Shown one piece after another: positions 1 to 64,000 of a stretch of DNA of 64,000 bases (position 1 is its first letter; each line of letters opens with the position of its first letter). The notes beneath the pieces are model-generated. The model did no database searches, had not been told where the DNA came from, and saw only the letters and a list, made by a program, of their open reading frames with translations. Where the stretch lies: contig CAWDSK010000009.1 of the NCBI GenBank assembly GCA_963804995.1, forward strand, positions 64,001 through 128,000. The letters are read 5' to 3'. Made by a program: the position numbers and the translations under genes. The stretch is from an uncultured Acidobacteriota bacterium (GTDB taxonomy: Bacteria > Acidobacteriota > Terriglobia > UBA7540).

Positions 1-1070
1 CAAAGGTTCACGGGAACCTCTTCGGGTTTCTGAGGAATTGACGGCCAGTTGATTCGGCGCCCTGATCCGGCAGATTCGTAAGCGGCGTAAATAATTTCGA
101 GAGTAGCCACGCCGTCTTCTCCCGTCTCGCGCGGAGTCTCATCGTTCAGGACGCACTGGGTGAAATGTCGAAGCTCGTGTGGAAAGCCATAGATGTGCGT
201 CTCCTCAAACACGGTGAAGGTCCAGCCCTTCGTGGTGTCAGCTTTTTCCACGGCGTATCCGTAACCGTTCCGGCTATAAGTTTCCATGGAGCTGCCGTGC
301 AGCAGGTCGCAATAAATCACTCCCTCGGTTCCGTGCAGCTCAACGCGATCATCCATACCACCCTGCTTCGCCCAGCTATTTTCGATCACGGCAATACCGC
401 CGCCCTCGAATTCCAGGATGATGACCGAATTATCTTCGCCCTGCGTACGGGTGTGATGAACGCGTTGGCAATGTGCGGTGACACTCTGAGGTTTCTGTTT
501 GCCGTACATCCAGCGAGCCCACTCGATGCCATGGCAGCCCATGTCCATGATGGCGCCGCCACCCGAGCGACGGACATCGTAGAACCAGTCGGAATGCGGG
601 CCGGAATGCTTCTCACCCTGTTTGGCCATGTAGAGTTTTCCGATGGCGCCTTCCTCCACCAGCAGCTTGGCCCGCGCATACTTGGGGCAGAAGCAGAGCG
701 TCTCCGCGTACATCAACTTGACGCGCTTCTCACGGCAGGCGGCCACCATGGCGCGCCCGTCGGCAAGAGTGTGCGCGAGCGGCTTCTCCACCACGACGTG
801 CACCCCGGCTTCGGCCGCCGCCGCGGTCACCTCACGATGCAGGTCGTTGGGAATTCCCAGCACCACCATATCGATATCTTTGCGTTCGATAACCTGGCGA
901 TAGTCTGTGGTGGCGAAGGGGATGTTCCACTTGCGAGCGAAGGCTTCGGCGCCCGCCTGGTCTGCGGCGCAGGCAGCAACTATCAATGCCTCTGGCGTGT
1001 CGCGTAAAGCCTCGGCGTGGATGGAAGAGACAAAGCCACCGCCGATAATGCCTACTCGAACTTTTTCCAT
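1..1070 (-). CDS. Gfo/Idh/MocA family oxidoreductase (3' end runs off the window)
   Basis: Manual translation from ATG 1070: MEKVRVGIIGGGFVSSIHAEAL...HVVVEKPLA...GGGAIMDMGCH (Rossmann motif, EKP motif). Absent from the ORF track because the stop lies outside the window. Confidence 0.9.
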   Translation of the reverse strand, partial: MEKVRVGIIGGGFVSSIHAEALRDTPEALIVAACAADQAGAEAFARKWNIPFATTDYRQVIERKDIDMVVLGIPNDLHREVTAAAAEAGVHVVVEKPLAHTLADGRAMVAACREKRVKLMYAETLCFCPKYARAKLLVEEGAIGKLYMAKQGEKHSGPHSDWFYDVRRSGGGAIMDMGCHGIEWARWMYGKQKPQSVTAHCQRVHHTRTQGEDNSVIILEFEGGGIAVIENSWAKQGGMDDRVELHGTEGVIYCDLLHGSSMETYSRNGYGYAVEKADTTKGWTFTVFEETHIYGFPHELRHFTQCVLNDETPRETGEDGVATLEIIYAAYESAGSGRRINWPSIPQKPEEVPVNL

Positions 1071-1135
1071 GGGCTCTTCCTCCGGGAGACAGCTTTGCTT
1101 AACCGAGAATTTTGACGGCGGGCTTCAGCGCAGCG

Positions 1136-1480
1136 CTAGGGTTTCTTCTTGCTGCTGTCAAAAGAGCGAACGTATTGGACCAGCGACTGGATTTCCTCGT
1201 CCTTGAGCTTCCCGGAGAAAGCCGGCATGGGAGTGCCCTTCTTGCCGTTCTTGATTGCTTCGGTAAGGTCCTTATCCGTCTGGGAAGCTTGCCACTTGGG
1301 ATCGGTAAAATCCGGTGTCTTGAGAGCGGGGAATCCCTTGCCGTCCATCCGATGGCACATCGAGCAATTCTGCTTGAACAGAGCAGAGGCGTCAGATGGA
1401 GGCGCGGCCTGAAGCGCAGAAGCCTCCACGAGCAGGGCAAATCCAAAAACCCGAAGTGCTGGTGATAACAGGAATCGCAT
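1136..1480 (-). CDS. class I c-type cytochrome (c6/c553-like), secreted
   Basis: Signal peptide, CSMCH heme motif, distal Met in PMPAF. Confidence 0.9.
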   Translation of the reverse strand: MRFLLSPALRVFGFALLVEASALQAAPPSDASALFKQNCSMCHRMDGKGFPALKTPDFTDPKWQASQTDKDLTEAIKNGKKGTPMPAFSGKLKDEEIQSLVQYVRSFDSSKKKP

Positions 1481-1655
1481 ATGGCTCCTTGAGATTCGTA
1501 GTAGGGTAACGCCCGGGAAAGCTTTCTCCGGCAGGCAAAGTCACATCCCGCGCGCCAGTCTTCCTGCAGAATACTTTCCGTTAGCATGTTATCGACGCGA
1601 GCATTGAAAATCAAGAATCAACGTGCAGGATGAGGTTTTAGGTAGTGCAATCCTT

Positions 1656-1928
1656 TCATTTGGGTGGGACGTAATTGGGCGGGGGCGCTGCGCCTTCACC
1701 GAAGAAGAACCGTTCCATCTGGGTGGCAATGACTTCCTGTGCTTCCTTCGTCGAGGGCACGAGGCGATATTCATTAATCAGCATCCGTAAGTAATCGAGC
1801 CACATTTGCCACGCCTGTTGGGAGACATTGTCGTAGATGCGCTGGCCGAGTTCGCCGACCCACGGAGCCTCCTCAAGACCCGGAAGTTCCTTGTGCAGCT
1901 TTGCACACATCACCATTCGCTGTGCCAT
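1656..1928 (-). CDS. yggX: Fe(II)-trafficking/oxidative damage protection protein (YggX family)
   Basis: MVMCAKLHKELPGL...GELGQRIYDNVSQQAWQMW...MLINEYRL signature. Confidence 0.9.
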   Translation of the reverse strand: MAQRMVMCAKLHKELPGLEEAPWVGELGQRIYDNVSQQAWQMWLDYLRMLINEYRLVPSTKEAQEVIATQMERFFFGEGAAPPPNYVPPK

Positions 1929-2056
1929 AGAGAAGTTATCCTTCGGAGTCCTGCCTTAAATGCAGGGCGTCCTGGCATTTGCTGGCCGCCCCGCGCGCGG
2001 AAACGACTGGCTGCCCCCGCCTGCAACGCCATTATACAGGAAATCAAAAAACGAAA

Positions 2057-3163
2057 CTCTCTGTGACCTCTGTGTCCTCTGCGTGAATCTGATCTTCGGT
2101 TGAGCATCCTGCTTCTTGTCACCTAAACTCAAAAACCTATTCACCACAGAGATCACAGAGAACACGGAGAAAAGAAGAAGAGCTGGGAGCTAGCAAAAAA
2201 ACATCCTTATTTCTGGTTTCTTCCTCCTGACTTGCTTTTCTCTGTGCCCTCTGTGCCCTCTGTGGTGAATCTGTTCTTGGTTTTTCTCCAAGGTTTCTTC
2301 GTCCTCCCGCGTGGATGCCCCTATATCTTGCCATTGAGGAACCGACGTATACCATCCTTCAATATCGTGACATTGAAATTGATCAACAACGCGACCTTGC
2401 ATCCCGATAACTTAAGGTATGTGATGACTTGAGCCTCGTGGATTGGCGCCACAGCCTCAGCAGACTTAACCTCAACGACCACCGACCCTTCCACGAGGAG
2501 ATCAATCCTGTATCCACAATCGAGCTTAACCTGCTCGTAAATGAGTGGCAGTGGCTTCTGCTGCTCAACTCTGAGATGCCGTTTCCCCAGCTCAAATGCC
2601 AGGCAAGCCTCATACGCGGATTCCAGCAAACCCGGACCCAGGGCCTTGTGCACTTGGATGGCGGCCCCGATAATGCTTTTCGTAATGCCGTTCAGCCGCT
2701 CTCTCTCAGTCATTCGCCAATGCCTTCCACCTCGCTGAGCATCTTGGGTGCTGTCGCCGAGACTCAAGAACAAATTCACCACAGAGATCACAGAGAACAC
2801 GGAGAAAAGAAAAAGGGCCAAGAGTTTGGAGAAAGACAATCTTATTTCTTGCTTCTGACTCCTGACTTGCTTTTCTCTGTGACCTCTGTGTCCTCTGTGG
2901 TGAATCCGTTCTTCCGCGAAGCATCCCGCCTCCGGTCACCGAAACGGAACAACCTATTCACCACAGAGATCACAGAGAACACGGAGAAAAGAAAAAAGCC
3001 AGGACGTTGGAGAAGGACAATCTTATTTCTTGCTTCTGACTCCTGACTTGCTTTTCTCTGTGGCCTCTGTGTCCTCTGTGGTGAATCCGTTCTTCCGCGA
3101 AGCATCCCGCCTCCGGTCACCGAAACGGAACAACCTATTCACCACACAGAGAACACGGAGAAA
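2057..3163. repeat. Array of 8 alternating inverted ~35-bp repeats (TTCACCACAGAGATCACAGAGAACACGGAGAAAAG and its reverse complement) flanking the GxxExxY gene
   Basis: Reverse copies at 2057-2087, 2235-2269, 2870-2904, 3051-3085; forward copies at 2140-2174, 2775-2809, 2957-2991, 3138-3163 (partial); ~181-bp tandem unit over 2775-3137. Confidence 0.95.
2321..2713 (-). CDS. GxxExxY protein (PD-(D/E)xK nuclease superfamily)
   Basis: GPGLLESAY motif, RIDLLVEGSVVVEVK, QVITYLKLSG...LLINF; start at MTERE (ATG 2713). Confidence 0.92.
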   Translation of the reverse strand: MTERERLNGITKSIIGAAIQVHKALGPGLLESAYEACLAFELGKRHLRVEQQKPLPLIYEQVKLDCGYRIDLLVEGSVVVEVKSAEAVAPIHEAQVITYLKLSGCKVALLINFNVTILKDGIRRFLNGKI

Positions 3164-3168
3164 CCGAT

Positions 3169-3759
3169 TCATTTCCTCCGGTGAATATCCAAATCGACTT
3201 CTTCGTTCTCAAACAGGGGAAGCTGCGTGTGCGGCTTAAGCACTCCTTTTTGGAACGTGGCGACGGTGCGAAGGGGTTCGGCTGCATTGTCGCTCGGCGC
3301 CGCTTGAGAATGAGCGCGTGTTGCCGGAGGGGGCGGCGTGATGCCGGCCGCCGCGGCATCCAGGGCTTTATTCGCCAGGCGGTCGGCTTCGCGGTTGTGT
3401 TCGCGCAAGACGTGCTGGATGGAAAACGACTCCAGGCGAGCGATCATCGCCTTTGCCTTCTCGTGCAGGGGCTTCAGGTCAGGGCTGCGGACTTTGTAGC
3501 GCCCGGAAATCTGGCGAGCCATCAATTCGGAATCCGTTATCACACGCAGACGAAGATGGCCATGGCTCAGGGCGTATTCCAAGGCCGCCAGCAGCCCCTG
3601 GTATTCCGCAAAATTGTTGGTGGTTTTGCCGATGTATTTCGCAAACCCCGTGACGGATTTACCTTCAGGGGTTTTAACCGTCACGCCATATGCAGCGGGG
3701 CCAGGATTCCCGCGCGATCCTCCGTCGACATGGGCAATGATTTCAGGTGAGGTCGGCAT
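3169..3759 (-). CDS. rnhA: ribonuclease HI family protein with C-terminal extension
   Basis: DGGSRGNPGPA, TNNFAEY, DSEL, REHNREADRLAN motifs. Confidence 0.9.
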   Translation of the reverse strand: MPTSPEIIAHVDGGSRGNPGPAAYGVTVKTPEGKSVTGFAKYIGKTTNNFAEYQGLLAALEYALSHGHLRLRVITDSELMARQISGRYKVRSPDLKPLHEKAKAMIARLESFSIQHVLREHNREADRLANKALDAAAAGITPPPPATRAHSQAAPSDNAAEPLRTVATFQKGVLKPHTQLPLFENEEVDLDIHRRK

Positions 3760-3767
3760 GGTTAGGA

Positions 3768-3840
3768 CAGTGGTTAGTGGCTAGTGGCTAGTGGTTAGAG
3801 AGGAAGGACTAGTGACTAGCCACTGGCAACTAGTCACTGC
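3768..3840. repeat. Heptamer tandem repeat (TAGTGGY)n plus inverted copy
   Basis: gtggttagtggctagtggctagtggttag ... ctagtgactagccactggcaactagtcact. Confidence 0.85.
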
Positions 3841-3845
3841 CCTTA

Positions 3846-4604
3846 TCACGCCGTCACCCCCGCGCTCTGGTCACTGCCCTCCCCCTGCTCCTCGGGCGGA
3901 GGCTCGATGTAGTAAATGATCCGGCTACAGTTTTCACAGGTCAGCACGGCGTTGGTGCTCCGGATTTCGTTGTAGACCTGGGGCCGTAACCTGACGTTGC
4001 ACGCGGTGCAAAGGCCGTCGCGGACTTCCGCCACCACCATGCCAGGGCGGTAACTACGGAGGCGTTCATATAGCTTCAAGACATCGTCACTGAGAGCAGC
4101 CTCGAGCTCCTTGCGCCGTGTCTTCAGGCGGTCGCGCTCATCCAAATCGGCCTGCCGCTCGTCCTGCAATCGCTTGATCTCACCCGCCACGCGAGCCTTC
4201 TCGCCTTCAAGGCGAGCCGCCGCATCCTGGACATGCTGCTGAAGGTCTTCCGCCTCGATCATCTTCTCCAGGATTTGATCCTCGATCTTGCGGATGTTGG
4301 TCTCTTCCCCTTCGATTTCCTTCAGCATGGCCTTGTATTGCTCGTTGGTTTTGACCTGGTAAAGCTGATCCTTGTGCTTGGTGATCTTCTCTTGGATGGC
4401 CTTGATATCACCTTCCAGGTCCTTCCTTTCCTTCTGGTTCGCAGTCAAGCGCCGCTTGCGCTCTTCGTGGGCGCGAATGAAATCATCCAATTGGGATTGC
4501 AAGGTTTGAATCTGGGTAGGCAGGGAATCGATCAGCACCGTCACCTCAGCAATCTTCAGGTCAAGCTGCTGAAGTTCAATGACGGCTTTAAGGTCGGGAT
4601 GCAC
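3846..4604 (-). CDS. coiled-coil C4 zinc-ribbon protein (DUF164/zf-RING_7 type)
   Basis: Long coiled coil followed by CTAC...CENC; usual neighbour of RNase HI. Confidence 0.88.
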   Translation of the reverse strand: MHPDLKAVIELQQLDLKIAEVTVLIDSLPTQIQTLQSQLDDFIRAHEERKRRLTANQKERKDLEGDIKAIQEKITKHKDQLYQVKTNEQYKAMLKEIEGEETNIRKIEDQILEKMIEAEDLQQHVQDAAARLEGEKARVAGEIKRLQDERQADLDERDRLKTRRKELEAALSDDVLKLYERLRSYRPGMVVAEVRDGLCTACNVRLRPQVYNEIRSTNAVLTCENCSRIIYYIEPPPEEQGEGSDQSAGVTA

Positions 4605-4859
4605 TTCCTCTCCTTGATAAAATCGCGTTTACTTGATCGGAAAGCCCGCGCCTGCGCCCAATGCGTCTCAACTTCCCTGGTTGAGCATTCTTACACATCT
4701 TGAGGTAATGCCGCAAGGAAGGGAGATGACGGGGTGGTGTCGAAGTTTGCCGTAGAGGCGGCGGAATTTATCCCGATGCTATCGCGACGCCGCCATTTGG
4801 CAGGGTAAATCCAAGGCCACCCAAATTAGCGAAGTCTCCCCTGGGCATCGGGAGCGAAA

Positions 4860-4975
4860 TTTCGGAGTGCGGGAGCTTGCTCCCGCTCTTGCCACCGCTG
4901 ACTCGTCAGCGGTCGGCGTATCGCCGCATCGAGTTGCGGCGAGGGAAAGCGGCGACGAGCCGCCGCACTCCGAAA
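4860..4975. repeat. REP-like inverted doublet (GGAGTGCGG...CCGCACTCC family)
   Basis: tttcggagtgcgggagcttgctcccgc ... aaagcggcgacgagccgccgcactccgaaa. Confidence 0.7.
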
Positions 4976-5131
4976 CGAGAGTCTGCACCAACCCTTCCGA
5001 AAACGGTTGGGATGGCACGAGTGTCTCGGCGGGGCGCCACGCGGCAAGAAAATGAAAAGCCGGCGGGGGGAGGGACGCTCGCCCCCGCAGGCCGTTTGTG
5101 TGGCAACGTCAGACAGTTCTTCAGCAAACTC

Positions 5132-6814
5132 TCAGGACTTCACAAAAGTGACCGCGCCTTCAGAAGCCGAAGAGACTAGTGCCGCGTATTTGGAAAAGAC
5201 TCCGCGCTTGTAACGCGGCTCAGGGGCTTTCCAGCTCGCCATGCGCTTCTGGATATCGGCGTCGGAGACTTCCATATCGAGCCGGCGTTTGTCGATATCG
5301 AAGACGATCGTGTCGCCATCCGCCACGGCGGCGATCGGCCCGCCGCGCGCTGCTTCCGGCGCCACGTGGCCCGCCATAAGGCCGTGTGTCGCGCCACTGA
5401 AGCGGCCGTCGGTCAGCAAGGCGACCGAGTCGCCCAGGCCCTCGCCCACCAGCGCCCCTGTTACGCCCAGCATCTCGCGCATTCCGGGCCCACCCCGCGG
5501 GCCTTCGTAGCGAATCACCACCACGTCTCCGGCCTTGATGCTCTTGCTGGTGACGGCAGTCATGGCGTCCTCTTCGCAGTTGAATACCCGCGCCGGCCCG
5601 CGATGCGTGGTGCGCGCATACCCGGCTACTTTGATGACACAACCCTCAGGCGCCAGATTCCCTCTCAAGATGACCAATCCACCGGTTTTTTTGATGGGGT
5701 CAGAGACCGGCCTGATCACATCCTGGCCCGGCGTTTCCTTGACGAGCGCCGCTTCCTCGGCAATGGTCTTGCCGCTGACCGTAATTTGCGTGCCGTCGAG
5801 CAAACCCGCCTCCAGCAATTTCTTGGCGATAAGCGGAATTCCGCCCGCACGATGCACATCGACTGCCACGTAGCGTCCGCCGGGCTTCAAATCCGCGATG
5901 ATGGGGGTGCGCGAACTGATGGTATCGAAGTCATCGATGGTCAGGGGGACGCCGGCCTCTCGCGCCATGGCGAGCAGGTGCAGCACACCGTTGGTTGAGC
6001 CGCCCGTGGCCGCCACGCTGGCAATGGCATTTTCAAAGGCCTTGCGCGTAAGAATATCGAGCGGTCTTACTCCGCGGCGCAACAAATCCATCACGATTTG
6101 CCCGCACCGGTACGCGACTTCGTCCTTCTTGGGATCGAGAGCCGGGACGCTGTTCGCTCCCATGGGAGACAGGCCGATGAACTCCATCACCGTGGACATG
6201 GTGTTGGCCGTGAACTGCCCACCGCACGCTCCCGCGGCCGGACAGGCGGAGTCTTCCAGTTCTTTCAACTCTGCGTCCGTCATGAGGCCGGCAGCATTCG
6301 CGCCTACGGCTTCGTAAACGTCGCCAACCGTAACGTCGCGTCCCTGGAAGCGTCCCGCGGCAATAGACCCGCCGTAGAGGAGCACGCTTGGGACATTCAG
6401 ACGGATGAGCGCCATGGCTCCGCCGGGAATCGTCTTGTCGCAGCCCACCAGCGCCACCATGGCGTCAAACATATGTCCACGCCCGACCAGTTCGATCGAG
6501 TCGGCCACCACTTCGCGACTGACAAGGGAGGCCTTCATGCCCTCGGTGCCCATCGTTACGCCGTCGGAAATAGCGATGGTATTGAGCTCCATGGGAGTGC
6601 CACCCGCCGCACGCACGCCTGCCTTCACTTTTTCAGCCAGCTTGCGCAGGTGGAAGTTGCACGGCATGGTCTCAATCCAGGTGTTGGCTATGCCGACGAT
6701 CGGCTTGGCCAGATCTTCGTCCGTGAACCCGATGGCTTTGAGCATGGAACGGGCTCCGGCGCGGTCGCGACCGTCCGTGATGATGTGACTACGATGCTTA
6801 AGATTGAATGCCAT
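5132..6814 (-). CDS. ilvD: dihydroxy-acid dehydratase
   Basis: [52 protein letters not shown]. Confidence 0.97.
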
Positions 6815-6988
6815 TATGGCCTCCCATTGGTAGATGATCACCCTGTTGAAACCAGCCATATTCTCAGATTTGCGCGCAGGGAGCAAGATTACTTTGCACG
6901 AAGTCGCAGTTCATGTGGGAGGGGCGCCCGATTGATCATGAATTCAGCAGCATTGACAACTCAGGGTGCTTGTGTTAACTACGATTCT

Positions 6989-7471
6989 ATGGGCGCTGAG
7001 GAGCTCCAATCCGCGTGGGAACTGCTTAAAGAAGCCTATCAGTACCAGATGGGCGGCGATTACGACATGGCGGTCGAACTCTATAAGCGCTCCCTGGACC
7101 TTCATCCTACGGCGGAAGCTTTTACTTTCCTGGGGTGGACTTACCGCTACCAGGGCAAGATCGAAGACGCTATTGCGGAATGCAAGAAAGCGATCCAGAT
7201 TGATCCGGAGTTTGGAAACCCGTACAACGACATTGGCGCCTATTTGATCGAAAAAGGGGAATATGACGAGGCGATTCCCTGGCTGGAGCGCTCGCTGCAA
7301 TCGCGGCGCTATGAGTCCTACCATTATCCGCACTACAATCTGGGGCGCGTTTATGCCGCCAAGGAAATGTACGGCCAGGCGCGCTATCATTTCAACGAAG
7401 CGTTGAAGCTCTCGCCGGACTACGCACTGGCGAAGGAAGCCCTGGCGAAGATCCGGTACAAGCTTCAGTAG
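6989..7471 (+). CDS. tetratricopeptide repeat protein
   Basis: TPR pattern AEAFTFLGWTY...GNPYNDIGAYL...HYNLGRVY; start ATG 6989. Confidence 0.88.
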   Translation: MGAEELQSAWELLKEAYQYQMGGDYDMAVELYKRSLDLHPTAEAFTFLGWTYRYQGKIEDAIAECKKAIQIDPEFGNPYNDIGAYLIEKGEYDEAIPWLERSLQSRRYESYHYPHYNLGRVYAAKEMYGQARYHFNEALKLSPDYALAKEALAKIRYKLQ

Positions 7472-7693
7472 TACGGTCTCTCTGCCGGTTAGTCCTGAAC
7501 TGCTTTCCTCTTTCTGATAGAGTCCCCTCTTGATATGATGTCGGTCTAAAATTGTAACCCGCGACTGACTTCGTTTGGGATGCCGCCGACGTTCTTGATC
7601 GGGCAAAGGTAGCTTTTAGCGCGGAATTGTTGGTCCGACGTGCGGCTGAGCAATGCTGGCAAGCGAGCCATATTCGTTCGGGGGTATCCAAGA

Positions 7694-8884
7694 ATGCCAA
7701 AAACGGAATTGCAATACCTTACCGATGAGCTTCAAAAGCTGCGCGAGCAGAAGCTCTATCAAAAGCTGCGCGTCCTGGAAACGGAGCAGCTTCCTGTGTC
7801 GCGCTTCGACGGCCAGGAAGTTATCAACCTCTCGTCCAACAATTACCTGGGCTTGACCACCCACCCGAAGTTGCGGAAGCGCGCGCTGGAAGCCACGGAA
7901 AAATGGGGTGTGGGATCGGGCGCCGTGCGGACCATCGCCGGCACCATGTCGATTCACATGGCGCTGGAGGAAAAAATCGCGCACTTCAAGCACGTGGAAG
8001 CGTCCGTGGTCTTCCAATCAGGCTTCGCCGCCAATGCCGGGACCGTCTCCGCCATTCTCGGCCGCGAGGATTTGATTATTTCCGACGAACTCAACCATGC
8101 CTCGATTATCGATGGCTGCCGGCTGTCGCGCGCTGAAATCAAGGTCTTCCCTCACAAAGACATCGAGGCCTGCGAGAAGGTCCTAAGGGAAATCGCGGAT
8201 CGCAAATGCCATAGGCTCCTGATTACGGACGGGGTGTTTTCCATGGAGGGCGACATCGCCCCCCTGCCGCAACTGGTTGAACTGGCCGAGAAATATAGGT
8301 GCATCATGATGATCGACGACGCCCACTCTTCCGGGGTGCTGGGCCGGAATGGGCGTGGCACGGTCGACCACTTCAACTTGCACGGCCGCGTGGATATCCA
8401 GGTGGGGACGCTTTCGAAGGCCATTGGAGCGCTGGGGGGGTACGTCTGCGCCACGCGCGACACGATCGAATTCCTTTACCATCGGGCGCGGCCCTTCCTC
8501 TTCTCCACCTCCCACCCGCCGTCGGTCGCCGCCACCTGCCTCGCGGCCTTTGAAGTCCTGGAAGAGGAGCCGCAACTGATCGATCAGCTCTGGGCGAACA
8601 CCCGATTCTTCAAAGAAGGACTGATGAAGCTGGGGTTCAATACCGGCATGAGTGAGACCCCCATCACCCCCGTCATCGTCGGAGACGCGGCGCTCGCGCA
8701 TGAATTCTCACGCCAGCTTTTTGCCGCCGGAGTGTTCGCGCAAGGCATCGGGTTCCCGACTGTGCCGCACGGCAAGGCGCGCATCCGCACCATTGTGACC
8801 GCCACGCATACGCGTGAAGAATTGATGCGGGCGCTTGGCATTCTTGCGGAAGTGGGAAGGAAATTGAAGATTATTGAGGGGTGA
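7694..8884 (+). CDS. kbl: glycine C-acetyltransferase / AONS-family PLP enzyme
   Basis: SSNNYLGL, SDELNHASIIDG, TDGVFSM, DDAH, GTLSKA. Confidence 0.88.
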   Translation: MPKTELQYLTDELQKLREQKLYQKLRVLETEQLPVSRFDGQEVINLSSNNYLGLTTHPKLRKRALEATEKWGVGSGAVRTIAGTMSIHMALEEKIAHFKHVEASVVFQSGFAANAGTVSAILGREDLIISDELNHASIIDGCRLSRAEIKVFPHKDIEACEKVLREIADRKCHRLLITDGVFSMEGDIAPLPQLVELAEKYRCIMMIDDAHSSGVLGRNGRGTVDHFNLHGRVDIQVGTLSKAIGALGGYVCATRDTIEFLYHRARPFLFSTSHPPSVAATCLAAFEVLEEEPQLIDQLWANTRFFKEGLMKLGFNTGMSETPITPVIVGDAALAHEFSRQLFAAGVFAQGIGFPTVPHGKARIRTIVTATHTREELMRALGILAEVGRKLKIIEG

Positions 8885-8927
8885 GCTGACTCCAAATCCA
8901 GATGTGGGTATCCAGAAGCAGTTTCAA
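8871..8927 (-). pseudogene. VapC/PIN toxin 5' remnant
   Basis: TTG start overlapping the antitoxin TGA gives MKLLLDTHIWIWSQLTPQ*. Confidence 0.8.
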
Positions 8928-9163
8928 CGGCCTGCCTCCCAGTCACTTTCTTCACTCGCCGGTGAGACAATGTCGCCGAGGATTTTCGCCGTACCCGCCA
9001 TAGACCCCACCCAGCTTTTGGGCCTGGGAGGCCCCGAAGGCGGAACCACCTCCGCCACGGGCTGCCCGAAGCGGGTGATCAACACCGGTTTCTTGGTGCG
9101 GCGGACACCCTCCAGGACCGCAAGGCACCTTGCCTTGAACTTCGATATGGCCATAGTCTCCAT
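8924..9163 (-). CDS. Phd/YefM family antitoxin
   Basis: MAISKFKARCLAVLEGVRRTKKPVLITRFGQPVAEVVP. Confidence 0.9.
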   Translation of the reverse strand: METMAISKFKARCLAVLEGVRRTKKPVLITRFGQPVAEVVPPSGPPRPKSWVGSMAGTAKILGDIVSPASEESDWEAGR

Positions 9164-9185
9164 ATGTGGACTCCTCGCCTAAGTA

Positions 9186-9208
9186 AACCATGGTTAAAGA
9201 CCATGGTC
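9186..9208. promoter_or_regulatory. Tandem palindromes AACCATGGTT / GACCATGGTC, probable TA operator
   Basis: Two ACCATGGT-core palindromes just upstream of the antitoxin start. Confidence 0.6.
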
Positions 9209-9341
9209 AGAAGTTCAGTTCCGTCAAGGCAGCTCTTCTCACCTTGGTAATCACAGCATATCTCTTATATGGTCAGGTCGTAACCACCTGAGGCGGCCAA
9301 CTTGAGTGGTGGGCAGCAGAGAATTGTGAGGTATAGCCCGT

Positions 9342-10646
9342 TCACGCCGCGGCCTTCGTGGGCGTGTGGGAGCCCAGCCGCGCCAGTACGTACGGTCCTT
9401 CGGGAATGACGGCGACGCGCGCGTTTCTTTCCAGCGCCGCGGCAAGCGCCGCGACAGCTTCTTCAGCGCTTGGAAAGACCTTCCCCCAGACGCCGGAGTG
9501 GAATTCGCGCGGCAGGCCGGGCACGTAATAGAGAACTTCCGCGCGGGTAGTGACCAGGGCAAGCTTCTCGAGTTGCCACTGGTCCACAGTCACTGGCACA
9601 CCCTCAATCTTCTTCATGAAGGCGCGATCAGAGGAACCCTCTATAAGCATCCGCGCGAACTCAGGCCCGCCTACACCTTCCTCACACGCGGCAAGCAGCA
9701 GGATTTTTCCGCCCGGTTTCACAATATGTGACGCCGCCGTAATGCCTTTTACTGCCTGGTAGAAGGTCAAATCGAGGGGATACCCGGCCGCAGTGGTGAT
9801 CACCGCATCCACAGGTTTGTCGAACGTCTTGAGGATGACGCGCGAGACGAACTCAACCCCCCGCTGGTGCGCGGCGACGGGTTCGCCCGCAAAAACGCCG
9901 GCGATGGGGCGCCGCGGAGTCCCGCGGCCCAGGGCCACATCCACCAGAAAATCGTGGCGCGCGAGGCGGGAGATCTCCAGGAGCTCCTGATGCAGCGGGT
10001 TTTCTTCGATGGAGCCTTCCGCGGCGCGCGGGTCGCGCATGAAGCGGGGACTGTGCAGGACCTTGATGGTTTCTTGCGCGGCCAGGCCCGGGGCAATCAG
10101 CTTGCGCCCGCCGGAATAACCCAGCATTAAGTGCGGTTCGATGAATCCCAAAGTAATGTGGAGGTCTGCGGACATGAAGCGCTCATCGATGTAGACGGGC
10201 GTCCCCCCCGCCGTTTTTCCCAGGGAGCGATGCTCGGAGAGTTCGCGCGCGTGGTGATTCAGCACCCGGTAGCGGGCCGCGGTTTCCGGGCCACAAATCT
10301 CGCGAATCTCCGCCTCGCTGGCCGGCCGGTGGAGCCCCGTAGCGATCAGGATCGTGATGCTCTCGCGTGGAATGCCCGCTGCTTCGAGGCGAGCCAGCAC
10401 GGGAGGAAGCACCTCACGGTTCGGAGCCGGCCGCGTGATATCGCAAACGGAGATGGCGGCTGAGCGCTTACCGCGCGCCAACTCCAGGAGCGGCGGGGAG
10501 GCAATGGGCGCATCCAACGCCTTCTCGAGTGCGCCGGGGGCATCCTTAAGCGGGACAGCCGACCGCGCTTCCAGCACACGGTACTCGAACCCGTCCGGCA
10601 GGTCTAAGGTCAAACCCGATCGTCCAAAAGCGAAGTTTATGTTCAT
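9342..10646 (-). CDS. larA: nickel-dependent lactate racemase LarA family protein
   Basis: DITRPAP, ATGLHR, EPHLMLGYSGGRK, GYPLDLTFYQAVK. Confidence 0.85.
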   Translation of the reverse strand: MNINFAFGRSGLTLDLPDGFEYRVLEARSAVPLKDAPGALEKALDAPIASPPLLELARGKRSAAISVCDITRPAPNREVLPPVLARLEAAGIPRESITILIATGLHRPASEAEIREICGPETAARYRVLNHHARELSEHRSLGKTAGGTPVYIDERFMSADLHITLGFIEPHLMLGYSGGRKLIAPGLAAQETIKVLHSPRFMRDPRAAEGSIEENPLHQELLEISRLARHDFLVDVALGRGTPRRPIAGVFAGEPVAAHQRGVEFVSRVILKTFDKPVDAVITTAAGYPLDLTFYQAVKGITAASHIVKPGGKILLLAACEEGVGGPEFARMLIEGSSDRAFMKKIEGVPVTVDQWQLEKLALVTTRAEVLYYVPGLPREFHSGVWGKVFPSAEEAVAALAAALERNARVAVIPEGPYVLARLGSHTPTKAAA

Positions 10647-10859
10647 GATGCCATTGTATCGCGAAGGACCGTTTGCTGCCCGGCAAGTAGGAGATTAAGG
10701 CCCTCACTTTTCCCAATCACCCTGGGGGGCAGTGGACTCGCCAAGGTCGCAGGGTTGGTTGAGAGGATTTCAGGTTTCGTGTATAATGGCGTTCCTCTAT
10801 CGACATCACTCTGGCGGGTTCTGGTGATGCGCGAGGCAAATCACCCCGAGGAGACTTTC

Positions 10860-12269
10860 ATGCGCCGAATCGCCGTAATCCTGGTGGGCTTGGTTCTTGC
10901 CACAGCAGTCTTGCCCCTAGCTCCGAAAGGTTCGCAACCCGATCCGCGTTTAAAGGGAGCCTTTCGCAAGCCCGCGCAGAATGGCTGGACGTTGGTGCAC
11001 CTCGAGGGGACGCCGTCCGAAATCGGGTTCCAACACGGATACCTGCTGGCTAAGGAGATTCTCGACGCGGAAAAGGTCATTGCCCTTGAGCAGATTCATG
11101 ACAGCAACAAGGATTGGAAGTTTTTCCGTGATGCTGCCAAGAACATGATGTGGCCCCACATCGAACCGGAGTATCGAGAGGAGCTGGAAGGCATTGTCGC
11201 TGGCCTGAAAGCCCAAGGTGTAAACCTGGACGTGTGGGATGTGGTGGGGCTGAATGCGGCGATGGAATGGCCCTACTACGTGAAAGAGTATGACAAGCAA
11301 CACGCCGCTTCCCCCTCCTCGTTTCTGACCGTGCCGGAGCATTGCAGCGCCTTTGTCGCCACGGGTAGTTACACGAAGGATGGAAAGGTCATCATCGCGC
11401 ACAACAACTGGACGAGCTACCTGGAGGGCGCCCGCTGGACCTTCATCTTTGACGTCGCTCCCGGCAAGGGCAATCGCTTCCTGATGGACGCCCTGCCCGG
11501 CTTCATTCATAGCGGTGATGATTTTGGGATTAACTCTGCGGGAATAATGATTACGGAGACTACCATCACTCATTTTTCGGGCTACGACCCCAAGGGCATC
11601 CCAGAGTTCGTCCGAGCCCGCAAGGCTATGCAATACTCCTCTTCGATTGATGACTTCGCGCAAATTATGAAGGAAGGCAATAACGGTGGATACGCCAACA
11701 CCTGGCTGGTGGCAGACCGGAAAACCAATGAAATTGCCAGCCTCGAATTGGGACTCAAGAACGTGACTCTGCTCCGCAAGAAAGACGGTTATTTTGTGGG
11801 CTCAAATTTCCCCGCCAACCCGAAACTCATTCAAGAGGAAACGAATTTTGATCCGCAAGACCTGCAACAAAGCTGCCTTGCCCGCCACGTGCGCTGGGAC
11901 CAGTTGATGGCCGAGTACAAGGGAAAGATTGATGTCGCCGCGGCCGAACGCTTCCTGGCAGACCACTATGACACCTTCGACAAGAAAGAGGAGCCGGACG
12001 AGCGCACCCTCGACGGCCACGTCGATCTCTCATCACGTGGCCAGGTTGGGTGGCAGCCGCCCTATGGAACAGCCGGGGCGGTTCAAAACAAGGTCGCGGA
12101 CGCAGCCATGGCCGAACACATGTCCATTAGCGTCGCAGCGGGCCACGCCTGCGGCCTCAATTTCAAAGCCGCCGAGCACCTCGCGAAACATCCCGAATAT
12201 TCGTGGGAGAAGTCCTTGCTGCGCGACATGGATGCATATCCCTGGACGACGTTTTCCATCGCCCATTAA
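10860..12269 (+). CDS. secreted Ntn-hydrolase (peptidase C45 / phospholipase B-like)
   Basis: Signal peptide, HCSAF autoproteolytic Cys, AHNNW, SGDDF, NNGGYAN. Confidence 0.82.
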   Translation: MRRIAVILVGLVLATAVLPLAPKGSQPDPRLKGAFRKPAQNGWTLVHLEGTPSEIGFQHGYLLAKEILDAEKVIALEQIHDSNKDWKFFRDAAKNMMWPHIEPEYREELEGIVAGLKAQGVNLDVWDVVGLNAAMEWPYYVKEYDKQHAASPSSFLTVPEHCSAFVATGSYTKDGKVIIAHNNWTSYLEGARWTFIFDVAPGKGNRFLMDALPGFIHSGDDFGINSAGIMITETTITHFSGYDPKGIPEFVRARKAMQYSSSIDDFAQIMKEGNNGGYANTWLVADRKTNEIASLELGLKNVTLLRKKDGYFVGSNFPANPKLIQEETNFDPQDLQQSCLARHVRWDQLMAEYKGKIDVAAAERFLADHYDTFDKKEEPDERTLDGHVDLSSRGQVGWQPPYGTAGAVQNKVADAAMAEHMSISVAAGHACGLNFKAAEHLAKHPEYSWEKSLLRDMDAYPWTTFSIAH

Positions 12270-12365
12270 CAGGGGCAACTGCCCCTTTTTCCCAAACTCC
12301 TGCCCACCTTAGACCCTATCTATCGGGGTGCCCTGTGGTTGGAACGGCCTGCAGGTGATCAAGTT

Positions 12366-13220
12366 TTAGTGTACGGGTTCGGCGATCTCGGGAGAGTGGT
12401 CTGTAACCCGGGCAGGCTGCGTCATGCGATAGAGGTGGTTCAGAGGAAGGTTACCCGGTCCGACCGGGAAGGCCTTGCGGATTGCTTCGGCGACAAATGC
12501 CTTGGCCAGCACCACGGCATCGCGCAATTGGCGCCCCAGGGCGAGGTTTGCTGCCACAGCGGAAGAAAACGTGCATCCCGTTCCATGCGTGTTATCTGGC
12601 TTGATGCGGTCGCCCACAAACGACTCCATCTCGGTGCCATCGAAAAAGACATCGATAGCTTTCTCGAGATGCCCGCCAGTCACCACCACGGCGCGCGCAC
12701 CCATTTCGACCAGTTTGCGCGCTGCAGCCTTCATGCCATCCAGATTATCGACCTGCAGGTCTGTGAGGGCGGCGGCTTCATCCAGATTGGGCGTTACCAG
12801 CGAAACGCGGGAAAGCAGTTTTCGCCGGAGGAACTCCAGGCCCGCCGCATCCAGCAACTCGACTTCATTCCGAGAACGCACGATCGGATCGAGCACGGCA
12901 GGTAGGGTGGGATTGGCGTCAAGAACCTCGCGCACGACTTCGGCCATGGCCGCGTTATAGAGCATGCCGATTTTAAGTGCCTTCACTCGCCCGTCAGCCA
13001 GAAGGGATTGAATCGACTCCCGTAGAACCTTCGGCCCCACGGGGTGGACCGCCGCCACTCCCTGGCTATTCTGAACCGTCAAAGCAGTGATCGCGGCCAC
13101 GCCGTAACAATTGTGGGCGGCGAAGGTTTTGAGGTCCGCGGCGATTCCGGCGCCGGCCGAGGGATCAAATCCGGCGACACTAAGCACTACCGGCCACGCT
13201 GCGTTAAGCGGTTGATTCAT
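12366..13220 (-). CDS. thiD: hydroxymethylpyrimidine/phosphomethylpyrimidine kinase
   Basis: AGFDPSAGAGIAADLKT, KIGML, TPNLDEA, THGTGCT. Confidence 0.93.
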   Translation of the reverse strand: MNQPLNAAWPVVLSVAGFDPSAGAGIAADLKTFAAHNCYGVAAITALTVQNSQGVAAVHPVGPKVLRESIQSLLADGRVKALKIGMLYNAAMAEVVREVLDANPTLPAVLDPIVRSRNEVELLDAAGLEFLRRKLLSRVSLVTPNLDEAAALTDLQVDNLDGMKAAARKLVEMGARAVVVTGGHLEKAIDVFFDGTEMESFVGDRIKPDNTHGTGCTFSSAVAANLALGRQLRDAVVLAKAFVAEAIRKAFPVGPGNLPLNHLYRMTQPARVTDHSPEIAEPVH

Positions 13221-13329
13221 TTCCTTCGTATTTTCCTCTGGCCTGGAGCGAAACTTTCCTCGATTATAGGGGCGCCCGCCTGGTTGTCAACAGTGAATTC
13301 CGGACTCTCCCACCAATGTTACAGGCGTG

Positions 13330-14385
13330 TTACCGGCCATTTCCTTCGACATTCATTTCAGTGTCGGATTGGATTTCGAGTTTAGCCGGCTGCGCGGTGA
13401 GTAGAGGAAGCCCTGACTTCCCCTCCAAGTGCGCGTTAAGTGTCTGGTGCAGCGTTGAGTGATTCTGAAGCACCCTGCCATCATCGAGCGCCACCAGAAC
13501 TCGTCCTTTCCCCTGACCCTTGATCTGAATTTCGAGATGCATTCCCATGGCTTCCAATTGTGGAAGTGCTCCACCCCGGCGCATGCCCGCCAGGGCAGGA
13601 GTGAGCGAATTCTCAAAGTGATACTCCACAATACCCGCCTTCACGCCCTGGTACCGGGTCTTACCGGAAAAGCGCAAGACACTTGTTCCTTGCACCTGGA
13701 ACGGGTAATCCTCCCGGGGGTCGGAGTCGAGCTTCTGGATCCACTCTTCGCCTCGTTTCACGGGGTGGGCAGGATAAAGCGCCTGACCTCCCATCTGCTC
13801 CAGAAAGAGCCTCAGCATCTGGTGGAGGGGTTCTCGAAGTGGGGGATCAAGTTGCTGCAAGAGATCGTCGGCGCCTTCGAACCCCGCAAGCTGGCCCTTG
13901 GAGTCGTAGTGAACCGTCAGCATGTGCCCGGACATCTGCTGGGCAAACTCCTCCTGGGCTTGCTTCGCAGAATTTCGCAACTCTTCCGGGAGGGCCGCAA
14001 GGTCGCTCTGCAATTCAAACCGATCAAAGCGTTGCTGCAAATCCGCGGCGCCATCCGCATGCACGGCAGCGACCGTGACGGTATTCTGCTGGCGCATCGT
14101 TAAGTCCGCGGGGACGGGTGGGAAAAAGTTTTTCAAGGCCGGTGGATTGGAATCGATTTGCGCACGGGTGCGGACTTCCGTGGCGTAGACCATGCTCTGC
14201 CCGGCGCGATATTGGCGAGCCAGCTTGACCTTGCCTCCCCAACCCAGCGCCGCAGAGCCATGGGCAAGGACCCCCAGCACAAGGGCAGCCACCACCAGGC
14301 GCCCGGGAAGACACAGAGGTTTCCGCAGCGGCTGAAAGGGGGACGAAAAGACTTGAGCCCTCACCCGCGCATCAAGAAGCAACAT
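13330..14385 (-). CDS. hypothetical exported beta-rich protein
   Basis: Long ORF with a hydrophobic signal-like segment; start uncertain. Confidence 0.65.
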   Translation of the reverse strand: MLLLDARVRAQVFSSPFQPLRKPLCLPGRLVVAALVLGVLAHGSAALGWGGKVKLARQYRAGQSMVYATEVRTRAQIDSNPPALKNFFPPVPADLTMRQQNTVTVAAVHADGAADLQQRFDRFELQSDLAALPEELRNSAKQAQEEFAQQMSGHMLTVHYDSKGQLAGFEGADDLLQQLDPPLREPLHQMLRLFLEQMGGQALYPAHPVKRGEEWIQKLDSDPREDYPFQVQGTSVLRFSGKTRYQGVKAGIVEYHFENSLTPALAGMRRGGALPQLEAMGMHLEIQIKGQGKGRVLVALDDGRVLQNHSTLHQTLNAHLEGKSGLPLLTAQPAKLEIQSDTEMNVEGNGR

Positions 14386-14677
14386 GGGCTGGATCCTTTT
14401 GGTATTGTTCCAAACACTCGCGCGAACAAAAGTGAAGCGTTTCCGAGCCCCGCATGAGTTGGTGGGAAAGTTCGGTGGAAACAAAGATGCCACAAACCGG
14501 GTCGCGCGCCGTGGCACTACGGTGAGCAACCGCGGGTTGGCGCGGTTGTGCCCTGACTCCTGAGGAGCCCACGTGGATCCGGGTAGAACTGAATGCGGAT
14601 CGAATGCTCCGGAACATGGCCTTGAGGAAGAGCACCAGGGCGATAAGCTCAAGAGCGTCCATCAGAAAACTTCCCAT
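14372..14677 (-). CDS. YHS/TRASH domain membrane-anchored protein
   Basis: DPVCG...HFCSRECL. Confidence 0.85.
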   Translation of the reverse strand: MGSFLMDALELIALVLFLKAMFRSIRSAFSSTRIHVGSSGVRAQPRQPAVAHRSATARDPVCGIFVSTELSHQLMRGSETLHFCSRECLEQYQKDPAHVAS

Positions 14678-14719
14678 AAGGGGTCAGACGGCCTTTCAAG
14701 CCGGGGAGATGCCTGTGAT

Positions 14720-15364
14720 TTAGCGCTGCGGTCCCGCGCCACTGGAGGTGCGGGCCGCGTCAAGCTTCTCTTTCAAACCTGCAAGGGCAGGATGATTGGG
14801 ATTCAATTTGTGCAATTCATCCCAGGCTTTTTGCGCTGCGGCGACATCGTGCGTGCCATCCAGGTTTACGACGATGGTGTTGAGCAGGGTAGGTTCGTGC
14901 TTCGGATCAATCTTCAGCGACTTGCGGTATTCCTGCAAGGCATCCTGGGGCCGCCCGGTGTAGAAAAACGCCGTACCTAAATCCGTCCGTGCGTTTACGT
15001 TGTTCGGTTCGAGCTCCAAAGCACGCTCATACCACTCGATGCTCTGTGTGTATTGCCTTTGATCATACAAAAAGTTGGCGAGCTTCAGGCGGATTTCAGC
15101 GTCCTTAGGATTCTGTGCTGCCATTTCCTGCATCTGTTTGATGACCGCCCCGCTATCGATAGGGGGATGGCCTTCCGGCAAGCTCTGCGCATTCGGCCCC
15201 CCCATGGGCGGAGGGTTCGTGCCGGCAGGGGGCATACCCGGAGCCATGCCGGTTTGCGCCGGCTTTTGGCGGGCGTTCCAGTTCATTTGGTCGTTGGTGA
15301 TATAGCCCGCCAGAAAACCCACCGCCAAAAAGATTACCGCCGTTGCAATCGTTTCCTTTTTCAT
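14720..15364 (-). CDS. membrane-anchored TPR protein
   Basis: N-terminal TM helix, LPEGHPPI motif, TPR repeats. Confidence 0.85.
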   Translation of the reverse strand: MKKETIATAVIFLAVGFLAGYITNDQMNWNARQKPAQTGMAPGMPPAGTNPPPMGGPNAQSLPEGHPPIDSGAVIKQMQEMAAQNPKDAEIRLKLANFLYDQRQYTQSIEWYERALELEPNNVNARTDLGTAFFYTGRPQDALQEYRKSLKIDPKHEPTLLNTIVVNLDGTHDVAAAQKAWDELHKLNPNHPALAGLKEKLDAARTSSGAGPQR

Positions 15365-15525
15365 TGGCCCCTCTCCCCTGGATAGAGGGAAAGTCTAATG
15401 GACTCATGCAGGAGCGTCAAGTTAATCGGGTCATTTGGCCATCGGGTTATCGAGCCATTGAAAAAATCGGGGCATTTGAAATTGATCAAGGAATCCCTGA
15501 TCTGATGGCCAGATCGCTCAATGAC

Positions 15526-16011
15526 TCAAGGGCCCGATGATCCGATCTTCTTGGGCTTCCACTGCTCGAAGAAACCTCTGATGCTCTCGTAGCTCATATG
15601 ACGGGCGTCGGCGAATTGGCCTTGGTCCATCGCATAGAGGAGGCGCCCACTTGAATCCAACACAGCCAGGGCGGGGACACCGTGTTTGACGGGGACATGG
15701 TATTTCTCCGCCAGGTCCAGGTTCTTATCGTAGCGACCCACGTCTACCTTCACGATGACGAACTTCTCTTCGAGGAGGGAAGCCAACTCAGCTTTATGCA
15801 TATGCGCATCCAGCGCATAACAATCTGGTCACCAGTTGGCGCCGAAGATGAGCACGACATTTTTCCTGCTCTTCGCCGCTTTCGCAATTGCCATCGAGAC
15901 GTCGCGCTGCGCATCCGCCTTCTCGTCATACAGCGCTTCGGTGGCCCCCTTTAGCGCGCCGCTGAAGACCAGCATAGCCAGGATCGGAAGTCCATACCTT
16001 TTGGCATTCAT
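15526..16011 (-). CDS. secreted thioredoxin-like selenoprotein (UxxC)
   Basis: ORFs 15829-16035 and 15526-15801 are one frame: FGANW-TGA-PDCYALD; TGA at the first Cys of a WCPDC motif; SECIS-like hairpin follows. Confidence 0.82.
15801..15819 (-). promoter_or_regulatory. candidate bacterial SECIS element
   Basis: TATGCGC-TGGAT-GCGCATA; loop begins 16 nt after UGA with G at loop position 2. Confidence 0.7.
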
Positions 16012-16241
16012 CCGCGTTCCTCCGCCCTCCATCATATCGCAAGTTTTTCAAAATTCGATGCGGCCGTCGGTGCTGTCCTAATTTCAAACGTAGCGCCGGC
16101 TTCCAGCCGGCATGGAGCCCCGATGAATCGGGGCGCTACGTTCAAATTAGACAGCACCCGGCTGTCGCTCGCTACCCACCGGCGGAGCGGCTGTGATAGC
16201 ATCAGCATACAGGATGAGATAGAAAGGAAGCTGAATCTCCG

Positions 16242-17195
16242 ATGGAATACACCGGACAGGCGGCATCCCGGTTCCACTTTGCCGACATCCTTTACGAGAA
16301 GAAGGATGGCATTGCGCGCATCACGCTGAATCGTGCGGAAGTGTATAACGCCCACTCCTCCGACACCCTCCGCGAGATGACGGAGGCCTTTCACGATGTG
16401 GAGCTGGACGATTCTGTGGGGGTCGTGGTTCTAACGGGCGCCGGCGACAAGGCATTTTGCGCCGGAAGCGACGCCCAGGAATTTTCCCGGGAGTTCCTGC
16501 AACGTCCGCGCAACTTTTGGAAGTATCAGGGATTACTTTCGGAAGCTCTGGATCTGTTTCGCCACTTGGGCAAGCCGACCATCGCGCGCCTGAACGGTGT
16601 GGTGGCGGGCGGCGGAAACGACTGGAATCTGGCTGCAGACCTGGCGATTGCGGCCGACCATGTGCGCTTCATGCAGGTGGGGACGCGCGTCGGGCTGGTG
16701 GACGCCTGGGGAGCCACCCAGTGGCTGCCGCTGGTCATCGGCGAGCGGCGGGCGCGGGAGATGCTTCTGACCTGCGATGAAATCACCGCGGAGCAGGCGC
16801 TCAATTGGGGGCTGGTCAATCAAGTTGTCCCCCTGAAGCAGCTCGACAAAGCGGTGCAGGCTTTGGCCAAGAAGTTGATCCAGAAGTTCCCCGAATGCAC
16901 GCGCTACACGCGCCAGCAGTTGGACACCTGGAAGGATCTGGCGTGGACGCTCACCACGGGCCACGCCCGAGATTGGCTGGCCGTTCACGCCACTTCCCGG
17001 GAGCCTTATGAGGGAATCCAGGCTTTCATCGAAAAGCGCCCTGCTGACACCAAGAACCTTCGGGACCTGGCGGCGGCGGGAAAATCCAGCGAATTCCTTT
17101 GGGGCGCCCCCACGCGGAAGTGCTCGGAGTGCGGGGCCAAGGGTATTCCTGAAAAGTTTGACTATTGCGGCAAATGCGGCGGTAAACTGAAGTAA
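16242..17195 (+). CDS. crotonase-family hydrolase (Oah/BamA- or MenB-like) with C-terminal zinc ribbon
   Basis: AFCAG, KPTIARLNGVVAGGG, GATQWLP, CSECG...YCGKCG. Confidence 0.8.
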   Translation: MEYTGQAASRFHFADILYEKKDGIARITLNRAEVYNAHSSDTLREMTEAFHDVELDDSVGVVVLTGAGDKAFCAGSDAQEFSREFLQRPRNFWKYQGLLSEALDLFRHLGKPTIARLNGVVAGGGNDWNLAADLAIAADHVRFMQVGTRVGLVDAWGATQWLPLVIGERRAREMLLTCDEITAEQALNWGLVNQVVPLKQLDKAVQALAKKLIQKFPECTRYTRQQLDTWKDLAWTLTTGHARDWLAVHATSREPYEGIQAFIEKRPADTKNLRDLAAAGKSSEFLWGAPTRKCSECGAKGIPEKFDYCGKCGGKLK

Positions 17196-17198
17196 AGT

Positions 17199-17350
17199 CG
17201 GGACACGGGTTACGGGACACGGGTTACGGGATACGGGTTTAGGGATCAGGAATTCAGGATTCGGGTGAAGGTCCGATTCCTGCACTGCCATCGATCCCGT
17301 GTAAGCCTACAAATCGGTCGCTAACCCGTATCCCGTGTCCCGTATTCTGA
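17199..17350. repeat. Heptamer tandem repeat (CGGGWYA)n plus inverted copy
   Basis: cgggacacgggttacgggacacgggttacgggatacggg ... taacccgtatcccgtgtcccg. Confidence 0.85.
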
Positions 17351-17363
17351 ATTGGAGGACGCC

Positions 17364-18194
17364 ATGGCGGACGACCCAGTTGTAGAAAACCTCGAGGGAG
17401 CGAGAATACCGGCGAAGAAAGAATTCAAATTCATCCGCTGGGATGACTCGGGGATAGTGGCGCACCTCACCCTGAATCGGCCCAAGCAAAACATCATGAA
17501 CCTTGAGATGGTCCAGGAAATCGGGATCGCCATTGAAAGCCTCTCCTTCCGCGAGGACGTCCGCATGATCCTCCTGGACGCCGCGCCGGAGTGTGAGGGC
17601 TACTTCTCCCTGGGAGTGGGTGCGGAGGGGTACACCTCGCAGTTGGTCTTTCAGATGATGGACGCATTCCACGGCGTCTTTCGCATTATGAATGAACTAT
17701 CCAAACCCGTGCTCGCCGTCGTGGATGGGGTGGCCTCTGGCGCCGGCGCGGAGTTGGCGACCTTCTGCGACCTGGTGGTTGCCTCCGAGATTGCGCAGTT
17801 TCGCCAGCCTGAAATCAAGCTGGGAGTGTTTCCGCCCATGGGCGCGGTGGTTTACCCGCGCGTCATTGGGCCGCATCGTGCCATGGAACTACTCCTTACC
17901 GGAGAGCCCATCACCGCATCGCAAGCACTCCATATGGGTTTGGTCAATCGCGTAGTGCCGCGCAAGAAACTGAAGGAAACCGTCGATGCCCTGGTAAAGC
18001 GTATCTCCGCTCAAAGCGGTCCGGTGCTAACCTTGCTCAAGCGCGTAATTTTCGAAGGCACGTGGCGGACCTTTGATGAGGCGCTCAAGCGATCTCAGAA
18101 CCTCTACTTGAACCAGTTGTTTGATCTTGAGGATTCCAAGGAAGGCCTGCTGGCACTCGTCCAGAAGCGCAAGCCTGTCTGGAAGAATAAATAG
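17364..18194 (+). CDS. enoyl-CoA hydratase (Dch-like)
   Basis: LTLNRPKQN, GAGAELA, QPEIKLGVFPP. Confidence 0.85.
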   Translation: MADDPVVENLEGARIPAKKEFKFIRWDDSGIVAHLTLNRPKQNIMNLEMVQEIGIAIESLSFREDVRMILLDAAPECEGYFSLGVGAEGYTSQLVFQMMDAFHGVFRIMNELSKPVLAVVDGVASGAGAELATFCDLVVASEIAQFRQPEIKLGVFPPMGAVVYPRVIGPHRAMELLLTGEPITASQALHMGLVNRVVPRKKLKETVDALVKRISAQSGPVLTLLKRVIFEGTWRTFDEALKRSQNLYLNQLFDLEDSKEGLLALVQKRKPVWKNK

Positions 18195-18307
18195 GGCAGT
18201 TACGAGGAACCGAAAACCGATATTCGAAATGCGAAACTCGCAGCGGTTGTCGAGCTTCGAGTTTCAAATTGCGGCCTTTGCCGGCTTGTCACTCCTCACG
18301 AGGGCCG

Positions 18308-19573
18308 TCACGCGGGGCGATCGAAAAAAGCTTCGGTGCGTTTGCGGTATTTGTAGGCGACGCCTTCATCCAGTTCGATTCCCAGACCCGGTTTGTCGGG
18401 CACACGAACATAACCCTTCTCAATCAGCGGTCCGCGACGGCCTTTGATGAGCTCGTCGAAAAACGGAACGCTCGCGGCGTGCCACTCGAGCGCCAGGAAA
18501 TTTGGGATCGCGGCCGCGAGATGCACCGAGGCCATGGTCCCGATCGGCCCCGAGATGTTGTGGGGGGCCAACTGGACGTAATGAACTTCCGCCATGTCTG
18601 CGATGCGTCGCCCCTCCAGCAATCCACCCACTTTCTGGAAATCCGGCGCCAGAATATCCACGGCCTCGCGCTCCAACAACTCGCGAAAGTGATGCCGCTG
18701 GTAATGGTGTTCGCCGGTGGCGATGGGGGTGGAGGTTGCAGAAGTCACTCGTCCAATGGCGTCGTTGTTTTCGGGCGGGACGGGATCTTCCAGCCAGATT
18801 AAGTCATAGGGCTCGCAGGCGCGCGCCAGGCGGATGGCGTCGTTCACACCGTAGTTCCAATGACAGTCAATCGCCAGGTCCACATCCTTGCCCAGCGCCT
18901 TGCGGAGCGTCGCCACCAGCCCCACCATGGTTTCGATCTCACCCCGGGTGAGGGCGCGATTGTAATCGTCGAGTGAGTATTCCGTGGGGACGTCCACATC
19001 AAATTTCAGCGCGGTAAAGCCGCGGCGTTTCATTTCCACGGCACGGCGTGCGAAATCCTGGGGGCGCAACTCCTTGGCCTCGGACTTCTGACCGCCATGG
19101 AATTTCGGGCTGATTTCCGCACGTGCCTGCGACTTTTTCTTTGCCTGGGCCATCCAGGCGGGATGGCGCGGCTGGAGCACGGGTGAGAGGCTGGTAAGGC
19201 CCTTGCCGGCGTGGCAGTCGGCATAGATGCGCACCCGGTCGCGGTACTTGCCTCCCAGGAATTGGTAGATGGGGAGGTTCGAGGCCTTGCCCACAATATC
19301 CCACAGAGCCGTCTCAACTCCACTGATGGCGTGGTAACCCATCCCTGCCGTTCCCGTCGCAATCAGCGCGGTCCGCATGAGCCGGCAGAGGCGATCCACA
19401 TCGCGCGGGTCCTCACCAGGAAGGAAATCGTTGAGCTCACGCATCAGGGCCGTGAGGCCGGGAGCGAAGAAGGCTTCACCCCAGCCGATCAGTCCCTGGT
19501 CGGTATGGACCTTGACAATCGTCCAGTCGAAATTGGCTTCGATGACGGCGGTCTCGATTTTAGTGATGCGCAT
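18308..19573 (-). CDS. mandelate racemase/muconate lactonizing enzyme family (sugar-acid dehydratase-like)
   Basis: KFD, DCHW, WLEDP, TGEH, PHN motifs. Confidence 0.9.
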   Translation of the reverse strand: MRITKIETAVIEANFDWTIVKVHTDQGLIGWGEAFFAPGLTALMRELNDFLPGEDPRDVDRLCRLMRTALIATGTAGMGYHAISGVETALWDIVGKASNLPIYQFLGGKYRDRVRIYADCHAGKGLTSLSPVLQPRHPAWMAQAKKKSQARAEISPKFHGGQKSEAKELRPQDFARRAVEMKRRGFTALKFDVDVPTEYSLDDYNRALTRGEIETMVGLVATLRKALGKDVDLAIDCHWNYGVNDAIRLARACEPYDLIWLEDPVPPENNDAIGRVTSATSTPIATGEHHYQRHHFRELLEREAVDILAPDFQKVGGLLEGRRIADMAEVHYVQLAPHNISGPIGTMASVHLAAAIPNFLALEWHAASVPFFDELIKGRRGPLIEKGYVRVPDKPGLGIELDEGVAYKYRKRTEAFFDRPA

Positions 19574-19692
19574 AAAGGCGGCCTGTCCTCCACCCCTCGC
19601 GGCCACGCACGACACGAGCGCATACTTCCACAGGAAAACGCCGCGGGCCGGTAGAATCAAAGTCAATTATCGGGGCACGAGTGGGAATTCGA

Positions 19693-21033
19693 TCAGAGAC
19701 CACTCAAGGCTTTCTCAATTTCGTCCAAAGCAGTCTTCGGGAGTTCAGCCGGTAACGGGTCTGTCGACCTTCGCGCGTAAACGTGGTCACCGGTTTTCGC
19801 CGCCTCCACGATCTCCGTATTGTTCTTTTCTCCGGACTGAACATTGAAACGATAAGCCGGCTTGGCCAGCCCGTACTGCGCCAGGTCCCCGCCCTTGGGG
19901 AACGAATCCGCGCGCAGGTCACGCAAGCGGGTCAACAGGGTTTCCACTTTGTCGGAGGCCAGGTTCTTGGCGCTGGGAGTCGTCTGCTTCCATTGGTTCT
20001 TCTGCTGCTCGAAGACCCAGTGGCCCTTGGGAGTTTCCAATTCGACTCGCTTCGCGTCGAAGGCGGAGAAGGAAAACAGATCCTTCTCGCGTAAATCATT
20101 CTGGTCCTTCTTGAATTGGGTGACGAATTCGGAGTTGAGGGTGAACACCGGATTGAGGGCGGAGTTCATGGCAAAGTAGCGGTCGCTGTCCTTATCCTTC
20201 TTCCCGACCACAATCGTCTGCTGCCCGCCCGTGCCCGTCAATTGCAGCCGAAGTTCAGGTGAGCCGAACCCGTACTCGCCACCTTTCTTCTTGTCTTCCG
20301 CCGCAATGGTCTGCATGTTCAGGCTCCGCAACTGGCTGAGCAGGCCATCCACCGTAAAGCGGTCAGCACGCACCGAGGGGGGCAACACGAGATCCCACAC
20401 GCCCTCGGGATTCTTTTGCAAGGTCCACTGCGTGCCTTTGTAGTCCACTCCGATTTTCTGCAACTGGTCGGATTCGAGTGTCAGGGCGCGCTTGTCACGC
20501 AGATCGAAGGGTTTCTTCTCGAGAGCGGATTTCACATAAGTCGCGAGGGTGAAGACCCGCGGATTGCCTTCCACCTGCGCATACACTCCGCCACTGGTGG
20601 GCGTATCGTCACCCAGAAGCAGGGTGAGGGATTGCGGTTTGGTATCCGTGGTGACTTCCAGGGTGAAGCTGGGTGGATCAAGGCCAAAATCCTTCAAGCT
20701 GGCCGGATGCGGAGCTACAACATCCTCCACGGTCGCGGTCGTTAGACTATTCAGAACACCCGCGAAGGCGCTAGGGTCCCCCTCTAATTGGCTGGGCGCC
20801 GCGATGATCCACTTCCCGGCTTCACGGCGGCAAGTGGTGGCTTCGCCCTCCCGGGGCTTGAAAGTTATGGTCTGGATGTGCTGGCCGTCGACGGAAAAAA
20901 TCTTCTCCTGTTTGCTCGTTTCGACTTTGGGCGTCTCCTGGCTTTTGCGCTTGTCGTAATAAGTGAAAGCCGCCCACGTCGCGGACAGGATAGCCAGTGC
21001 GAACAATGTATTCAGGTATTTTGGGTTCTTCAT
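19693..21033 (-). CDS. DUF4340 domain protein (Gld-like ABC accessory)
   Basis: Repeated FGL..P / LRDK modules; operon context. Confidence 0.82.
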   Translation of the reverse strand: MKNPKYLNTLFALAILSATWAAFTYYDKRKSQETPKVETSKQEKIFSVDGQHIQTITFKPREGEATTCRREAGKWIIAAPSQLEGDPSAFAGVLNSLTTATVEDVVAPHPASLKDFGLDPPSFTLEVTTDTKPQSLTLLLGDDTPTSGGVYAQVEGNPRVFTLATYVKSALEKKPFDLRDKRALTLESDQLQKIGVDYKGTQWTLQKNPEGVWDLVLPPSVRADRFTVDGLLSQLRSLNMQTIAAEDKKKGGEYGFGSPELRLQLTGTGGQQTIVVGKKDKDSDRYFAMNSALNPVFTLNSEFVTQFKKDQNDLREKDLFSFSAFDAKRVELETPKGHWVFEQQKNQWKQTTPSAKNLASDKVETLLTRLRDLRADSFPKGGDLAQYGLAKPAYRFNVQSGEKNNTEIVEAAKTGDHVYARRSTDPLPAELPKTALDEIEKALSGL

Positions 21034-22406
21034 CGCCGTTGCCACCACACCATCACGCCGGCCACGATAATCAAAAACGGGATGCCGAAAACGCCCAGGA
21101 AGAGCACTTGGCGCATCTGCTGTGAATTCATGGTCAGGTGTTGGGAGTCCGGGGGTTTGGCCCGAATGGAGATGAGATCCTCATCCTCCGAAAGCCAGTT
21201 GATGGAATTCATGATGAAATCGCGGTTGCTTTGAAAATTCAGGAAGTTGTTGGCCGCGACTAGGGATGTCCCCAAGGCCACAAAGCGGCCCGAGATCTTT
21301 TTCTCTCCTTCACCTGGAACCGTACCTGCCGCTGCCACGGTGAGGGGGCCTTTCAGGTCCTTGCCCGGCCGGAATTCCACCTTTTCCATTTTAGGATTGA
21401 AGTTCATCACATCGAAGCTCTCCCCGGAAGTGTCGCAGAGAGAATCGGCGGTGCCACCGGCTTTGGGTTCCTTCCCGATTTCAAACGAGCGAGAGAGTGG
21501 GAAAAGCGTGGCGCGCCCCGAAAGGGGTTGCACAATGGGATTCGACCCGTACTTCACAATCAGCGGCATCGCGGGGCTGGTGCCAAAGAGTTGTGCCACA
21601 GGATTCTGGTCGATCACCAGGTCATTGCGGGCCGTCACATTCCATCCGGTTAAGAGCTTGGCCAGGTTGGGCAATTCTACGCCGGCGTCCAGCATGATGA
21701 GGGCGCGTCCCCCGCCTTGGATATATTTCTGCAGGACGTCGATCTCCGGCGGAAGATAATCGTTCTGCGGGCCGGCAATCACCACCATGGTGCAGTCTGG
21801 GGGGATGGCCATCTTCTGCATCAGCGGGACCGACTGCGTCAGGTAATTCTCGTTGCCAAGCTGTTTGCCGAAGTGGTCGTAGCCGTCGCGATCCGTGCTA
21901 TCCAGTTTGCGCTCCCCGTGCCCCTCGATAAAGCAGGCTGACCTTTGGCCCTTCAGGACGCGCACCAAGGCGTTCGTGATCCCCTCCTCGGTGTCACCCT
22001 GAGCCTCCATGTGCCGATCGCCCGCCGACACCACAATCGTTCCGTAGGTGCGGACGGCAAACTCTTTGGCCACGGCCGGCTGGCGATCCGGGTCAACGTA
22101 TTTTACTTTTACGCGGTGCGAGGCGGAAGCATACATGTCGAGCACGTCGCGGCGTTCGCCCATGCTCCGTTCCCGGTCAAATACATAAATAGCCACGTCC
22201 CGGTTCAGTTCCTTCAGGATCTTGCGGGTCTGGTCCGAGAGACTGTACTTCTTGTTGGGCGTCATGTCCCAGCGCTTGTCGTGGTGATTGACAAACCAAT
22301 TCACCAGAACGATCAGCGCCACCACGATCAGTGTGTAGAGAGCAAAGTTTGCGCCCGTGAGAACTTGCTGTCCGCTGCGGCCACTCAAGCGATCTTTCCA
22401 CGCCAT
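21030..22406 (-). CDS. GldG-like ABC-type uncharacterised transport auxiliary component
   Basis: DMTPNKKYSLSDQT, GHGE, NRDFIMNSINWL, C-terminal TM helix. Confidence 0.88.
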   Translation of the reverse strand: MAWKDRLSGRSGQQVLTGANFALYTLIVVALIVLVNWFVNHHDKRWDMTPNKKYSLSDQTRKILKELNRDVAIYVFDRERSMGERRDVLDMYASASHRVKVKYVDPDRQPAVAKEFAVRTYGTIVVSAGDRHMEAQGDTEEGITNALVRVLKGQRSACFIEGHGERKLDSTDRDGYDHFGKQLGNENYLTQSVPLMQKMAIPPDCTMVVIAGPQNDYLPPEIDVLQKYIQGGGRALIMLDAGVELPNLAKLLTGWNVTARNDLVIDQNPVAQLFGTSPAMPLIVKYGSNPIVQPLSGRATLFPLSRSFEIGKEPKAGGTADSLCDTSGESFDVMNFNPKMEKVEFRPGKDLKGPLTVAAAGTVPGEGEKKISGRFVALGTSLVAANNFLNFQSNRDFIMNSINWLSEDEDLISIRAKPPDSQHLTMNSQQMRQVLFLGVFGIPFLIIVAGVMVWWQRR

Positions 22407-22408
22407 GG

Positions 22409-23188
22409 TTACGGCCTCCCTTTCAAGGCTTCCATCGAGCGCGCGGTCAGGAATATTCCCAGGATGATGACCGAGAGGTAATACACAACGTCGCTCAATT
22501 GAATTACACCCTTTGAGAAATTGTCAAAATGGGTGGTTAACGCAAGATAGGACATGACCTGCCCAAATGTACTCTGGGAGTAAGCGCTGACCCAGTCCAG
22601 CAGATAGAGCAACAGGAAAGCTGCCATGCCCACTGCACCGGCGATGATCTGGTTCTTGGTAAAGGTTGAAATCCACATGCCGAGCGCCAGAAGCGCCGAT
22701 CCGTAGAGAAGGATCCCGAGGGCATTCCCAATAAGCGGTTTGACATTGGGATTGCCGTAGATGAACAGAACTATGAAATAAACAAACGTCAACGCTTCCA
22801 GAATCACAAACATGGTCAAAGCGCCGAGAAACTTCCCCAGGATGATTTCCAGATCGGTGAGCGGGAACGTCAGCAAAAGCTCAATCGTTCCGGAGCGCTT
22901 CTCTTCCGCGAAGAGCCGCATGGTAATCAGGGGAATCAAGAACAGCAGCACCACCGTGAGCACCCCGCCCAGAATGGGACGGATGATGTTTTCGTTCAGG
23001 CTCATGGGCGGCGCTCCCATCCCCCCCATGGCCTGCATGCGGAAGGATTGGATAACAAAGAACGCCGTGGAACTATAGAAGACAAAACCGCAAATAGCGG
23101 TGTACACCGTCATCACCAAATAGGCGATGGGCGAGTGAAAGTAAGCTCGCATTTCCTTGCCTGCTACTGCCAGAACATTGCGCAACAT
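22409..23188 (-). CDS. ABC-2 type permease (GldF-like)
   Basis: KEMRAYFHSPIAY, MRLFAEEKRSGTIELLLT. Confidence 0.9.
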   Translation of the reverse strand: MLRNVLAVAGKEMRAYFHSPIAYLVMTVYTAICGFVFYSSTAFFVIQSFRMQAMGGMGAPPMSLNENIIRPILGGVLTVVLLFLIPLITMRLFAEEKRSGTIELLLTFPLTDLEIILGKFLGALTMFVILEALTFVYFIVLFIYGNPNVKPLIGNALGILLYGSALLALGMWISTFTKNQIIAGAVGMAAFLLLYLLDWVSAYSQSTFGQVMSYLALTTHFDNFSKGVIQLSDVVYYLSVIILGIFLTARSMEALKGRP

Positions 23189-23205
23189 GCGAATCCTCTC
23201 TTAAA

Positions 23206-24181
23206 TCAGTTCGCCGCCTTCGAGGCTTCCGCCGCGGCTTCCTCGCTGACGTCTTTAGTAGTGAGCTGCAAGAAGATCTCTTCCAGGCTTAAGCCACTGG
23301 TCTTCAATTCGAAGAGTTTCCAGCCGGATTCCACCACGACTCGCGCCAACTCAGCGCGCACGTCCTGGTCCTTCTCCGAGTGCACTTCCAAAGTCACCTT
23401 GCCGTCGCTGGAGTCCCGCGGCTCGAACCCAGTTCACGCCGCCCACTCTTTGAAACTTCTCAATGATCTCCGCCGCCGGACCTTCCGCGGTCACCAGCAG
23501 CGTTGAGAACCCCTGCAAGCGCCGCATGAGCTCATCCGGCGTCCCCACCGCCACAATCTGCCCCGCGTTGATCACCACGACGCGCTGGCAGGTCTTCGAA
23601 ACTTCCGGCAGGATGTGGGTACTCAGGATGACCGTGTGCTGTCCAGCCAGTCTCTTGATCAGTTCGCGGGTCTCAATGATCTGCTTGGGATCAAGGCCGG
23701 CCGTCGGTTCGTCCAGCACCAGCACATCGGGATTGTGAATCAGCGCCTGCGCCAATCCCACCCGTTGCCGGTATCCTTTGGAGAGCTTTCCGATCTGGCG
23801 CCGGCGGACGTCGGTGATTGCACACTTTTCATCCACTTCGGCCAGTCGAGCCTTTATATCACGGTGCGATACACCTTTGATTCGCGCCACGAAGGCCAGG
23901 TACTCGTCCACGGTCATGTCCGGATACACCGGAGGAGTTTCCGGCAGATAGCCCGTGCGCCGCTTTGCCTCCAAGGGATCCTCCACCACGTCGTAGCCTG
24001 CGACCAGAACCTTCCCTTGCGTGGGGGGGAGAAACCCCGTGATCACGCGCATGGTCGTGGTCTTCCCGGCGCCGTTGGGGCCGAGAAAACCCAGGATCTC
24101 ACCTTTCTGCACCGTGAAGCTCAGGTCGGAAACGGCCACGGTGGGTCCGTAGCGCTTCGTAAGATTCTCTACTTCGATCAT
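23206..24181 (-). CDS. ABC transporter ATP-binding protein (GldA-like); one extra base near 23426
   Basis: GPNGAGKT, LSKGYRQR, LDEPT; removing one T in GTTCGAG restores ...NWVEPRDSSDGKVTLEV. Confidence 0.88.
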
Positions 24182-24593
24182 GTAAAGCCACCCTTCCTGC
24201 TTCCGAGGATTACCGGATGCCTCAATCTCCCCAGGCAAATCTGTTGACGCTGTTCAAATGAAGATTGCGCAACCAAGCGGATCGTTCCTGCCTAAAGCAG
24301 CCCGGCCCTCTGGGGATATGAACGCGGCCCGAACTAATAAGAATTACCAGAAAACCCGCATGGTTGCCAAGGGGTTTGATGAGGCGTCGTGGGTCAGCTT
24401 GGTGTAGAGGCGGCTTTAGGCCGCCATTTGGCGAGGTAAACTCGCCGCTACAGAAACATCGAACTCAGACCCTACCCAGCCCTGATGAGGGTTGGCGGTT
24501 TGCCCCGGATGCGTTACGATGCTGGGTCCGGTGGGCAGGAGTCCAATCTTCAGCAAAATAGCCAGCCACCGGCACATATGGGGAGGGGGCGAA

Positions 24594-25349
24594 ATGGTAC
24601 TCAGGGGACAAGTGGCTTTAATTACGGGGGCGTCCACGGGGATCGGACGCGCTACGGCAGAAGCGATGGCGCGCGAAGGTGCGCGCGTGGGAGTGAACTA
24701 CCACAAGAGTCAAGCTGCGGCGGAAGAGGCTGTCGCAGCCATCCGCGCCGCAGGCGGCGAAGCTATTGCCATCCACGCGGACGTGACACGCTCCGGCGAC
24801 GTTCAGGAGATGGTGGCAGCGGTCCGTAGGCAGTGGGGGCGTATCGACATCCTGGTGAATAACGCCGGCGACCTGGTGGGACGGCGCTCGCTCGCTGAAA
24901 TGACCGAGGAGTATTGGGACCAGGTTATGAACCTGAACCTGAAAAGCGTCTACTTCTGCGTCAAAGCCGTGTGGGAAGAAATGGTCGCGCGCGAGAGCGG
25001 CTGTATTATCAACCTCACCTCCATCGCCGCCCGCAGTGGCGGGGGCCCCGGCGTCGCAACCTACTCCGCGGCGAAAGGCGGGTTATTGTCGTACACGAAG
25101 GGGCTGGCCAAGGAACTTGCCCCGCACGGAGTTCGCGTGAATTCGGTTTCGCCGGGTGTGATCCTGACCCCGTTCCATGAGCGTCACAGTACGCTTGAAT
25201 TTATGCGAAAAATGGTGGCGACGATTCCTATGGGCCGCGCCGGCATCTCGGAGGAAGTCGCGGACGTGATCGTGTTTCTGGCTTCACCCGCGGCACGGTA
25301 TATCACCGGTGAGACGGTGGAAGTGAACGGCGGACAATTGATGGATTAA
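24594..25349 (+). CDS. SDR family oxidoreductase
   Basis: TGASTGIG, NNAG, YSAAK. Confidence 0.93.
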   Translation: MVLRGQVALITGASTGIGRATAEAMAREGARVGVNYHKSQAAAEEAVAAIRAAGGEAIAIHADVTRSGDVQEMVAAVRRQWGRIDILVNNAGDLVGRRSLAEMTEEYWDQVMNLNLKSVYFCVKAVWEEMVARESGCIINLTSIAARSGGGPGVATYSAAKGGLLSYTKGLAKELAPHGVRVNSVSPGVILTPFHERHSTLEFMRKMVATIPMGRAGISEEVADVIVFLASPAARYITGETVEVNGGQLMD

Positions 25350-25597
25350 GGCAAGTAATCGTAGCGCGGCTTTCCCCTTCGTCCGCAGCGCGAGTTATTG
25401 AGCAGGGCGGAAGACGCCAGGGACACGGCTGGCCAAGCCCGGCGCGCAAACCGTTCAACCCTCCTGCCACCCCGTTCGCAGGAAGATTTTGAAAGTCTGG
25501 TGAAAACGGTTGACTTGGTACAAGCCAATCCTTAACCTGTGCGACGGAGTATAGGTGCGCAGACTGCCCGAGGGCAGTCTTTTAGTTGGCCATCTAG

Positions 25598-25614
25598 TTG
25601 CGACTCAGTCGCAA
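25598..25614. promoter_or_regulatory. 8-1-8 palindrome TTGCGACT-C-AGTCGCAA, candidate Fur-family operator
   Basis: Perfect inverted repeat 16 bp upstream of the fur-family start. Confidence 0.65.
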
Positions 25615-25630
25615 GTGTGAGGAAAAAGGA

Positions 25631-26119
25631 ATGAGGCTGATACACCGCAATCCCCTGCTGGAGCAGGTCTCCTCGAGCGGAGTTCGGCTTACCCGCCAAC
25701 GCCGCGTGTTAATTGAAGCACTTCAGGGCGCGGAAGAACACGTCGATGCCGCCGCGCTTCTGGAACTGGCAAGAAAACGCGATCCCCGGATCAATCGCGC
25801 CACGGTCTATCGAACTCTGGACGTGCTCAAGAAGCTCCGTTTAATTGACGAGTTGGATTTGATGCACCTGCAAGGGGAGAAGCACTATTTCGAGCCGCGC
25901 ACCATCCGCGACCACTGTCATCTCGCTTGCTTCCGCTGCGGTTCCATCGTGGAATACGCGAGCCCGGCCTTTGAGGCACTGAAGTCGGAAATCGCGACCG
26001 AGAACAGTTTTCAGGTGGAAGTGATCCGGCTGGAGCTAGGAGGGGTTTGCAGACAATGTCGCGAGGTGGAAAACCGTCGCGGGAAACACCAACCGAAGAT
26101 CGGTGGTGGGTTAATTTGA
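25631..26119 (+). CDS. Fur family transcriptional regulator
   Basis: RLTRQR, ATVYRTL, HCHLACFRCG, GVCRQC. Confidence 0.92.
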   Translation: MRLIHRNPLLEQVSSSGVRLTRQRRVLIEALQGAEEHVDAAALLELARKRDPRINRATVYRTLDVLKKLRLIDELDLMHLQGEKHYFEPRTIRDHCHLACFRCGSIVEYASPAFEALKSEIATENSFQVEVIRLELGGVCRQCREVENRRGKHQPKIGGGLI

Positions 26120-26305
26120 CGTCGTAGCGGCGAGTTTACCTCGCCATTTAAAATTCGAAGAAAAGTAAGTGAAGTAGCACCATGAAGCCGGTCCCCACAG
26201 TGAACCTTTGGCCAAGGGCTGCGGGGACCGGAAATCGACAACCCGGAGGGCTGGCGATACACCCGTATTCTAGGTGCGCCAGCCAGGGTTTATCAAGGAG
26301 ATTGG

Positions 26306-27313
26306 ATGGCTGGACACCGCTTACACTTCTCTCACGTGTTGCTGCCAGTCGGCGCCCCCAGGATCAAGGGATTGCTTTCGGTTTCTTGCCTGGGAACTTC
26401 CAGACTGAGAAAGCTAACGTGGAGCCCCGTCGCCCACACAGGTTTTCTTCTTTCGCTGGTATTTCTGTTCTCTTTCGTTTTCCACGTGCAGGCTTTCGCT
26501 CAGGAAAGCCCTTACATCGTGACCTACGATCATTACCTCGAGGAGCCCGGAAATCTTGAGGTGGAGTATTTCTCCACAGTGGGTACGCAACGCGCCGGCA
26601 ACGGCTTCCATGCCTTCTGGGTTGAACTCGAGTATGGCGCCAGGGCCTGGTGGACTACCGAGTTTTATTTCGACGGACAAACGACCTTGCACGACAGCAC
26701 CCTCTTCACGGGCTTTCGCTGGGAAAACCGCTTTCGTCCGCTCGAACGGGAGCATTTCATCAATCCCGTGATCTATATTGAGTACGAGCAGATCAGCGAG
26801 GCGGACAAGATCATCAAGGAAGTTGAAGGCCACGACGTCGAATCCGATCACGCCGATCCCAACTCCGTCCTACGCCAGGGGCACGACCACGAATTGGAAT
26901 TCAAGCTGCTCCTCTCGAAGACGTTCCAGGGCTGGAATGTTGCCCTGAACCCACTCGCCACCAAAAACCTTTCACCCAGTAATCCCTGGGAATTTGGTTA
27001 TGCCCTGGGTGCAAGCCGTCCACTGGCGCTGAAGGCATCCCCACGCCATTGCAAATTCTGCCGTGAGAATTTCATCGTCGGAGCCGAGTTGTACGGCGGT
27101 CTGGGCGACACCGAAAGTTATGGCCTGCACGACACATCCCATTATCTTGCGCCCGTGGCGGCGTGGAATCTTCCCTCGGGCTGGACCCTTCGCTTGTCGC
27201 CCGGATTCGGGCTGAACGACAACAGTCATCGCTTGCTCTTGCGCTGGAGCGTCTCGCGGGAATTCTCGGGCTTCGGGGAGATGATCAGCCAACTGTTTGG
27301 AGGCCGCCCATGA
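26306..27313 (+). CDS. putative outer-membrane beta-barrel protein (start uncertain)
   Basis: Signal-like segment ending AFAQ, alternating beta strands, ELEYG motif; His-rich loop. Confidence 0.7.
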   Translation: MAGHRLHFSHVLLPVGAPRIKGLLSVSCLGTSRLRKLTWSPVAHTGFLLSLVFLFSFVFHVQAFAQESPYIVTYDHYLEEPGNLEVEYFSTVGTQRAGNGFHAFWVELEYGARAWWTTEFYFDGQTTLHDSTLFTGFRWENRFRPLEREHFINPVIYIEYEQISEADKIIKEVEGHDVESDHADPNSVLRQGHDHELEFKLLLSKTFQGWNVALNPLATKNLSPSNPWEFGYALGASRPLALKASPRHCKFCRENFIVGAELYGGLGDTESYGLHDTSHYLAPVAAWNLPSGWTLRLSPGFGLNDNSHRLLLRWSVSREFSGFGEMISQLFGGRP

Positions 27314-27765
27314 AGATCCATCCTGTATTCCCTCAACCCACCAGATGGATGCCGCGGGTAATGGCAGGTCTATTGATTCTCAATGTGGTACTGGCCTTGG
27401 CCCGGGCTGAAAACCCGGCTGCGCCCAAGACCCCAAGGGGGGATTACACCGTGCTGACGAAAGTTCCTTCGAAAGCGCGGGCCCGGCCGAACCCCCTGGA
27501 AGGCGACCCTGATGCGGTGACCGCAGGCAGAAAGCTCTTCGAGCAGCATTGTTCCGAGTGCCACGGGAAAGATGCTGCGGGCGGGAAGCGAGGTCCAAAG
27601 CTGCGTGGACTGACGGCGCAAGAAGCGACGCCGGGTGCGCTGTTCTTTGTTCTTACAAACGGAGTTGTCCGGCGCGGCATGCCCGACTGGTCGAAGCTGC
27701 CGGAACCGGAGCGCTGGCAGATCGTCAGCTTTCTGGAATCGTTGCGTGAATCGCCGGGGCGATAG
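27310..27765 (+). CDS. c-type cytochrome
   Basis: NPLEG, CSECHG, GMPDW; ATGA overlap with the upstream gene. Confidence 0.88.
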   Translation: MKIHPVFPQPTRWMPRVMAGLLILNVVLALARAENPAAPKTPRGDYTVLTKVPSKARARPNPLEGDPDAVTAGRKLFEQHCSECHGKDAAGGKRGPKLRGLTAQEATPGALFFVLTNGVVRRGMPDWSKLPEPERWQIVSFLESLRESPGR

Positions 27766-27814
27766 TTCCCAGAGCCCGAACGCGACGGAGGCGCTTCCTC
27801 AAGGTGTCTACTTA

Positions 27815-28723
27815 GAGCTTATCCGTAAATACTTATTGAAGTCTGCTGCAATTTGATGCATGATTATGACCCAAGATGCCGCAGATAAAATCTTGGGAAG
27901 TATCCGACGAGTTTTGGGTGAAAGTCGAACCGCTGATTCCGGTTCGACAGCGGTCGAAAGGCCGAAAGTATAGGCGGAAGCCGGGGGGTGGGAGGAAGCC
28001 AATGCCGGCGCGCCGGATCTTCTCGGCCATTGTGTATGTGCTGCGCACGGGATGTCAGTGGAAGGCCTTGCCCAAGGAATTCGGCAGCGCCAGCGCGGTC
28101 CACAAGCATTTTCAACAGTGGCACCGGGCGGGTTTCTTTCTGGCGCTCTGGCGGTCGGGGCTGGCCGAGTACGATGAGCTGGAGGGCATTGCCTGGGACT
28201 GGCAAAGCATCGACGGAGCGATGGTGAAAGCCCCGCTGGCCTTGACTTGTGTGGGACCCAATCCCACCGATCGGGGAAAAAAATGGGCGCAAGCGAAGTT
28301 TGTTAGTCGACGGGCGTGGCGTCCCACTATCGCTCGCCGTCAGCGGAGCCAACCTGCATGATGTGAAGCTGCTGGCCACCACCCTCGACCAGGTGGTGAG
28401 AGCGCGACCGGCACCGCGACCGAGAAAGCCCCAGCACCTTTGCGCCGATGCCGGTTACAAGGGATCCCGCGCTCGGCAAGCGGCCACGAACCGCCACTAC
28501 CGGCCGCATATCAAGCAACAGCGAGAAGAGATGGAAGCAAAACGTATCGTCCCCGGTTACAAGGCTCGCCGATGGGTGGTCGAGCGGACCCATTCCTGGC
28601 TCAACCGATACCGCAAGGTGTTGGTGAGCTTTGAAAAGACCGAGGAAAGCTACGTCGCCCTACTAACCTTAGCCGCGGCCATGATCTGCTGGCGACAGAC
28701 AATTATTATTTACGGATAAGCTC
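27815..28723 (+). mobile_element. IS5 family (IS1031/IS427-like) insertion sequence, 909 bp
   Basis: Perfect 17-bp TIR GAGCTTATCCGTAAATA; TTA duplication at 27812-27814 and 28724-28726. Confidence 0.93.
27876..28719 (+). CDS. IS5 family transposase, -1 programmed frameshift at GGGGAAAAAAA 28273-28283
   Basis: orfA YVLRTGCQW...SIDGAMVKAP...NPTDRGK joined to orfB KRSLLVDGRG...ADAGY...RWVVERTHSW. Confidence 0.9.
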
Positions 28724-29026
28724 TTAGTGCCCGCTTCCTGACGGCGCGCTGGCGCGTGCAACGCCTTGCCGGACGATCGCCGGAGGGGAGCGGAACGGGT
28801 CGGGGGGAATTTCCTCGCCATCTTTCACCAAGGCCCGGAGGTGGCAGCGAACCGCGTCTTCCGCCATCTCGCGCGCTTCCGCAATGGTCCGGCCATAGGT
28901 CACGATTCCGGGCAGCGCCGGAACAATAACCTGGTACCCGCCCTCCAAGAGCCCTTCGTAGATGACCGTGTACCCGTGCTGGGCAGAAACGACTTGCTTG
29001 CGAAGCTTGGCGTGGGTTCGCGGCAT
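28724..29026 (-). CDS. HicB family antitoxin (orphan)
   Basis: YTVIYE...GGYQVIVPALPGIVTYGRTIAEAREMAEDA. Confidence 0.85.
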   Translation of the reverse strand: MPRTHAKLRKQVVSAQHGYTVIYEGLLEGGYQVIVPALPGIVTYGRTIAEAREMAEDAVRCHLRALVKDGEEIPPDPFRSPPAIVRQGVARASAPSGSGH

Positions 29027-29246
29027 GGACTTTGGCCCCTCCTCGCGTATTCTAGCACGATGTCAACGTTGGTGCGTGGGCAGGGGAGCCCAGCGGTCTA
29101 TCGGTCGACCGCATCACCCTGCCCGCCGATCCTCGCACGCGGATTTGAGGCGATGCGAAAAGAGGGAAATGCCGAAGGGGAGAGCCGCTGAGGAGCGCAA
29201 AATACGCGCACCTCATCGCTACCCCAACACGACCTCCGCGGTACCC

Positions 29247-29376
29247 GGTTCACATATTCGCGGATCGCTTCCGTCGCCACAAACGAGCGGCTGCGGCGCT
29301 GCGACTTCGCCAAACGGTCCAGCCGTTCCCGCAGTTCAGGCTCCAAGCGTACGGTCACTACCGGGGTGGTCGCCAT
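29247..29376 (-). pseudogene. truncated ribbon-helix-helix (CopG/RelB-like) antitoxin
   Basis: VTVRLEPELRERLDRLAKSQRRSRSFVATEAIREYVN, then the frame enters REP-like sequence. Confidence 0.7.
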
Positions 29377-29539
29377 GATGCACTCCTAACACAACCGAAT
29401 ACACGTGATTCTACCATGTCCAAAAGAGGCGGGAAAAGGACTTGCGCACCTACCAACTCGTACACTGCCAGCGCCCCTAACTAGGAACTCCCGGTGGATT
29501 CCCCGGCATTGTTAATAAGGAAACGTGGGGACAAGGAAA

Positions 29540-29565
29540 TGGACTGCACCCCAAAACTGAGACAG
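29540..29565 (+). mobile_element. orphan IS3-family-like terminal repeat
   Basis: TGGACTGCACCCCAAAACTGAGACA resembles IS3/IS150-group ends; no transposase follows. Confidence 0.45.
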
Positions 29566-29681
29566 AGAAAATGGTGAAATAGGTGACTTTCCCCGCTGGT
29601 TCTTAACATTCATCTTTAGGGGAAGGAAATGGTACCTTATACTGTTTCATCCTTGCTAGGCGGGAGGGCGGCACGACGGAC

Positions 29682-29966
29682 ATGGAACCCGTTTTTCGCT
29701 GGCATCCCAAGAAAGCACGGTCCAACTTACGCAAGCACGGTGTTTCGTTTGAGGAGGCCGCCTCGGTGTTTCGAGACACCCTTTCGGTCACGATTGCCGA
29801 CCCTTTGCACTCGGGCGAGGAGGATCGATTTGTGACCATTGGGCAGTCTGCCCGGAACAGGACCTTAGTTGTGGTACATTTAGAAGTTGCGGACCAGATT
29901 CGAATCATCAGCGCAAGAACTGCCACACCACGGGAACGGAGCAACTATGAGGAAGGGTCGCTCTAA
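29682..29966 (+). CDS. BrnT family toxin
   Basis: FRWHPKKARSNLRKHGVSFEEA...EDRF...IRIISAR. Confidence 0.92.
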   Translation: MEPVFRWHPKKARSNLRKHGVSFEEAASVFRDTLSVTIADPLHSGEEDRFVTIGQSARNRTLVVVHLEVADQIRIISARTATPRERSNYEEGSL

Positions 29967-30186
29967 TCGGAATTCCGAAGAGATGTTGCCGGAATATGAC
30001 TTTTCCCGCGGGGTACGCGGGAAATATGCCGACCGGTTTACAAAAGAGACGATCATGGTGGTACTTGACCCTGACGTAGCCGCGATATTTCCCGACCGGA
30101 AGTCGGTCAACACGGCCCTGAGGGCTCTCGGCCAGGTCGTCCGCGACCGCCAACGGGCTTCGGCACGCCGCCGCGCCACCGGGTGA
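29947..30186 (+). CDS. BrnA-like antitoxin
   Basis: MLPEYDFSRGVRGKY...LDPDVAAIFPDRKSVNTALR. Confidence 0.85.
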   Translation: MRKGRSNRNSEEMLPEYDFSRGVRGKYADRFTKETIMVVLDPDVAAIFPDRKSVNTALRALGQVVRDRQRASARRRATG

Positions 30187-30491
30187 GGGCAAAAGCGCGA
30201 GACGCAAGCTGGTCGGCAGCTCCTGGCCCGAGCGCTGGGAGTTCATTCCCACCAGCTCTTCTCTTGAATCTTGAATCGCTCTCCACTCCCTCGGGGCTCT
30301 TCCAGCTTTTGCCAAAGGTTTTGATGGATTATGGCGCTGGCTGGGGAAATCGCACGAACCGTGACGGCACTACTCCGCCGGTTCTTAACATTCATCTTGG
30401 GGAGAAGAACGGTACCGGATACCGATTCATCCCCCGGAACTAATTCAAGGCTTAATGCAAACGGATTTCCCATGGATGTCAGTCAAGAGCA

Positions 30492-30646
30492 GGGTAGCGC
30501 AGACTCTCGCATCTCAGAGAGCGGCTTTCCCCCTGCCACGACCCGCGGTTCTCGGCTTTGATCGCCGTAGCCGCATGTTCACAAAAAGTGGGCGTTTACC
30601 ATGTTAAGAACCGCAGACTTTGAACGGCACAAAGTATGCGCCACCC
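30492..30646. repeat. REPIN/MITE-like GTAG-REP doublet, family 1, copy 1
   Basis: GGGTAGCGCAGACT...AAAGTATGCGCCACCC; near-identical to 31900-32055. Confidence 0.85.
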
Positions 30647-30651
30647 CGCTG

Positions 30652-30861
30652 TCAGCCATTGGCACGCTTGGCAACCTTGATCGTTGATCGTAACGAGCCA
30701 ATTGTGTCAGACGGTTTGGCGCGTTGACCATCCGCTCGGAAAAATGCAATACTGCCAGGGTCAATGCCTAAAACGTCTTCCTCTAGCCATTTTGCTGCTC
30801 TTCCCAACTTCAATGTTCCGCTTCGAAGACGGGGTTCCTTATCTCCTAATGGGGTCTTCAT
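30652..30861 (-). CDS. small hypothetical protein (69 aa)
   Basis: Strong RBS AAGGAGG; LGIDPGSIAFFRADG...SDTIGSLR. Confidence 0.6.
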   Translation of the reverse strand: MKTPLGDKEPRLRSGTLKLGRAAKWLEEDVLGIDPGSIAFFRADGQRAKPSDTIGSLRSTIKVAKRANG

Positions 30862-30935
30862 ATCACCCTCCTTTACCCGGAAATATTATCGCTTCCTAAG
30901 GTGGTTTGATAAGAAGCAGAAAACCGGGACAGTTC

Positions 30936-31133
30936 GTAGCGCGGACCGCCCCGATCTGATCGGGGTCCGCGTCTTTTCTCGCCATGATGTTACAGACTAT
31001 TGTAGTGTAGCGCCGTGTCCAAGTTGCGGCGTCCTTTTCCCCGATATTTCTTCATCACCGTGCTCCTGCTTCCTCGGCGTACAAAGTTGATGGAGGAAAA
31101 ACCGCGGACCGCAACCCCGGCGGTCCGCGCTAC
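30936..31133. repeat. REPIN-like GTAG-REP doublet, family 2, enclosing a RAYT 5' fragment
   Basis: GTAGCGCGGACCGCC...GGCGGTCCGCGCTAC; partial copy at 32826-32988. Confidence 0.82.
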
Positions 31134-31250
31134 CCTTCAGGCTGTTGGCCCGCGCCTTCAACCGAGCCGGCGCTTTGCACCGTTTCTATTTGACGGCCTG
31201 GGTTTTTCTCCCCGGCCACGGGCATTGTATCGTTGCGCCACAGTACCCGG
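31015..31250 (+). pseudogene. REP-associated tyrosine transposase (RAYT/Y1 HUH) remnant
   Basis: MSKLRRPF..YFFITV followed, after a REP, by FYLTAWVFLPGHGHCIVAP (degenerate PDHxH). Confidence 0.65.
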
Positions 31251-31279
31251 TTGACACCCTTTCCCGCAGGGCCTATCAT
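31251..31279 (+). promoter_or_regulatory. sigma70 promoter TTGACA-17-TATCAT
   Basis: Near-consensus -35/-10 upstream of the AbrB-RelE pair. Confidence 0.7.
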
Positions 31280-31324
31280 TTACTTCAGGAAGTCATGAAT
31301 TCCGACTTCCCGACACCCATCACC

Positions 31325-31648
31325 ATGAGCACCATCGTTAGAGTACAGCGCAAGGGCCAGGTTACCATCCCCAAGCGCCTCCGCGCCCAAGTAGGCTTGG
31401 TTGACGGCGACCTCGTAGAAGCCAGGGCGCACCGGGGCAAAATTGTTCTTACCCCGAAGTCAGTCGTTGACCGCGAAAACACGCCAGCCCAACGCCGGGC
31501 CATCGACGCCCGCCTCGCGGAAGGCTTGGCAGATATCAAGGCCGGCCGCACCTTCGGACCCTTCAACAGCGCCGACGAGATGATCGCGCATATGGAAGCC
31601 CGCACGGCGAAGAAACCGACCGCTCAGAGGCGGAAACGCTCTCGATGA
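31325..31648 (+). CDS. AbrB/MazE family antitoxin
   Basis: VQRKGQVTIPKRLRAQVGLVDGD...GLADIKAGR. Confidence 0.88.
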   Translation: MSTIVRVQRKGQVTIPKRLRAQVGLVDGDLVEARAHRGKIVLTPKSVVDRENTPAQRRAIDARLAEGLADIKAGRTFGPFNSADEMIAHMEARTAKKPTAQRRKRSR

Positions 31649-31890
31649 AGGTTGACTATTCCGAACGCGCCGGCAGAACCTTGGACGGCCTCACGCCTCA
31701 GTTGCGCAGGGCCGTTTATAAACAGGTGAAGCTTTTGGAGCAGAACCTCCGCCACCCGTCGCTCCGAGCGAAGAAATACGACGAATCACGGAACATCTGG
31801 CAGGCCCGCGTCAACAAGGATTGGCGCTTTTATTTTCTTATCCAAGACGATGTCTACTACATCATCGACATTATCCCTCACCCCAAGTAA
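31645..31890 (+). CDS. RelE/ParE superfamily toxin
   Basis: NLRHPSLRAKK...WQARVNKDWRFYF...IIPHPK; ATGA coupling. Confidence 0.85.
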   Translation: MKVDYSERAGRTLDGLTPQLRRAVYKQVKLLEQNLRHPSLRAKKYDESRNIWQARVNKDWRFYFLIQDDVYYIIDIIPHPK

Positions 31891-31899
31891 TCCCGAGCA

Positions 31900-32055
31900 G
31901 GGCGCAGACTCTCGCCTCTCAGAGAGTCTGCGGCTTTCCCCCGGCCACAACCCGCAGTTCTGGGTTTTGATCGCCGCAGCCGCCTGTTCACAAAAAGTTG
32001 ACGTTTACCATGTTAAGAACCGCAGACTTTGAACGGCACAAAGTCTGCGCTACCC
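31900..32055. repeat. REPIN/MITE-like doublet, family 1, copy 2
   Basis: Shared core gttcacaaaaagt..cgtttaccatgttaagaaccgcagactttgaacggcacaaagt. Confidence 0.85.
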
Positions 32056-32171
32056 GGCTGAGCCCGATTGACGCTTCTGTTTGAAGGGCCGCGGAGGAGC
32101 GCTGAAGAGCGCGCACCTCCTCGCTACCCGCTCCGCTTGCATTTTGTGCCTACATTGCCTACAATAGTTGC

Positions 32172-32414
32172 ATGCAATACACCGTTCGAAAAGTTTCCAA
32201 CGCCCTCGATACGGTTCTGCGCCGCTGGGCTCGGGAGCAGCGCAAGAGCCTCAACGAAGTGGCCATCGAAGCCCTGGCTCGTGGCGCCGGCCTCACCGGA
32301 CGCACGGTACGACAGCGTGACCTCCACGACATCGCAGGAACCTGGCGGGAAGACCGCGCCTTTGATCGCGCCCGCGCGGCGCATGAAGCGATCGAGGCGG
32401 AGTTGTGGCGGTGA
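32172..32414 (+). CDS. VapB/FitA-like RHH antitoxin
   Basis: MQYTVRKVSNALDTVLRRWAREQRKSLNEVAIEAL; coupled to a PIN gene. Confidence 0.82.
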   Translation: MQYTVRKVSNALDTVLRRWAREQRKSLNEVAIEALARGAGLTGRTVRQRDLHDIAGTWREDRAFDRARAAHEAIEAELWR

Positions 32415-32815
32415 CGCTCGCGCTCAACACCAATCGCTACGCGGATCTGTGTCGCGGGAACGCTCGGGCGGTGGAGATTGTTGAGGCGGCCGACGCGATC
32501 TGGCTGCCGTTCGTAGTCGTGGGCGAGTTGCGGGCGGGATTTGCCGCCGGGAGCCAGGGCCCCCGGAACGAAGCGGTGCTGCGACGGTTTCTCTTGAAAC
32601 CGGGAGTCGGAATCCTTTACGCCGACGAGCAGACAACCTACCATTACGCCTCGGTTTACCGGCAACTGCGGAAACAGGGAACCCCCATCCCGACAAACGA
32701 CATGTGGATCGCAGCGCTCGTTCTTCAACATTCGCTCTTCTTGTACGACCGCGACCGCCACTTCGACGCCCTTCCACAGGTCCTGCGGGTGGATGCGACA
32801 ACGGGCACTTCTTAG
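32411..32815 (+). CDS. VapC PIN toxin (first catalytic Asp replaced by Asn)
   Basis: LNTNRY, GELRAG, PTNDMWIAA, RDRHFD. Confidence 0.88.
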   Translation: MTLALNTNRYADLCRGNARAVEIVEAADAIWLPFVVVGELRAGFAAGSQGPRNEAVLRRFLLKPGVGILYADEQTTYHYASVYRQLRKQGTPIPTNDMWIAALVLQHSLFLYDRDRHFDALPQVLRVDATTGTS

Positions 32816-33068
32816 CAAGTAGCAAGTCTTTTCTCGACATGATGTTACAAACGGTTGTAGTGCAGCGCCGTATCAAAGTTGCGGCGTCCTTTTCGATTTC
32901 TTCATCACCGTGCGCCGGCTTCCTCGGCGTACAAATTTGATGGAGGAAATACGGCGGACCCCGATCAGATCGGGGCGGTCTGCGCTACGGACTCTGAATG
33001 CAAACGGACCGTTTGCGCCACATCCGAAAATCTTGCCTCGAAGCCGGGTTTGCCGTATCCTGAGTCGC

Positions 33069-33329
33069 ATGGAAATACACGTTACCCCCGAGACGGAAAA
33101 GCGGCTCCACGCTCTCGCTGCGCAAAGCGGAGGCGCGACGGTTGACGAGCTTGTGCAGGAGGTCATCGAGGAATATTTCGGCGATCTTGCGCAGGCGCGG
33201 CAAACGCTGGACAGGCGCTATGACGACCTCGAAAGCGGCAGGGTAAAGCCTGTCCCCGGCGATGAAGTGATCGCCCGGCTTCGGGCCAAGAGCGCGGCCT
33301 ACCGCGCGAATCGCAATGAGAGCCTATGA
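33069..33329 (+). CDS. ParD-like antitoxin
   Basis: RRYDDLESGRVKPVPGDEV; upstream of a ParE remnant. Confidence 0.75.
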   Translation: MEIHVTPETEKRLHALAAQSGGATVDELVQEVIEEYFGDLAQARQTLDRRYDDLESGRVKPVPGDEVIARLRAKSAAYRANRNESL

Positions 33330-33446
33330 TTTCCACATTATCTCATTGCCTACGACCCGGACAAAAAACCGTGATGGGTTGTCGCCGTTATGCATGGACG
33401 CCGCAGCCCCCGCTTGATGGCCGCGATCCTCAGGGGCAGAGAGTAA
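33316..33446 (+). pseudogene. internally deleted ParE/RelE toxin
   Basis: MRAYDFH joined out of frame to YLIAYDPDKKP*WVVAVMHGRRSPRLMAAILRGRE*. Confidence 0.75.
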
Positions 33447-33586
33447 CGGCGCGTTGCAAAAATGGTCCTTTGTGAAAACGGACAAAAACTGTCGATTCTC
33501 TTTGGAAAAAGGGGCCAGAGCCACCACCTGCGAAGGCATCGGCAGGATTTGCAGGCCCGGCAATGCCAAAATCGAGAACTCCCGGT

Positions 33587-33799
33587 TCAACGGACGTCAT
33601 CGTAGATGTCGCGGCGATGGAGAGGCCCCAGGGGACCAAGATGGACGACTGGCAACTCGGGGGCTTGGTCAGCCCGGACGGCAGTGCCGGCGGCCTGGTC
33701 GTTCATGAGGCGCTCCAGCAAAGCATCAACCGATATGCCTTGCCGCTGCGCTTCCCGGCGGATTCGCGCTTCGGTTTGTGGCGAGATGTCGAGGCCCAT
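33587..33799 (-). CDS. putative antitoxin; overlapped by a 10-codon PIN-like start remnant (MTSVEPGVLD, 33571-33600)
   Basis: EARIRREAQRQGISVDALLERL...LHRRDIYDD. Confidence 0.65.
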   Translation of the reverse strand: MGLDISPQTEARIRREAQRQGISVDALLERLMNDQAAGTAVRADQAPELPVVHLGPLGPLHRRDIYDDVR

Positions 33800-34029
33800 G
33801 CCAACAGCTCCCTTCTCGGGATTACTGTTTATCTTACGCCCCTCTCGCAGCTTTGTAACGGCTACCTTGCAGGCTTCTCGGCCTCTCAACTCAACGGGTT
33901 CAAAATTGCCGGGCAGGTGTTTGTCGTAGCACAATGCCGTGACTCGCAAAAAGCGCTCGCTGCCTTCTGCTTTTCCCGACTGGTCGGGACTCGCAAAAAA
34001 CGCTCGCTGCCTGCTGCCCTAATGCGGTC

Positions 34030-35058
34030 TCAGCGTTTCACCGCCAGAACCGCATCGAGCGGGGCGTTGGTCACTCTCCCCTCAACTTCCGCGAAACCTG
34101 CCTGGCGCAACAAGGCCGCGTATTCAGCGAGGGTGCGCTCCTTCCCTTCCGTGCAGACCAGCATGCTGAGTGACTGCATAATGGCCTGCATGGGACCGGC
34201 CTTGCTGTCGTCAAGTAGTTTCTCGGCGATCAGGAGTGCGCCTCCCACGGGCAAGCGCTTCCAGATCTTCCGGAGCAGGGTGCGGATTTTCTCTTCCGAC
34301 CAGTCGTGCAGAATCCGGCCGAGCGAAAAGAGGTCAGCTTCCGGAAGCTCGTCCGAGAAGAAATCGCCGGCGATCAACTCCAGGCGATCGCGATGCGGCG
34401 AACCTTCGACAAAGGCGCGGGCATGGGGGATTACCGAGGGCAGGTCAAAGATTGCCGCACGCAGACTGGGGTAACGCTCGCAGGCGGCAAGGGCCAAGTG
34501 CCCCGTGGCGCCGCCGAGGTCGATTAGCCGATGAAACCGGGTGAGGTCAAAGGCTGCCACGACTGCCGGTGAACTCAGAAGACCGATGCCGTGCATGCCA
34601 TTAAGAAAGTCCCGTTGGGCTTCCTCCGTCCTGAAGAAATAATCGAAGATCCGCCCTTCCCCGCCAAAGGTCTGTGTCCAGCGAGCGGTGCCCTCACGAA
34701 CCGCGTTTTCCAGGTTTCCCCACAGCGGATAGAGGGCCTGATTGGAATAGAGGATGTACCCTGCCAGGGTATGGGGACTAGACCGCGTGAGGTAGGTCGA
34801 TGCAATCGGCAAATTGGAATAATTCGCGCCATCCTTTTTGAGCAAGCCCAGGCCAACACACGCGTCCAGCAGGCGGGCAAGTGCGTCGCTGTCTGCGCCC
34901 AATTCCTCAGCGAGGGCCGGCGCATCGGCCGCAATTTTCTCCAACCGGTCAAATACCCCCATCGACAAGGCGGTGAACATGGTCTTCGACCGGCGGAAGG
35001 CCAGGATAAGCTCCAACACCGGCGCGGGATCGGCATGCTGCATCGCTTCGCTCCTCAT
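34030..35058 (-). CDS. class II O-methyltransferase (acetylserotonin/CrtF-like)
   Basis: Dimerisation HTH, DLGGATG, AGDFF, RILHDW. Confidence 0.92.
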   Translation of the reverse strand: MRSEAMQHADPAPVLELILAFRRSKTMFTALSMGVFDRLEKIAADAPALAEELGADSDALARLLDACVGLGLLKKDGANYSNLPIASTYLTRSSPHTLAGYILYSNQALYPLWGNLENAVREGTARWTQTFGGEGRIFDYFFRTEEAQRDFLNGMHGIGLLSSPAVVAAFDLTRFHRLIDLGGATGHLALAACERYPSLRAAIFDLPSVIPHARAFVEGSPHRDRLELIAGDFFSDELPEADLFSLGRILHDWSEEKIRTLLRKIWKRLPVGGALLIAEKLLDDSKAGPMQAIMQSLSMLVCTEGKERTLAEYAALLRQAGFAEVEGRVTNAPLDAVLAVKR

Positions 35059-35236
35059 TTCCGAATTCGGTAGCGACCGTATGGTCGTAGCGGCGAGTTT
35101 GCCTCGCCATATGGCGGCGTCCCGATCAGATCGGGATGTATGCCGCCGCCTCTACGTCAAACTGACCCGCTACCCGATATTCGCCTCGGGCCCTTCCAGT
35201 GGCGGATGTCCGTCATGGTACATTCGGGCTAGGAGT

Positions 35237-35935
35237 TTATGAAGGCAGAAATTCGCGAATATCCCCAAGCACGCGCGCTAACATCTCGGGCGTCAGGCGT
35301 CCAGTTTGGGTGTTCTGCTGGCTGGGGTGATAAGAACAGAACAAGCGCGGCAGGCCATCCGGCAGCGCGAAACTCGCGGCATGCGCGAAGTGAAAAGTCG
35401 AGCGGCGCGGGAACCCCTCACGCTGGGAGAGCACGCGCAGATAGGCGTCAAACGCGATGCGTCCCAGCACCAGCACGGCACGCATGCGTGTTAAGAGCCG
35501 CAACTCTTTTTCCAGATACGGTTGGCAGTTGCGCAGTTCCTGTGGGAGTGGTTTATTCAAGGGCGGCGCGCAACGCAGCGACGCGGTGATGTAACAGTTG
35601 CGGAGTACAAGCCCGTCCTTGCGGTCCCGCGACGTAGGCTGATTCGCGAACCCGGCTTCGTAAAGGCCGCGATAGAGGAAATCGCCCGAGCGGTCACCCG
35701 TGAACATGCGCCCCGTCCGATTGCCTCCGTGAGCGGCAGGCGCCAAACCCAGAATCAGGAGCTGCGCGCGGGGATCACCAAAGCTCGGCAAAGGCTTGCC
35801 CCAGTATTCGTGCTCGCGATACATGCGGCGTTTTTCCTTGGCCACCTTCCGGCAGTAGCTGACCAGGCGTGCGCAGCGCGTGCAAGTCATCACCTGGCGC
35901 TGAAGGTCGGCGAGTTCGCGAGCGGGGTTGGGCAT
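35237..35935 (-). CDS. uracil-DNA glycosylase family 5 (UdgB)
   Basis: CTRCARL, GLAPAAHGGNRTGRMFTGD, YHPSQQN. Confidence 0.93.
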   Translation of the reverse strand: MPNPARELADLQRQVMTCTRCARLVSYCRKVAKEKRRMYREHEYWGKPLPSFGDPRAQLLILGLAPAAHGGNRTGRMFTGDRSGDFLYRGLYEAGFANQPTSRDRKDGLVLRNCYITASLRCAPPLNKPLPQELRNCQPYLEKELRLLTRMRAVLVLGRIAFDAYLRVLSQREGFPRRSTFHFAHAASFALPDGLPRLFCSYHPSQQNTQTGRLTPEMLARVLGDIREFLPS

Positions 35936-35958
35936 GGGGGATCATTTCCTTTCTATGC

Positions 35959-36360
35959 TCAAGATCCGTGCTGCGAAGTCTGCCCGGCGAACCTCACAGC
36001 ATCCAGGAACTCCTCCGGAGGCTTGTACTTGTGCCGAACGATGTAGTGGTAGATCAGGGTTGGGCAGGCGTACACTTTGTTCTGACCAGGAATGTGAATT
36101 TCCGCATCTCCCAAAGTTATTGCTTCCTCCTTATTGCCAGTTGACTCCCTGACCGGATACTCTGAGCACATCTCGCACTTATGGTATCCCCTCATTCGGT
36201 TTACTGGATTCCTGCAAAGATCAGCGATTCTCAGAGCAATCTCAGGGTCGACCTCGCCGGTATTGAACGGGTGTATCGAGTCAAGCCAGCCTATATTAAC
36301 AAGGCCGGCACCGCTCTTCTCTGTATAGACGTACTTACTTAGATCTTCGAAATATGGCAT
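35959..36360 (-). CDS. conserved-looking hypothetical protein, AT-richer
   Basis: GWLD, RGYHKCEMC, LGDAEI, YACPTLIYHYI...YKPPEEF. Confidence 0.75.
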   Translation of the reverse strand: MPYFEDLSKYVYTEKSGAGLVNIGWLDSIHPFNTGEVDPEIALRIADLCRNPVNRMRGYHKCEMCSEYPVRESTGNKEEAITLGDAEIHIPGQNKVYACPTLIYHYIVRHKYKPPEEFLDAVRFAGQTSQHGS

Positions 36361-36370
36361 CAGAAAACCC

Positions 36371-36790
36371 TTAAGAGGTTTTTCTCGCGGCCATTGCGAG
36401 CAGGCTATTCCACTGTGCCTCGGAAACCGGCATTACGGAAAGCCGCGGCAGCCGCACCAGATCAAAATCCTTGAGCGCGGCCGTCTTCTTGATTTCGTCG
36501 AGAGTCACAGGCCGGGCAAGTTTCCCCTTCGCCCGCAGATCGATGACGACCAGCCGCGCGTCCTTCTGCTTGGGGTCGGGGTAGGGGTCGCTCGCGACTT
36601 CCGCCAGGCCGACCGCCGCGCGCTCCTCCCCGGTGTGATAAATGATGGCCGCATCGCCACGACGAAAGTTGCGCAGGTTCTTAAGCGCCAAGTTATTCGA
36701 AATTCCATCCCAGACAGTTTGTCCGTCGCGCTCCAAATCAGCGAACGAATAGTGATCAGGGTCAGATTTTAGCAACCACTTACCTGTCAT
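36371..36790 (-). CDS. EVE domain protein
   Basis: WLLKSDP..YS, WDGISN, YPDP, RLSVMPV. Confidence 0.9.
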   Translation of the reverse strand: MTGKWLLKSDPDHYSFADLERDGQTVWDGISNNLALKNLRNFRRGDAAIIYHTGEERAAVGLAEVASDPYPDPKQKDARLVVIDLRAKGKLARPVTLDEIKKTAALKDFDLVRLPRLSVMPVSEAQWNSLLAMAARKTS

Positions 36791-37043
36791 ACGTATCCCC
36801 CACCTTATCAAGGTTTCCCAAGGGAAATAAGCCATTGTAAAGGAAATCCGCGAACCATGCACAGCGTCGGAACGCAGCCACCTGATTTCTTATCATAAAG
36901 TGGAAGGACGGGACTACACTTCCAATCGCCGCCCGAGTACAATGGGTCTAGCTGATGAGAAGTTTCGTGTGCCGGCGTGGGAAACGTTTGTATCCAATTC
37001 TCCCGGCAAGCATCTAAAATTGCGGAGGCAGAAAGAGAAGACT

Positions 37044-37382
37044 ATGGAAAAGGTTTTGCACGTTCAAGCCGCAGACTGGCAGGGGATCGAGGCGAGCACT
37101 AAACCAGTGTTCCTGGATTTCTGGGCTGATTGGTGTGGTCCCTGCAAGATGCTGGGCCCGACGTTCGAGCGGCTGGCGGAAAAGTACGGCGACGCGGTTA
37201 CTTTCGCCAAGATCAACGTGGATGAGATGCCGGACGTCGCCAACAAGTTCGCGATTCGTTCCATTCCCACCCTCGTGTTGCTACAGGCCGGGAACGTAGT
37301 TGAGAGGCTGGTCGGGTTGCGGTCAGAGCAGGAGTTGGCGCAGGTGCTCAGCCGTTACACCAACGGCAATGCACCGAAGTGA
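37044..37382 (+). CDS. trxA: thioredoxin
   Basis: DFWADWCGPCK, SIPT. Confidence 0.93.
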   Translation: MEKVLHVQAADWQGIEASTKPVFLDFWADWCGPCKMLGPTFERLAEKYGDAVTFAKINVDEMPDVANKFAIRSIPTLVLLQAGNVVERLVGLRSEQELAQVLSRYTNGNAPK

Positions 37383-37569
37383 TGGCGGGGAAAAGACCTT
37401 CCCGCTGGATAACATCCGTAAAGAAGAAATGACGCCCTAAGCGCCGGCCGATCCGGCTCCCAATACCGTCAGGGGTCGACGGTGGATGATTCACCCATCG
37501 TGCCGAGCGAAACAGGATTGCGCATCACGCCGCAGCACCCTCATAGATCGGTTTCCTGCTCGACTCTAA

Positions 37570-37712
37570 AACCCCCTCACCCCCCTGCCCCTCTATCGCC
37601 GCGGCGACCGAGGGGGGAGTCATTTTGAATTTACTGCCCTCGCCCCCTTGGGGGAGAGGGTGGACCGCAACCGGCGTTTTCATCAGCCGGGGCGGGCCGG
37701 GTGAGGGGGTCG
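37570..37712. repeat. palindromic repeat of the CCCTCACCC/CCCTCTCCC..GGGAGAGGG family (also ~39378-39424, 50379-50450, 62459-62596)
   Basis: ggagagggtggaccgc..ccggcgttttcatcagccggggcggg.cgggtgagggg shared by the 37.65-kb and 50.39-kb copies. Confidence 0.8.
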
Positions 37713-37803
37713 CCCAGGAATAAATTCAAAACTAATTCCTTGAAACCCGTTAAATGGCACTGCAGGTAAACGCCAGCGCTCCCTTCACTCCCACAAACAG
37801 CAA

Positions 37804-37830
37804 GGGCGTCCCTCCGAAAAAGGACGCCCT
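37804..37830. terminator. hairpin downstream of the 37875-38867 gene
   Basis: AGGGCGTCC-N10-GGACGCCCT. Confidence 0.55.
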
Positions 37831-37874
37831 AAAATGTAGTATTTGCCAATGGCCAGCCGCCGCGGGATCCGTCT

Positions 37875-38867
37875 TTATGCTCCCGGGCGTTGGGTCAGCA
37901 CGGTCGGAACATTGGGGAAAAACCCCTTGGGCGTGGTCATGTAGCCTGAAGCGGTGTCCTTGCCCAGTTTATTGACGACCAACTCCAGCGCACTGGGAGC
38001 CCCTTGCACGTAGAAGTACAAGGGCTCGTTGATGGCTTTATTGCTGCGCTCGGTCCGCTTATCGTCAAACATCAGAAAAACACTGAAGACGTTTTTCTTC
38101 GGGTCGGTTCTTTCCAGTTCCACGGTCACCGTTCCCACCTTTTGCTGCGCCTTCTTGCGGGGCAGGTTAAACTCAAAGAAATCGCGATCGGTTCTGTGGG
38201 CCAGTTGCACCAGCTCGTCGTGGGTTTTGGCAATGTCGCCCTTCAGTTCACCTTTGGTGCCGGTAAGGGCGTTGGCAAACTCCGACTTGGTGCTGGCCAA
38301 ATCCTGCTTGGTCCCCGCCAAATCCGTGGTCAACCCGCCGATCTTGGCGTTGGAGTCAGCCTGGAGCTTGTTCACCTCATCGGCGCTGGCCTTTGCGGCG
38401 ATGGCTTTATTCAACTGGACCACGGCGGCCTGCTGTTGCTTTTGCACGTCCGCGGCCAGCGCATGCGCGCGGGTTAACTCCTGTTGGGTGAGGCCAAGTT
38501 TCTCCGAGGTCACCTGGAATTGCCCGCGCAGTTGCGCGTAGCGATCGTCGCTGGAGTCTAAGCGCCGCGTAAGCAGATTCATCGTGTCCGCTTGTTTCAG
38601 GGCGTGATCGGAAAACTGCGAGCGCGTAACCAGCAGCAGCGCCAGGTTCGCAATCCCCAGCACCACCAAGGCGGCCACGAGCCACGGCAGGACACTGCTG
38701 CCCCCTGCCGTGGGAGCCGGTTGTTGCACCGGAACATAAACGTATTGGGGCGCCCCGGGTTGCGCCTGAGGCTGCGCGGTCGGTTCCGCGGGACCGGTCA
38801 CGCGCTGCGTCGGTGTATCGTTCAGGCCAAACATGGAGTGGCCGGGGTTGGGATCTTTGTCTGCCAT
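37875..38867 (-). CDS. single-TM coiled-coil hypothetical protein
   Basis: TM helix, long heptad region, C-terminal beta domain. Confidence 0.8.
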   Translation of the reverse strand: MADKDPNPGHSMFGLNDTPTQRVTGPAEPTAQPQAQPGAPQYVYVPVQQPAPTAGGSSVLPWLVAALVVLGIANLALLLVTRSQFSDHALKQADTMNLLTRRLDSSDDRYAQLRGQFQVTSEKLGLTQQELTRAHALAADVQKQQQAAVVQLNKAIAAKASADEVNKLQADSNAKIGGLTTDLAGTKQDLASTKSEFANALTGTKGELKGDIAKTHDELVQLAHRTDRDFFEFNLPRKKAQQKVGTVTVELERTDPKKNVFSVFLMFDDKRTERSNKAINEPLYFYVQGAPSALELVVNKLGKDTASGYMTTPKGFFPNVPTVLTQRPGA

Positions 38868-40299
38868 ACTTTCTCCTCTCTCACTAACTGCCCTTTGAGT
38901 ATCTGTTCAGGATGACGGGCGAGTCTATTTTAGGATGCCAAATTCGGCAATTGGGTTTAAAGCTAGGTGCACTTTAACTTGCTCTTGATCTCAGTCAGTA
39001 TCCCATTAATCCCGGATGGCGACAAGGCCTGCGGAGGACAACCAAGACAATTTACGACTAGATTACGCTGCAGAAGTGCGCGGGCCAAGCCGTCACCGAG
39101 AATGTCCGCCAGACACTCGCCCACTGGCCGCCCTGAAGAGCGGCGCAGATACAGAACAGGTAGGCGCGAACTTCGTGCGGTAAGAACATGGAACTCAGTA
39201 CGCCAGTCCCGAAGGGGAAAAAAGCGGGCCTGGTGATTTACTCTCGGCCGTGGCCTTGAGGCGGTACATGAGTTCGCCCCAGGTGGTTGTGCACATCACG
39301 ATTGACAGTTTGATTTGCGCCTTATTGCCTCCCACTTTTCTCCAGCTCTATTTCTAGCCGCGATTTCCATCCAAGAGACCCCTCATCCGCTTCGTACCTC
39401 AGCACCTTCTCCCCGGGGAGAAGGTAGGAAATCAAACCGCCCTCTCCGAATCAAGCCCCCGCCCCTGAGGAGCCTATGGTTTTCTCCACCAATATTTTTA
39501 AGCGGTGGCGGGCAATTTGTCCCACCTAATTCATTTTTGGGCTACCGGTAGCCCATAGGTACATCTTTCACTTGCAATTACCCCTGTGTTAAATGTTAAT
39601 CTATATGTGAAGTGCCGGGTGCTGGGTACTAGGGACTTGAGCTAGGTGCTGAGGGCTGGGGAGAAACGGAAGGCGGCGAGCGCCCTTGGCGAGTCCCGAC
39701 CAGTCGGGATAGGCAGTAGGCAGCGAGCGCCCTCGGCGGGGCCCTCGCCCTACGAACTCGCGGCGGAAATCGCGCCCAGCCACGCCGATGCCTTGCTGAT
39801 GCGCCGAATGCAAGATGCCAACCTGCGAGAAGTCCGGCGACTCACCAATCTGCTGCTGAAGATCAAACGCCAGGATCGCAATATGGACCCCTTGGAAACG
39901 AGCGACGAGGACCATCTTAGCCACGATATATCAGAAAACAAAAGCACTTAGGGGTGGAATGGCAAAAATGTCATAACGCCTATGTATTTGAAATTAAATA
40001 AGCTAGTTATAGTTGTAAAGCCACGATGTTGATGAAAAGAAATGGGGTTATTGAAAATGCAGGGGAAGTGGAAAGATGAAACCAGCACTCGGGACGAGGG
40101 CTTCGAAACCCGCTGCGGGATAGACGGGGTGGAGGCAGCAGGTTGGATTTCATCTACCGTGTGGGGTGCCCGGGCGAATTGCCGGGGCTCTGCTCCGTGC
40201 CCAGACGAAGGTCACGAACTTCACCAAAGCCCCCGGCACGTGCAACGAACCCGAAGGCATCTTCGCAAAACCGCCCATACGAAGGTGCCAAAGGGAATA

Positions 40300-40507
40300 A
40301 CCACCCCAGCGCCTGGCGCCACCCCTCCTGAATCAGGAGGGGAGTTCTTAACGGCTCCCCGCCTCAGATGAGGCTGTATCAAAACTAGGCATTTTCAGAC
40401 TTTTGCACAGCGTAAGTTATTGATTATTCGTTCCAAAAACAGTGATTTTGCCAGTTTTGGGACGGCCTCAGATGAGGAGGGGTGGCGCGCCGAGCGCCGG
40501 GGTGGTG
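40300..40507. repeat. REP-like doublet (ACCACCCC...GGGGTGGT) interrupted by a MITE
   Basis: accaccccagcgcctggcgccacccctcc ... ggaggggtggcgcgccgagcgccggggtggt. Confidence 0.75.
40372..40467. mobile_element. 96-bp MITE with IS1182/IS5-like ends
   Basis: Ends GGCTGTATCAAAACT / AGTTTTGGGACGGCC; TCAGATGA duplicated at 40364-40371 and 40468-40475. Confidence 0.72.
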
Positions 40508-40553
40508 CTGAAAAGGTAGCTGAATGGCAAAGTCTGGCAAGGTTTCGAAGCCG

Positions 40554-41759
40554 CTATTTGGGTTGAAGGACAAACGGGTAAGCGCGGCTGACTTGGGCAG
40601 TATGTTCTCTCATATCCAATTCGCGATAAACCTGGCCGGCAATTTCCGCGGCGTGGGGACCGTACATCATGCGCCCGCCGCGCAGCAACACCACCACGAC
40701 GTACTTCGCCTGCGGCCCGCCCGCGAAGGAAGCAAACCAGCCCAGCCGCGCGCCGTTCTCGCTGCACGTTCCGGTCTTGCCGAAAATCGAGAGGTCCGGA
40801 TCGTAGGCCGACCGCCCCGTCCCGTAGAGCACCGTGCCGGCCAGGCCATCGCGGATTTGGGGAAGGTATTCAGCCAAGTCATCGAGGCGCCGTCGCACGA
40901 CCGGTTGGAACGCGGCCAGTTCGTCAGCGGTGCGTGGATACTGCAAAGCATAGAGCGTGCCACCGTTGGCGATGGAGGAAATGAGGGCGGCCATCTGCAA
41001 GATGGTCACGTCAATACTGGTGCCGCAGTAAGCCAGAAACCCGACCCCGCCTTCCTTGGGTGGAGCAGCAGGATAGGAACCCGCGGATTCACCCGGGATA
41101 TCCAGTCCGGCTTTCTCTCCGAAGCCGAATTCACGCGCGTAATCAGTAATGTGCTTAAAGCCCAGCATCTCTCCCACCCGGCGGAAGAAGATGTTGTTCG
41201 AGTGCGCCAGGGCGTCGGTAAGATTGATGCGCGTCGGGCCGCCCACATAAAGCTTGGTGGAAGGAGTAATGATTCCTTCCCGAAGGGCCGCCAGCGCCAC
41301 CACGGGCTTGAACGTCGAGCAAGGCGTGAAGCCGCTCGAAAGCGCCAGCTTCTGATTGACCATGCTCAGAATGCGCCCCGTGTTGGGATCGACAACCACG
41401 ATGCTGCCGTTCCAACGTCCGAGGGCGCTGAGTGCGGCTTGCCGAATGACGGGATCGTCGCCAGCGGGATTGTCTTCGGCGGCGGGATCGCCGTAGGAAC
41501 CGATCGCCCAGGGATCACGCGCTGTTCGCGAGCGATGGGTGCTGCGGGTTGCGGTCAGCCGGCGGACTTGAGGCTTTGAGGTGGAGGCTGAGGACTTGGG
41601 AGACGTTGTGGAAGAATCAGGCTTCGGGCTCGCGCCGGGCGCAGCGGCGATACCTAGATTGGCTCCTAATGACCAGACAGTAGCCAGGGCCAGGATGGCA
41701 ATTTTTTTCAACAAGATTTTCCGCAGACCTCCGTGGTTAAGGTTGACTTTGGCCTTCAC
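40554..41759 (-). CDS. penicillin-binding transpeptidase-domain protein (start uncertain)
   Basis: STFK, SNN, KTG motifs; signal peptide. Confidence 0.88.
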   Translation of the reverse strand: MKAKVNLNHGGLRKILLKKIAILALATVWSLGANLGIAAAPGASPKPDSSTTSPKSSASTSKPQVRRLTATRSTHRSRTARDPWAIGSYGDPAAEDNPAGDDPVIRQAALSALGRWNGSIVVVDPNTGRILSMVNQKLALSSGFTPCSTFKPVVALAALREGIITPSTKLYVGGPTRINLTDALAHSNNIFFRRVGEMLGFKHITDYAREFGFGEKAGLDIPGESAGSYPAAPPKEGGVGFLAYCGTSIDVTILQMAALISSIANGGTLYALQYPRTADELAAFQPVVRRRLDDLAEYLPQIRDGLAGTVLYGTGRSAYDPDLSIFGKTGTCSENGARLGWFASFAGGPQAKYVVVVLLRGGRMMYGPHAAEIAGQVYRELDMREHTAQVSRAYPFVLQPK

Positions 41760-41864
41760 TCCGTCTCCGCTGGCGCCCGTGAACGAAGGAAGGTCACGAC
41801 GCGGACTCATCTTACCATGTGCCCGGCGATCCAAACCCGCTGAGCAGTTCCGTTCCCTGCTTCC

Positions 41865-42932
41865 TCACTTCTTGCTACGAGCCGGGGCTGAGCCTTCCCC
41901 AGACGCTGCCGCGGCGGCTTGCTCCTGTTTCATGGGCAGGTTCAGAGCCTTGCGAACCTCGCCGTCCAATTTCTTGAAGATATCGACGTTGTCGCGCAAA
42001 AACTGCCGGGCGTTTTCCCGGCCCTGTCCTATGCGCTCACCGCCGTATGAAAACCACGCGCCGCTCTTTTCCAGAATGTTGCGCTCGGCGGCGATATCCA
42101 GCAGATCGCCCTCTTTGGATATCCCCTCGCCGTACAGGATATCAAACTCCGCCTCGCGAAAGGGAGCGGCCATTTTATTTTTGACGATTTTCACTTTAGT
42201 GCGGTTCCCCACCACGCGGTCGCCGTCCTTGATGGCGGCAATGCGGCGGATGTCCACGCGCACGGAGGAGTAGAACTTGAGCGCCCGGCCGCCTGTGGTG
42301 GTTTCGGGATTGCCGAACATCACTCCGATTTTTTCGCGAATCTGGTTGATGAAGATAAAGCAGGTTTTCGACCTGGCCACGATGGCGGTAAGCTTGCGCA
42401 GGGCTTGCGACATCAGACGCGCATGCAGGCCGGGAAGGGAATCGCCCATGTCGCCATCGAGTTCGGCTTTAGGGACGAGCGCCGCGACCGAATCCACCAC
42501 CAGCACGTCAACCGCGTTCGAGCGCACCAGCGACTCGGCGATTTCAAGCGCTTGCTCGCCGTAGTCGGGCTGCGAGACCAGGAGGTTATCGATGTCCACG
42601 CCCAGCTTTTTGGCGTAGGCAGCGTCCATGGCATGCTCAGCGTCAATGTAAGCCGCCATTCCGCCGCGCTTCTGCGCCTCAGCCACCACGTGCAAGGCGA
42701 TAGTGGTTTTGCCGCTCGACTCGGGGCCGAAGATTTCAACCACCCTGCCGCGCGGCATGCCGCCTACACCCAGTGCAGCGTCAAAGGAAATCGAGCCGGT
42801 GGGGATGATCTCCACAGGCACCAGGGCTTCCTTCGAGCCCAAGCGCATGATCGAGCCCTTGCCGAATTGCTTTTCGATCTGTATCAGGGCCAGATCAATG
42901 GCCTTGTTCTTCTCAGTTCGGTCTTCCGGCAT
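41865..42932 (-). CDS. recA: recombinase RecA
   Basis: [28 protein letters not shown]. Confidence 0.99.
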
Positions 42933-43153
42933 TTAGAATTCTCCCTTCCAATTTCCTTAATGGACTGGCGTTGGTTTGTTTCCTCGCCTTGGGGAAGACT
43001 TCAGCCGCAATCTCCATGTGTCCACCTGTTACGGTTGGCTCGTCCCCCACATATATCCTTCGGCAGCCCAGCGGTGAATCATGAGAAAATCTTTATAAAG
43101 GGTCGTGTTGCCAGTCTCAACTCAGCCCTGGACCTGAGTCCGGGAGAAGTCCC

Positions 43154-43555
43154 TCACCCACCCTTTCGAGTACCCCCCACGCGGGCTTTTCGCAGAGGTG
43201 GCTTGATGATGCGACCCCGGGGCCCTGCTGTGCGTCGGGCTCTTTTCGTCAACGCCATCCGTGTTTCGAGCCAGCGCTTGAGCGATTGCGGGCTTTCACC
43301 CGAGGGCCGCCCCACAATCAGGCTATCAACACTGAGATCCTCATCGAGGTCGGGCCAGTGTATGCCTTCCCCGTCGGCAATCAACCGCCAGTTGTTCCGT
43401 TCCCCCGCCGTGCCGTTGAGCAAGCGGGGATACCACACCAAAGGCGCCGTAATGCTCCTGCCGTCAATGAGGTCAATGACCAGACTGTCCTCAGTTACAG
43501 CCACGCGCTGGGCCCTTGCTTCACGCACGGGGTTGTTCAAAGGTACCGTGGGCAT
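43154..43555 (-). CDS. DUF2442 domain protein (TA-associated, partner absent)
   Basis: DGRSITAPLVWYPRL...GIHWPDLDEDLSV. Confidence 0.85.
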   Translation of the reverse strand: MPTVPLNNPVREARAQRVAVTEDSLVIDLIDGRSITAPLVWYPRLLNGTAGERNNWRLIADGEGIHWPDLDEDLSVDSLIVGRPSGESPQSLKRWLETRMALTKRARRTAGPRGRIIKPPLRKARVGGTRKGG

Positions 43556-43618
43556 AAGTGGATGAATCGCCGCTTAGACTTCGCCCCCCCATTCAGCCAA
43601 GATCATCATACCTTACAC

Positions 43619-44476
43619 CTAGCTGCGCGGATACTCGTAAAACCCGCGTCCGGTCTTGCACCCCAGCCACCCGGCGGCGACCATCTTTTCGAGCAGCGGG
43701 CAGGGGCGATACTTGGGGTCACGCAGGCTTCCGTAGAGGACCATCATGATATCCAGGCAAACGTCCAGGCCGATCAGGTCAGCGAGTTCGAGCGGCCCCA
43801 TGGGATGGTTCATGCCCAGCTTCATCACGTTGTCGACGCCCGCGGCATCAGCCACACCTTCCATCAGGCAGAAAATCGCCTCGTTGATCATGGGCATCAG
43901 CACGCGGTTCGAAACGAATCCGGGAAAGTCGTTCACGCGGACTGCGGTCTTACCTGCCGACTCGGCAAGCCGGATGGCTCGCTCAACGGTTTCTTCCGCG
44001 GTCTGGAGGCCCGGCACGACTTCCACCAGCTTCATCACCGGCACGGGATTGAAAAAGTGCAGGCCGACGAATTTTGTGGGGCGTTGGGTCGAAGCCGCCA
44101 GGCGCGTGATGGAAATTGAAGATGTGTTTGAGGCAAAGATCGTTTCCGGACGGCAGTGCGGCTCGAGCGAGTGGAAGACGCCAGCCTTTGCTTCAAACTT
44201 CTCCGTCACCGCCTCGATGATGAAGTCAGCCTCAGCAAGCTCCGCAACCACGGTAGTGGCTTTCAGGCGATTGACCGCCTGCTGGCGCTGTTCTTCCGTC
44301 AGGCGTTCTTTTTCCACATCACGCGCCAGGCCCTTGGCAATCCGTTTCGCGCCGGCTTCAACGAAGTCCTGGGATATGTCCAGCAACACCACGCGATGCC
44401 CCGCGCGAAGCATGACGTGTGCAATGCCATGGCCCATCTGGCCAGCGCCGACCACGCCAATCGTGGAGGTTTCCAT
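43619..44476 (-). CDS. hbd: 3-hydroxybutyryl-CoA dehydrogenase
   Basis: GAGQMGHGIA, SNTSS, HFFNP, PGFVSNR, PMGPL. Confidence 0.93.
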   Translation of the reverse strand: METSTIGVVGAGQMGHGIAHVMLRAGHRVVLLDISQDFVEAGAKRIAKGLARDVEKERLTEEQRQQAVNRLKATTVVAELAEADFIIEAVTEKFEAKAGVFHSLEPHCRPETIFASNTSSISITRLAASTQRPTKFVGLHFFNPVPVMKLVEVVPGLQTAEETVERAIRLAESAGKTAVRVNDFPGFVSNRVLMPMINEAIFCLMEGVADAAGVDNVMKLGMNHPMGPLELADLIGLDVCLDIMMVLYGSLRDPKYRPCPLLEKMVAAGWLGCKTGRGFYEYPRS

Positions 44477-44749
44477 GTCAATCTCCGCACTTGAGACTTG
44501 GAAAAGCTCTAAGCTCAATCAACTTGCCCGAAACTCGAAATTGGAAAATCGAAACTCAACCGGAGCTTCCAGGGTGAGTTTCGAGGGTGGCGCATACATT
44601 GCTTTGGATGTATGCGTCCCATCCACTGACACTGCCTCACAGCCTCTAAGCCCACCCCGGTTGCAGCTTTGGTTGAGCGCGTACATGAACGGCAATGTAT
44701 GCGCCACCCGCGAAGGAAGAACCCACGGACAGAAAAGCACTGTCCGTGG

Positions 44750-44787
44750 CTACCCGCTTTGTCGCCCTCCGGGCCGATATTATGCGG
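44750..44787 (-). pseudogene. BrnT toxin 3' remnant abutting a REP
   Basis: RIISARRATKR; 23 bp identical to 47059-47081 inside the BrnT gene. Confidence 0.6.
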
Positions 44788-44834
44788 GTGTAGCACAATT
44801 GACATCAAGCCCACGAGCTTCTAAACTGGCAAGC

Positions 44835-45059
44835 ATGGAAGTTAACTTTACTCCCCATACCGAAGCGCAGCTCAAGGAATTTGCTGCCCGCAAAGGCAAG
44901 GACGCCGCGCAGGTGGTGGAAGAGGCGGTCAGCAACATGCTCGAACGGCAGGCCCGCTTCGTGGAAGGCGTACAGCGCGGCATCGCATCCGCCGATCGCG
45001 GCGACCTGATCGATCACGAGGAAGTCGTCAGCCGCATTGACCGGCTCTTCGAATCGTGA
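44835..45059 (+). CDS. CopG/ParD-like antitoxin
   Basis: VQRGIASADRGDLIDHEEV; promoter TTGACA-17-TAAACT at 44799-44827. Confidence 0.82.
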   Translation: MEVNFTPHTEAQLKEFAARKGKDAAQVVEEAVSNMLERQARFVEGVQRGIASADRGDLIDHEEVVSRIDRLFES

Positions 45060-45331
45060 CCCGCATCCGGTGGACAACCGAAGCCGCCGACCAGCTTGAA
45101 GGCATCGTTAAGCACATCCTAGAGGACAACCACCAGGCCGCCCGTAAGGTTGCCCGGGCGATTCTTGACCGTATCGGGGACCTGAAGCATTTCCCCCGCC
45201 TTGGCCGCCCCGGCGAGGAAGTCGAAGGAACCCGCGAACTGCACAGCCCGCCTTACGTTATCGTTTACCGTCTCAAGAATGACGTTGCCGAGATCCTCTA
45301 CATCTGGCATGGCGCGCAGGATTGGCGCTAA
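45056..45331 (+). CDS. RelE/ParE family toxin
   Basis: IRWTTEA, GRPG..GTREL, PYVIVYR, IWHGAQD. Confidence 0.92.
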   Translation: MTRIRWTTEAADQLEGIVKHILEDNHQAARKVARAILDRIGDLKHFPRLGRPGEEVEGTRELHSPPYVIVYRLKNDVAEILYIWHGAQDWR

Positions 45332-45374
45332 CGAAAAGGCGCGGACCTTGCGAACAGGTTCGCGCTACACCTGC

Positions 45375-46102
45375 TCATTTGAGCGGGCGCAGGAACTTCG
45401 AAGCTAGCTCGGTGAACTTGAGAGCAACCCACCTGGGGGGGATCGCTGGATGGCTACGTGCCCATCAAAATTACCGAATACCCGCTGCATCCTTTTGGAC
45501 AGGACGTATATTGGGCGCCCAATGCGGTCCTGTCCAATGGAACTAATCTTCACTGCCTTCTTCAAGAGGCGGCTCCCCTTTCCACCCTTTACCAAGACAA
45601 GAAACTCTCTCTGGTCTTTGAAGACCTCTCTATGCTTGACGTGGAAATTATTGCGGAATAATCGGCTTAATTCGACGCCGGTGAATGACGTTGCCAAACC
45701 TGCATGGGTCACAACGAAATAACCGATGATATAAAGTGCGGGTTTGCACTCAAAGCCCCATCCCTTGAGCCCTGCGTAGAAGACGAGAAGGCTCCCCGCA
45801 GCAAGTCTCTCCAATGACACTTTGGGAATTGTGGGATCGCCATATGTGAACGTCTCGAACTCAGGATCAACGTGAATGGACTGGCCATGCATGGCTTCTC
45901 GTCGCCGTTCGGGAAAGTATTCGATCAATCTTGACCCATGCCTTCCGTATGTGTTTCCGTAAGTCCTCTTGTCGATTCCGCGACCTCGGGAATTATCGGG
46001 AATTGGAATGTACTCGAACGAACCATCTTTGAATCTGGGTCCGACGATTCCCCCAGACCCAGACCCTGTATCAATGCCAACTCTCAGCAAGACTACTCGC
46101 AT
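45375..46102 (-). CDS. Nmad3-like nucleotide modification-associated protein; probable 1-nt loss in the C7 run at 45435-45441
   Basis: LRVGIDTG, GPRFKDGSFEYIPIPD, HVDPEFETFTYGD, LVFYAGL; adding one C gives QRSPPRWV...LRPLK*. Confidence 0.75.
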
Positions 46103-46692
46103 CGTTTAGCTTGACTCCTTTCCGCTTTGATGGGGAGCTCCCCCTTAAGTTTCTCAACCGCGATGCGACATCGATCCAGAATGTTTTCCTTGCCCTCGAA
46201 GTGTTCCAGAATCTGCTTTGTCTTTCCCAGGCTGAGCTTCTTTTGCATCTGCCGCGGGTTGTTATCGTAACGCGACTTCCCAAGAGGCCACGCATCGTTA
46301 AATGAAAACATTTTGAGGGGGCCGATTGCTGCGTAAAATCCCCCGGGTCGCAATTCATGTCGCTTTTTCTTGATAAGGCCAACAACGTACACCTTTCCCA
46401 AGTGTTTCGAACCCTTACACCTGCACGTGGTGAAGAGAAACAGATACTTTTCCTTGCTCTTCAGGAATCCCCGGATATTCTCCTGATTGCACTCGCCGCA
46501 GTAGTTTTCGGCGCACTTCTCAATGTAGGGTTCGGTTTTGTATCCATGCTTTTGTTTATTTAGCACGTCGCGCACTGGGAGTTTCGAAGACGGCGAGTGA
46601 TAGAAGAAATGGAGACGGCCCTTCTCATCGAGATCGGAGAAGTTTGGACAAAGCGGACTAGCCTTTCGAATTTGCGTTTGGCCGCATGTCAT
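46093..46692 (-). CDS. hypothetical Cys/Lys-rich protein coupled to the Nmad3-like gene
   Basis: 199-aa ORF, AT-richer, 10-bp overlap with the downstream start. Confidence 0.7.
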   Translation of the reverse strand: MTCGQTQIRKASPLCPNFSDLDEKGRLHFFYHSPSSKLPVRDVLNKQKHGYKTEPYIEKCAENYCGECNQENIRGFLKSKEKYLFLFTTCRCKGSKHLGKVYVVGLIKKKRHELRPGGFYAAIGPLKMFSFNDAWPLGKSRYDNNPRQMQKKLSLGKTKQILEHFEGKENILDRCRIAVEKLKGELPIKAERSQAKRCE

Positions 46693-46729
46693 TGCGCTGC
46701 TCCATCATGGCGATGGCCGGGACAGAGAA

Positions 46730-47056
46730 TTAACCCTCCAAGGCCCGTTGTACCCCTTCCGGGCTGCGAGCGATGACGGTAAGATAGGCTTGCGTTGGCT
46801 GATCGGGCGTGGCACGCCCCTGTTCCCAATCGCGGAGTGTGCCAAGAGGAATACGATAGCGGGCGGAAAATTCCTCCTGGGTCAAACCCAGAGCGCGGCG
46901 AATAATCTTGATCCGTGGCGTTCGCTTCATGCGCTTGAGATCGGCTGCGGTGAGGGGCATGGCATCAGGATCAGCCAATGCCGCGCGTTCAACAGCGCTT
47001 GGCGTCATCGGTTGAATTCCCTCGCGGTTCTTGCTGGAAGTACGCTTCGTGCTCAT
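46730..47056 (-). CDS. XRE/HTH antitoxin
   Basis: AALADPDA, IRRALGLTQEEFS...TLRDWEQGR. Confidence 0.88.
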   Translation of the reverse strand: MSTKRTSSKNREGIQPMTPSAVERAALADPDAMPLTAADLKRMKRTPRIKIIRRALGLTQEEFSARYRIPLGTLRDWEQGRATPDQPTQAYLTVIARSPEGVQRALEG

Positions 47057-47303
47057 GTTTTGTCGCCCTCCGGGCCGATATCATTCGGACAATCTCGTTT
47101 CGCTCGGTATAGACCACATAAAGAAGGTGGCCGTCCACCATGCCTATAATAACGAATCGCTCTTCGCCGTAATCTTGGCGGTCGTCGAGAAACTCGATGG
47201 CAAACACGTCATTAAACACCCCTTTGGCCAAGTCGAAGCTGACGCCGTGCTTGGCGTAATTATTTCTTGCTTTCGCTTTATCCCATCCAAATTTCAGATT
47301 CAT
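46989..47303 (-). CDS. BrnT family toxin
   Basis: WDKAKARNNYAKHGVSF, DYGEERF, RMISARRAT. Confidence 0.9.
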   Translation of the reverse strand: MNLKFGWDKAKARNNYAKHGVSFDLAKGVFNDVFAIEFLDDRQDYGEERFVIIGMVDGHLLYVVYTERNEIVRMISARRATKHEHEAYFQQEPRGNSTDDAKRC

Positions 47304-47373
47304 AGTGTACGGGATTTCAGTACTTCAGTCAAGGGGCGATTGTCGCTGTACGCTCCTGAAGACTTGATGCATC

Positions 47374-48554
47374 CTACACATGTTCAACCGCCAGCGCCAC
47401 GGCGTTACCGCCGCCGAGGCACAGGGCGGCCACGCCTCGCTGGGCGTTGCGCCGGGCCATTTCGTAAAGCAGCGTCACCAGGACGCGCGCGCCGGAGGCG
47501 CCGATCGGGTGGCCCAGCGCCACAGCGCCGCCGTTCACGTTGGTCTTCGCTGGGTCGAGTCCCAATTCTTGTATCACCGCGATGGCCTGGACGGAGAAAG
47601 CCTCGTTCAATTCGAACAGGTCCACGTCCTCGGTCTTCCAATCCAGCTTCTTGAGCAGCATGCGCACAGCGTCGACCGGCGCCATCATCACCCACTTGGG
47701 CTCAACGCCGCTTACCGCCTGTCCCGCGACCCGCGCCAGGGGCGTCTTCCCCAATTCGCGAGCTTTTTCTGCCAACGTCACCACCAGCGCCGCGGCACCG
47801 TCATTCGTCCCGGAGCATTCCCGGCCGTGACCGTGCCGTCCGGCTTGAAAGCAGGCCGCAACTTCGCGAGCGCTTCAAGGGACGTATCCGCGCGCGGCGA
47901 TTCATCCGTGGCGAATTGGATAGGATCACCCTTCTTTTGCTTGACGGAGATGGGCACGATCTCGTCTTGGAACCGGCCGTTCTTGATTGCGTCGATAGCG
48001 CGGCGGTGGCTCTCCACGGCAAACGCATCCTGGCGCTGGCGGGTGATGCCGTATTTTTCCGCCACCAACTCACCCGTCATACCCATGTGGAAGTCCTCAT
48101 AGGCATCCCACAGGCCGTCGGTGATCATGGAGTCGAGCACTTTGCCGTGCCCAATCCGCATCCCGGCGCGGGCCTGGGGCAGCAGGTAGGGGCAGTTGGT
48201 CATCGATTCCATGCCGCCTGCCACCACGATTTCAGAATTGTTGGTTTCGATCGCCTGCGCGGCCAGCCCGACAGCCTTCAGACCCGAGCCGCAGACTTTG
48301 TTGATGGTCATGGCGGCGACATGGTTCGCGAGGCCACCTTTCAAACCCGCCTGCCGCGCGGGATTCTGCCCGAGCCCCGCCGAGACCACGTTACCCATGA
48401 TAATTTCGTCGACAAGCGCGGGCTCGATTCCCGCCCGGCGCACCACTTCGCGGACGGCGAACGCGCCCAAATCCACTGCGGAGAAAGGAGTAAGCGCACC
48501 CTGGAATTTTCCGATAGGCGTGCGGCAAGCTGAGATGATGACAGGTTCCTTCAT
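47374..48554 (-). CDS. acetyl-CoA C-acetyltransferase (thiolase); 1-nt loss near 47810
   Basis: [19 protein letters not shown] split across frames, [17 protein letters not shown]. Confidence 0.92.
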
Positions 48555-48569
48555 AGGGCGCCCCATTCT

Positions 48570-48983
48570 CTAAATCAGTTGAAGGTCGGGAAAATCCTTG
48601 GCGAACCGACCTGGATCGAGCGTGAACAAGCGGTCGGCGCAAAGGTGGGCATGCGCGCCGATAACAAAATCGGCCAAAAATCGCTTGGCATCACCACCGC
48701 CCGATTTCCGTCTGCGCCGTGCATAGCTGGCATATCTCTGGGCCGTTTCGCGCCATACCGCCTCGTCAAGTAGAAAATCCACCTCCACCCGCGTGTTGGC
48801 GAGGAAATGATCCATAAGGTGCTGCGTAGCCTTTGGGTGTGCCATAAGTTCAACATAAACGGGTGCAGAAATGACTAAGGCACCTTCGTTCGCCACGCGC
48901 CCAAGCAAGCTGGCCGCCTCCGCTGCAGGAGGATCGCCTGACCAGATGATGGAAATGACGTTCGTGTCTATGGCGGTTCTCAC
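48570..48983 (-). CDS. VapC PIN toxin
   Basis: AIDTNVI, YVEL, ADFVIGAHA, TLD. Confidence 0.9.
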   Translation of the reverse strand: MRTAIDTNVISIIWSGDPPAAEAASLLGRVANEGALVISAPVYVELMAHPKATQHLMDHFLANTRVEVDFLLDEAVWRETAQRYASYARRRRKSGGGDAKRFLADFVIGAHAHLCADRLFTLDPGRFAKDFPDLQLI

Positions 48984-49237
48984 TGTCCCGATGACTCCTC
49001 ATCATCTCGCATGCTGCGTACCCAGGCGTTGATTCCTTCCAATCCACCAGGGAACGGCCCTAGAACTCCTATATACTTTTCAAATGGATTCCCGGCAGCT
49101 CGAGCCGGTCGAATGACAGTTTCTTTGCCGCGGACGACGAACTCCACTCGGTCACCCACCCTCAAACCCAACCGAGTTCGAATCCTCTTCGGGACCGTGA
49201 CCTGCCCTTTGGTGCTGATGACACTGGAATCTGCCAT
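48980..49237 (-). CDS. AbrB/MazE family antitoxin
   Basis: STKGQVTVPKRIRTRLGLRVGDRV; promoter TTGACC-17-TATCCT upstream. Confidence 0.9.
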   Translation of the reverse strand: MADSSVISTKGQVTVPKRIRTRLGLRVGDRVEFVVRGKETVIRPARAAGNPFEKYIGVLGPFPGGLEGINAWVRSMRDDEESSGQ

Positions 49238-49707
49238 TTCCTTACCCTCCATCCCTACGGTAAGGATATCAATCCCTACCAGTCAGGTCAAACCTTTCGC
49301 CGGGAGAGCCGGTCGCGCCTTCCCACGAGAGGTAATTGTTAGCCACCGAAGGTGTAATGGAATCGTCGTAGGGGCACCCCTCGTGGGCATAGGCGTTAAC
49401 CTAACTCTCAGAAATGCTGATAGCGCGCAGGTTGGCGCAGAGCGAGCCCAGCTCTGCGATTCACGTCATCAGCCCGCACTAGAATCGCAGGGCTGCGCTC
49501 GCCCTGCGCCAGCCGGCCCAGTCCCCCAGTCCCTAGCACCCAGCCCCTAGCCCCCAATCCCCAGCCCCGGTTTTTGGTGGCCTGATTTGGAAGGGCCGGG
49601 TAGAATGAAGCTCACCTGCTCAATGCGCAAAATCTCGGCGGGAAGACAGCAGTGGGAATCCAGTGGTAGCCCCGTAGTGGGAGGAGGATGGCTTGAAACC
49701 AGCAGCT

Positions 49708-50232
49708 ATGCAGCAGAAACTTGTTCTAATCGCAGTCGTGGCCCTAGTGGCAACTCTGCAGATTTCGGCGTTCGCCCAAGAGGACGCATCAAAAGGCACA
49801 ACTAGAGCCATTGCTCCAGCGAAGCCCGGTTCCACACCCACCAAGACCGCCAGCAGGCCGTTTCCCAAGCTTTGGCAATCTACTTCGTCTCATCATGACT
49901 TCCGCGTGGACGTCACCAATGATGTATTTCACGCCGTGTGGGTGAACATTCCTCCCGCCGCAGCCAAGCAGGGATCCTATATTCGCACGGAGTGCAATCG
50001 GACGGGATCGAAGTGGGTGGGCTTCTCGAACATCAATATGCTGTTTGGCATTCCTGGCGCTCCCCCCGGCAAAGACACCAAGGTTTGCAATTTCAGGGTC
50101 CGATTCGAAGTGGATTCGATATCTCCGGAAAAAATCACGGGGCATTCCGAGGCGTTGCAGGATTTCGATGTGAACGCCTGCCAGGTGCGGAAGGCGAATA
50201 TGGCAGCCTTCACCTGGATGCCGAAGAAGTGA
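49708..50232 (+). CDS. secreted hypothetical protein
   Basis: Signal peptide ending SAFA-Q; beta-rich with several Cys. Confidence 0.7.
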   Translation: MQQKLVLIAVVALVATLQISAFAQEDASKGTTRAIAPAKPGSTPTKTASRPFPKLWQSTSSHHDFRVDVTNDVFHAVWVNIPPAAAKQGSYIRTECNRTGSKWVGFSNINMLFGIPGAPPGKDTKVCNFRVRFEVDSISPEKITGHSEALQDFDVNACQVRKANMAAFTWMPKK

Positions 50233-50479
50233 AAAGTGCGCCCGCCGGCCGAGCCCACAGGGTAGCACAGGCACTCCTGCCTCTGCCTGCGGCGCGATAT
50301 TCGAGCCTAACCAACACAGCCAGGAGTGGGGAAGTGCCAAGTTGGCATAATTTCGCGGAATAGAAATTGAACTGATAGCCCTCTCCGAGGGGAGAGGGTG
50401 GACCGCCGCCGGCGTTTTCATCAGCCGGGGCGGGACGGGTGAGGGGTCACTTCGTAGCCGATGCATGTGCTCCGAATGT

Positions 50480-51463
50480 TTACCCTTTCGCCTTCTTGAT
50501 TTCCTCGAACGAGGGGGGGAATGATTTCGAAGAGGTCGCCGACGATTCCGTAGGTCGCGACTTCGAAGATGGGCGCTTCCTTGTCTTTATTGATTGCCAC
50601 CACCGTGCTCAACCCCTTCATGCCCACCATGTGCTGAATCGCGCCGGAGATTCCCAGCGCCACGTATAGCTTGGGCGCCACGGTTTGCCCGGAGCTGCCG
50701 ATTTGCCGATCCATGGGCAGCCAACCGTTGTCACAGATGGGGCGAGACGCTCCAGCTCCGCTCCCAGCGCGTCGGCGAGTTTCTTCGCGAGGTCGATATT
50801 CTCCGGAGCCTTGATGCCCCGGCCCACGGCGACAATGATTTCCGCCTGGGTCAAATCCACGGCTTGCTTGGCTTCGCGGAAACGCTCGCCGGGTTTGGCG
50901 CGAATCGCGTCAGCGGCAAGTTCAACCGCCACGGGCGTGACCGTAGCCGGGCCCGGGCCACGCTGGACGGCATCTTCGCGAAACGCCGCGGCCTGGAAGC
51001 TGACGAGGTAAGGCGCTTCGCCGGCGAATTCAATGTCCGCACAATACTTACCCTGGAAAACTTGGCGTACGAAGATGAGCTTCCCGTCTTCGTTCCGATA
51101 GCCCAGGCAGTCGCTCACCAGGCCGCGGTCAAGCGACACCGCCAGCTTGGGAGCGAAGTCGCGGACCTGGTAAGTGTGACTGAAAACCACAAAGCGCGGT
51201 TTCTGCTGCTCAATCACGGCGCGCAAGGCGAGCGCATAGCCGTCCGCCGTGTACTGGGCGAGATATGGGGAATCGACGGTCAGGACTTCCGCGACCGCGT
51301 CGAGTTCCGACGCGAGCGACGCGAGGTTGCTGCCCAGGAGGACGGCCGTAACCGTCGTTCCCAGATCCTGCGCCAAGCGCTGACCGGCCGCCAGCGCTTC
51401 CCAAGTCGGACGGGTTAGTTTGCCGTCCTGGTGTTCTGCGAAAACTAGAATGTGATGTGCCAT
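50480..51463 (-). CDS. etfA: electron transfer flavoprotein alpha subunit; two indels (~50752, ~50508)
   Basis: GRGIK, (G)[34 protein letters not shown]. Confidence 0.92.
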
Positions 51464-51609
51464 AGTATGGGGTACAGGGTTGAGGGGTCGGGTTCCAGGC
51501 TGTTAGGGTCAGGTTAAAGGTTTTCCCTAACACCTTAAGCACCTGATACCCGACCTTCGTGCGCGACTCTTCGATCCAAAATCGCAAATCCAAAATCTAA
51601 AATCAGACC

Positions 51610-52051
51610 TTACTCCCCTTCAGGGGTCGGGCCCCGCATTTCGGCGGGAGCAGATTCCGTCGTCTCGGGTTCCTCTGCCTTGACCGCTGCGGCTTTCACT
51701 GCCCTCTTCGGCCGGGCGGCCCGCTTGGGTTTTTCCGCAGGCAGGGTGAAGGATCCAAGTTCCTCGCACACGAGCCTCGAGCGGAATGGATTTATTGAAC
51801 TTCCCGGCCTCGAATTTCTTGATTTGATCGCGCCAGATCGGGTTAGCACGCGCTTGTTCGAGCGATTTGTGATCCTTCCAGAACACCAGCCACAGGTATT
51901 CCGGCCGGCGCACTTCGTGGACGCGAATGAAGTGCGCTCCCAGGCACCCATTGATTTTGTTGAGTGAGGGCAGGGTCACCTGACGCCCAAATTTTTCGTA
52001 ATCAGCGATACGCTTCTTGCGGGCCCGCATTCTCCAAATGTGAACAAACAT
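51610..52051 (-). CDS. ABM-like dimeric alpha+beta barrel protein; extra base ~51775
   Basis: FVHIWR...GCLG...YLWLVFWKDHKSL; removing one G restores PLELVCEELG. Confidence 0.6.
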
Positions 52052-52120
52052 GGTGAACCTCCTTTTGCGATAGGGCCGAACGGCTTCCGGCCCCGGGGCG
52101 AGCGCCGCTCGCCCCTACGG

Positions 52121-52900
52121 TTAAATTACCCGCGCGTCGTTTTTGAGCTTGTCGACGAGGCGGGCCGCGATTTCCTTGGGGCTGCCAGCCAGGTACTCCG
52201 TGTGCGCAGCCTTCGCGGGAACATAAACCTTGGCGATGCGCTGGCGGGGGGCCAAGTCCTCCGCCGTCAGGCCGAGATCGGCCGCCGTCAGCTTCTTCAC
52301 GGGTTTCGACTTTGCCCCCATGATGCCTTTGAGCGTCGCATAGCGCGGCTTGTTGATACCGGACTGAATGGTGAGCACGGCGGGCATGGGCAGGCCAATC
52401 CACTGGAACCATCCGCCTTCGAGCTCGCGCTTCACCCGCAGCGCTCAACCCTCGGCTTGAATCTCCATGATGATGGTAGAGTGCGGCAGGCCAAGGAATT
52501 CCGCCAGCACCACGCCCGTCTGGGCGAAGCCAAAATCGTCGGACTGCAGGCCGGTCAGGATAATGTCGGGCTTCTCTTTATCAATGGCCTTCGCGAGCGC
52601 GCGGGCGATGCCAAATGCGTCGAGCGCGGCAAATGCGGGATCGTCAAGATGCAGCGCGCGGTCGGCGCCCTTGGCCAGACCTTCCTTGATCGCCTGCTGG
52701 GCGCGCGCCGGACCAAGCGTGGCCAGCACCACTTCGCCGCCATGCTTTTCCTTCAGGCGCAAACCTTCTTCGAGCGCAAAGATATCCGGCTCGTTGACTT
52801 CGAAACCAAGATCGCTTTCCTGCACCCAGGTGGCGGTGGCATTAAGGCGCAAAAGGGAGTCGCGGGCAGGAACTTGCTTGATGCATACGACAATTTTCAC
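52121..52900 (-). CDS. etfB: electron transfer flavoprotein beta subunit; in-frame TGA at 52445-52447
   Basis: KIVVCIKQVP, ALEEGLRL, KGAD, GLQSDD, VKRELEGG, PRYATL. Confidence 0.92.
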
Positions 52901-53201
52901 GGCCGGTGATTTCTCCTGAGAAGTCGACTTTGCCCCGCAGTCGAGGAATCGGCTGCGGAGTGTGTGATTATATGCGAATTCGCAAAGTAACGCACAACCT
53001 TGGAGCGTGAGCTTGACAACCCGTGAATAGCGAAGACAGGGGTTTATGAGGCCAGATAGGGGGTGGTTTGGGGAGACATTCCCCCGCACACCCGAGGCGA
53101 TTTGCTGGGACAGTCTGCGTGCACCCGAGGTGGCTTGCTGGGACAGTTGTCCCACTTGTTGGGCTACGCGGGGCTACGCGGCCCTTGTCCCACCAAAAAT
53201 C

Positions 53202-53240
53202 CAGGGTCCGCCTGCCGAAATTCCTAGCGGGCGGACCCTG
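53202..53240. terminator. hairpin downstream of the TonB receptor
   Basis: CAGGGTCCGCCTGC...GCGGGCGGACCCTG. Confidence 0.55.
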
Positions 53241-53276
53241 CAAATTTTACACAGTGCGGACGTCAATCCAAATCAG

Positions 53277-56200
53277 CTAGAACAATAACTTCAGCCCAAA
53301 CTGAATCTGGCGGGAAGTGGTGGCGGTATTGGTGATCACTCCCGCCGTAGTTGCCGGCGTGGAGGATGCCGAGGAAAACACCACCGCATTAGGGCTGCCG
53401 AAATTAGCGCGGTTGAACAGATTGAAAAACTCCGCGCGGAATTGCACTCGCACTTTTTCCGTGAGGGTGGTAGTTTTCAGCACGGAGAAATCCAGTTGCG
53501 CCAAACCTGGTCCCGTCAGAACATCCCTTCCCACGTTTCCGTAAGTGCCGGCCGCCGGCAGCACAAACGCGTTGGGATTGAAGTATTGATTAGGGCCGCC
53601 CAGAATCACGCTTCCACTGAACGCCGGATTCCACAAAGGCCGAATGGGATTCCTGCTATCGCCATTGCGCGTTGGATTGAATCCCAATTGCGGCGTGAAG
53701 GGGAAACCGGTTTGCAGCGTTTCAATGGCGCTGATTCGCCAACCGTCGGCCATCTTTCCTTGCCACCCACCCAGATCGCTGAGGAACCTCTTCCCGGACC
53801 CGAAGGGTAGTTCGTATCCGCCGTTGATAGCGGCGAGGTGGCTCACGTTGGAACTGGCGGCGCTCCAATCAAGCCGCGGGCGGAGCGGGAACATCACGAA
53901 GCCCGGCGCGTTGGCTCCCACGCTGCTGTTCATGGCGGTGCCGTCATCCAGGTTTTTGGAATACGTGTAGGCGCCGCGAAGCTGCAATCCGTGGCTCAGG
54001 CGCCGGTTCACATCCACCACCAGCGCGTTATAAGAACTGTCGCCGTTTGAGAACCACGTGGTGGTGTTGGCAAGCTTGGGATTCGCGAGCGGCGCGCCAT
54101 TGGGATAGTAAACCGTTCCAGCGGCCAGGTTCGCAGGGCAAGATGCCGCGGGGCAGATGGTGGGAAACGGCTCATTGGCGTCCACCGACAGCATCTCATG
54201 GTAGCCATGCGAGCCGCGATACCCAACGCTCAAAGATGTGTTCGTAGAAATCTGTTGGTCGATGGTGAAGGTGTAAGAGATGACCGTAGGGGTATAAGCA
54301 TCGGGCTGTATCCCACTCGGAGAGATTAAGCTACCGGCGGGAAGCGGAGCGCCCGGAACAATCTCGAGGCCGGCCAGAGAGATGTTCTTCAGCGATTGGG
54401 TCGCGTTAAAAGGCGCCGTCTGGTCCAGGCGGTAATCAATGTTGTCAAGCAAAGCGCGGTAGATTCCGAAACCGGCGCGAACGGCCGTCCGGCTCTTGCC
54501 AAAGGGATCCCACGCCAGGCCGACGCGAGGCTCATGCAGAAACTTGGCGCGATTGTCTGTAAACACGGAGTTGCCCACGGCGGGCTGCGTCTGGATGACC
54601 CCGTTCGCGAATACGAAATTAGCGGCGCGGCCGTGTGACTCGTTCCAGCCATCGGTGGATTCGGCCCGGAATCCGATGCGCAGATTCAGATTCGAGCGCA
54701 GCTTGATCTGGTCCTGAACGAACCAGGCACCCTCGATCGACCGCCATCCCACCGCCGTGGGCGAAGGAACCACGGTGAACGTCCCAATCTTGCCTTGGAG
54801 GAAGCTGGTGAGACTCCCAAACGAGGCCTGGCCGTATTGGTCCTGCGCCAGGTTGTCGTTCGCCTGAATGCGCTCGAACCACGCTCCGGCTTCGACGGCA
54901 TGCCGGCCGTGGTTGTAATAGATGTGGTCGTCAAGCGTGTAGAGATTGCGCGCCGCCGTCAGGTTACTTCCCGCATTGGTGCCCGCCAGGCTGATTTGGG
55001 ATGCGGCATTGAGCGCCGTGCCACCCCCGATGACGACTGCTCCAATGGGATCGCCCGCCACCCATCCCGGAAGATTGACACGTGTCTGGCCGGTAAAGAA
55101 ATAACTAGCTCGAGAAAAGCCCACGCGCGCCGTATTGAGGAAGGATGTGGAAAAGACGTGTTGCTCCTGCACACTTGCAACCTGCTCACGCAGGCTCTCC
55201 ACAACGTTGCTTAGCGGATTGACCGTGGGCGTGAAATCCGCGCTGTCATCCACGGTGTAGACCCCAAACAACGTGTCCTTCGACGAAAGATTATCGTCAA
55301 TACGCGTGGTGCCGAAATCTTCCCGGATGTGCTGGAGCGGGTGGCTGAAGGCTTCCGCGATGCCCCCTCCCAGGTCCGGGCCGTTTTGTACAGGCCAGAG
55401 CGCCAGCAGCGGCGCGGCGCTTGGTGCAACCCCGACGTTCGCCAACACTCCATTGGACTCCGGCAAATATCCCAGGCGCGCCTGGTTGTCAGGGACCAGC
55501 GTCACATCGCTAAGCCCCAGGTTCTGCCGGAATCCTTCGTAGTTCCCGAAAAAAAGCAGCTTGTCTCTTTTGATCGGCCCGCCCAGCGCGCCGCCGAATT
55601 CGTTGCGCTGGAAGGACGGAACCCGGCCCTGGTCGAAGAAATTGCGCGCGTCCAAAGCGCTGTTGCGGAGGAATTCGTATCCCGTCCCGTGGAATTGGTT
55701 GCTGCCGGACGCTGTAACGATGCTGATTTGGCCACCCGGGCGCTTGCCGTATTCCGCCCCGTACGTATCAGTGACCACATTGAACTCTCGCACCGCGTCC
55801 ACTCCCAGCAGTTGCCCGCTGGCGCCGCCCGGCGTGACGTTGATCAATGAGGCGCCCGTGTATTCAACTCCATTCAGAAGAAATAGGTTGTCCTGGGGAC
55901 GGTGGCCCGAAATCGCAAACATGTTCCCGACCGAGGAATTGGAAGTGCCCACGCCGCCGGACCGTTCCGAGGTGTAATTCACGATCGCCGGGTTGAGGGT
56001 GACCAATTCGTCGTAGCTGCGGCCATTCAGCGGCAGATCCTTCACCTGACGCTCATTCACGAGCCCGGAGGTCTGTTGCAAGGAGAGGTTGACCTGCAAA
56101 GGCGTGGCCTCCACGGTCACAGATTGCTCGATTGCCCCGACGCTTAGGGCGAAATCCACCGCCACAGCTTGCCCCACCACGATGTCAATGCCGGTCTTGA

Positions 56201-56558
56201 TCTGCGACTGGAACCCTTCCTGTGAGGCTGTAACCTTGTACCGGCCCACGGCAATGGAAGGGGCGGCATACAGTCCCGCGCCGTCGGTCGAGAGCTTGCG
56301 GGCGAACCCGGTTTCCAGGTTTTCCACAGAAATCTTGGCGCCTGGCAGCACCGCGCCGGATTGGTCTCGAACCGTCCCTGAGATCGTTCCCCCCACGACC
56401 TGGCTGAACACCGGAACCGCGAGCAAAAACACCAGTCCGAGAACCTGCACGCCAACCATCCGCGGCACATAGGAGCGCTGCCGAAAGATGGCGCCCCGGC
56501 GGGTGTGAGGAAATCCGAAAACCTCTGTTTTCATATCAAATAATCGCTGTCTCATCAC
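53277..56558 (-). CDS. Oar-like TonB-dependent receptor with N-terminal carboxypeptidase-regulatory-like domain (start uncertain)
   Basis: GTISGTVRDQSGAV, LPLNGR, YEFLRNSALDARNFF, RQIQFGLKLLF terminus. Confidence 0.93.
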   Translation of the reverse strand: MMRQRLFDMKTEVFGFPHTRRGAIFRQRSYVPRMVGVQVLGLVFLLAVPVFSQVVGGTISGTVRDQSGAVLPGAKISVENLETGFARKLSTDGAGLYAAPSIAVGRYKVTASQEGFQSQIKTGIDIVVGQAVAVDFALSVGAIEQSVTVEATPLQVNLSLQQTSGLVNERQVKDLPLNGRSYDELVTLNPAIVNYTSERSGGVGTSNSSVGNMFAISGHRPQDNLFLLNGVEYTGASLINVTPGGASGQLLGVDAVREFNVVTDTYGAEYGKRPGGQISIVTASGSNQFHGTGYEFLRNSALDARNFFDQGRVPSFQRNEFGGALGGPIKRDKLLFFGNYEGFRQNLGLSDVTLVPDNQARLGYLPESNGVLANVGVAPSAAPLLALWPVQNGPDLGGGIAEAFSHPLQHIREDFGTTRIDDNLSSKDTLFGVYTVDDSADFTPTVNPLSNVVESLREQVASVQEQHVFSTSFLNTARVGFSRASYFFTGQTRVNLPGWVAGDPIGAVVIGGGTALNAASQISLAGTNAGSNLTAARNLYTLDDHIYYNHGRHAVEAGAWFERIQANDNLAQDQYGQASFGSLTSFLQGKIGTFTVVPSPTAVGWRSIEGAWFVQDQIKLRSNLNLRIGFRAESTDGWNESHGRAANFVFANGVIQTQPAVGNSVFTDNRAKFLHEPRVGLAWDPFGKSRTAVRAGFGIYRALLDNIDYRLDQTAPFNATQSLKNISLAGLEIVPGAPLPAGSLISPSGIQPDAYTPTVISYTFTIDQQISTNTSLSVGYRGSHGYHEMLSVDANEPFPTICPAASCPANLAAGTVYYPNGAPLANPKLANTTTWFSNGDSSYNALVVDVNRRLSHGLQLRGAYTYSKNLDDGTAMNSSVGANAPGFVMFPLRPRLDWSAASSNVSHLAAINGGYELPFGSGKRFLSDLGGWQGKMADGWRISAIETLQTGFPFTPQLGFNPTRNGDSRNPIRPLWNPAFSGSVILGGPNQYFNPNAFVLPAAGTYGNVGRDVLTGPGLAQLDFSVLKTTTLTEKVRVQFRAEFFNLFNRANFGSPNAVVFSSASSTPATTAGVITNTATTSRQIQFGLKLLF

Positions 56559-56876
56559 ACTCTCCTCAATGGGTGCGGGAGCACCCGATTGTAAGGTCCG
56601 TCCCGTGGGTTGTGGGGTTTCGTTTCCGACGGCCTATGCCATTCCACTTGCCGTTAATTGGCAAAGTCGAGTCCTCGGTGGGACCCGAGCAACGTTCCCC
56701 GGCTGTTTGCTCTTCGAGATATACATAGCGCCATAAATTGTAGCGGCGGTCTATGACCGCCGGCTGGACTTTGGCCTTTAACTAGATAAAGGCTGTCGGA
56801 AAGTATTTACTTGCAGAAAAGCCAGTCTTCTGATATCTAGTTATATGACTAGATATTCCTCAAGGAGGCTTTTCTC

Positions 56877-57164
56877 ATGGGGTTCCCTACCAAAGTACAG
56901 CTTATCAAACGCCAGGCGAGCGAGCAGTGGTACATCAACTTTCCTTCCGCCCTCGCCCAAGCCATGGAGTTTGCGCGCGGCGAATCGGTCGAATGGTTCG
57001 TCGAAAACAAAGGTCTGCTGGCCCTGCGACGAGCCTCGCCGCCGCCTTCCGTGCTAAAAAAAACTCTACCGGCGTCCTCGCCGAACTCGAACAACTCTGG
57101 AGCCAATGTTTCCCGGGCTTCCGCCAGCGCCGCGTTGCCGCGCACGCCCAAGCCCTCGCGCTGA
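56877..57164 (+). CDS. IS orfA, AbrB/SpoVT-like DNA-binding protein
   Basis: RBS AAGGAGG; TKVQLIKR...WYINFPSALAQAMEFARGESVEW; A8 run at 57056-57063. Confidence 0.7.
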   Translation: MGFPTKVQLIKRQASEQWYINFPSALAQAMEFARGESVEWFVENKGLLALRRASPPPSVLKKTLPASSPNSNNSGANVSRASASAALPRTPKPSR

Positions 57165-58504
57165 GCACCTTGCTTTGTCTGGGACGCCATACCGTGACCG
57201 GTCTGCTCACCACTTGCGGCCTGCAGTTCCGTGACTGGACCTCCAGTTACCGGCTCTTCTCCCAGCACCGTCTGCGGGTTGAGGCGCTCTTCTCCGTGGT
57301 GCGCCGCGCGGTGGTGAGCGAACTCGCACCCGGCGCTCCCGTCTGCGCCCTCCTCGATGACTCGCTGTTGCGTCGTTCCGGTCGGCGCACTCCCGGGGTG
57401 GCTTGGCGCCGCGACCCGCTGGGCCCGCGCTTTCAAACCAACTTCGTGCGCGCCCAGCGTTTTCTTCAAACCTCCCTCGCGCTCCCCACTCCCGACGGCT
57501 CCTGCCGCTTGCTCCCCATTGCTTTCCGCCATGCCCCCACGCCCCGCAAGCCTTCCCGGCAGGCCCCCGCCGCCGAGCAGCAGCAGTACCGCACCCAAGC
57601 GCGCGCTGCCCGCCTCGGTCAACGCGCCAGCGAACAGATCCACGATCTGCGTGCGGCCCTTGACTCCGATCCCGCCTCCGCTTCGCGCCTTCTCCTCGTC
57701 GCCTTCGATGGCGGATACACCAACCGCACCGTCCTCAAACGCCTTCCTCCCCATACCACCGCCATCGGCCGGCTCCGCAAAGATGCTCAGTTGCTGTTCC
57801 GGCCCGATCCCCAAACCCAAAAGGCGCGCGGTCGCCGTCTCTGCTACGGGCCTCCCGCTCCCACTCCCGAGCAGGTCCGCACCGACGATGCTCCCTGGCA
57901 GACCTTGACCTTTACCCATCACGGCATTCCCCATCAACTCCGCTTCAAGCGCCGCACCGGCCTCCTGTGGCGTGCCGCCGGCGCCCACCAATTCCTGCAA
58001 CTTGTCGTCATCGCGCCGCTCGCCTATCGTCTGCGCCAAGGTTCCAAGCTGCTCTATCGCCAACCCGCCTTCCTCCTCTGCACCGACGAAAACCTCGACC
58101 CCCAACTCCTCATCACAACTTACTTCCAACGCTGGGACATTGAAGTTAATTTCCGCGATGAAAAAACTCTGCTGGGAGTGGGCCAAGCCCAGGTCCGCTC
58201 CCCCCATTCGGTTGAGTCTGCCCCCGCCTTCACCGTGGCCGCCTATGCCCTCTTGCTCCTCGCTACCCATCGCGCCTTCGCCCGTACCCGCCACGGCCTG
58301 CTGCCGCGCCCCAAGTGGATCCACGCTGCCCCCACTGCCCGCATCTCCACCCAACACGCCATCCATCAACTGCGCGCCGAGGTCTGGGGCCGGGGACTGG
58401 GTCTCGATCATTTCTCCGGCTTCGCGCCTCCCCAACCCTCTACAACGAAGCCCCAGAATTGTACCTTCCCCCTCGCCTCCGCCCTCTGCTACGCCAATGC
58501 TTGA
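57056..58504 (+). CDS. DDE transposase (orfB, -1 frame relative to orfA)
   Basis: LLDDS, FDGGY, YFQRWDIEVNFRDEK (Y-2-R-3-E-6-K). Confidence 0.88.
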   Translation, partial: KKNSTGVLAELEQLWSQCFPGFRQRRVAAHAQALALSTLLCLGRHTVTGLLTTCGLQFRDWTSSYRLFSQHRLRVEALFSVVRRAVVSELAPGAPVCALLDDSLLRRSGRRTPGVAWRRDPLGPRFQTNFVRAQRFLQTSLALPTPDGSCRLLPIAFRHAPTPRKPSRQAPAAEQQQYRTQARAARLGQRASEQIHDLRAALDSDPASASRLLLVAFDGGYTNRTVLKRLPPHTTAIGRLRKDAQLLFRPDPQTQKARGRRLCYGPPAPTPEQVRTDDAPWQTLTFTHHGIPHQLRFKRRTGLLWRAAGAHQFLQLVVIAPLAYRLRQGSKLLYRQPAFLLCTDENLDPQLLITTYFQRWDIEVNFRDEKTLLGVGQAQVRSPHSVESAPAFTVAAYALLLLATHRAFARTRHGLLPRPKWIHAAPTARISTQHAIHQLRAEVWGRGLGLDHFSGFAPPQPSTTKPQNCTFPLASALCYANA

Positions 58505-58937
58505 ACTGCAAAAGGCCAAAGGCCAGGCGGCGGTCTATGACCGCCGGTCGGCGCTCATAGAGCGCCGCTACAGCCGAATGCGCAAACACTTATGGCGCTC
58601 TGTATAGTTTGATTGCGAGCGGCGAGCACGCTAAGCAGCGCGGGCAAAAATCAGCAAGCCCCGCGGCTGTGCTACCGTCGCCTGTAAGAGCCGATCCACG
58701 AAACGGGTGATGAAAGGAGAGATACTTTGAAGTGAAGAGTTCCCGCTCACCTGTCGCATGGCCGGCTAAATACAGTTCAGCCGACAACCGACTGCGTGTG
58801 ACGCAGCGCGACAACAACGATGAGCAAGATTGCTAACCATCCTGAGTGTGATGATAATCAAGTACGGATTTGCTGTCAAGCAGAACGGTCGATGGCGTCA
58901 TGTGCCATTTCAGCAAGTGTAGCGCAGACCTCCGCTG

Positions 58938-59065
58938 GAAGCTGTGAAAAAATCCCATCAAACCTTTCACCGCGGAGACGCGGAGGCGCAGAGGTTTGAA
59001 AACAAAGGGTCATTTCTCTGCGTCTCAGCGACTCAGCGGTGAAAATGGTATTTTTTCACACCTTC
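58938..59065. mobile_element. 128-bp MITE inserted in a REP loop, itself carrying an inverted repeat doublet
   Basis: Ends GAAGCTGTGAAAAAAT / ATTTTTTCACACCTTC; flanks CCGCTG/CCGTTG; host GTAGCGCAGACCT..AGGTCTGCG. Confidence 0.7.
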
Positions 59066-59381
59066 CCGTTGAGGTCTGCGGTTCTTCGTGAACCACTGGA
59101 GCGAATGTATCGTGGAGGGATGCAGCCGCCGGTGCCTGTGAATGTGGCTCGAGGTTCGAGCTTAGCGACACAGCCAGGAGTGGCTGTGCTACGTTGTCCC
59201 GGGTTGGAGATTTGGGGTTTTCCAATACGAAGGGCCGCGGACCCCAAAAACGGGGGACCGCGCTACGAAGTGACAAGAGTAGCGTCCCGATGCAGCGGGC
59301 GCTTCTCCCTGTGTCATTTGAGTGAACTTATGGTGGCGCGGCCGGTGGGGCGGAGAACGGCATGCAGAGCGAGTGCGATCG

Positions 59382-59720
59382 TCAAGGGATCGTCATGGGC
59401 TCGGCATCTCGAAGGCGGCGAATGGTTCCGAAGCCGTGGGCCTCTTCGTCCCATTTCACGCCATGCACCGGCACCACCATCTTCGGTCGGACGGCCAAAG
59501 CGAAGGCGCGCAGATCGGCGGCCGAGGCGTGGCCGCTGGTGTGGATGTAGGCAATCTCCGCGCCGCCCTTCTGGCACCATTCCAGCGCTTCCTTGTAATA
59601 CTGCTCCGACAAGCAGCCTTGCCACATGGAGAAGTCGAAGGCGTCATCGGCCGTGGGCACAACGCCGCCAGCCTGATAGTCGCGCAGCAGGGCGCGGCGC
59701 AGCATGATGACGTGGCGGCA
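59382..59720 (-). pseudogene. metallo-beta-lactamase/RNase J-like C-terminal fragment
   Basis: FSMWQG, IHTSGHAS, VVPVHG; N-terminal HxHxDH region absent. Confidence 0.75.
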
Positions 59721-59945
59721 CTTTGCGAGGTGGCGCGTGCGTGTTCGAGCAGATCGAGTCCTGTCAGGTCCGCCAGCCGGATTTCCGAGATGATAACGTC
59801 GTAGACCCCCGACTCGATTTTCGTTTTCGCGGCTTGTCCGTTTGAGACGGTTTCCACCCAGTGGCCCTTTTTACTAAGCGCCATCTCCAAAAGCCGGCAA
59901 AGAGATTCTTCGGGATCGATAATCAGCAGTTCGAGACATTCAAGG
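59721..59945 (-). pseudogene. response-regulator receiver domain fragment
   Basis: LLIIDPEESL...YDVIISEIRLADLTGLDLL; phospho-Asp position is E; fused to the MBL fragment. Confidence 0.65.
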
Positions 59946-60183
59946 CTCCTTATCGCGGATTTTGAAGTTAAAGGCTCGACGGGGCACCCGACAAGGTGGA
60001 ATCGCCGGGCAAGCGGCATCGCGAAGACAGAACTCTATTTCAGCAGAAGTGAGGTCGGGGCACGTCGGACTATTCTTCATGTCAGGGCGTAGCTGCGGAC
60101 TGGGCGGGATTGTAACAGAAAGGGTTGGTTACTGAAACGGCGGATAAGCACGGGTCGGAGGCCGGGGCGGGCTTTCGAGTATC

Positions 60184-60317
60184 GTAGCGCGGTCCCCCGT
60201 CTTTGGGGTCCGCGGTTCTTCTTCAGATTCGCGCCTCGGATTCTGCGAGCAGATGTCTAGTTTTGCAATTTTTCGTGGGTAGTAACTCAGACCTCAACTG
60301 CAGAGGTCTGCGCTACG
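60184..60317. repeat. GTAG-REP doublet (inverted counterpart of the 59237-59266 arm)
   Basis: cgtagcgcggtcccccgtctttggggtccgcgg ... agacctcaactgcagaggtctgcgctacg. Confidence 0.75.
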
Positions 60318-60989
60318 CTTACTTACCGCCGCCATTAAATACCAGGGGAATGATCTGCAACTTACCCTGCCCCTTCGGAGCATCGCCCCGACGAGTCGGG
60401 GCGCCAGCCCGCGAACCGAAGACCTCCAAAGCAGGTGTGCGTTCACAGGCAATCGCCCTTGGCGGGCTGGCCGGGAAGCAGAAAGGTCTTCGGATACGGT
60501 CCCTCGCCGCAAATTTTGAATGAACCGAAATCCTTGTACCATTCGCCGTCCGGAACCAGCGGATGGGATTCAACCCATAGCCGGAGTGGGGGAAGCATAA
60601 AGATGCTGACCTGAAGGTCAGCACTACAGGCTATACCCGATGCGCCGGGTTCGAGTTACAACAATTTTGCTTTGGACAAAGCGACGGCGGCGGCACGCCT
60701 ACTGCGTGAAGTGTGCTGCCTACTGCTTTCTGCCTACTGCCTACTGCTTTTCGCATCCTGTCCATCAGGTGTTGGCGAATGGCGGGCGGGGGGGCGAAAA
60801 GGTCGGGCTCGGCATCGCGTGTTCGCCTAAACTACGCCCGCAGGCCCACGACTTTTTGTCAATGTAGGGGTTGTCCCAGAAATTGCTCTCCGCGCGGCAT
60901 AGCGCGCGAGGTCCCACCACATTTCCCAACCTCATGCGTTTTTTTCCTATGACTTTTCACTAGCGATTCCGTCGCGCATCTCCTCTCTT

Positions 60990-61307
60990 TTACTCCAGTC
61001 GGAACACTTCCTTCATCATGGCAAAGCGCTCGCCCGGTTCGAGGTCGGTGGGCGGCTCGAACAATCGACCCATTTCCTTTTGCCAGCGCAGGTTCGTAGG
61101 GTCCTGGTCGAGAATCCCCCAGGCATGCTCGAAGTCCCCCACCTTCATGACCAGGAAAAGGTCCAGCCCGCGCCGGAAGATGGAGTAATCTGAGATTCCC
61201 ACCTCTTTCAATTTCGCCAGCAACTCCGGCCAGACGTTCTGGTGAGCCCGCTCGTATTCTTCAATCGCGCCCGGCCGCAACCTGAGTCGAAAAGCAATGC
61301 GCTGCAT
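60990..61307 (-). CDS. rhaM: L-rhamnose mutarotase
   Basis: EEYERAHQNVWPEL, GISDYSIF, RWQKEM, EVFRLE. Confidence 0.85.
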   Translation of the reverse strand: MQRIAFRLRLRPGAIEEYERAHQNVWPELLAKLKEVGISDYSIFRRGLDLFLVMKVGDFEHAWGILDQDPTNLRWQKEMGRLFEPPTDLEPGERFAMMKEVFRLE

Positions 61308-61573
61308 TCTGCACCTCCGTCCATTCAAAAGTGTGGTTTGAATCATACCCAGGTACGAAGATGAATCAAGGGCTGACTTCAAAAATCGCCAATCACAAAT
61401 CAGCCCATCGCCCAATCGCCGAATCGCCCAATCGCTCGGTGGCTCGATGGCCCAAGCCCCCAACCGACCCCCAGCCCCCGCCGTGACACACTACCCCACT
61501 TCGGTTATCGGCTGGTTGGTGGCGGAGCATGAGGTTGATGATGTTGGCGGGCGGGCGTTAGACGCGCGCCTCG

Positions 61574-62428
61574 CTACGCGCCCTTCAGGAAGTCTCGGAT
61601 CTTTTCGAAATCCTCGCGCAGGATCTTCTCTTCGCGCGGATTGCGCAGAACGTAGGCAGGATGAACGGTGGGGAGGGCCTTGCACGATCCGAAGTCGTAG
61701 AATTGGCCGCGGATTTTGGTGATTCCTTCCTTGATGCCGAGAACGGTGCGCACGGCGGGCGCGCCCAAGCAGCAAATCAGTCGGGGCTTGATGGCTTCAA
61801 TCTGGCGATAAAGAAAAGGCGAGCAGGCATCCACTTCATCTTTCTCGGGCGTGCGATTTCCGGGTGGGCGGCACTTCACAATGTTACAGATGTACACCTC
61901 TTCGCGCTTCAGACCCACGGCCAGGATCATGCGGTCCAGAAGCTTGCCGGCGCGGCCCACGAAGGGGCGGCCCTGTTCGTCTTCGTCGGCGCCCGGGCCT
62001 TCGCCAATGAATACCAGTTCGGCGTGCGGATTGCCTTCGCCGAACACAATCGTCTTGCGGGTGCCAGCCAGTTTGCAGCGCTGGCAGTCGCCAAGGTCCG
62101 TGCGAATCTCTGTGAGCGTCTCAGGGCCGGAGCGCACGGGTGCCGGCGTCTCAAACAGATTGAACGACGCGACCGGTGGCTGGATGACTGCAGATGGTGC
62201 TGAGGGCGCAGCGGGTTTGGGTGGTAGGGGAGTTGCAGCGCGTGGCGGCGGACTTGGCGATGGGCTTGGCTTGGGCACAGATGCTGAATCCGGTGGAGTG
62301 GCCATAGCCGCAGGGGGACTGGATGGCAGCTCAACTCGGCCCGGCTCGCGGCGATAAAAATCCTCAATCCCGAGTTCGCGGTAGAACTCGAGATATGCCT
62401 TTAATTCCTCACGCAGTCGGTCGTCCAT
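61574..62428 (-). CDS. uracil-DNA glycosylase family 4
   Basis: CQRCKL, GEGPG, PFVGRAG, KCRPPGNR, HPAY. Confidence 0.93.
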   Translation of the reverse strand: MDDRLREELKAYLEFYRELGIEDFYRREPGRVELPSSPPAAMATPPDSASVPKPSPSPSPPPRAATPLPPKPAAPSAPSAVIQPPVASFNLFETPAPVRSGPETLTEIRTDLGDCQRCKLAGTRKTIVFGEGNPHAELVFIGEGPGADEDEQGRPFVGRAGKLLDRMILAVGLKREEVYICNIVKCRPPGNRTPEKDEVDACSPFLYRQIEAIKPRLICCLGAPAVRTVLGIKEGITKIRGQFYDFGSCKALPTVHPAYVLRNPREEKILREDFEKIRDFLKGA

Positions 62429-62630
62429 ATCTAAAGATCACCCTTTTGTTCCCGAGAGACCCCCTCACCCGCCTGCGGGCCGAAGCTGAAGTTGTTTACT
62501 GCTCCCAATTCCCCCTTCGGTGGGCGAAGGCCCGTCCCGCCCCGGCTGATGAATGCGCCGGTTGCGGTCCACCCTCTCCCCCAAAGGGGAGAGGGCTGTA
62601 AATTTTAATCCACCGCCCTCGGTCGCTACG

Positions 62631-63836
62631 TTAACAATGCTTGCGAATCTCCACCACTTCGTTGAGCACGCGGTTCGCGACCTCGAGCTTGCTCATTTTC
62701 TCCAGCGCTTTCTTCCGGCCATCGGGAAAGAGCAAGGTGACGATGTTGGTGTCGACGTTGAAGCCGGCGCCGTCCTGGCTGACGTTGTTGGCCACGATCA
62801 GGTCCAGGCGCTTGGCGCGCAGCTTGGCGGCGGCGTTCGCGAGCAGGCGATCCGTTTCGGCGGCGAAACCGACAATGATCTGGTCCTGGCGACGGCGGCG
62901 CCCGATTTCCGCGAGTATATCGACCGTAGCTTCGAGCTTCACTTCTGGAGCGCCCTGCTGTTTCTTGATTTTCCCTCTGTGCTTCTGCGTTGGGCGGAAG
63001 TCAGCGACGGCGGCGGCCATCAGGACGACCGTTGCTTCTTCCAGGTGGCCAAGCGTGGCGGCGGCCATTTCCTCAGCCGTCCGAACCCCTTCAAGTGTCG
63101 CGCCGGCGGGCGGTTCCAAGTGCGCCGGGCCGCTGACCAGCAGCACGCGCGCCCCACGTCTGTGGCTCGCTTCCGCCAGGGCATACCCCATTTTTCCAGA
63201 GGAGCGGTTGCTCAGGTAGCGAACATCGTCCAGCGGTTCTTCCGTAGGGCCCGCCGTTACCAGAACCGTCTCACCTTTCAAGTCTTCGCGCAGGCCCAGG
63301 GTATCGAAGACCACCCGCGCGATGCACTCCGGAGAAGCCAGGCGCCCGGCCCCGGTCATACCGCAAGCGAGGTAACCCTCATCGGGATTGACCACGCGCA
63401 CGCCGCGGCCGCGCAGGGTTTCCAGATTTTGCTGGGTGGCAACGTGTTCCCACATGTTGACGTTCATGGCGGGAGCGACAATCAGCGGAGCCTTTGTGGC
63501 CAGGCAAAGGGTGGTAAGGAAATCGTCGGCGATGCCGTGCGCCATCTTGGCCAGCACATTGGCGGTGGCGGGAGCGATCACGAAGGCGTCAATCGACTGC
63601 GCCACCGCGATGTGCTCAATGGCGCTCTCGACGTTCGATGCGCCTTGTGCCTCGCCGAAAAGGTCGGTGATTACCTTGTGTCCGGTAAGCGCCGCGAAGG
63701 TGAGAGGGGTGATGAATTCGCGCGCATTCCGGGTCATCACCACCTGAACGTCCACGCCCTTTTCCTGGAGCAGGCGCACCAGTTCGGCGGCTTTGTATGC
63801 GGCAATTCCTCCCGCGACTCCGAGGGCGACTCTCAT
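62631..63836 (-). CDS. coaBC: phosphopantothenoylcysteine decarboxylase/ligase
   Basis: GGIAAYK, PAMNVNM, LACG..GAGRL, SNRSSGKMG, GFAAET. Confidence 0.97.
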   Translation of the reverse strand: MRVALGVAGGIAAYKAAELVRLLQEKGVDVQVVMTRNAREFITPLTFAALTGHKVITDLFGEAQGASNVESAIEHIAVAQSIDAFVIAPATANVLAKMAHGIADDFLTTLCLATKAPLIVAPAMNVNMWEHVATQQNLETLRGRGVRVVNPDEGYLACGMTGAGRLASPECIARVVFDTLGLREDLKGETVLVTAGPTEEPLDDVRYLSNRSSGKMGYALAEASHRRGARVLLVSGPAHLEPPAGATLEGVRTAEEMAAATLGHLEEATVVLMAAAVADFRPTQKHRGKIKKQQGAPEVKLEATVDILAEIGRRRRQDQIIVGFAAETDRLLANAAAKLRAKRLDLIVANNVSQDGAGFNVDTNIVTLLFPDGRKKALEKMSKLEVANRVLNEVVEIRKHC

Positions 63837-63847
63837 GATGAATCCAG

Positions 63848-63975
63848 TAGCTAGAAGTAAGGAGCTAGAAGCTAGAAGTTAGAAGCTAGAATCCAGAAGG
63901 GAGTACCCAGTGACCGCGACCTGGGCCAAAACTTCTGCCTTCTAACTCCTAGCTTCTAACTCCTCGCTTCTCGCT
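63848..63975. repeat. Heptamer tandem repeat (GCTAGAA)n plus inverted copy
   Basis: gctagaagtaaggagctagaagctagaagttagaagctagaa ... ttctaactcctagcttctaactcct. Confidence 0.85.
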
Positions 63976-64000
63976 CCTTGCTCCTTACTTCGAGGCCTTC

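Follow-up and report, generated by a model that had tools for sequence, protein, structure and literature searches.

In REPIN/RAYT systems, as the cited accounts describe them, repeats form inverted doublets around a looser spacer and are dispersed as hairpins between genes (PMC3116915; PMC8266576; 10.1101/2021.07.10.451892); near-identical units occur in tandem clusters, each enzyme goes with one repeat flavor, a repeat cluster lies beside the enzyme gene, and turnover is slow, with repeats that persist after gene loss. The RAYT enzyme is an HUH/Y1 transposase, the REP sequence is a palindrome, and RAYT genes are reported to be immobile. In the Ssn/NTS system, according to its description, a small nuclease gene encodes a single domain of the GIY-YIG type (cd10448) and has copies of its own repeat on either side. 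The repeat also occurs in hundreds of copies without the gene, repeat variants are specific to each homolog, and a mobile origin is suspected. The repeats (NTS/SRM) are semi-palindromic hairpins that are cut in single-stranded form, the enzyme acting sequence-specifically near its cognate repeat (Chenal et al. 2025, PMC11893778). Miniature inverted-repeat transposable elements (MITEs) are described as dispersed units of 100 to 400 bp whose ends are inverted repeats and which arose when an element that carries a gene suffered a deletion (PMC3116915). A target-site duplication and a cognate transposase belong to their usual makeup. The GxxExxY proteins are listed as family 114 of the PD-(D/E)xK enzymes, with function given as unknown and with many transfers (PMC3424549).

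The locus described here lies in a 64,000-nt stretch of DNA from an uncultured Acidobacteriota bacterium, the whole of which was analyzed and is called the window, and it resembles REPIN/RAYT, Ssn/NTS, and MITEs in the organization just outlined. It departs from REPIN/RAYT in its enzyme, which is of the PD-(D/E)xK type (PF13366), in its arms, which are purine-rich runs of direct 7-bp words, and in its empty spacers, which contain a piece of the gene's leader. In contrast to the reported immobility of RAYTs, the GxxExxY gene is found at many junctions, and phyla are mixed on its protein tree (in a sample that took the best 80 of 557 cross-phylum matches), although many of these junctions are nevertheless common to several congeners. 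The differences from Ssn/NTS are that the window protein matches PF13366 and TIGR04256 with a PD-(D/E)xK fold, and that a predicted nuclease is here paired with periodic word arrays. Compared with MITEs, no transposase family was matched, and the partner has a hydrolytic nuclease fold. The system would work like REPIN/RAYT and Ssn/NTS and belongs to neither, since membership of both fails on enzyme family and that of REPIN/RAYT also on the build of the repeat. No description of a pairing between GxxExxY genes and repeats was found in the literature searched, which consisted of the main text of papers from outside most subscription journals. The reading that we favor, at a probability of roughly 0.55, is that a nuclease which reads these repeats propagates both its arms and itself by way of DNA cutting and host repair.

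Eight arms that alternate in orientation, beginning with R and ending with F, span positions 2058 to 3161 of the window, and each consists of a short head followed by CACAGAG or CACGGAG words of 7 bp at a 9-bp period. This bears out the eight alternating repeats with 9-bp periodicity reported by the first-pass annotation, the arms being 31 to 32 bp long without the trailing A run instead of about 35 bp. Word doublets number 8 in the window versus 1 in total over 200 base shuffles. The outermost arms are R1 (2058 to 2088, minus strand), with three words and a degenerate outer end, and F4 (3137 to 3161, plus strand), which adjoins the rnhA stop codon and is truncated to 25 bp and two words. The arms between them form three hairpin units: unit 1 (2139 to 2270) is made of arm F1 (2139 to 2170), a 68-bp loop, and arm R2 (2239 to 2270); unit 2 (2774 to 2905) of F2 (2774 to 2805), a 68-bp loop, and R3 (2874 to 2905); and unit 3 (2956 to 3086), a tandem copy of unit 2, of F3 (2956 to 2987), a 67-bp loop, and R4 (3055 to 3086). 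The full-length F arms (F1 to F3) share a single sequence, and the R arms are variable. The F-to-R loops, given earlier as about 60 bp, measure 67 to 68 bp, and the empty R-to-F spacers, given earlier as about 52 bp, measure 50 bp.

The spacer between units 1 and 2 (2271 to 2773, 503 bp) is filled, and on its minus strand it holds a 5' leader (2714 to 2773), the GxxExxY gene (2324 to 2713), and a 3' tail (2271 to 2323). The whole inserted array of about 1.1 kb (2052 to 3168) runs from an rnhA-like stop codon to a yggX promoter-like box, its left edge being approximate to about 6 bp either way. Its host flanks are yggX, for an Fe(II) trafficking protein (1656 to 1928, minus strand; PF04362, NF003817), and rnhA, an RNase HI-like gene (3169 to 3759, minus strand; PF13456, PF00075), both on the strand of the GxxExxY gene. 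The last rnhA codons (3169 to 3186, minus strand) resemble an arm head and pair with arm F4 as a small hairpin, and the rnhA ends of congeners are also word-like; this arm-like end may mark a target preference, or it may be chance. Elsewhere in the window, tandem heptamer arrays were seen at 3762 to 3842, where the array forms a hairpin directly upstream of rnhA, and at 49517 to 49568, 60716 to 60747, 63849 to 63899, and 63939 to 63982. A REP-like imperfect inverted repeat at 4846 to 4975 is of a kind also present at the rnhA-yggX junction of congeners.

The encoded protein of 130 amino acids matched TIGR04256 with 150.6 bits (curated cut-off 35, E = 2e-44) and PF13366 (PDDEXK_3) with 144.9 bits (curated cut-off 22, E = 2e-42), which confirmed the GxxExxY identity assigned at first pass; these were the only matches in the profile searches, and no transposase family was among them. 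The family is very large, all 7,999 of the 7,999 scored candidates being homologs, and the names of close homologs suggest a host within the Terriglobia (Acidobacteriota). In 157 aligned rows, D71 was conserved in 157, K83 and E31 in 156 each, and E81 in 152. The structure model (pLDDT 96.8) was matched by BpuSI (Z 7.7, rmsd 3.2, 95 aligned), the Cas4 protein SSO0001 (Foldseek E 2.8e-3; Z 7.6, rmsd 5.0, 102 aligned), and Hjc (Z 6.2, rmsd 3.4, 87 aligned), with nothing at E 0.001 in Foldseek and no fold match reaching Z 8. By these fold matches and the conservation of D71, E81, and K83, the protein qualifies as a predicted PD-(D/E)xK nuclease. The modeled core fold and the D...E-x-K catalytic motif are shared with Cas4, RecB-like proteins, and Hjc, and its Q-x-x-x-Y motif (Q95, Y99) we take to resemble that of RecB/Cas4. 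The protein differs from these enzymes in that a PDB sequence search gave 0 matches at E 10, that all Z scores were under 8, and that none of its 8 invariant and 21 nearly invariant columns is a cysteine. The PADLOC match to Cas4 was weak (E 0.002), and PHROGs gave a single weak match, to a family with unknown role. Values of dN/dS were 0.07 to 0.09 in the three of six comparisons that were unsaturated; to judge from these sequences, the gene is under purifying selection with its predicted catalytic residues intact.

It had been proposed from the DNA letters that the filled spacer has the same ends as the empty ones and that the empty units are derivatives of the gene-bearing form. All three empty spacers (2089 to 2138, 2906 to 2955, and 3087 to 3136, minus strand) align to the 5' leader of the gene with a score that 0 of 1,000 shuffles reached, and the DNA match runs through the leader in two congeners. 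The alignment to the 3' tail is weak, 16 to 66 of 1,000 shuffles being as good, such that the shared ends stand as a resemblance, mainly to the leader, and not as identity. The second and third empty spacers are identical to each other, and the second matches a C1 copy without a gene at 92% identity. Gene-less copies of the subfamily occur at two other places in the genome, C6:1079331-1079553 (89% identity) and C1:473828-473936 (87% identity), and at the C1:265699 gene the adjoining tandem units have an empty spacer that, judged by eye, reads leader plus tail. Descent of the empty units from a gene-bearing spacer is supported by these alignments. The filled unit may, as had further been proposed, be the autonomous form. 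The loops of most genome-wide hairpins with the same word are unrelated to the window cassette, and the usual dispersed unit is therefore the oriented F-R hairpin and not the 181-bp unit. At G000:C1:473790-473830 (L202 1490-1535), a GGTTGCGGC-type repeat is joined directly onto the truncated arm of the gene-less copy; this repeat has 30 copies by the pattern used, with arms nearby in only 3 of the 30. The sigma-factor gene flanking the C6 copy had no ortholog among 28 congeners (best about 35% identity).

There was a clear association between GxxExxY genes and repeats of this build beyond the window, as the first reading had predicted. All six GxxExxY genes in the same genome have repeat arms, of five word types. 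We extended the sample to 157 genes at 155 loci, comprising this genome, its genus, and the best 80 of the 557 cross-phylum matches, and 151 loci had enough flank for a flank-segment test. A 16-nt segment was common to both flanks at 130 of the 151 loci versus 16 of 300 control open reading frames (ORFs), and triple arms stood on both sides at 72 of 151 versus 3 of 300, a contrast that is overstated because the control flanks are mostly coding DNA; 21 of the 151 loci lacked a shared segment. A word type could be assigned to 116 of the 157 rows and not to the other 41. On a FastTree protein tree of those 116 rows, the word label changed 29 times versus at least 67 times in 200 shuffles, and because kin share labels and two rows are identical, this concordance argues for linkage, not for co-evolution. 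For a residue-to-base code, the best column was T11 against word position 5 (MI 0.52), with 2 independent pairs and p = 1, and co-variation of residue and base was thus unsupported once kinship was corrected.

Within the genome, word types that have a matching gene are represented by 194, 44, 15, and 4 triple arms, and two word types without a matching gene by none. Few of the arms are close to a gene, 8 of 44 and 10 of 194 being within 1 kb of a GxxExxY gene. Two word types form 21 and 101 F-R hairpins, and triple arms fall inside long ORFs in 15 of 44 and 30 of 194 cases, though long ORFs cover 76% of the genome. Across 29 congeners, median arm counts with the matching gene found versus not found were 14 versus 5, 8 versus 0, and 5.5 versus 2 (p 0.009, 0.006, and 0.05, the kin not being independent), and 1 of 6 mismatched gene/arm controls also reached p 0.03.

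These counts bear on the idea that the gene is a passenger, the hairpins being propagated through host recombination or a different enzyme while the GxxExxY gene travels with its linked arms. Linkage alone would yield the concordance of word and clade, numerous hairpin families with no relation to one another occupy the same junctions, and arms are plentiful in genomes with no gene detected: 13 and 10 arm matches were counted in the congener G043 (98% complete, 0 GxxExxY genes detected) and 52 in G009 (80% complete, likewise 0 detected). We nevertheless hold this idea to be unlikely, since arms lie near 6 of 6 GxxExxY genes, arm types have expanded chiefly alongside their matching gene, and the predicted catalytic residues and purifying selection have been retained. 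RAYT and four-helix-bundle genes were tried as drivers and rejected: triple arms lay within 500 bp of 0 of the 14 Y1 transposase (PF01797) matches in the genome, in line with the first-pass view that the partner enzyme is unlike RAYT, and arms lay near 1 of 12 four-helix-bundle genes.

Those 12 four-helix-bundle genes (TIGR02436, G000, e.g., C6:1367450, C6:1186110, and C3:962391) are for the most part flanked by heptamer repeat words of their own, a parallel gene-plus-repeat system with which some junctions are common. At G000:C6:1573614-1575074, a CACCAAG-type GxxExxY gene has a 3' end apparently broken, to judge from the letters, by transposase-like DNA; its closing arm is 1.1 kb away, and its upstream arm encodes the N terminus of the protein. 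At L177 (G006:C350), two GxxExxY reading frames, one of them partial, lie in tandem, each starting within an arm.

That the array is an insertion between rnhA and yggX was upheld by comparison within the genus. Of 24 congeners searched, 21 gave the yggX locus and 18 of those include the rnhA end; in all 18, the junction has neither a GxxExxY gene nor a word doublet. The distance from the rnhA end to the TATAAT box is 7 to 433 bp in 16 of the 18 versus 1,135 bp here, and the remaining two junctions have, respectively, no TATAAT box and 1,116 bp of other genes. Among the junctions at L009, L010, L012, and L013, three genomes have unrelated REP-like hairpins and the fourth has about 1.1 kb of other small genes. 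The presence of unrelated hairpins and other genes at this place in congeners points to the junction being a hot spot.

In the reciprocal direction, both flanks mapped to this genome for 25 of 70 congeneric GxxExxY loci; 4 have the same gene here and 21, at 10 junctions, have no gene here. Of these 21 counterparts, 9 are short and arm-free, 5 are filled by a hairpin that has a different word type and no gene, 6 by a heptamer hairpin belonging to a separate class, and 1 by 2.4 kb of other DNA. The clade of the window protein (77 to 88% identity) occupies four different junctions in the genus. Congener flanks are about 70 to 88% alike, and no target-site duplication was delimited at this divergence. 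The 76 GxxExxY genes fall into 40 junction groups, and 51 of the 76 share their junction with another congener. From these alignments the cassette appears to move, and the number of shared junctions argues that it does so slowly or to favored junctions.

The same data are relevant to a domesticated host function like that of Ssn/NTS, in which the enzyme would recognize its repeats so as to limit or direct recombination of DNA that enters the cell or is being replicated, the repeats having grown as a by-product. The NTS-ssnA-NTS arrangement, as described, has the same anatomy, with cognate repeats on both sides of a small single-domain nuclease gene (PMC11893778). Many GxxExxY genes keep one junction across congeners, and matches were found in 7 of 72,556 plasmid records and in none of 50,697 phage records. 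The patchy presence of the gene (0 to 10 per congener), the 40 junction groups, the internal stops in 9 of the 157 copies, and the intermixing of phyla on the tree are more in keeping with a selfish element, and we regard a host function as improbable.

A different question is whether the repeats act in RNA. The units fold into long stems, and at the window locus these have G-U pairs on the sense strand. Variable arm letters agreed within hairpins at 0.16 versus 0.37 for random arm pairs (14 hairpins), and in a second set at 0.455 versus 0.506 (73 hairpins). On the sense strand of 88 stems, G-U and A-C mismatches numbered 115 versus 105 (26 versus 26 loci), with no excess, and in 46 gene-less hairpins they numbered 23 versus 14 (p 0.19); these counts gave no significant signal of selection at the RNA level. 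Since the words and their left-right polarity are conserved, the letters between words are unpaired, and there is no G-U excess, the protein would more plausibly read DNA than an RNA stem. The upstream neighbor is on the strand of the GxxExxY gene in 113 of 137 cases and the downstream neighbor in 116 of 137, whereas gene-less arms lie between co-directional genes in 50 of 94 cases versus a 59% background, with no enrichment. This difference suggests expression of the gene by read-through. Promoter candidates were one weak sense-strand site upstream of the array and one antisense site, 2 found versus 0.7 expected.

An element like the rRNA intervening sequences, with stems excised from or stabilizing an operon transcript and the gene riding along, would agree with the sense orientation of the genes within co-directional junctions and with the long stems at the window locus. 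We think it very unlikely, given the G-U counts, the unpaired letters between words, the lack of co-directional preference of gene-less arms, and the Rfam search, which found no family at cut-off; its 15 weak matches, all to microRNA-precursor models far below cut-off, were set aside as generic hairpins. Least credible of all is that the tandem 181-bp units are an assembly artifact, a possibility named at first pass: units 2 and 3 are 96% alike and two spacers are identical, but seven differences (six bases and one gap) separate the two complete tandem units, which are 182 and 181 bp long, unit 1 is only 60 to 75% like the other units, and similar tandem arrays stand at other loci and in other assemblies, and an artifact would change only the copy number, not the existence of the system.

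Returning to the repeat-reading nuclease, the predicted enzyme would bind arrays of the 7-bp words in DNA and cut beside them, so that the repair machinery of the host would place copies of the hairpins, and less often of the gene, at intergenic junctions. The protein would read the words and not the base-paired stem, since the words are conserved and the intervening letters are unpaired. Enzymes of the PD-(D/E)xK type hydrolyze DNA without a covalent intermediate, and for this reason spread would presumably proceed by break repair or by gene conversion with another copy as donor, a route that also fits the swapping of junction content between species. An empty spacer may have arisen when the reading frame dropped out from between the leader and the tail, after which recombination between arms of the same direction would have produced the 181-bp tandem. 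The gene may have no promoter of its own and may be expressed by read-through from the host operon. A fuller version, which we put forward tentatively and would not yet back over its competitors taken together, is that GxxExxY drives transposase-free selfish DNA, in which a 130-amino-acid nuclease reads an array of 7-bp words with a specificity retuned in each clade and cuts at junctions, and host repair inserts hairpins or the gene, displacing rival hairpin families.

If the favored reading is true, a very large protein family with no assigned role would gain a function, and hundreds of intergenic repeats per genome would be explained. The design of an enzyme with its cognate repeat, known with the HUH fold in RAYT and the GIY-YIG fold in Ssn, would have arisen a third time, on the PD-(D/E)xK fold. 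The natural pairs of 130-amino-acid nucleases with different 7-bp words would make a recognition code directly testable, and such pairs could yield compact sequence-specific nucleases. The window locus would be a good test case, as the gene, its arms, the deletion derivatives, and a known empty site are found together.

Follow-up and report, generated by a model that had tools for sequence, protein, structure and literature searches.

The window, meaning the whole stretch of 64,000 nucleotides that was analysed, carries an insertion sequence of 1763 bp at 56764-58526, consisting of orfA and a transposase frame only and lying inside a REP doublet of the host. The size agrees on re-measurement with that given by an earlier sequence-only reading of the same DNA. 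The 16-bp terminal inverted repeats described there are present but imperfect, agreeing at 15/16 bases. The features of the locus are as follows.

56721-56736, plus strand: left outer arm of the host REP cluster, outside the insertion sequence, inverted relative to the arm ending at 58606; similar arms occur at uninterrupted sites of the genome
56739-56762, plus strand: target GTAG-REP with tag, 8-bp stem and 3-nt loop; 26 genome matches to the hairpin core with at most one mismatch
56743-56763, plus strand: left copy of the 21-bp target duplication (hairpin and one nucleotide per side)
56764-56779, plus strand: left terminal inverted repeat with a 5'-CT end; boundary identical in all ten genome copies
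56781-56788, plus strand: subterminal half-site resembling an arm of the palindrome below, candidate OrfA site; ACTAG here in 100 of 110 left ends
56833-56856, no strand: palindrome with CTAG-N8-CTAG core, candidate OrfA operator, 5' of the ribosome-binding site
56862-56868, plus strand: Shine-Dalgarno-like AAGGAGG of orfA, recognised from sequence; similar purine runs in most relatives
56877-57164, plus strand: orfA, 95 aa; residues ~1-55 form an AbrB/MazE/SpoVT swapped-hairpin-type domain
57056-57063, plus strand: A8 slippery run leading from the orfA frame to the transposase frame (-1); present in all ten copies, selection starting here
57059-58504, plus strand: transposase frame, 481 aa after the slip, with DDE, full YREK and a Tn5-like fold
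58511-58526, minus strand: right terminal inverted repeat, from sequence comparison
58527-58547, plus strand: right copy of the 21-bp target duplication
58549-58572, minus strand: partner REP of the doublet, inverted, ending in CTACA
58591-58606, minus strand: right outer arm of the host REP cluster, an inverted-repeat match to the left arm

The 21-bp direct repeat is exact and comprises an 8-bp stem, a 3-nt loop and one unpaired base on either side, its first G being the final G of the GTAG tag. The proposal that it represents the entire stem-loop of a GTAG-REP (REP as defined in a passage of PMC3733652) is borne out on both sides of the element. Excision of the element in silico likewise restores, as had been predicted, a REP doublet with its outer arms, and near-identical uninterrupted versions are found elsewhere, for instance at C1:476617 and C6 minus 548142. 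The genome also contains 14 matches to Y1_Tnp, the RAYT-type family.

Ten copies of the element, with 99.8-100% identity, are present in this genome. Eight of them are flanked by a duplication of 18-27 bp, each being a different whole hairpin, rather than by the short, fixed duplications at non-palindromic sites which the sequence-only reading had named as contrary evidence. The remaining two copies (C1:277250 and C2:761832) have their flanks swapped between them and, once re-sorted, give one 21-bp hairpin site and one 7-bp non-hairpin site. To judge by its sequence, the element is probably an active insertion sequence. No convincing solo ends or miniature derivatives were found in this genome, where a single near-match lies on C6; a consensus scan of 56600-57000 gave no sigma-70 promoter, and Rfam no match over 56400-59000.

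The assignment of OrfA relies on several lines of comparison. Pfam MazE_antitoxin is matched at E<=0.05 by 39 of 65 family members, the best at 1.3e-7, and the protein of the window itself scores 16 bits, under the cut-off of 24.7. Its structural model (pLDDT 87.5) places strands at 7-11 and 16-20, a helix at 24-30, and strands at 38-44 and 47-52, which is the swapped-hairpin order of two strands, helix and two strands. Searched with this model, Foldseek returned MazE as the best match (probability 0.97, E 0.2) and the VIA fold search a best Z of 5.2, with an rmsd of 2.3 A over 51 residues; the top eight Foldseek rows and the top nine VIA rows are, judging by their titles, AbrB-type proteins. 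Each score alone is weak, and OrfA is assigned a predicted AbrB/MazE-type fold, in line with the AbrB/SpoVT-like character first ascribed to it. The orfA profile gave a single weak sequence match in the PDB, C56 of pSSVi (E 0.13), and the predicted OrfA dimer scored 0.32 against a mark of 0.42, which is not evidence either way. Among sequence clusters, the same profile has 3933 matches. A toxin-antitoxin module was considered and rejected, since the element holds no cognate toxin gene.

Both the palindrome in front of orfA and the extra half-site beside the left terminal repeat, already pointed out in the earlier reading, are in place. Of 105 relatives, 103 have the CTAG-N8-CTAG core in front of orfA, with spacers that vary; the core is kept as an operator would be. 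Genome-wide the palindrome has 17 matches, 10 of which should be copies of the element.

The transposase frame carries the complete YREK signature, as had been noted for it (Y355, R358, E362, K369), all four residues being invariant in a 50-row alignment together with D100/D101 and D217. Foldseek matches its model to Tn5 transposase (E 4.5e-8), PF01609 is found in it, and a search with it gave 4594 matches among sequence clusters. HMM classification, suggested earlier as a check, places it above the cut-off of the profile NF049999 transpos_IS701_3 (182.8 bits against 170), below that of NF033540 (53.6 against 150), and far under those of the IS4 profiles. The pass is marginal, because other clade members score 132-182 bits on NF049999, and the single ORF and 4-5-bp duplication of IS701 are absent. 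In a tree of 23 rows, the AbrB branch has a support of 93/99, and relatives with a HARE-HTH orfA fall outside it. The element is best placed in a clade adjoining IS701, and its DDE transposase is Tn5-like.

In the orfA frame, the run reads CTA AAA AAA ACT. The relatives compared amount to 107 (132 loci minus 20 duplicates, four without an orfA match and one truncated), and at least eight A are found in 99 of them, exactly A8 in 90, and an in-frame A_AAA_AAN heptamer in 104; the transposase lies in the -1 frame in 98 of 105. A read error, which had been named as a danger to the frameshift, was rejected given the run in 10/10 copies and in those 90 relatives. Across 85 relatives, the synonymous single-base fraction in the transposase frame is 0.00-0.07 along orfA codons 1-60, 0.27-0.44 in the overlap and 0.64-0.98 beyond. 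Because the transposase frame comes under selection at the codon level from the A-run onward, the slip is taken as real. Start codons of that frame within 15 codons past the run occur in 0 of 105 relatives (the first comes at codon 16; in most relatives it comes at 33-44 or is missing), and an upstream start is lacking in 29 of 105. No in-frame orfA-transposase fusion is found among the best 120 transposase matches, and the longest among the best 150 orfA-profile matches has 220 aa. Three A7 cases look like homopolymer errors or mutants, and in one relative (L047) an extra base past the run, probably an assembly indel, joins both ORFs in one frame.

The sequence-only reading had spoken of a -1 slip, of which the joining of the frames stands, while its ribosomal nature is less secure, some relatives needing +1. 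The five copies in G305 (A9) and the relative L002 (A10) have intact transposase frames in +1, of 484 and 482 codons, and this need points to RNA-polymerase slippage, with an A gained or dropped, which would alter the expression step only. Such slippage has nearly an even chance of being the source of the fusion. It fits the want of an RNA stimulator 3' of the run, where 20 sequences gave no conserved structure (consensus -1.2 kcal/mol, no compensatory pairs), and of a Shine-Dalgarno-like run just 5' of it by inspection; the prevalence of the -1 frame and of the heptamer speaks for the ribosome instead, most runs, at A8, are shorter than the nine As quoted for efficient slippage in a passage of PMC5009743, and the +1 cases could themselves be homopolymer errors or mutants. 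That the transposase starts from a codon of its own, orfA being an unrelated passenger or antitoxin-like gene and the A-run incidental, is highly improbable. Gene callers do propose versions of 436, 447, 503 and 525 aa with internal or upstream starts, and an orfA homologue precedes, with an ATGA overlap, a different remnant at C6:1713065 which by inspection we take to be IS1182-like. Nevertheless, in the 67 of 85 relatives whose upstream-start frame is open, that frame bears no purifying selection (synonymous fraction 0.04 against 0.76 for the orfA frame), the 436-aa start would drop ~45 residues matched by NF049999 from its profile position 3 onward, and the A-run is kept from Acidobacteriota to Armatimonadota and Bacteroidales records.

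The hairpin footprint extends well beyond the window. Considering the element, a sister element and relatives together, 43 of 43 distinct duplications of at least 10 bp, a set selected for that length and including non-independent kin, are centred on the hairpin loop. None has an end more than 2 nt from the foot of the stem, as expected from the cut at the base of the hairpin proposed earlier, and in 29 of the 43 either end lies exactly 1 nt beyond the stem. Tabulated against independently measured hairpin length, as that reading had advised, duplication length follows the hairpin (r=0.89); it ranges over 17-34 bp and so does not keep to 21 bp. Among relatives, 90/102 left and 80/89 right ends have a perfect stem of 6 bp or more starting within 2 nt of them; the same is true of 108 out of 20000 positions drawn at random from the genome, so that chance does not account for the hairpins. 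The sister element, which has a HARE-HTH (winged-helix) orfA coupled by ATGA with no slip, shows hairpin duplications in 7 of 7 cases, one with a terminal mismatch, and a further relative (L064), judged by inspection to have the HARE-HTH orfA type, has a 29-bp duplication. Matching duplications are kept at 28 of 31 loci in long-contig assemblies but at 7 of 44 short-contig loci; at 25 of the other 37 the left and right hairpins differ, which may reflect chimeras of the assembly or copies that have recombined with each other. For the distant members L005, L006, L017 and L008, ends and duplications were searched for and could not be found. Hairpins appear to be preferred and not obligatory targets, because one inferred site shows a 7-bp duplication with no centred hairpin.

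The claim that the element targets REPs did not hold as a matter of specificity. Among the nine hairpin targets in the genome, which all come from repeated families (2-38 matches), the GTAG tag is present on five and absent from four, and only 1 of 35 insertions of relatives carries it; the target sequences have no consensus in common. An REP-specific insertion sequence of the IS1397/ISPsy8/ISRm22 type was rejected on these grounds, several of the nine target sequences being unrelated. Targeting thus seems to go by shape and not by REP sequence, GTAG-REPs being enriched but not required. Sequence, accessibility or survival also matter, because GTAG-tagged hairpins are over-represented among the targets here (5/9 against 221/1505, binomial p=0.005).

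Three other accounts of target choice were weighed against recognition by shape. Sequence-specific REP targeting with a fixed stagger of ~21 bp, the match to hairpin length being a by-product of REP size, would explain why 21 bp is the commonest length (13/42) and why tagged hairpins and repeated families prevail among the targets; it is very unlikely, being largely refuted by the dependence of length on the stem, by duplications of 20, 21, 21, 24 and 27 bp left by the five identical G305 copies, and by the targets of relatives. It is unlikely, though less so, that the hairpin is read while single-stranded, as at a replication fork, or that an insertion on one side, with a short stagger, is followed by duplication of the hairpin through replication or repair slippage, no cruciform being attacked on both strands. 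Duplex DNA does not readily extrude short stems, the 7-bp duplication at the lone non-hairpin site may represent a default stagger, and the swapped-flank pair would also fit replicative intramolecular transposition; still, loop-symmetric ends in every duplication, mostly one base out on both sides, fit two equivalent cuts on opposite strands better. Finally, the AbrB domain itself might recognise the hairpin, given its fusion to the transposase and the binding of palindromes by proteins of its type. This is extremely improbable: from sequence comparison, the AbrB domain does not seem to pick the target, because hairpins are also duplicated by the sister element, whose orfA is of winged-helix type and which has no slip, and HARE-HTH-orfA relatives outside the AbrB branch leave the same footprint.

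The preferred reading, to which we give a probability of roughly 0.7, is that of an active insertion sequence of the clade next to IS701, whose Tn5-like transposase picks its target by shape and whose OrfA serves in slip-fusion and regulation. orfA would be translated from its own ribosome-binding site, a minority of events slipping on A8 to give a predicted OrfA-transposase fusion of ~543 aa and the rest the 95-aa OrfA. The latter, as its fold and the conservation of the sites suggest, would bind the CTAG-N8-CTAG palindrome and the half-site by the left end, and repress or position the transposase. The catalytic part would capture a short perfect palindrome with a 6-15-bp stem and a 3-4-nt loop, which, as the footprint geometry suggests, would be extruded into a cruciform or into a double hairpin induced by protein. 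For a cruciform to form spontaneously, stems of 7-8 bp are short. The two element ends would be joined to opposite strands, each ~1 base beyond the 5' foot of its stem, after which repair would leave a full copy of the hairpin on either side. REPs would be struck as common perfect hairpins and not for their tag.

More tentatively, at somewhat less than even odds, these elements may form an undescribed, widespread family in which a Tn5-like transposase recognises a four-way junction in the manner of a junction resolvase, any hairpin that is short and perfect serving as target and setting the size of the footprint, and in which the front DNA-binding module is exchangeable (AbrB by A-run slip, winged helix by ATGA) and serves regulation or end binding only. 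If so, insertion would be programmable through hairpin design. A DDE transposase normally has a fixed duplication length; in the present clade, which comprises thousands of sequence clusters, the target dictates that length, to a precision of one base at the foot of the stem. A structure-guided integration tool may be possible, and the element offers a direct way to test short-palindrome extrusion in living bacteria. Insertions would be nearly harmless to the host, because both hairpin copies would survive, with the terminator or REP intact on each side. The element would also be a natural instance of whole stem-loop duplication, a route present only as a model in a figure of Wan et al. 2017 (PMC5678879).

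Among known systems, the rhizobial IS701 member WP_088194108.1 (Sinorhizobium/Rhizobium plasmid) has 25% identity over 464 residues and very similar first ten terminal bases, yet it scores 309 bits on NF049999, lies on a separate tree branch, has one ORF, and shows a 5-bp duplication in two of three copies looked at, against 17-34 bp here. A single ORF, as in this member, is typical of IS701. Table 1 of PMC2266710 gives the family a 4-bp duplication, an incomplete YREK and 1400-1550 bp, and a passage of PMC8024623 gives 4-5 bp, or 4-9 bp for ISGka1/2, which agrees with the earlier statement that IS4/IS701 elements have shorter duplications and, for the rhizobial member, a single ORF. The element differs by duplications of 18-27 bp in eight of ten copies, two ORFs joined by a slip and its length of 1763 bp, whereas its tyrosine in YREK is a weak mark, since 4 of 27 IS701 members also keep the one that is usually lacking (PMC2266710, in part). 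Against the IS701 end consensus ---YACT-Y--YR, which by the same passages does not cover the whole family, the element agrees at positions 5-7 (ACT), 9 (T) and 12 (C) and departs at positions 4 and 13. With IS4/Tn5 (IS50), the element has in common the full YREK, the 5'-CT ends and the Tn5-like fold. Its first DDE spacer (~116 residues) is slightly over the 60-110 of IS4 and its second (144) inside 100-150. IS4, in the relevant part of PMC2266710, is marked by a transposase gene free of frameshifts and by a duplication of ~10 bp, or 7-13 bp depending on the subgroup; here the slip is present, and only the non-hairpin site gives 7 bp.

Elements that insert in REPs, namely IS1397, ISKpn1, ISPsy8, IS621, ISPpu9/10, ISPa11 and ISRm22, do so, in the passages of Tobes and Pareja 2006 (PMC1525189), at one consensus and a fixed point with 0-6-bp duplications, whereas this one accepts hairpins of many sequences and duplicates each in full. 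A small DNA-binding OrfA is also fused to the catalytic ORF by an A-run shift in IS1, IS3, IS5 and IS630, and the passage of PMC5009743 on that fusion lists no IS4/IS701-type element. In the literature searched, no insertion sequence was found whose slip-fused OrfA has an AbrB-type domain, nor a named group with these properties. The earlier suggestion of an uncharacterised group may hold for the AbrB orfA and slip; hairpin duplication has a precedent in IS1630. The OrfA proteins of IS1, IS3, IS5 and IS630 are of helix-turn-helix or zinc-finger type, not AbrB. The precedent, IS1630 of Mycoplasma fermentans, reportedly from work by Calcutt, Lavrrar and Wise in 1999, belongs to a different transposase family, IS30, and is not known to have an AbrB orfA or a slip. 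IS1272 (IS1182 family) targets 22-30-bp palindromes of unrelated sequence in a structure-dependent manner termed 'stem-loop replacing' in the relevant sections of Wan et al. 2017 (PMC5678879), the hairpin being deleted with no duplication. In pathway b of Fig. 13 there, a model only, attack at the 5' feet of the cruciform duplicates the whole stem-loop. Hairpin duplication is therefore rare but not unheard of, and the element described here, which duplicates its hairpin where IS1272 deletes it, matches the footprint of that pathway.

The element is a real, active IS of an apparently unnamed clade, and the features listed for it in a sequence-only reading are all found in the window:

53277-56558, minus strand: gene of 1093 aa, TonB-dependent-receptor-like by inspection and oriented divergently to the element
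56764-58526: IS element, 1763 bp, ends agreeing at 15 of 16 bases
56781-56788: half-site by the left end
56833-56856: CTAG-N8-CTAG palindrome upstream of the orfA RBS
57056-57063: A8 run at which the two frames meet
57064-57164: 33-codon orfA tail past the slip
about 59000-59300: REP-like hairpins
59382-60034, minus strand: response-regulator-like frame, apparently split by a fragment that by inspection looks like the terminal part of a metallo-beta-lactamase-fold/RNase J-like protein

On either side of the element stands the same 21-bp sequence, an exact repeat in which an 8-bp stem with its 3-nt loop is bordered by a single unpaired base per side. Its 16-bp terminal inverted repeats are present, if imperfect, and its removal rebuilds, as had been proposed, a GTAG-REP doublet with outer arms, uninterrupted near-identical versions of which occur on contigs C1 and C6 of the same genome. 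The insertion point lies in an intergenic REP cluster upstream of the receptor-like gene, and the genome holds 14 matches to Y1_Tnp, the family that includes REP-associated transposases.

Ten full copies, 99.8-100% identical by BLAST, are present in this genome. Eight carry duplications (21, 19, 22, 22, 21, 18, 27 and 21 bp), every one a hairpin. The remaining two, at C1:277250 and C2:761832, have exchanged flanks; crossing these yields a hairpin duplication of 21 bp and, at a site without a centred hairpin, a duplication of 7 bp. Whether the exchange came from recombination between copies, from assembly or from (replicative) intramolecular transposition, one target of this pair was not a hairpin.

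Relatives were collected from GTDB genomes (53 loci), from searches by phylum (15 genomes among 301 and 10 among 401) and from metagenomes (the best 80 of 548); their named records are mostly from Acidobacteriota, with some from Armatimonadota and Bacteroidales. A perfect stem of at least 6 bp starting no more than 2 nt from the end is found at 90/102 left and 80/89 right ends, counts that keep identical insertions of one genome's element uncollapsed, against 108 of 20000 random positions. Both flanks are available at 75 loci: the two sides share a duplication of at least 15 bp in 28 of the 31 from long-contig assemblies and in 7 of the other 44, where 25 of the remaining 37 show two different hairpins. 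The missing duplications are probably due to recombination, or to assemblies running through a repeat with many copies. All 43 distinct duplications of at least 10 bp are symmetric about a 3-4-nt loop, with ends one base outside the stem on both sides in 29, flush in six, 1-2 nt inside in six and two bases outside on both sides in two. When duplication length was tabulated against independently measured hairpin length, the two were correlated (r=0.89 over the 43). The 21-bp duplication claimed for the window's copy does therefore comprise the whole hairpin, but its length is no constant, ranging from 17 to 34 bp with the target. That the footprint of a DDE transposase is set by the shape of its target is the best-supported surprise of the analysis.

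Targeting of REPs, also proposed earlier, holds as a preference: the GTAG tag occurs in five of the nine hairpin targets in this genome and in 221 of its 1505 hairpins overall (perfect, stem of at least 7 bp, loop of 3-4 nt; binomial p=0.005), but other targets lack it, one bearing GTGG instead. REPs are thus favoured, not required. Families of at least three members account for 639 of the 1505 hairpins, and the largest, with 141 copies, is a target of neither this element nor the second IS family of the genome.

This sister element (C5:393730-395559 and six further copies, 1830 bp) serves as a control. Its 459-aa transposase is 41% identical and scores 132 bits against NF049999, below the cut-off; its orfA is HARE-HTH-like (Pfam E 5e-4, also below the cut-off) and joins the transposase through an ATGA overlap without slip, and no CTAG palindrome was seen in it by inspection. 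All seven copies duplicate a hairpin (18-23 bp, with a terminal mismatch in one), as does a further element, L064, with an orfA of the same kind by inspection (29 bp). In a 23-row tree an 18-row clade (support 100/99) unites these rows with the AbrB-bearing elements, separate from the branch with a rhizobial element; support for the grouping of the AbrB rows is 93/99 (not starred). Because elements without an AbrB orfA duplicate hairpins, targeting is a property of the catalytic part, independent of AbrB, and AbrB as reader of the target is the least probable of the explanations weighed here.

We consider it probable (about 0.7) that a Tn5-like transposase attacks an extruded palindrome at its 5' feet. 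Each element end would be joined about one base outside such a foot, the two on opposite strands, and repair would then duplicate the whole hairpin. Of this scheme the footprint is observed, the cruciform predicted. The main rival, in which the target is captured on single-stranded DNA or the duplication arises by repair, is distinctly less likely. A fixed stagger combined with recognition of REP sequence could draw on the GTAG enrichment; with lengths that follow the hairpin and targets without the tag, it is poorly supported and improbable.

The AbrB fusion and its slip are a second oddity, independent of the shape-set footprint. OrfA has 95 aa, and the overlapping -1 frame runs for 481 codons after the A8 run. 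The proposed join to the -1 frame holds up and is no read error, the same run being present in all ten copies; at least eight As occur in 99/107 distinct relatives, and the transposase lies at -1 in 98/105, +1 in six and 0 in one. Selection was gauged by the synonymous share of single-base changes among 85 collinear relatives. In the transposase frame this share is 0.00-0.07 up to orfA codon 60, rises to 0.27-0.44 across codons 61-90 and reaches 0.64-0.98 beyond. For the orfA frame it falls from 0.74-0.97 ahead of the run to 0.32-0.61 within the overlap and 0.08-0.26 past the stop. From these profiles, both the 95-aa OrfA and the predicted fusion look selected. Independent translation of the transposase, for which gene callers choose an upstream in-frame start, is very improbable: that start shows no selection (0.04) and is absent from 29/105 relatives. 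Since purifying selection acts on the 33-codon tail in both frames and most relatives keep OrfA at 95 aa, free OrfA may need this tail.

No conserved 3' structure was found after the slip. In two genomes, G305 (five copies, A9) and G138 (A10), the transposase lies at +1 with its frame otherwise intact; the G305 relatives keep the operator core and lack the half-site. According to the accessible text of PMC5009743, ISs are not known to use +1 ribosomal shifting but do use polymerase slippage, for which nine As are the efficient length. Ribosomal and polymerase slippage appear about equally probable here.

The AbrB/SpoVT-like assignment of OrfA is supported by Pfam, whose MazE_antitoxin profile matches 39 of the 65 family members, and by a model (pLDDT 87.5) whose top fold matches, each weak singly, are MazE, SpoVT, C56, AbrB and VapB. 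In the Atlas, unnamed clusters rank first and an AbrB/MazE-labelled cluster follows at 0.94, with the family in 12% of its members. The element holds no toxin partner. The palindrome and half-site noted earlier are conserved, the CTAG-N8-CTAG core in 103/105 relatives (spacer variable) and the half-site in 100/110 left ends, the pattern of an operator to which OrfA may bind. Elsewhere in the genome, at C6:1713065-1714100, a solitary orfA homologue (46% identity) is preceded by a different palindrome of its own and overlaps, via ATGA, an internally deleted transposase that looks IS1182-like by inspection; the AbrB module may move between IS families.

The transposase matches NF049999 IS701_3 (182.8 bits vs 170) and PF01609, and is a YREK-type DDE enzyme as first read, with full YREK and invariant D100/D101, D217 and E362; its best structural match is Tn5 transposase (E 4.5e-8, TM about 0.5). 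The nearest annotated relative found, a rhizobial plasmid element (25% identity, 309 bits), is a single-ORF IS701_3 from Sinorhizobium/Rhizobium plasmids whose ends resemble those of the clade and which has a 5-bp C-N-N-A-G duplication in two of three copies. The element is therefore not a strict-sense IS701 member, and the rhizobial loci are a useful outgroup for what changed in target capture. Nor is it IS4 by the criteria in the accessible part of PMC2266710, because of its frameshift and long duplication. A literature search, with ISfinder and most subscription journals outside its scope, found no IS701-like hairpin-duplicating element and no AbrB-type orfA. The described REP-targeting ISs have 0-6-bp duplications at one consensus, as far as the available portion of PMC1525189 goes. 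The group thus still appears unnamed, but its hairpin duplication is not without parallel. IS1630 (IS30 family) works like it, going by the title of a paper cited in PMC3317919, whose text, as far as available, gives 16-26-bp duplications. In the available sections of PMC5678879, pathway b of the cruciform model matches the footprint, and IS1272 deletes its target hairpin, whereas the element described here duplicates it.
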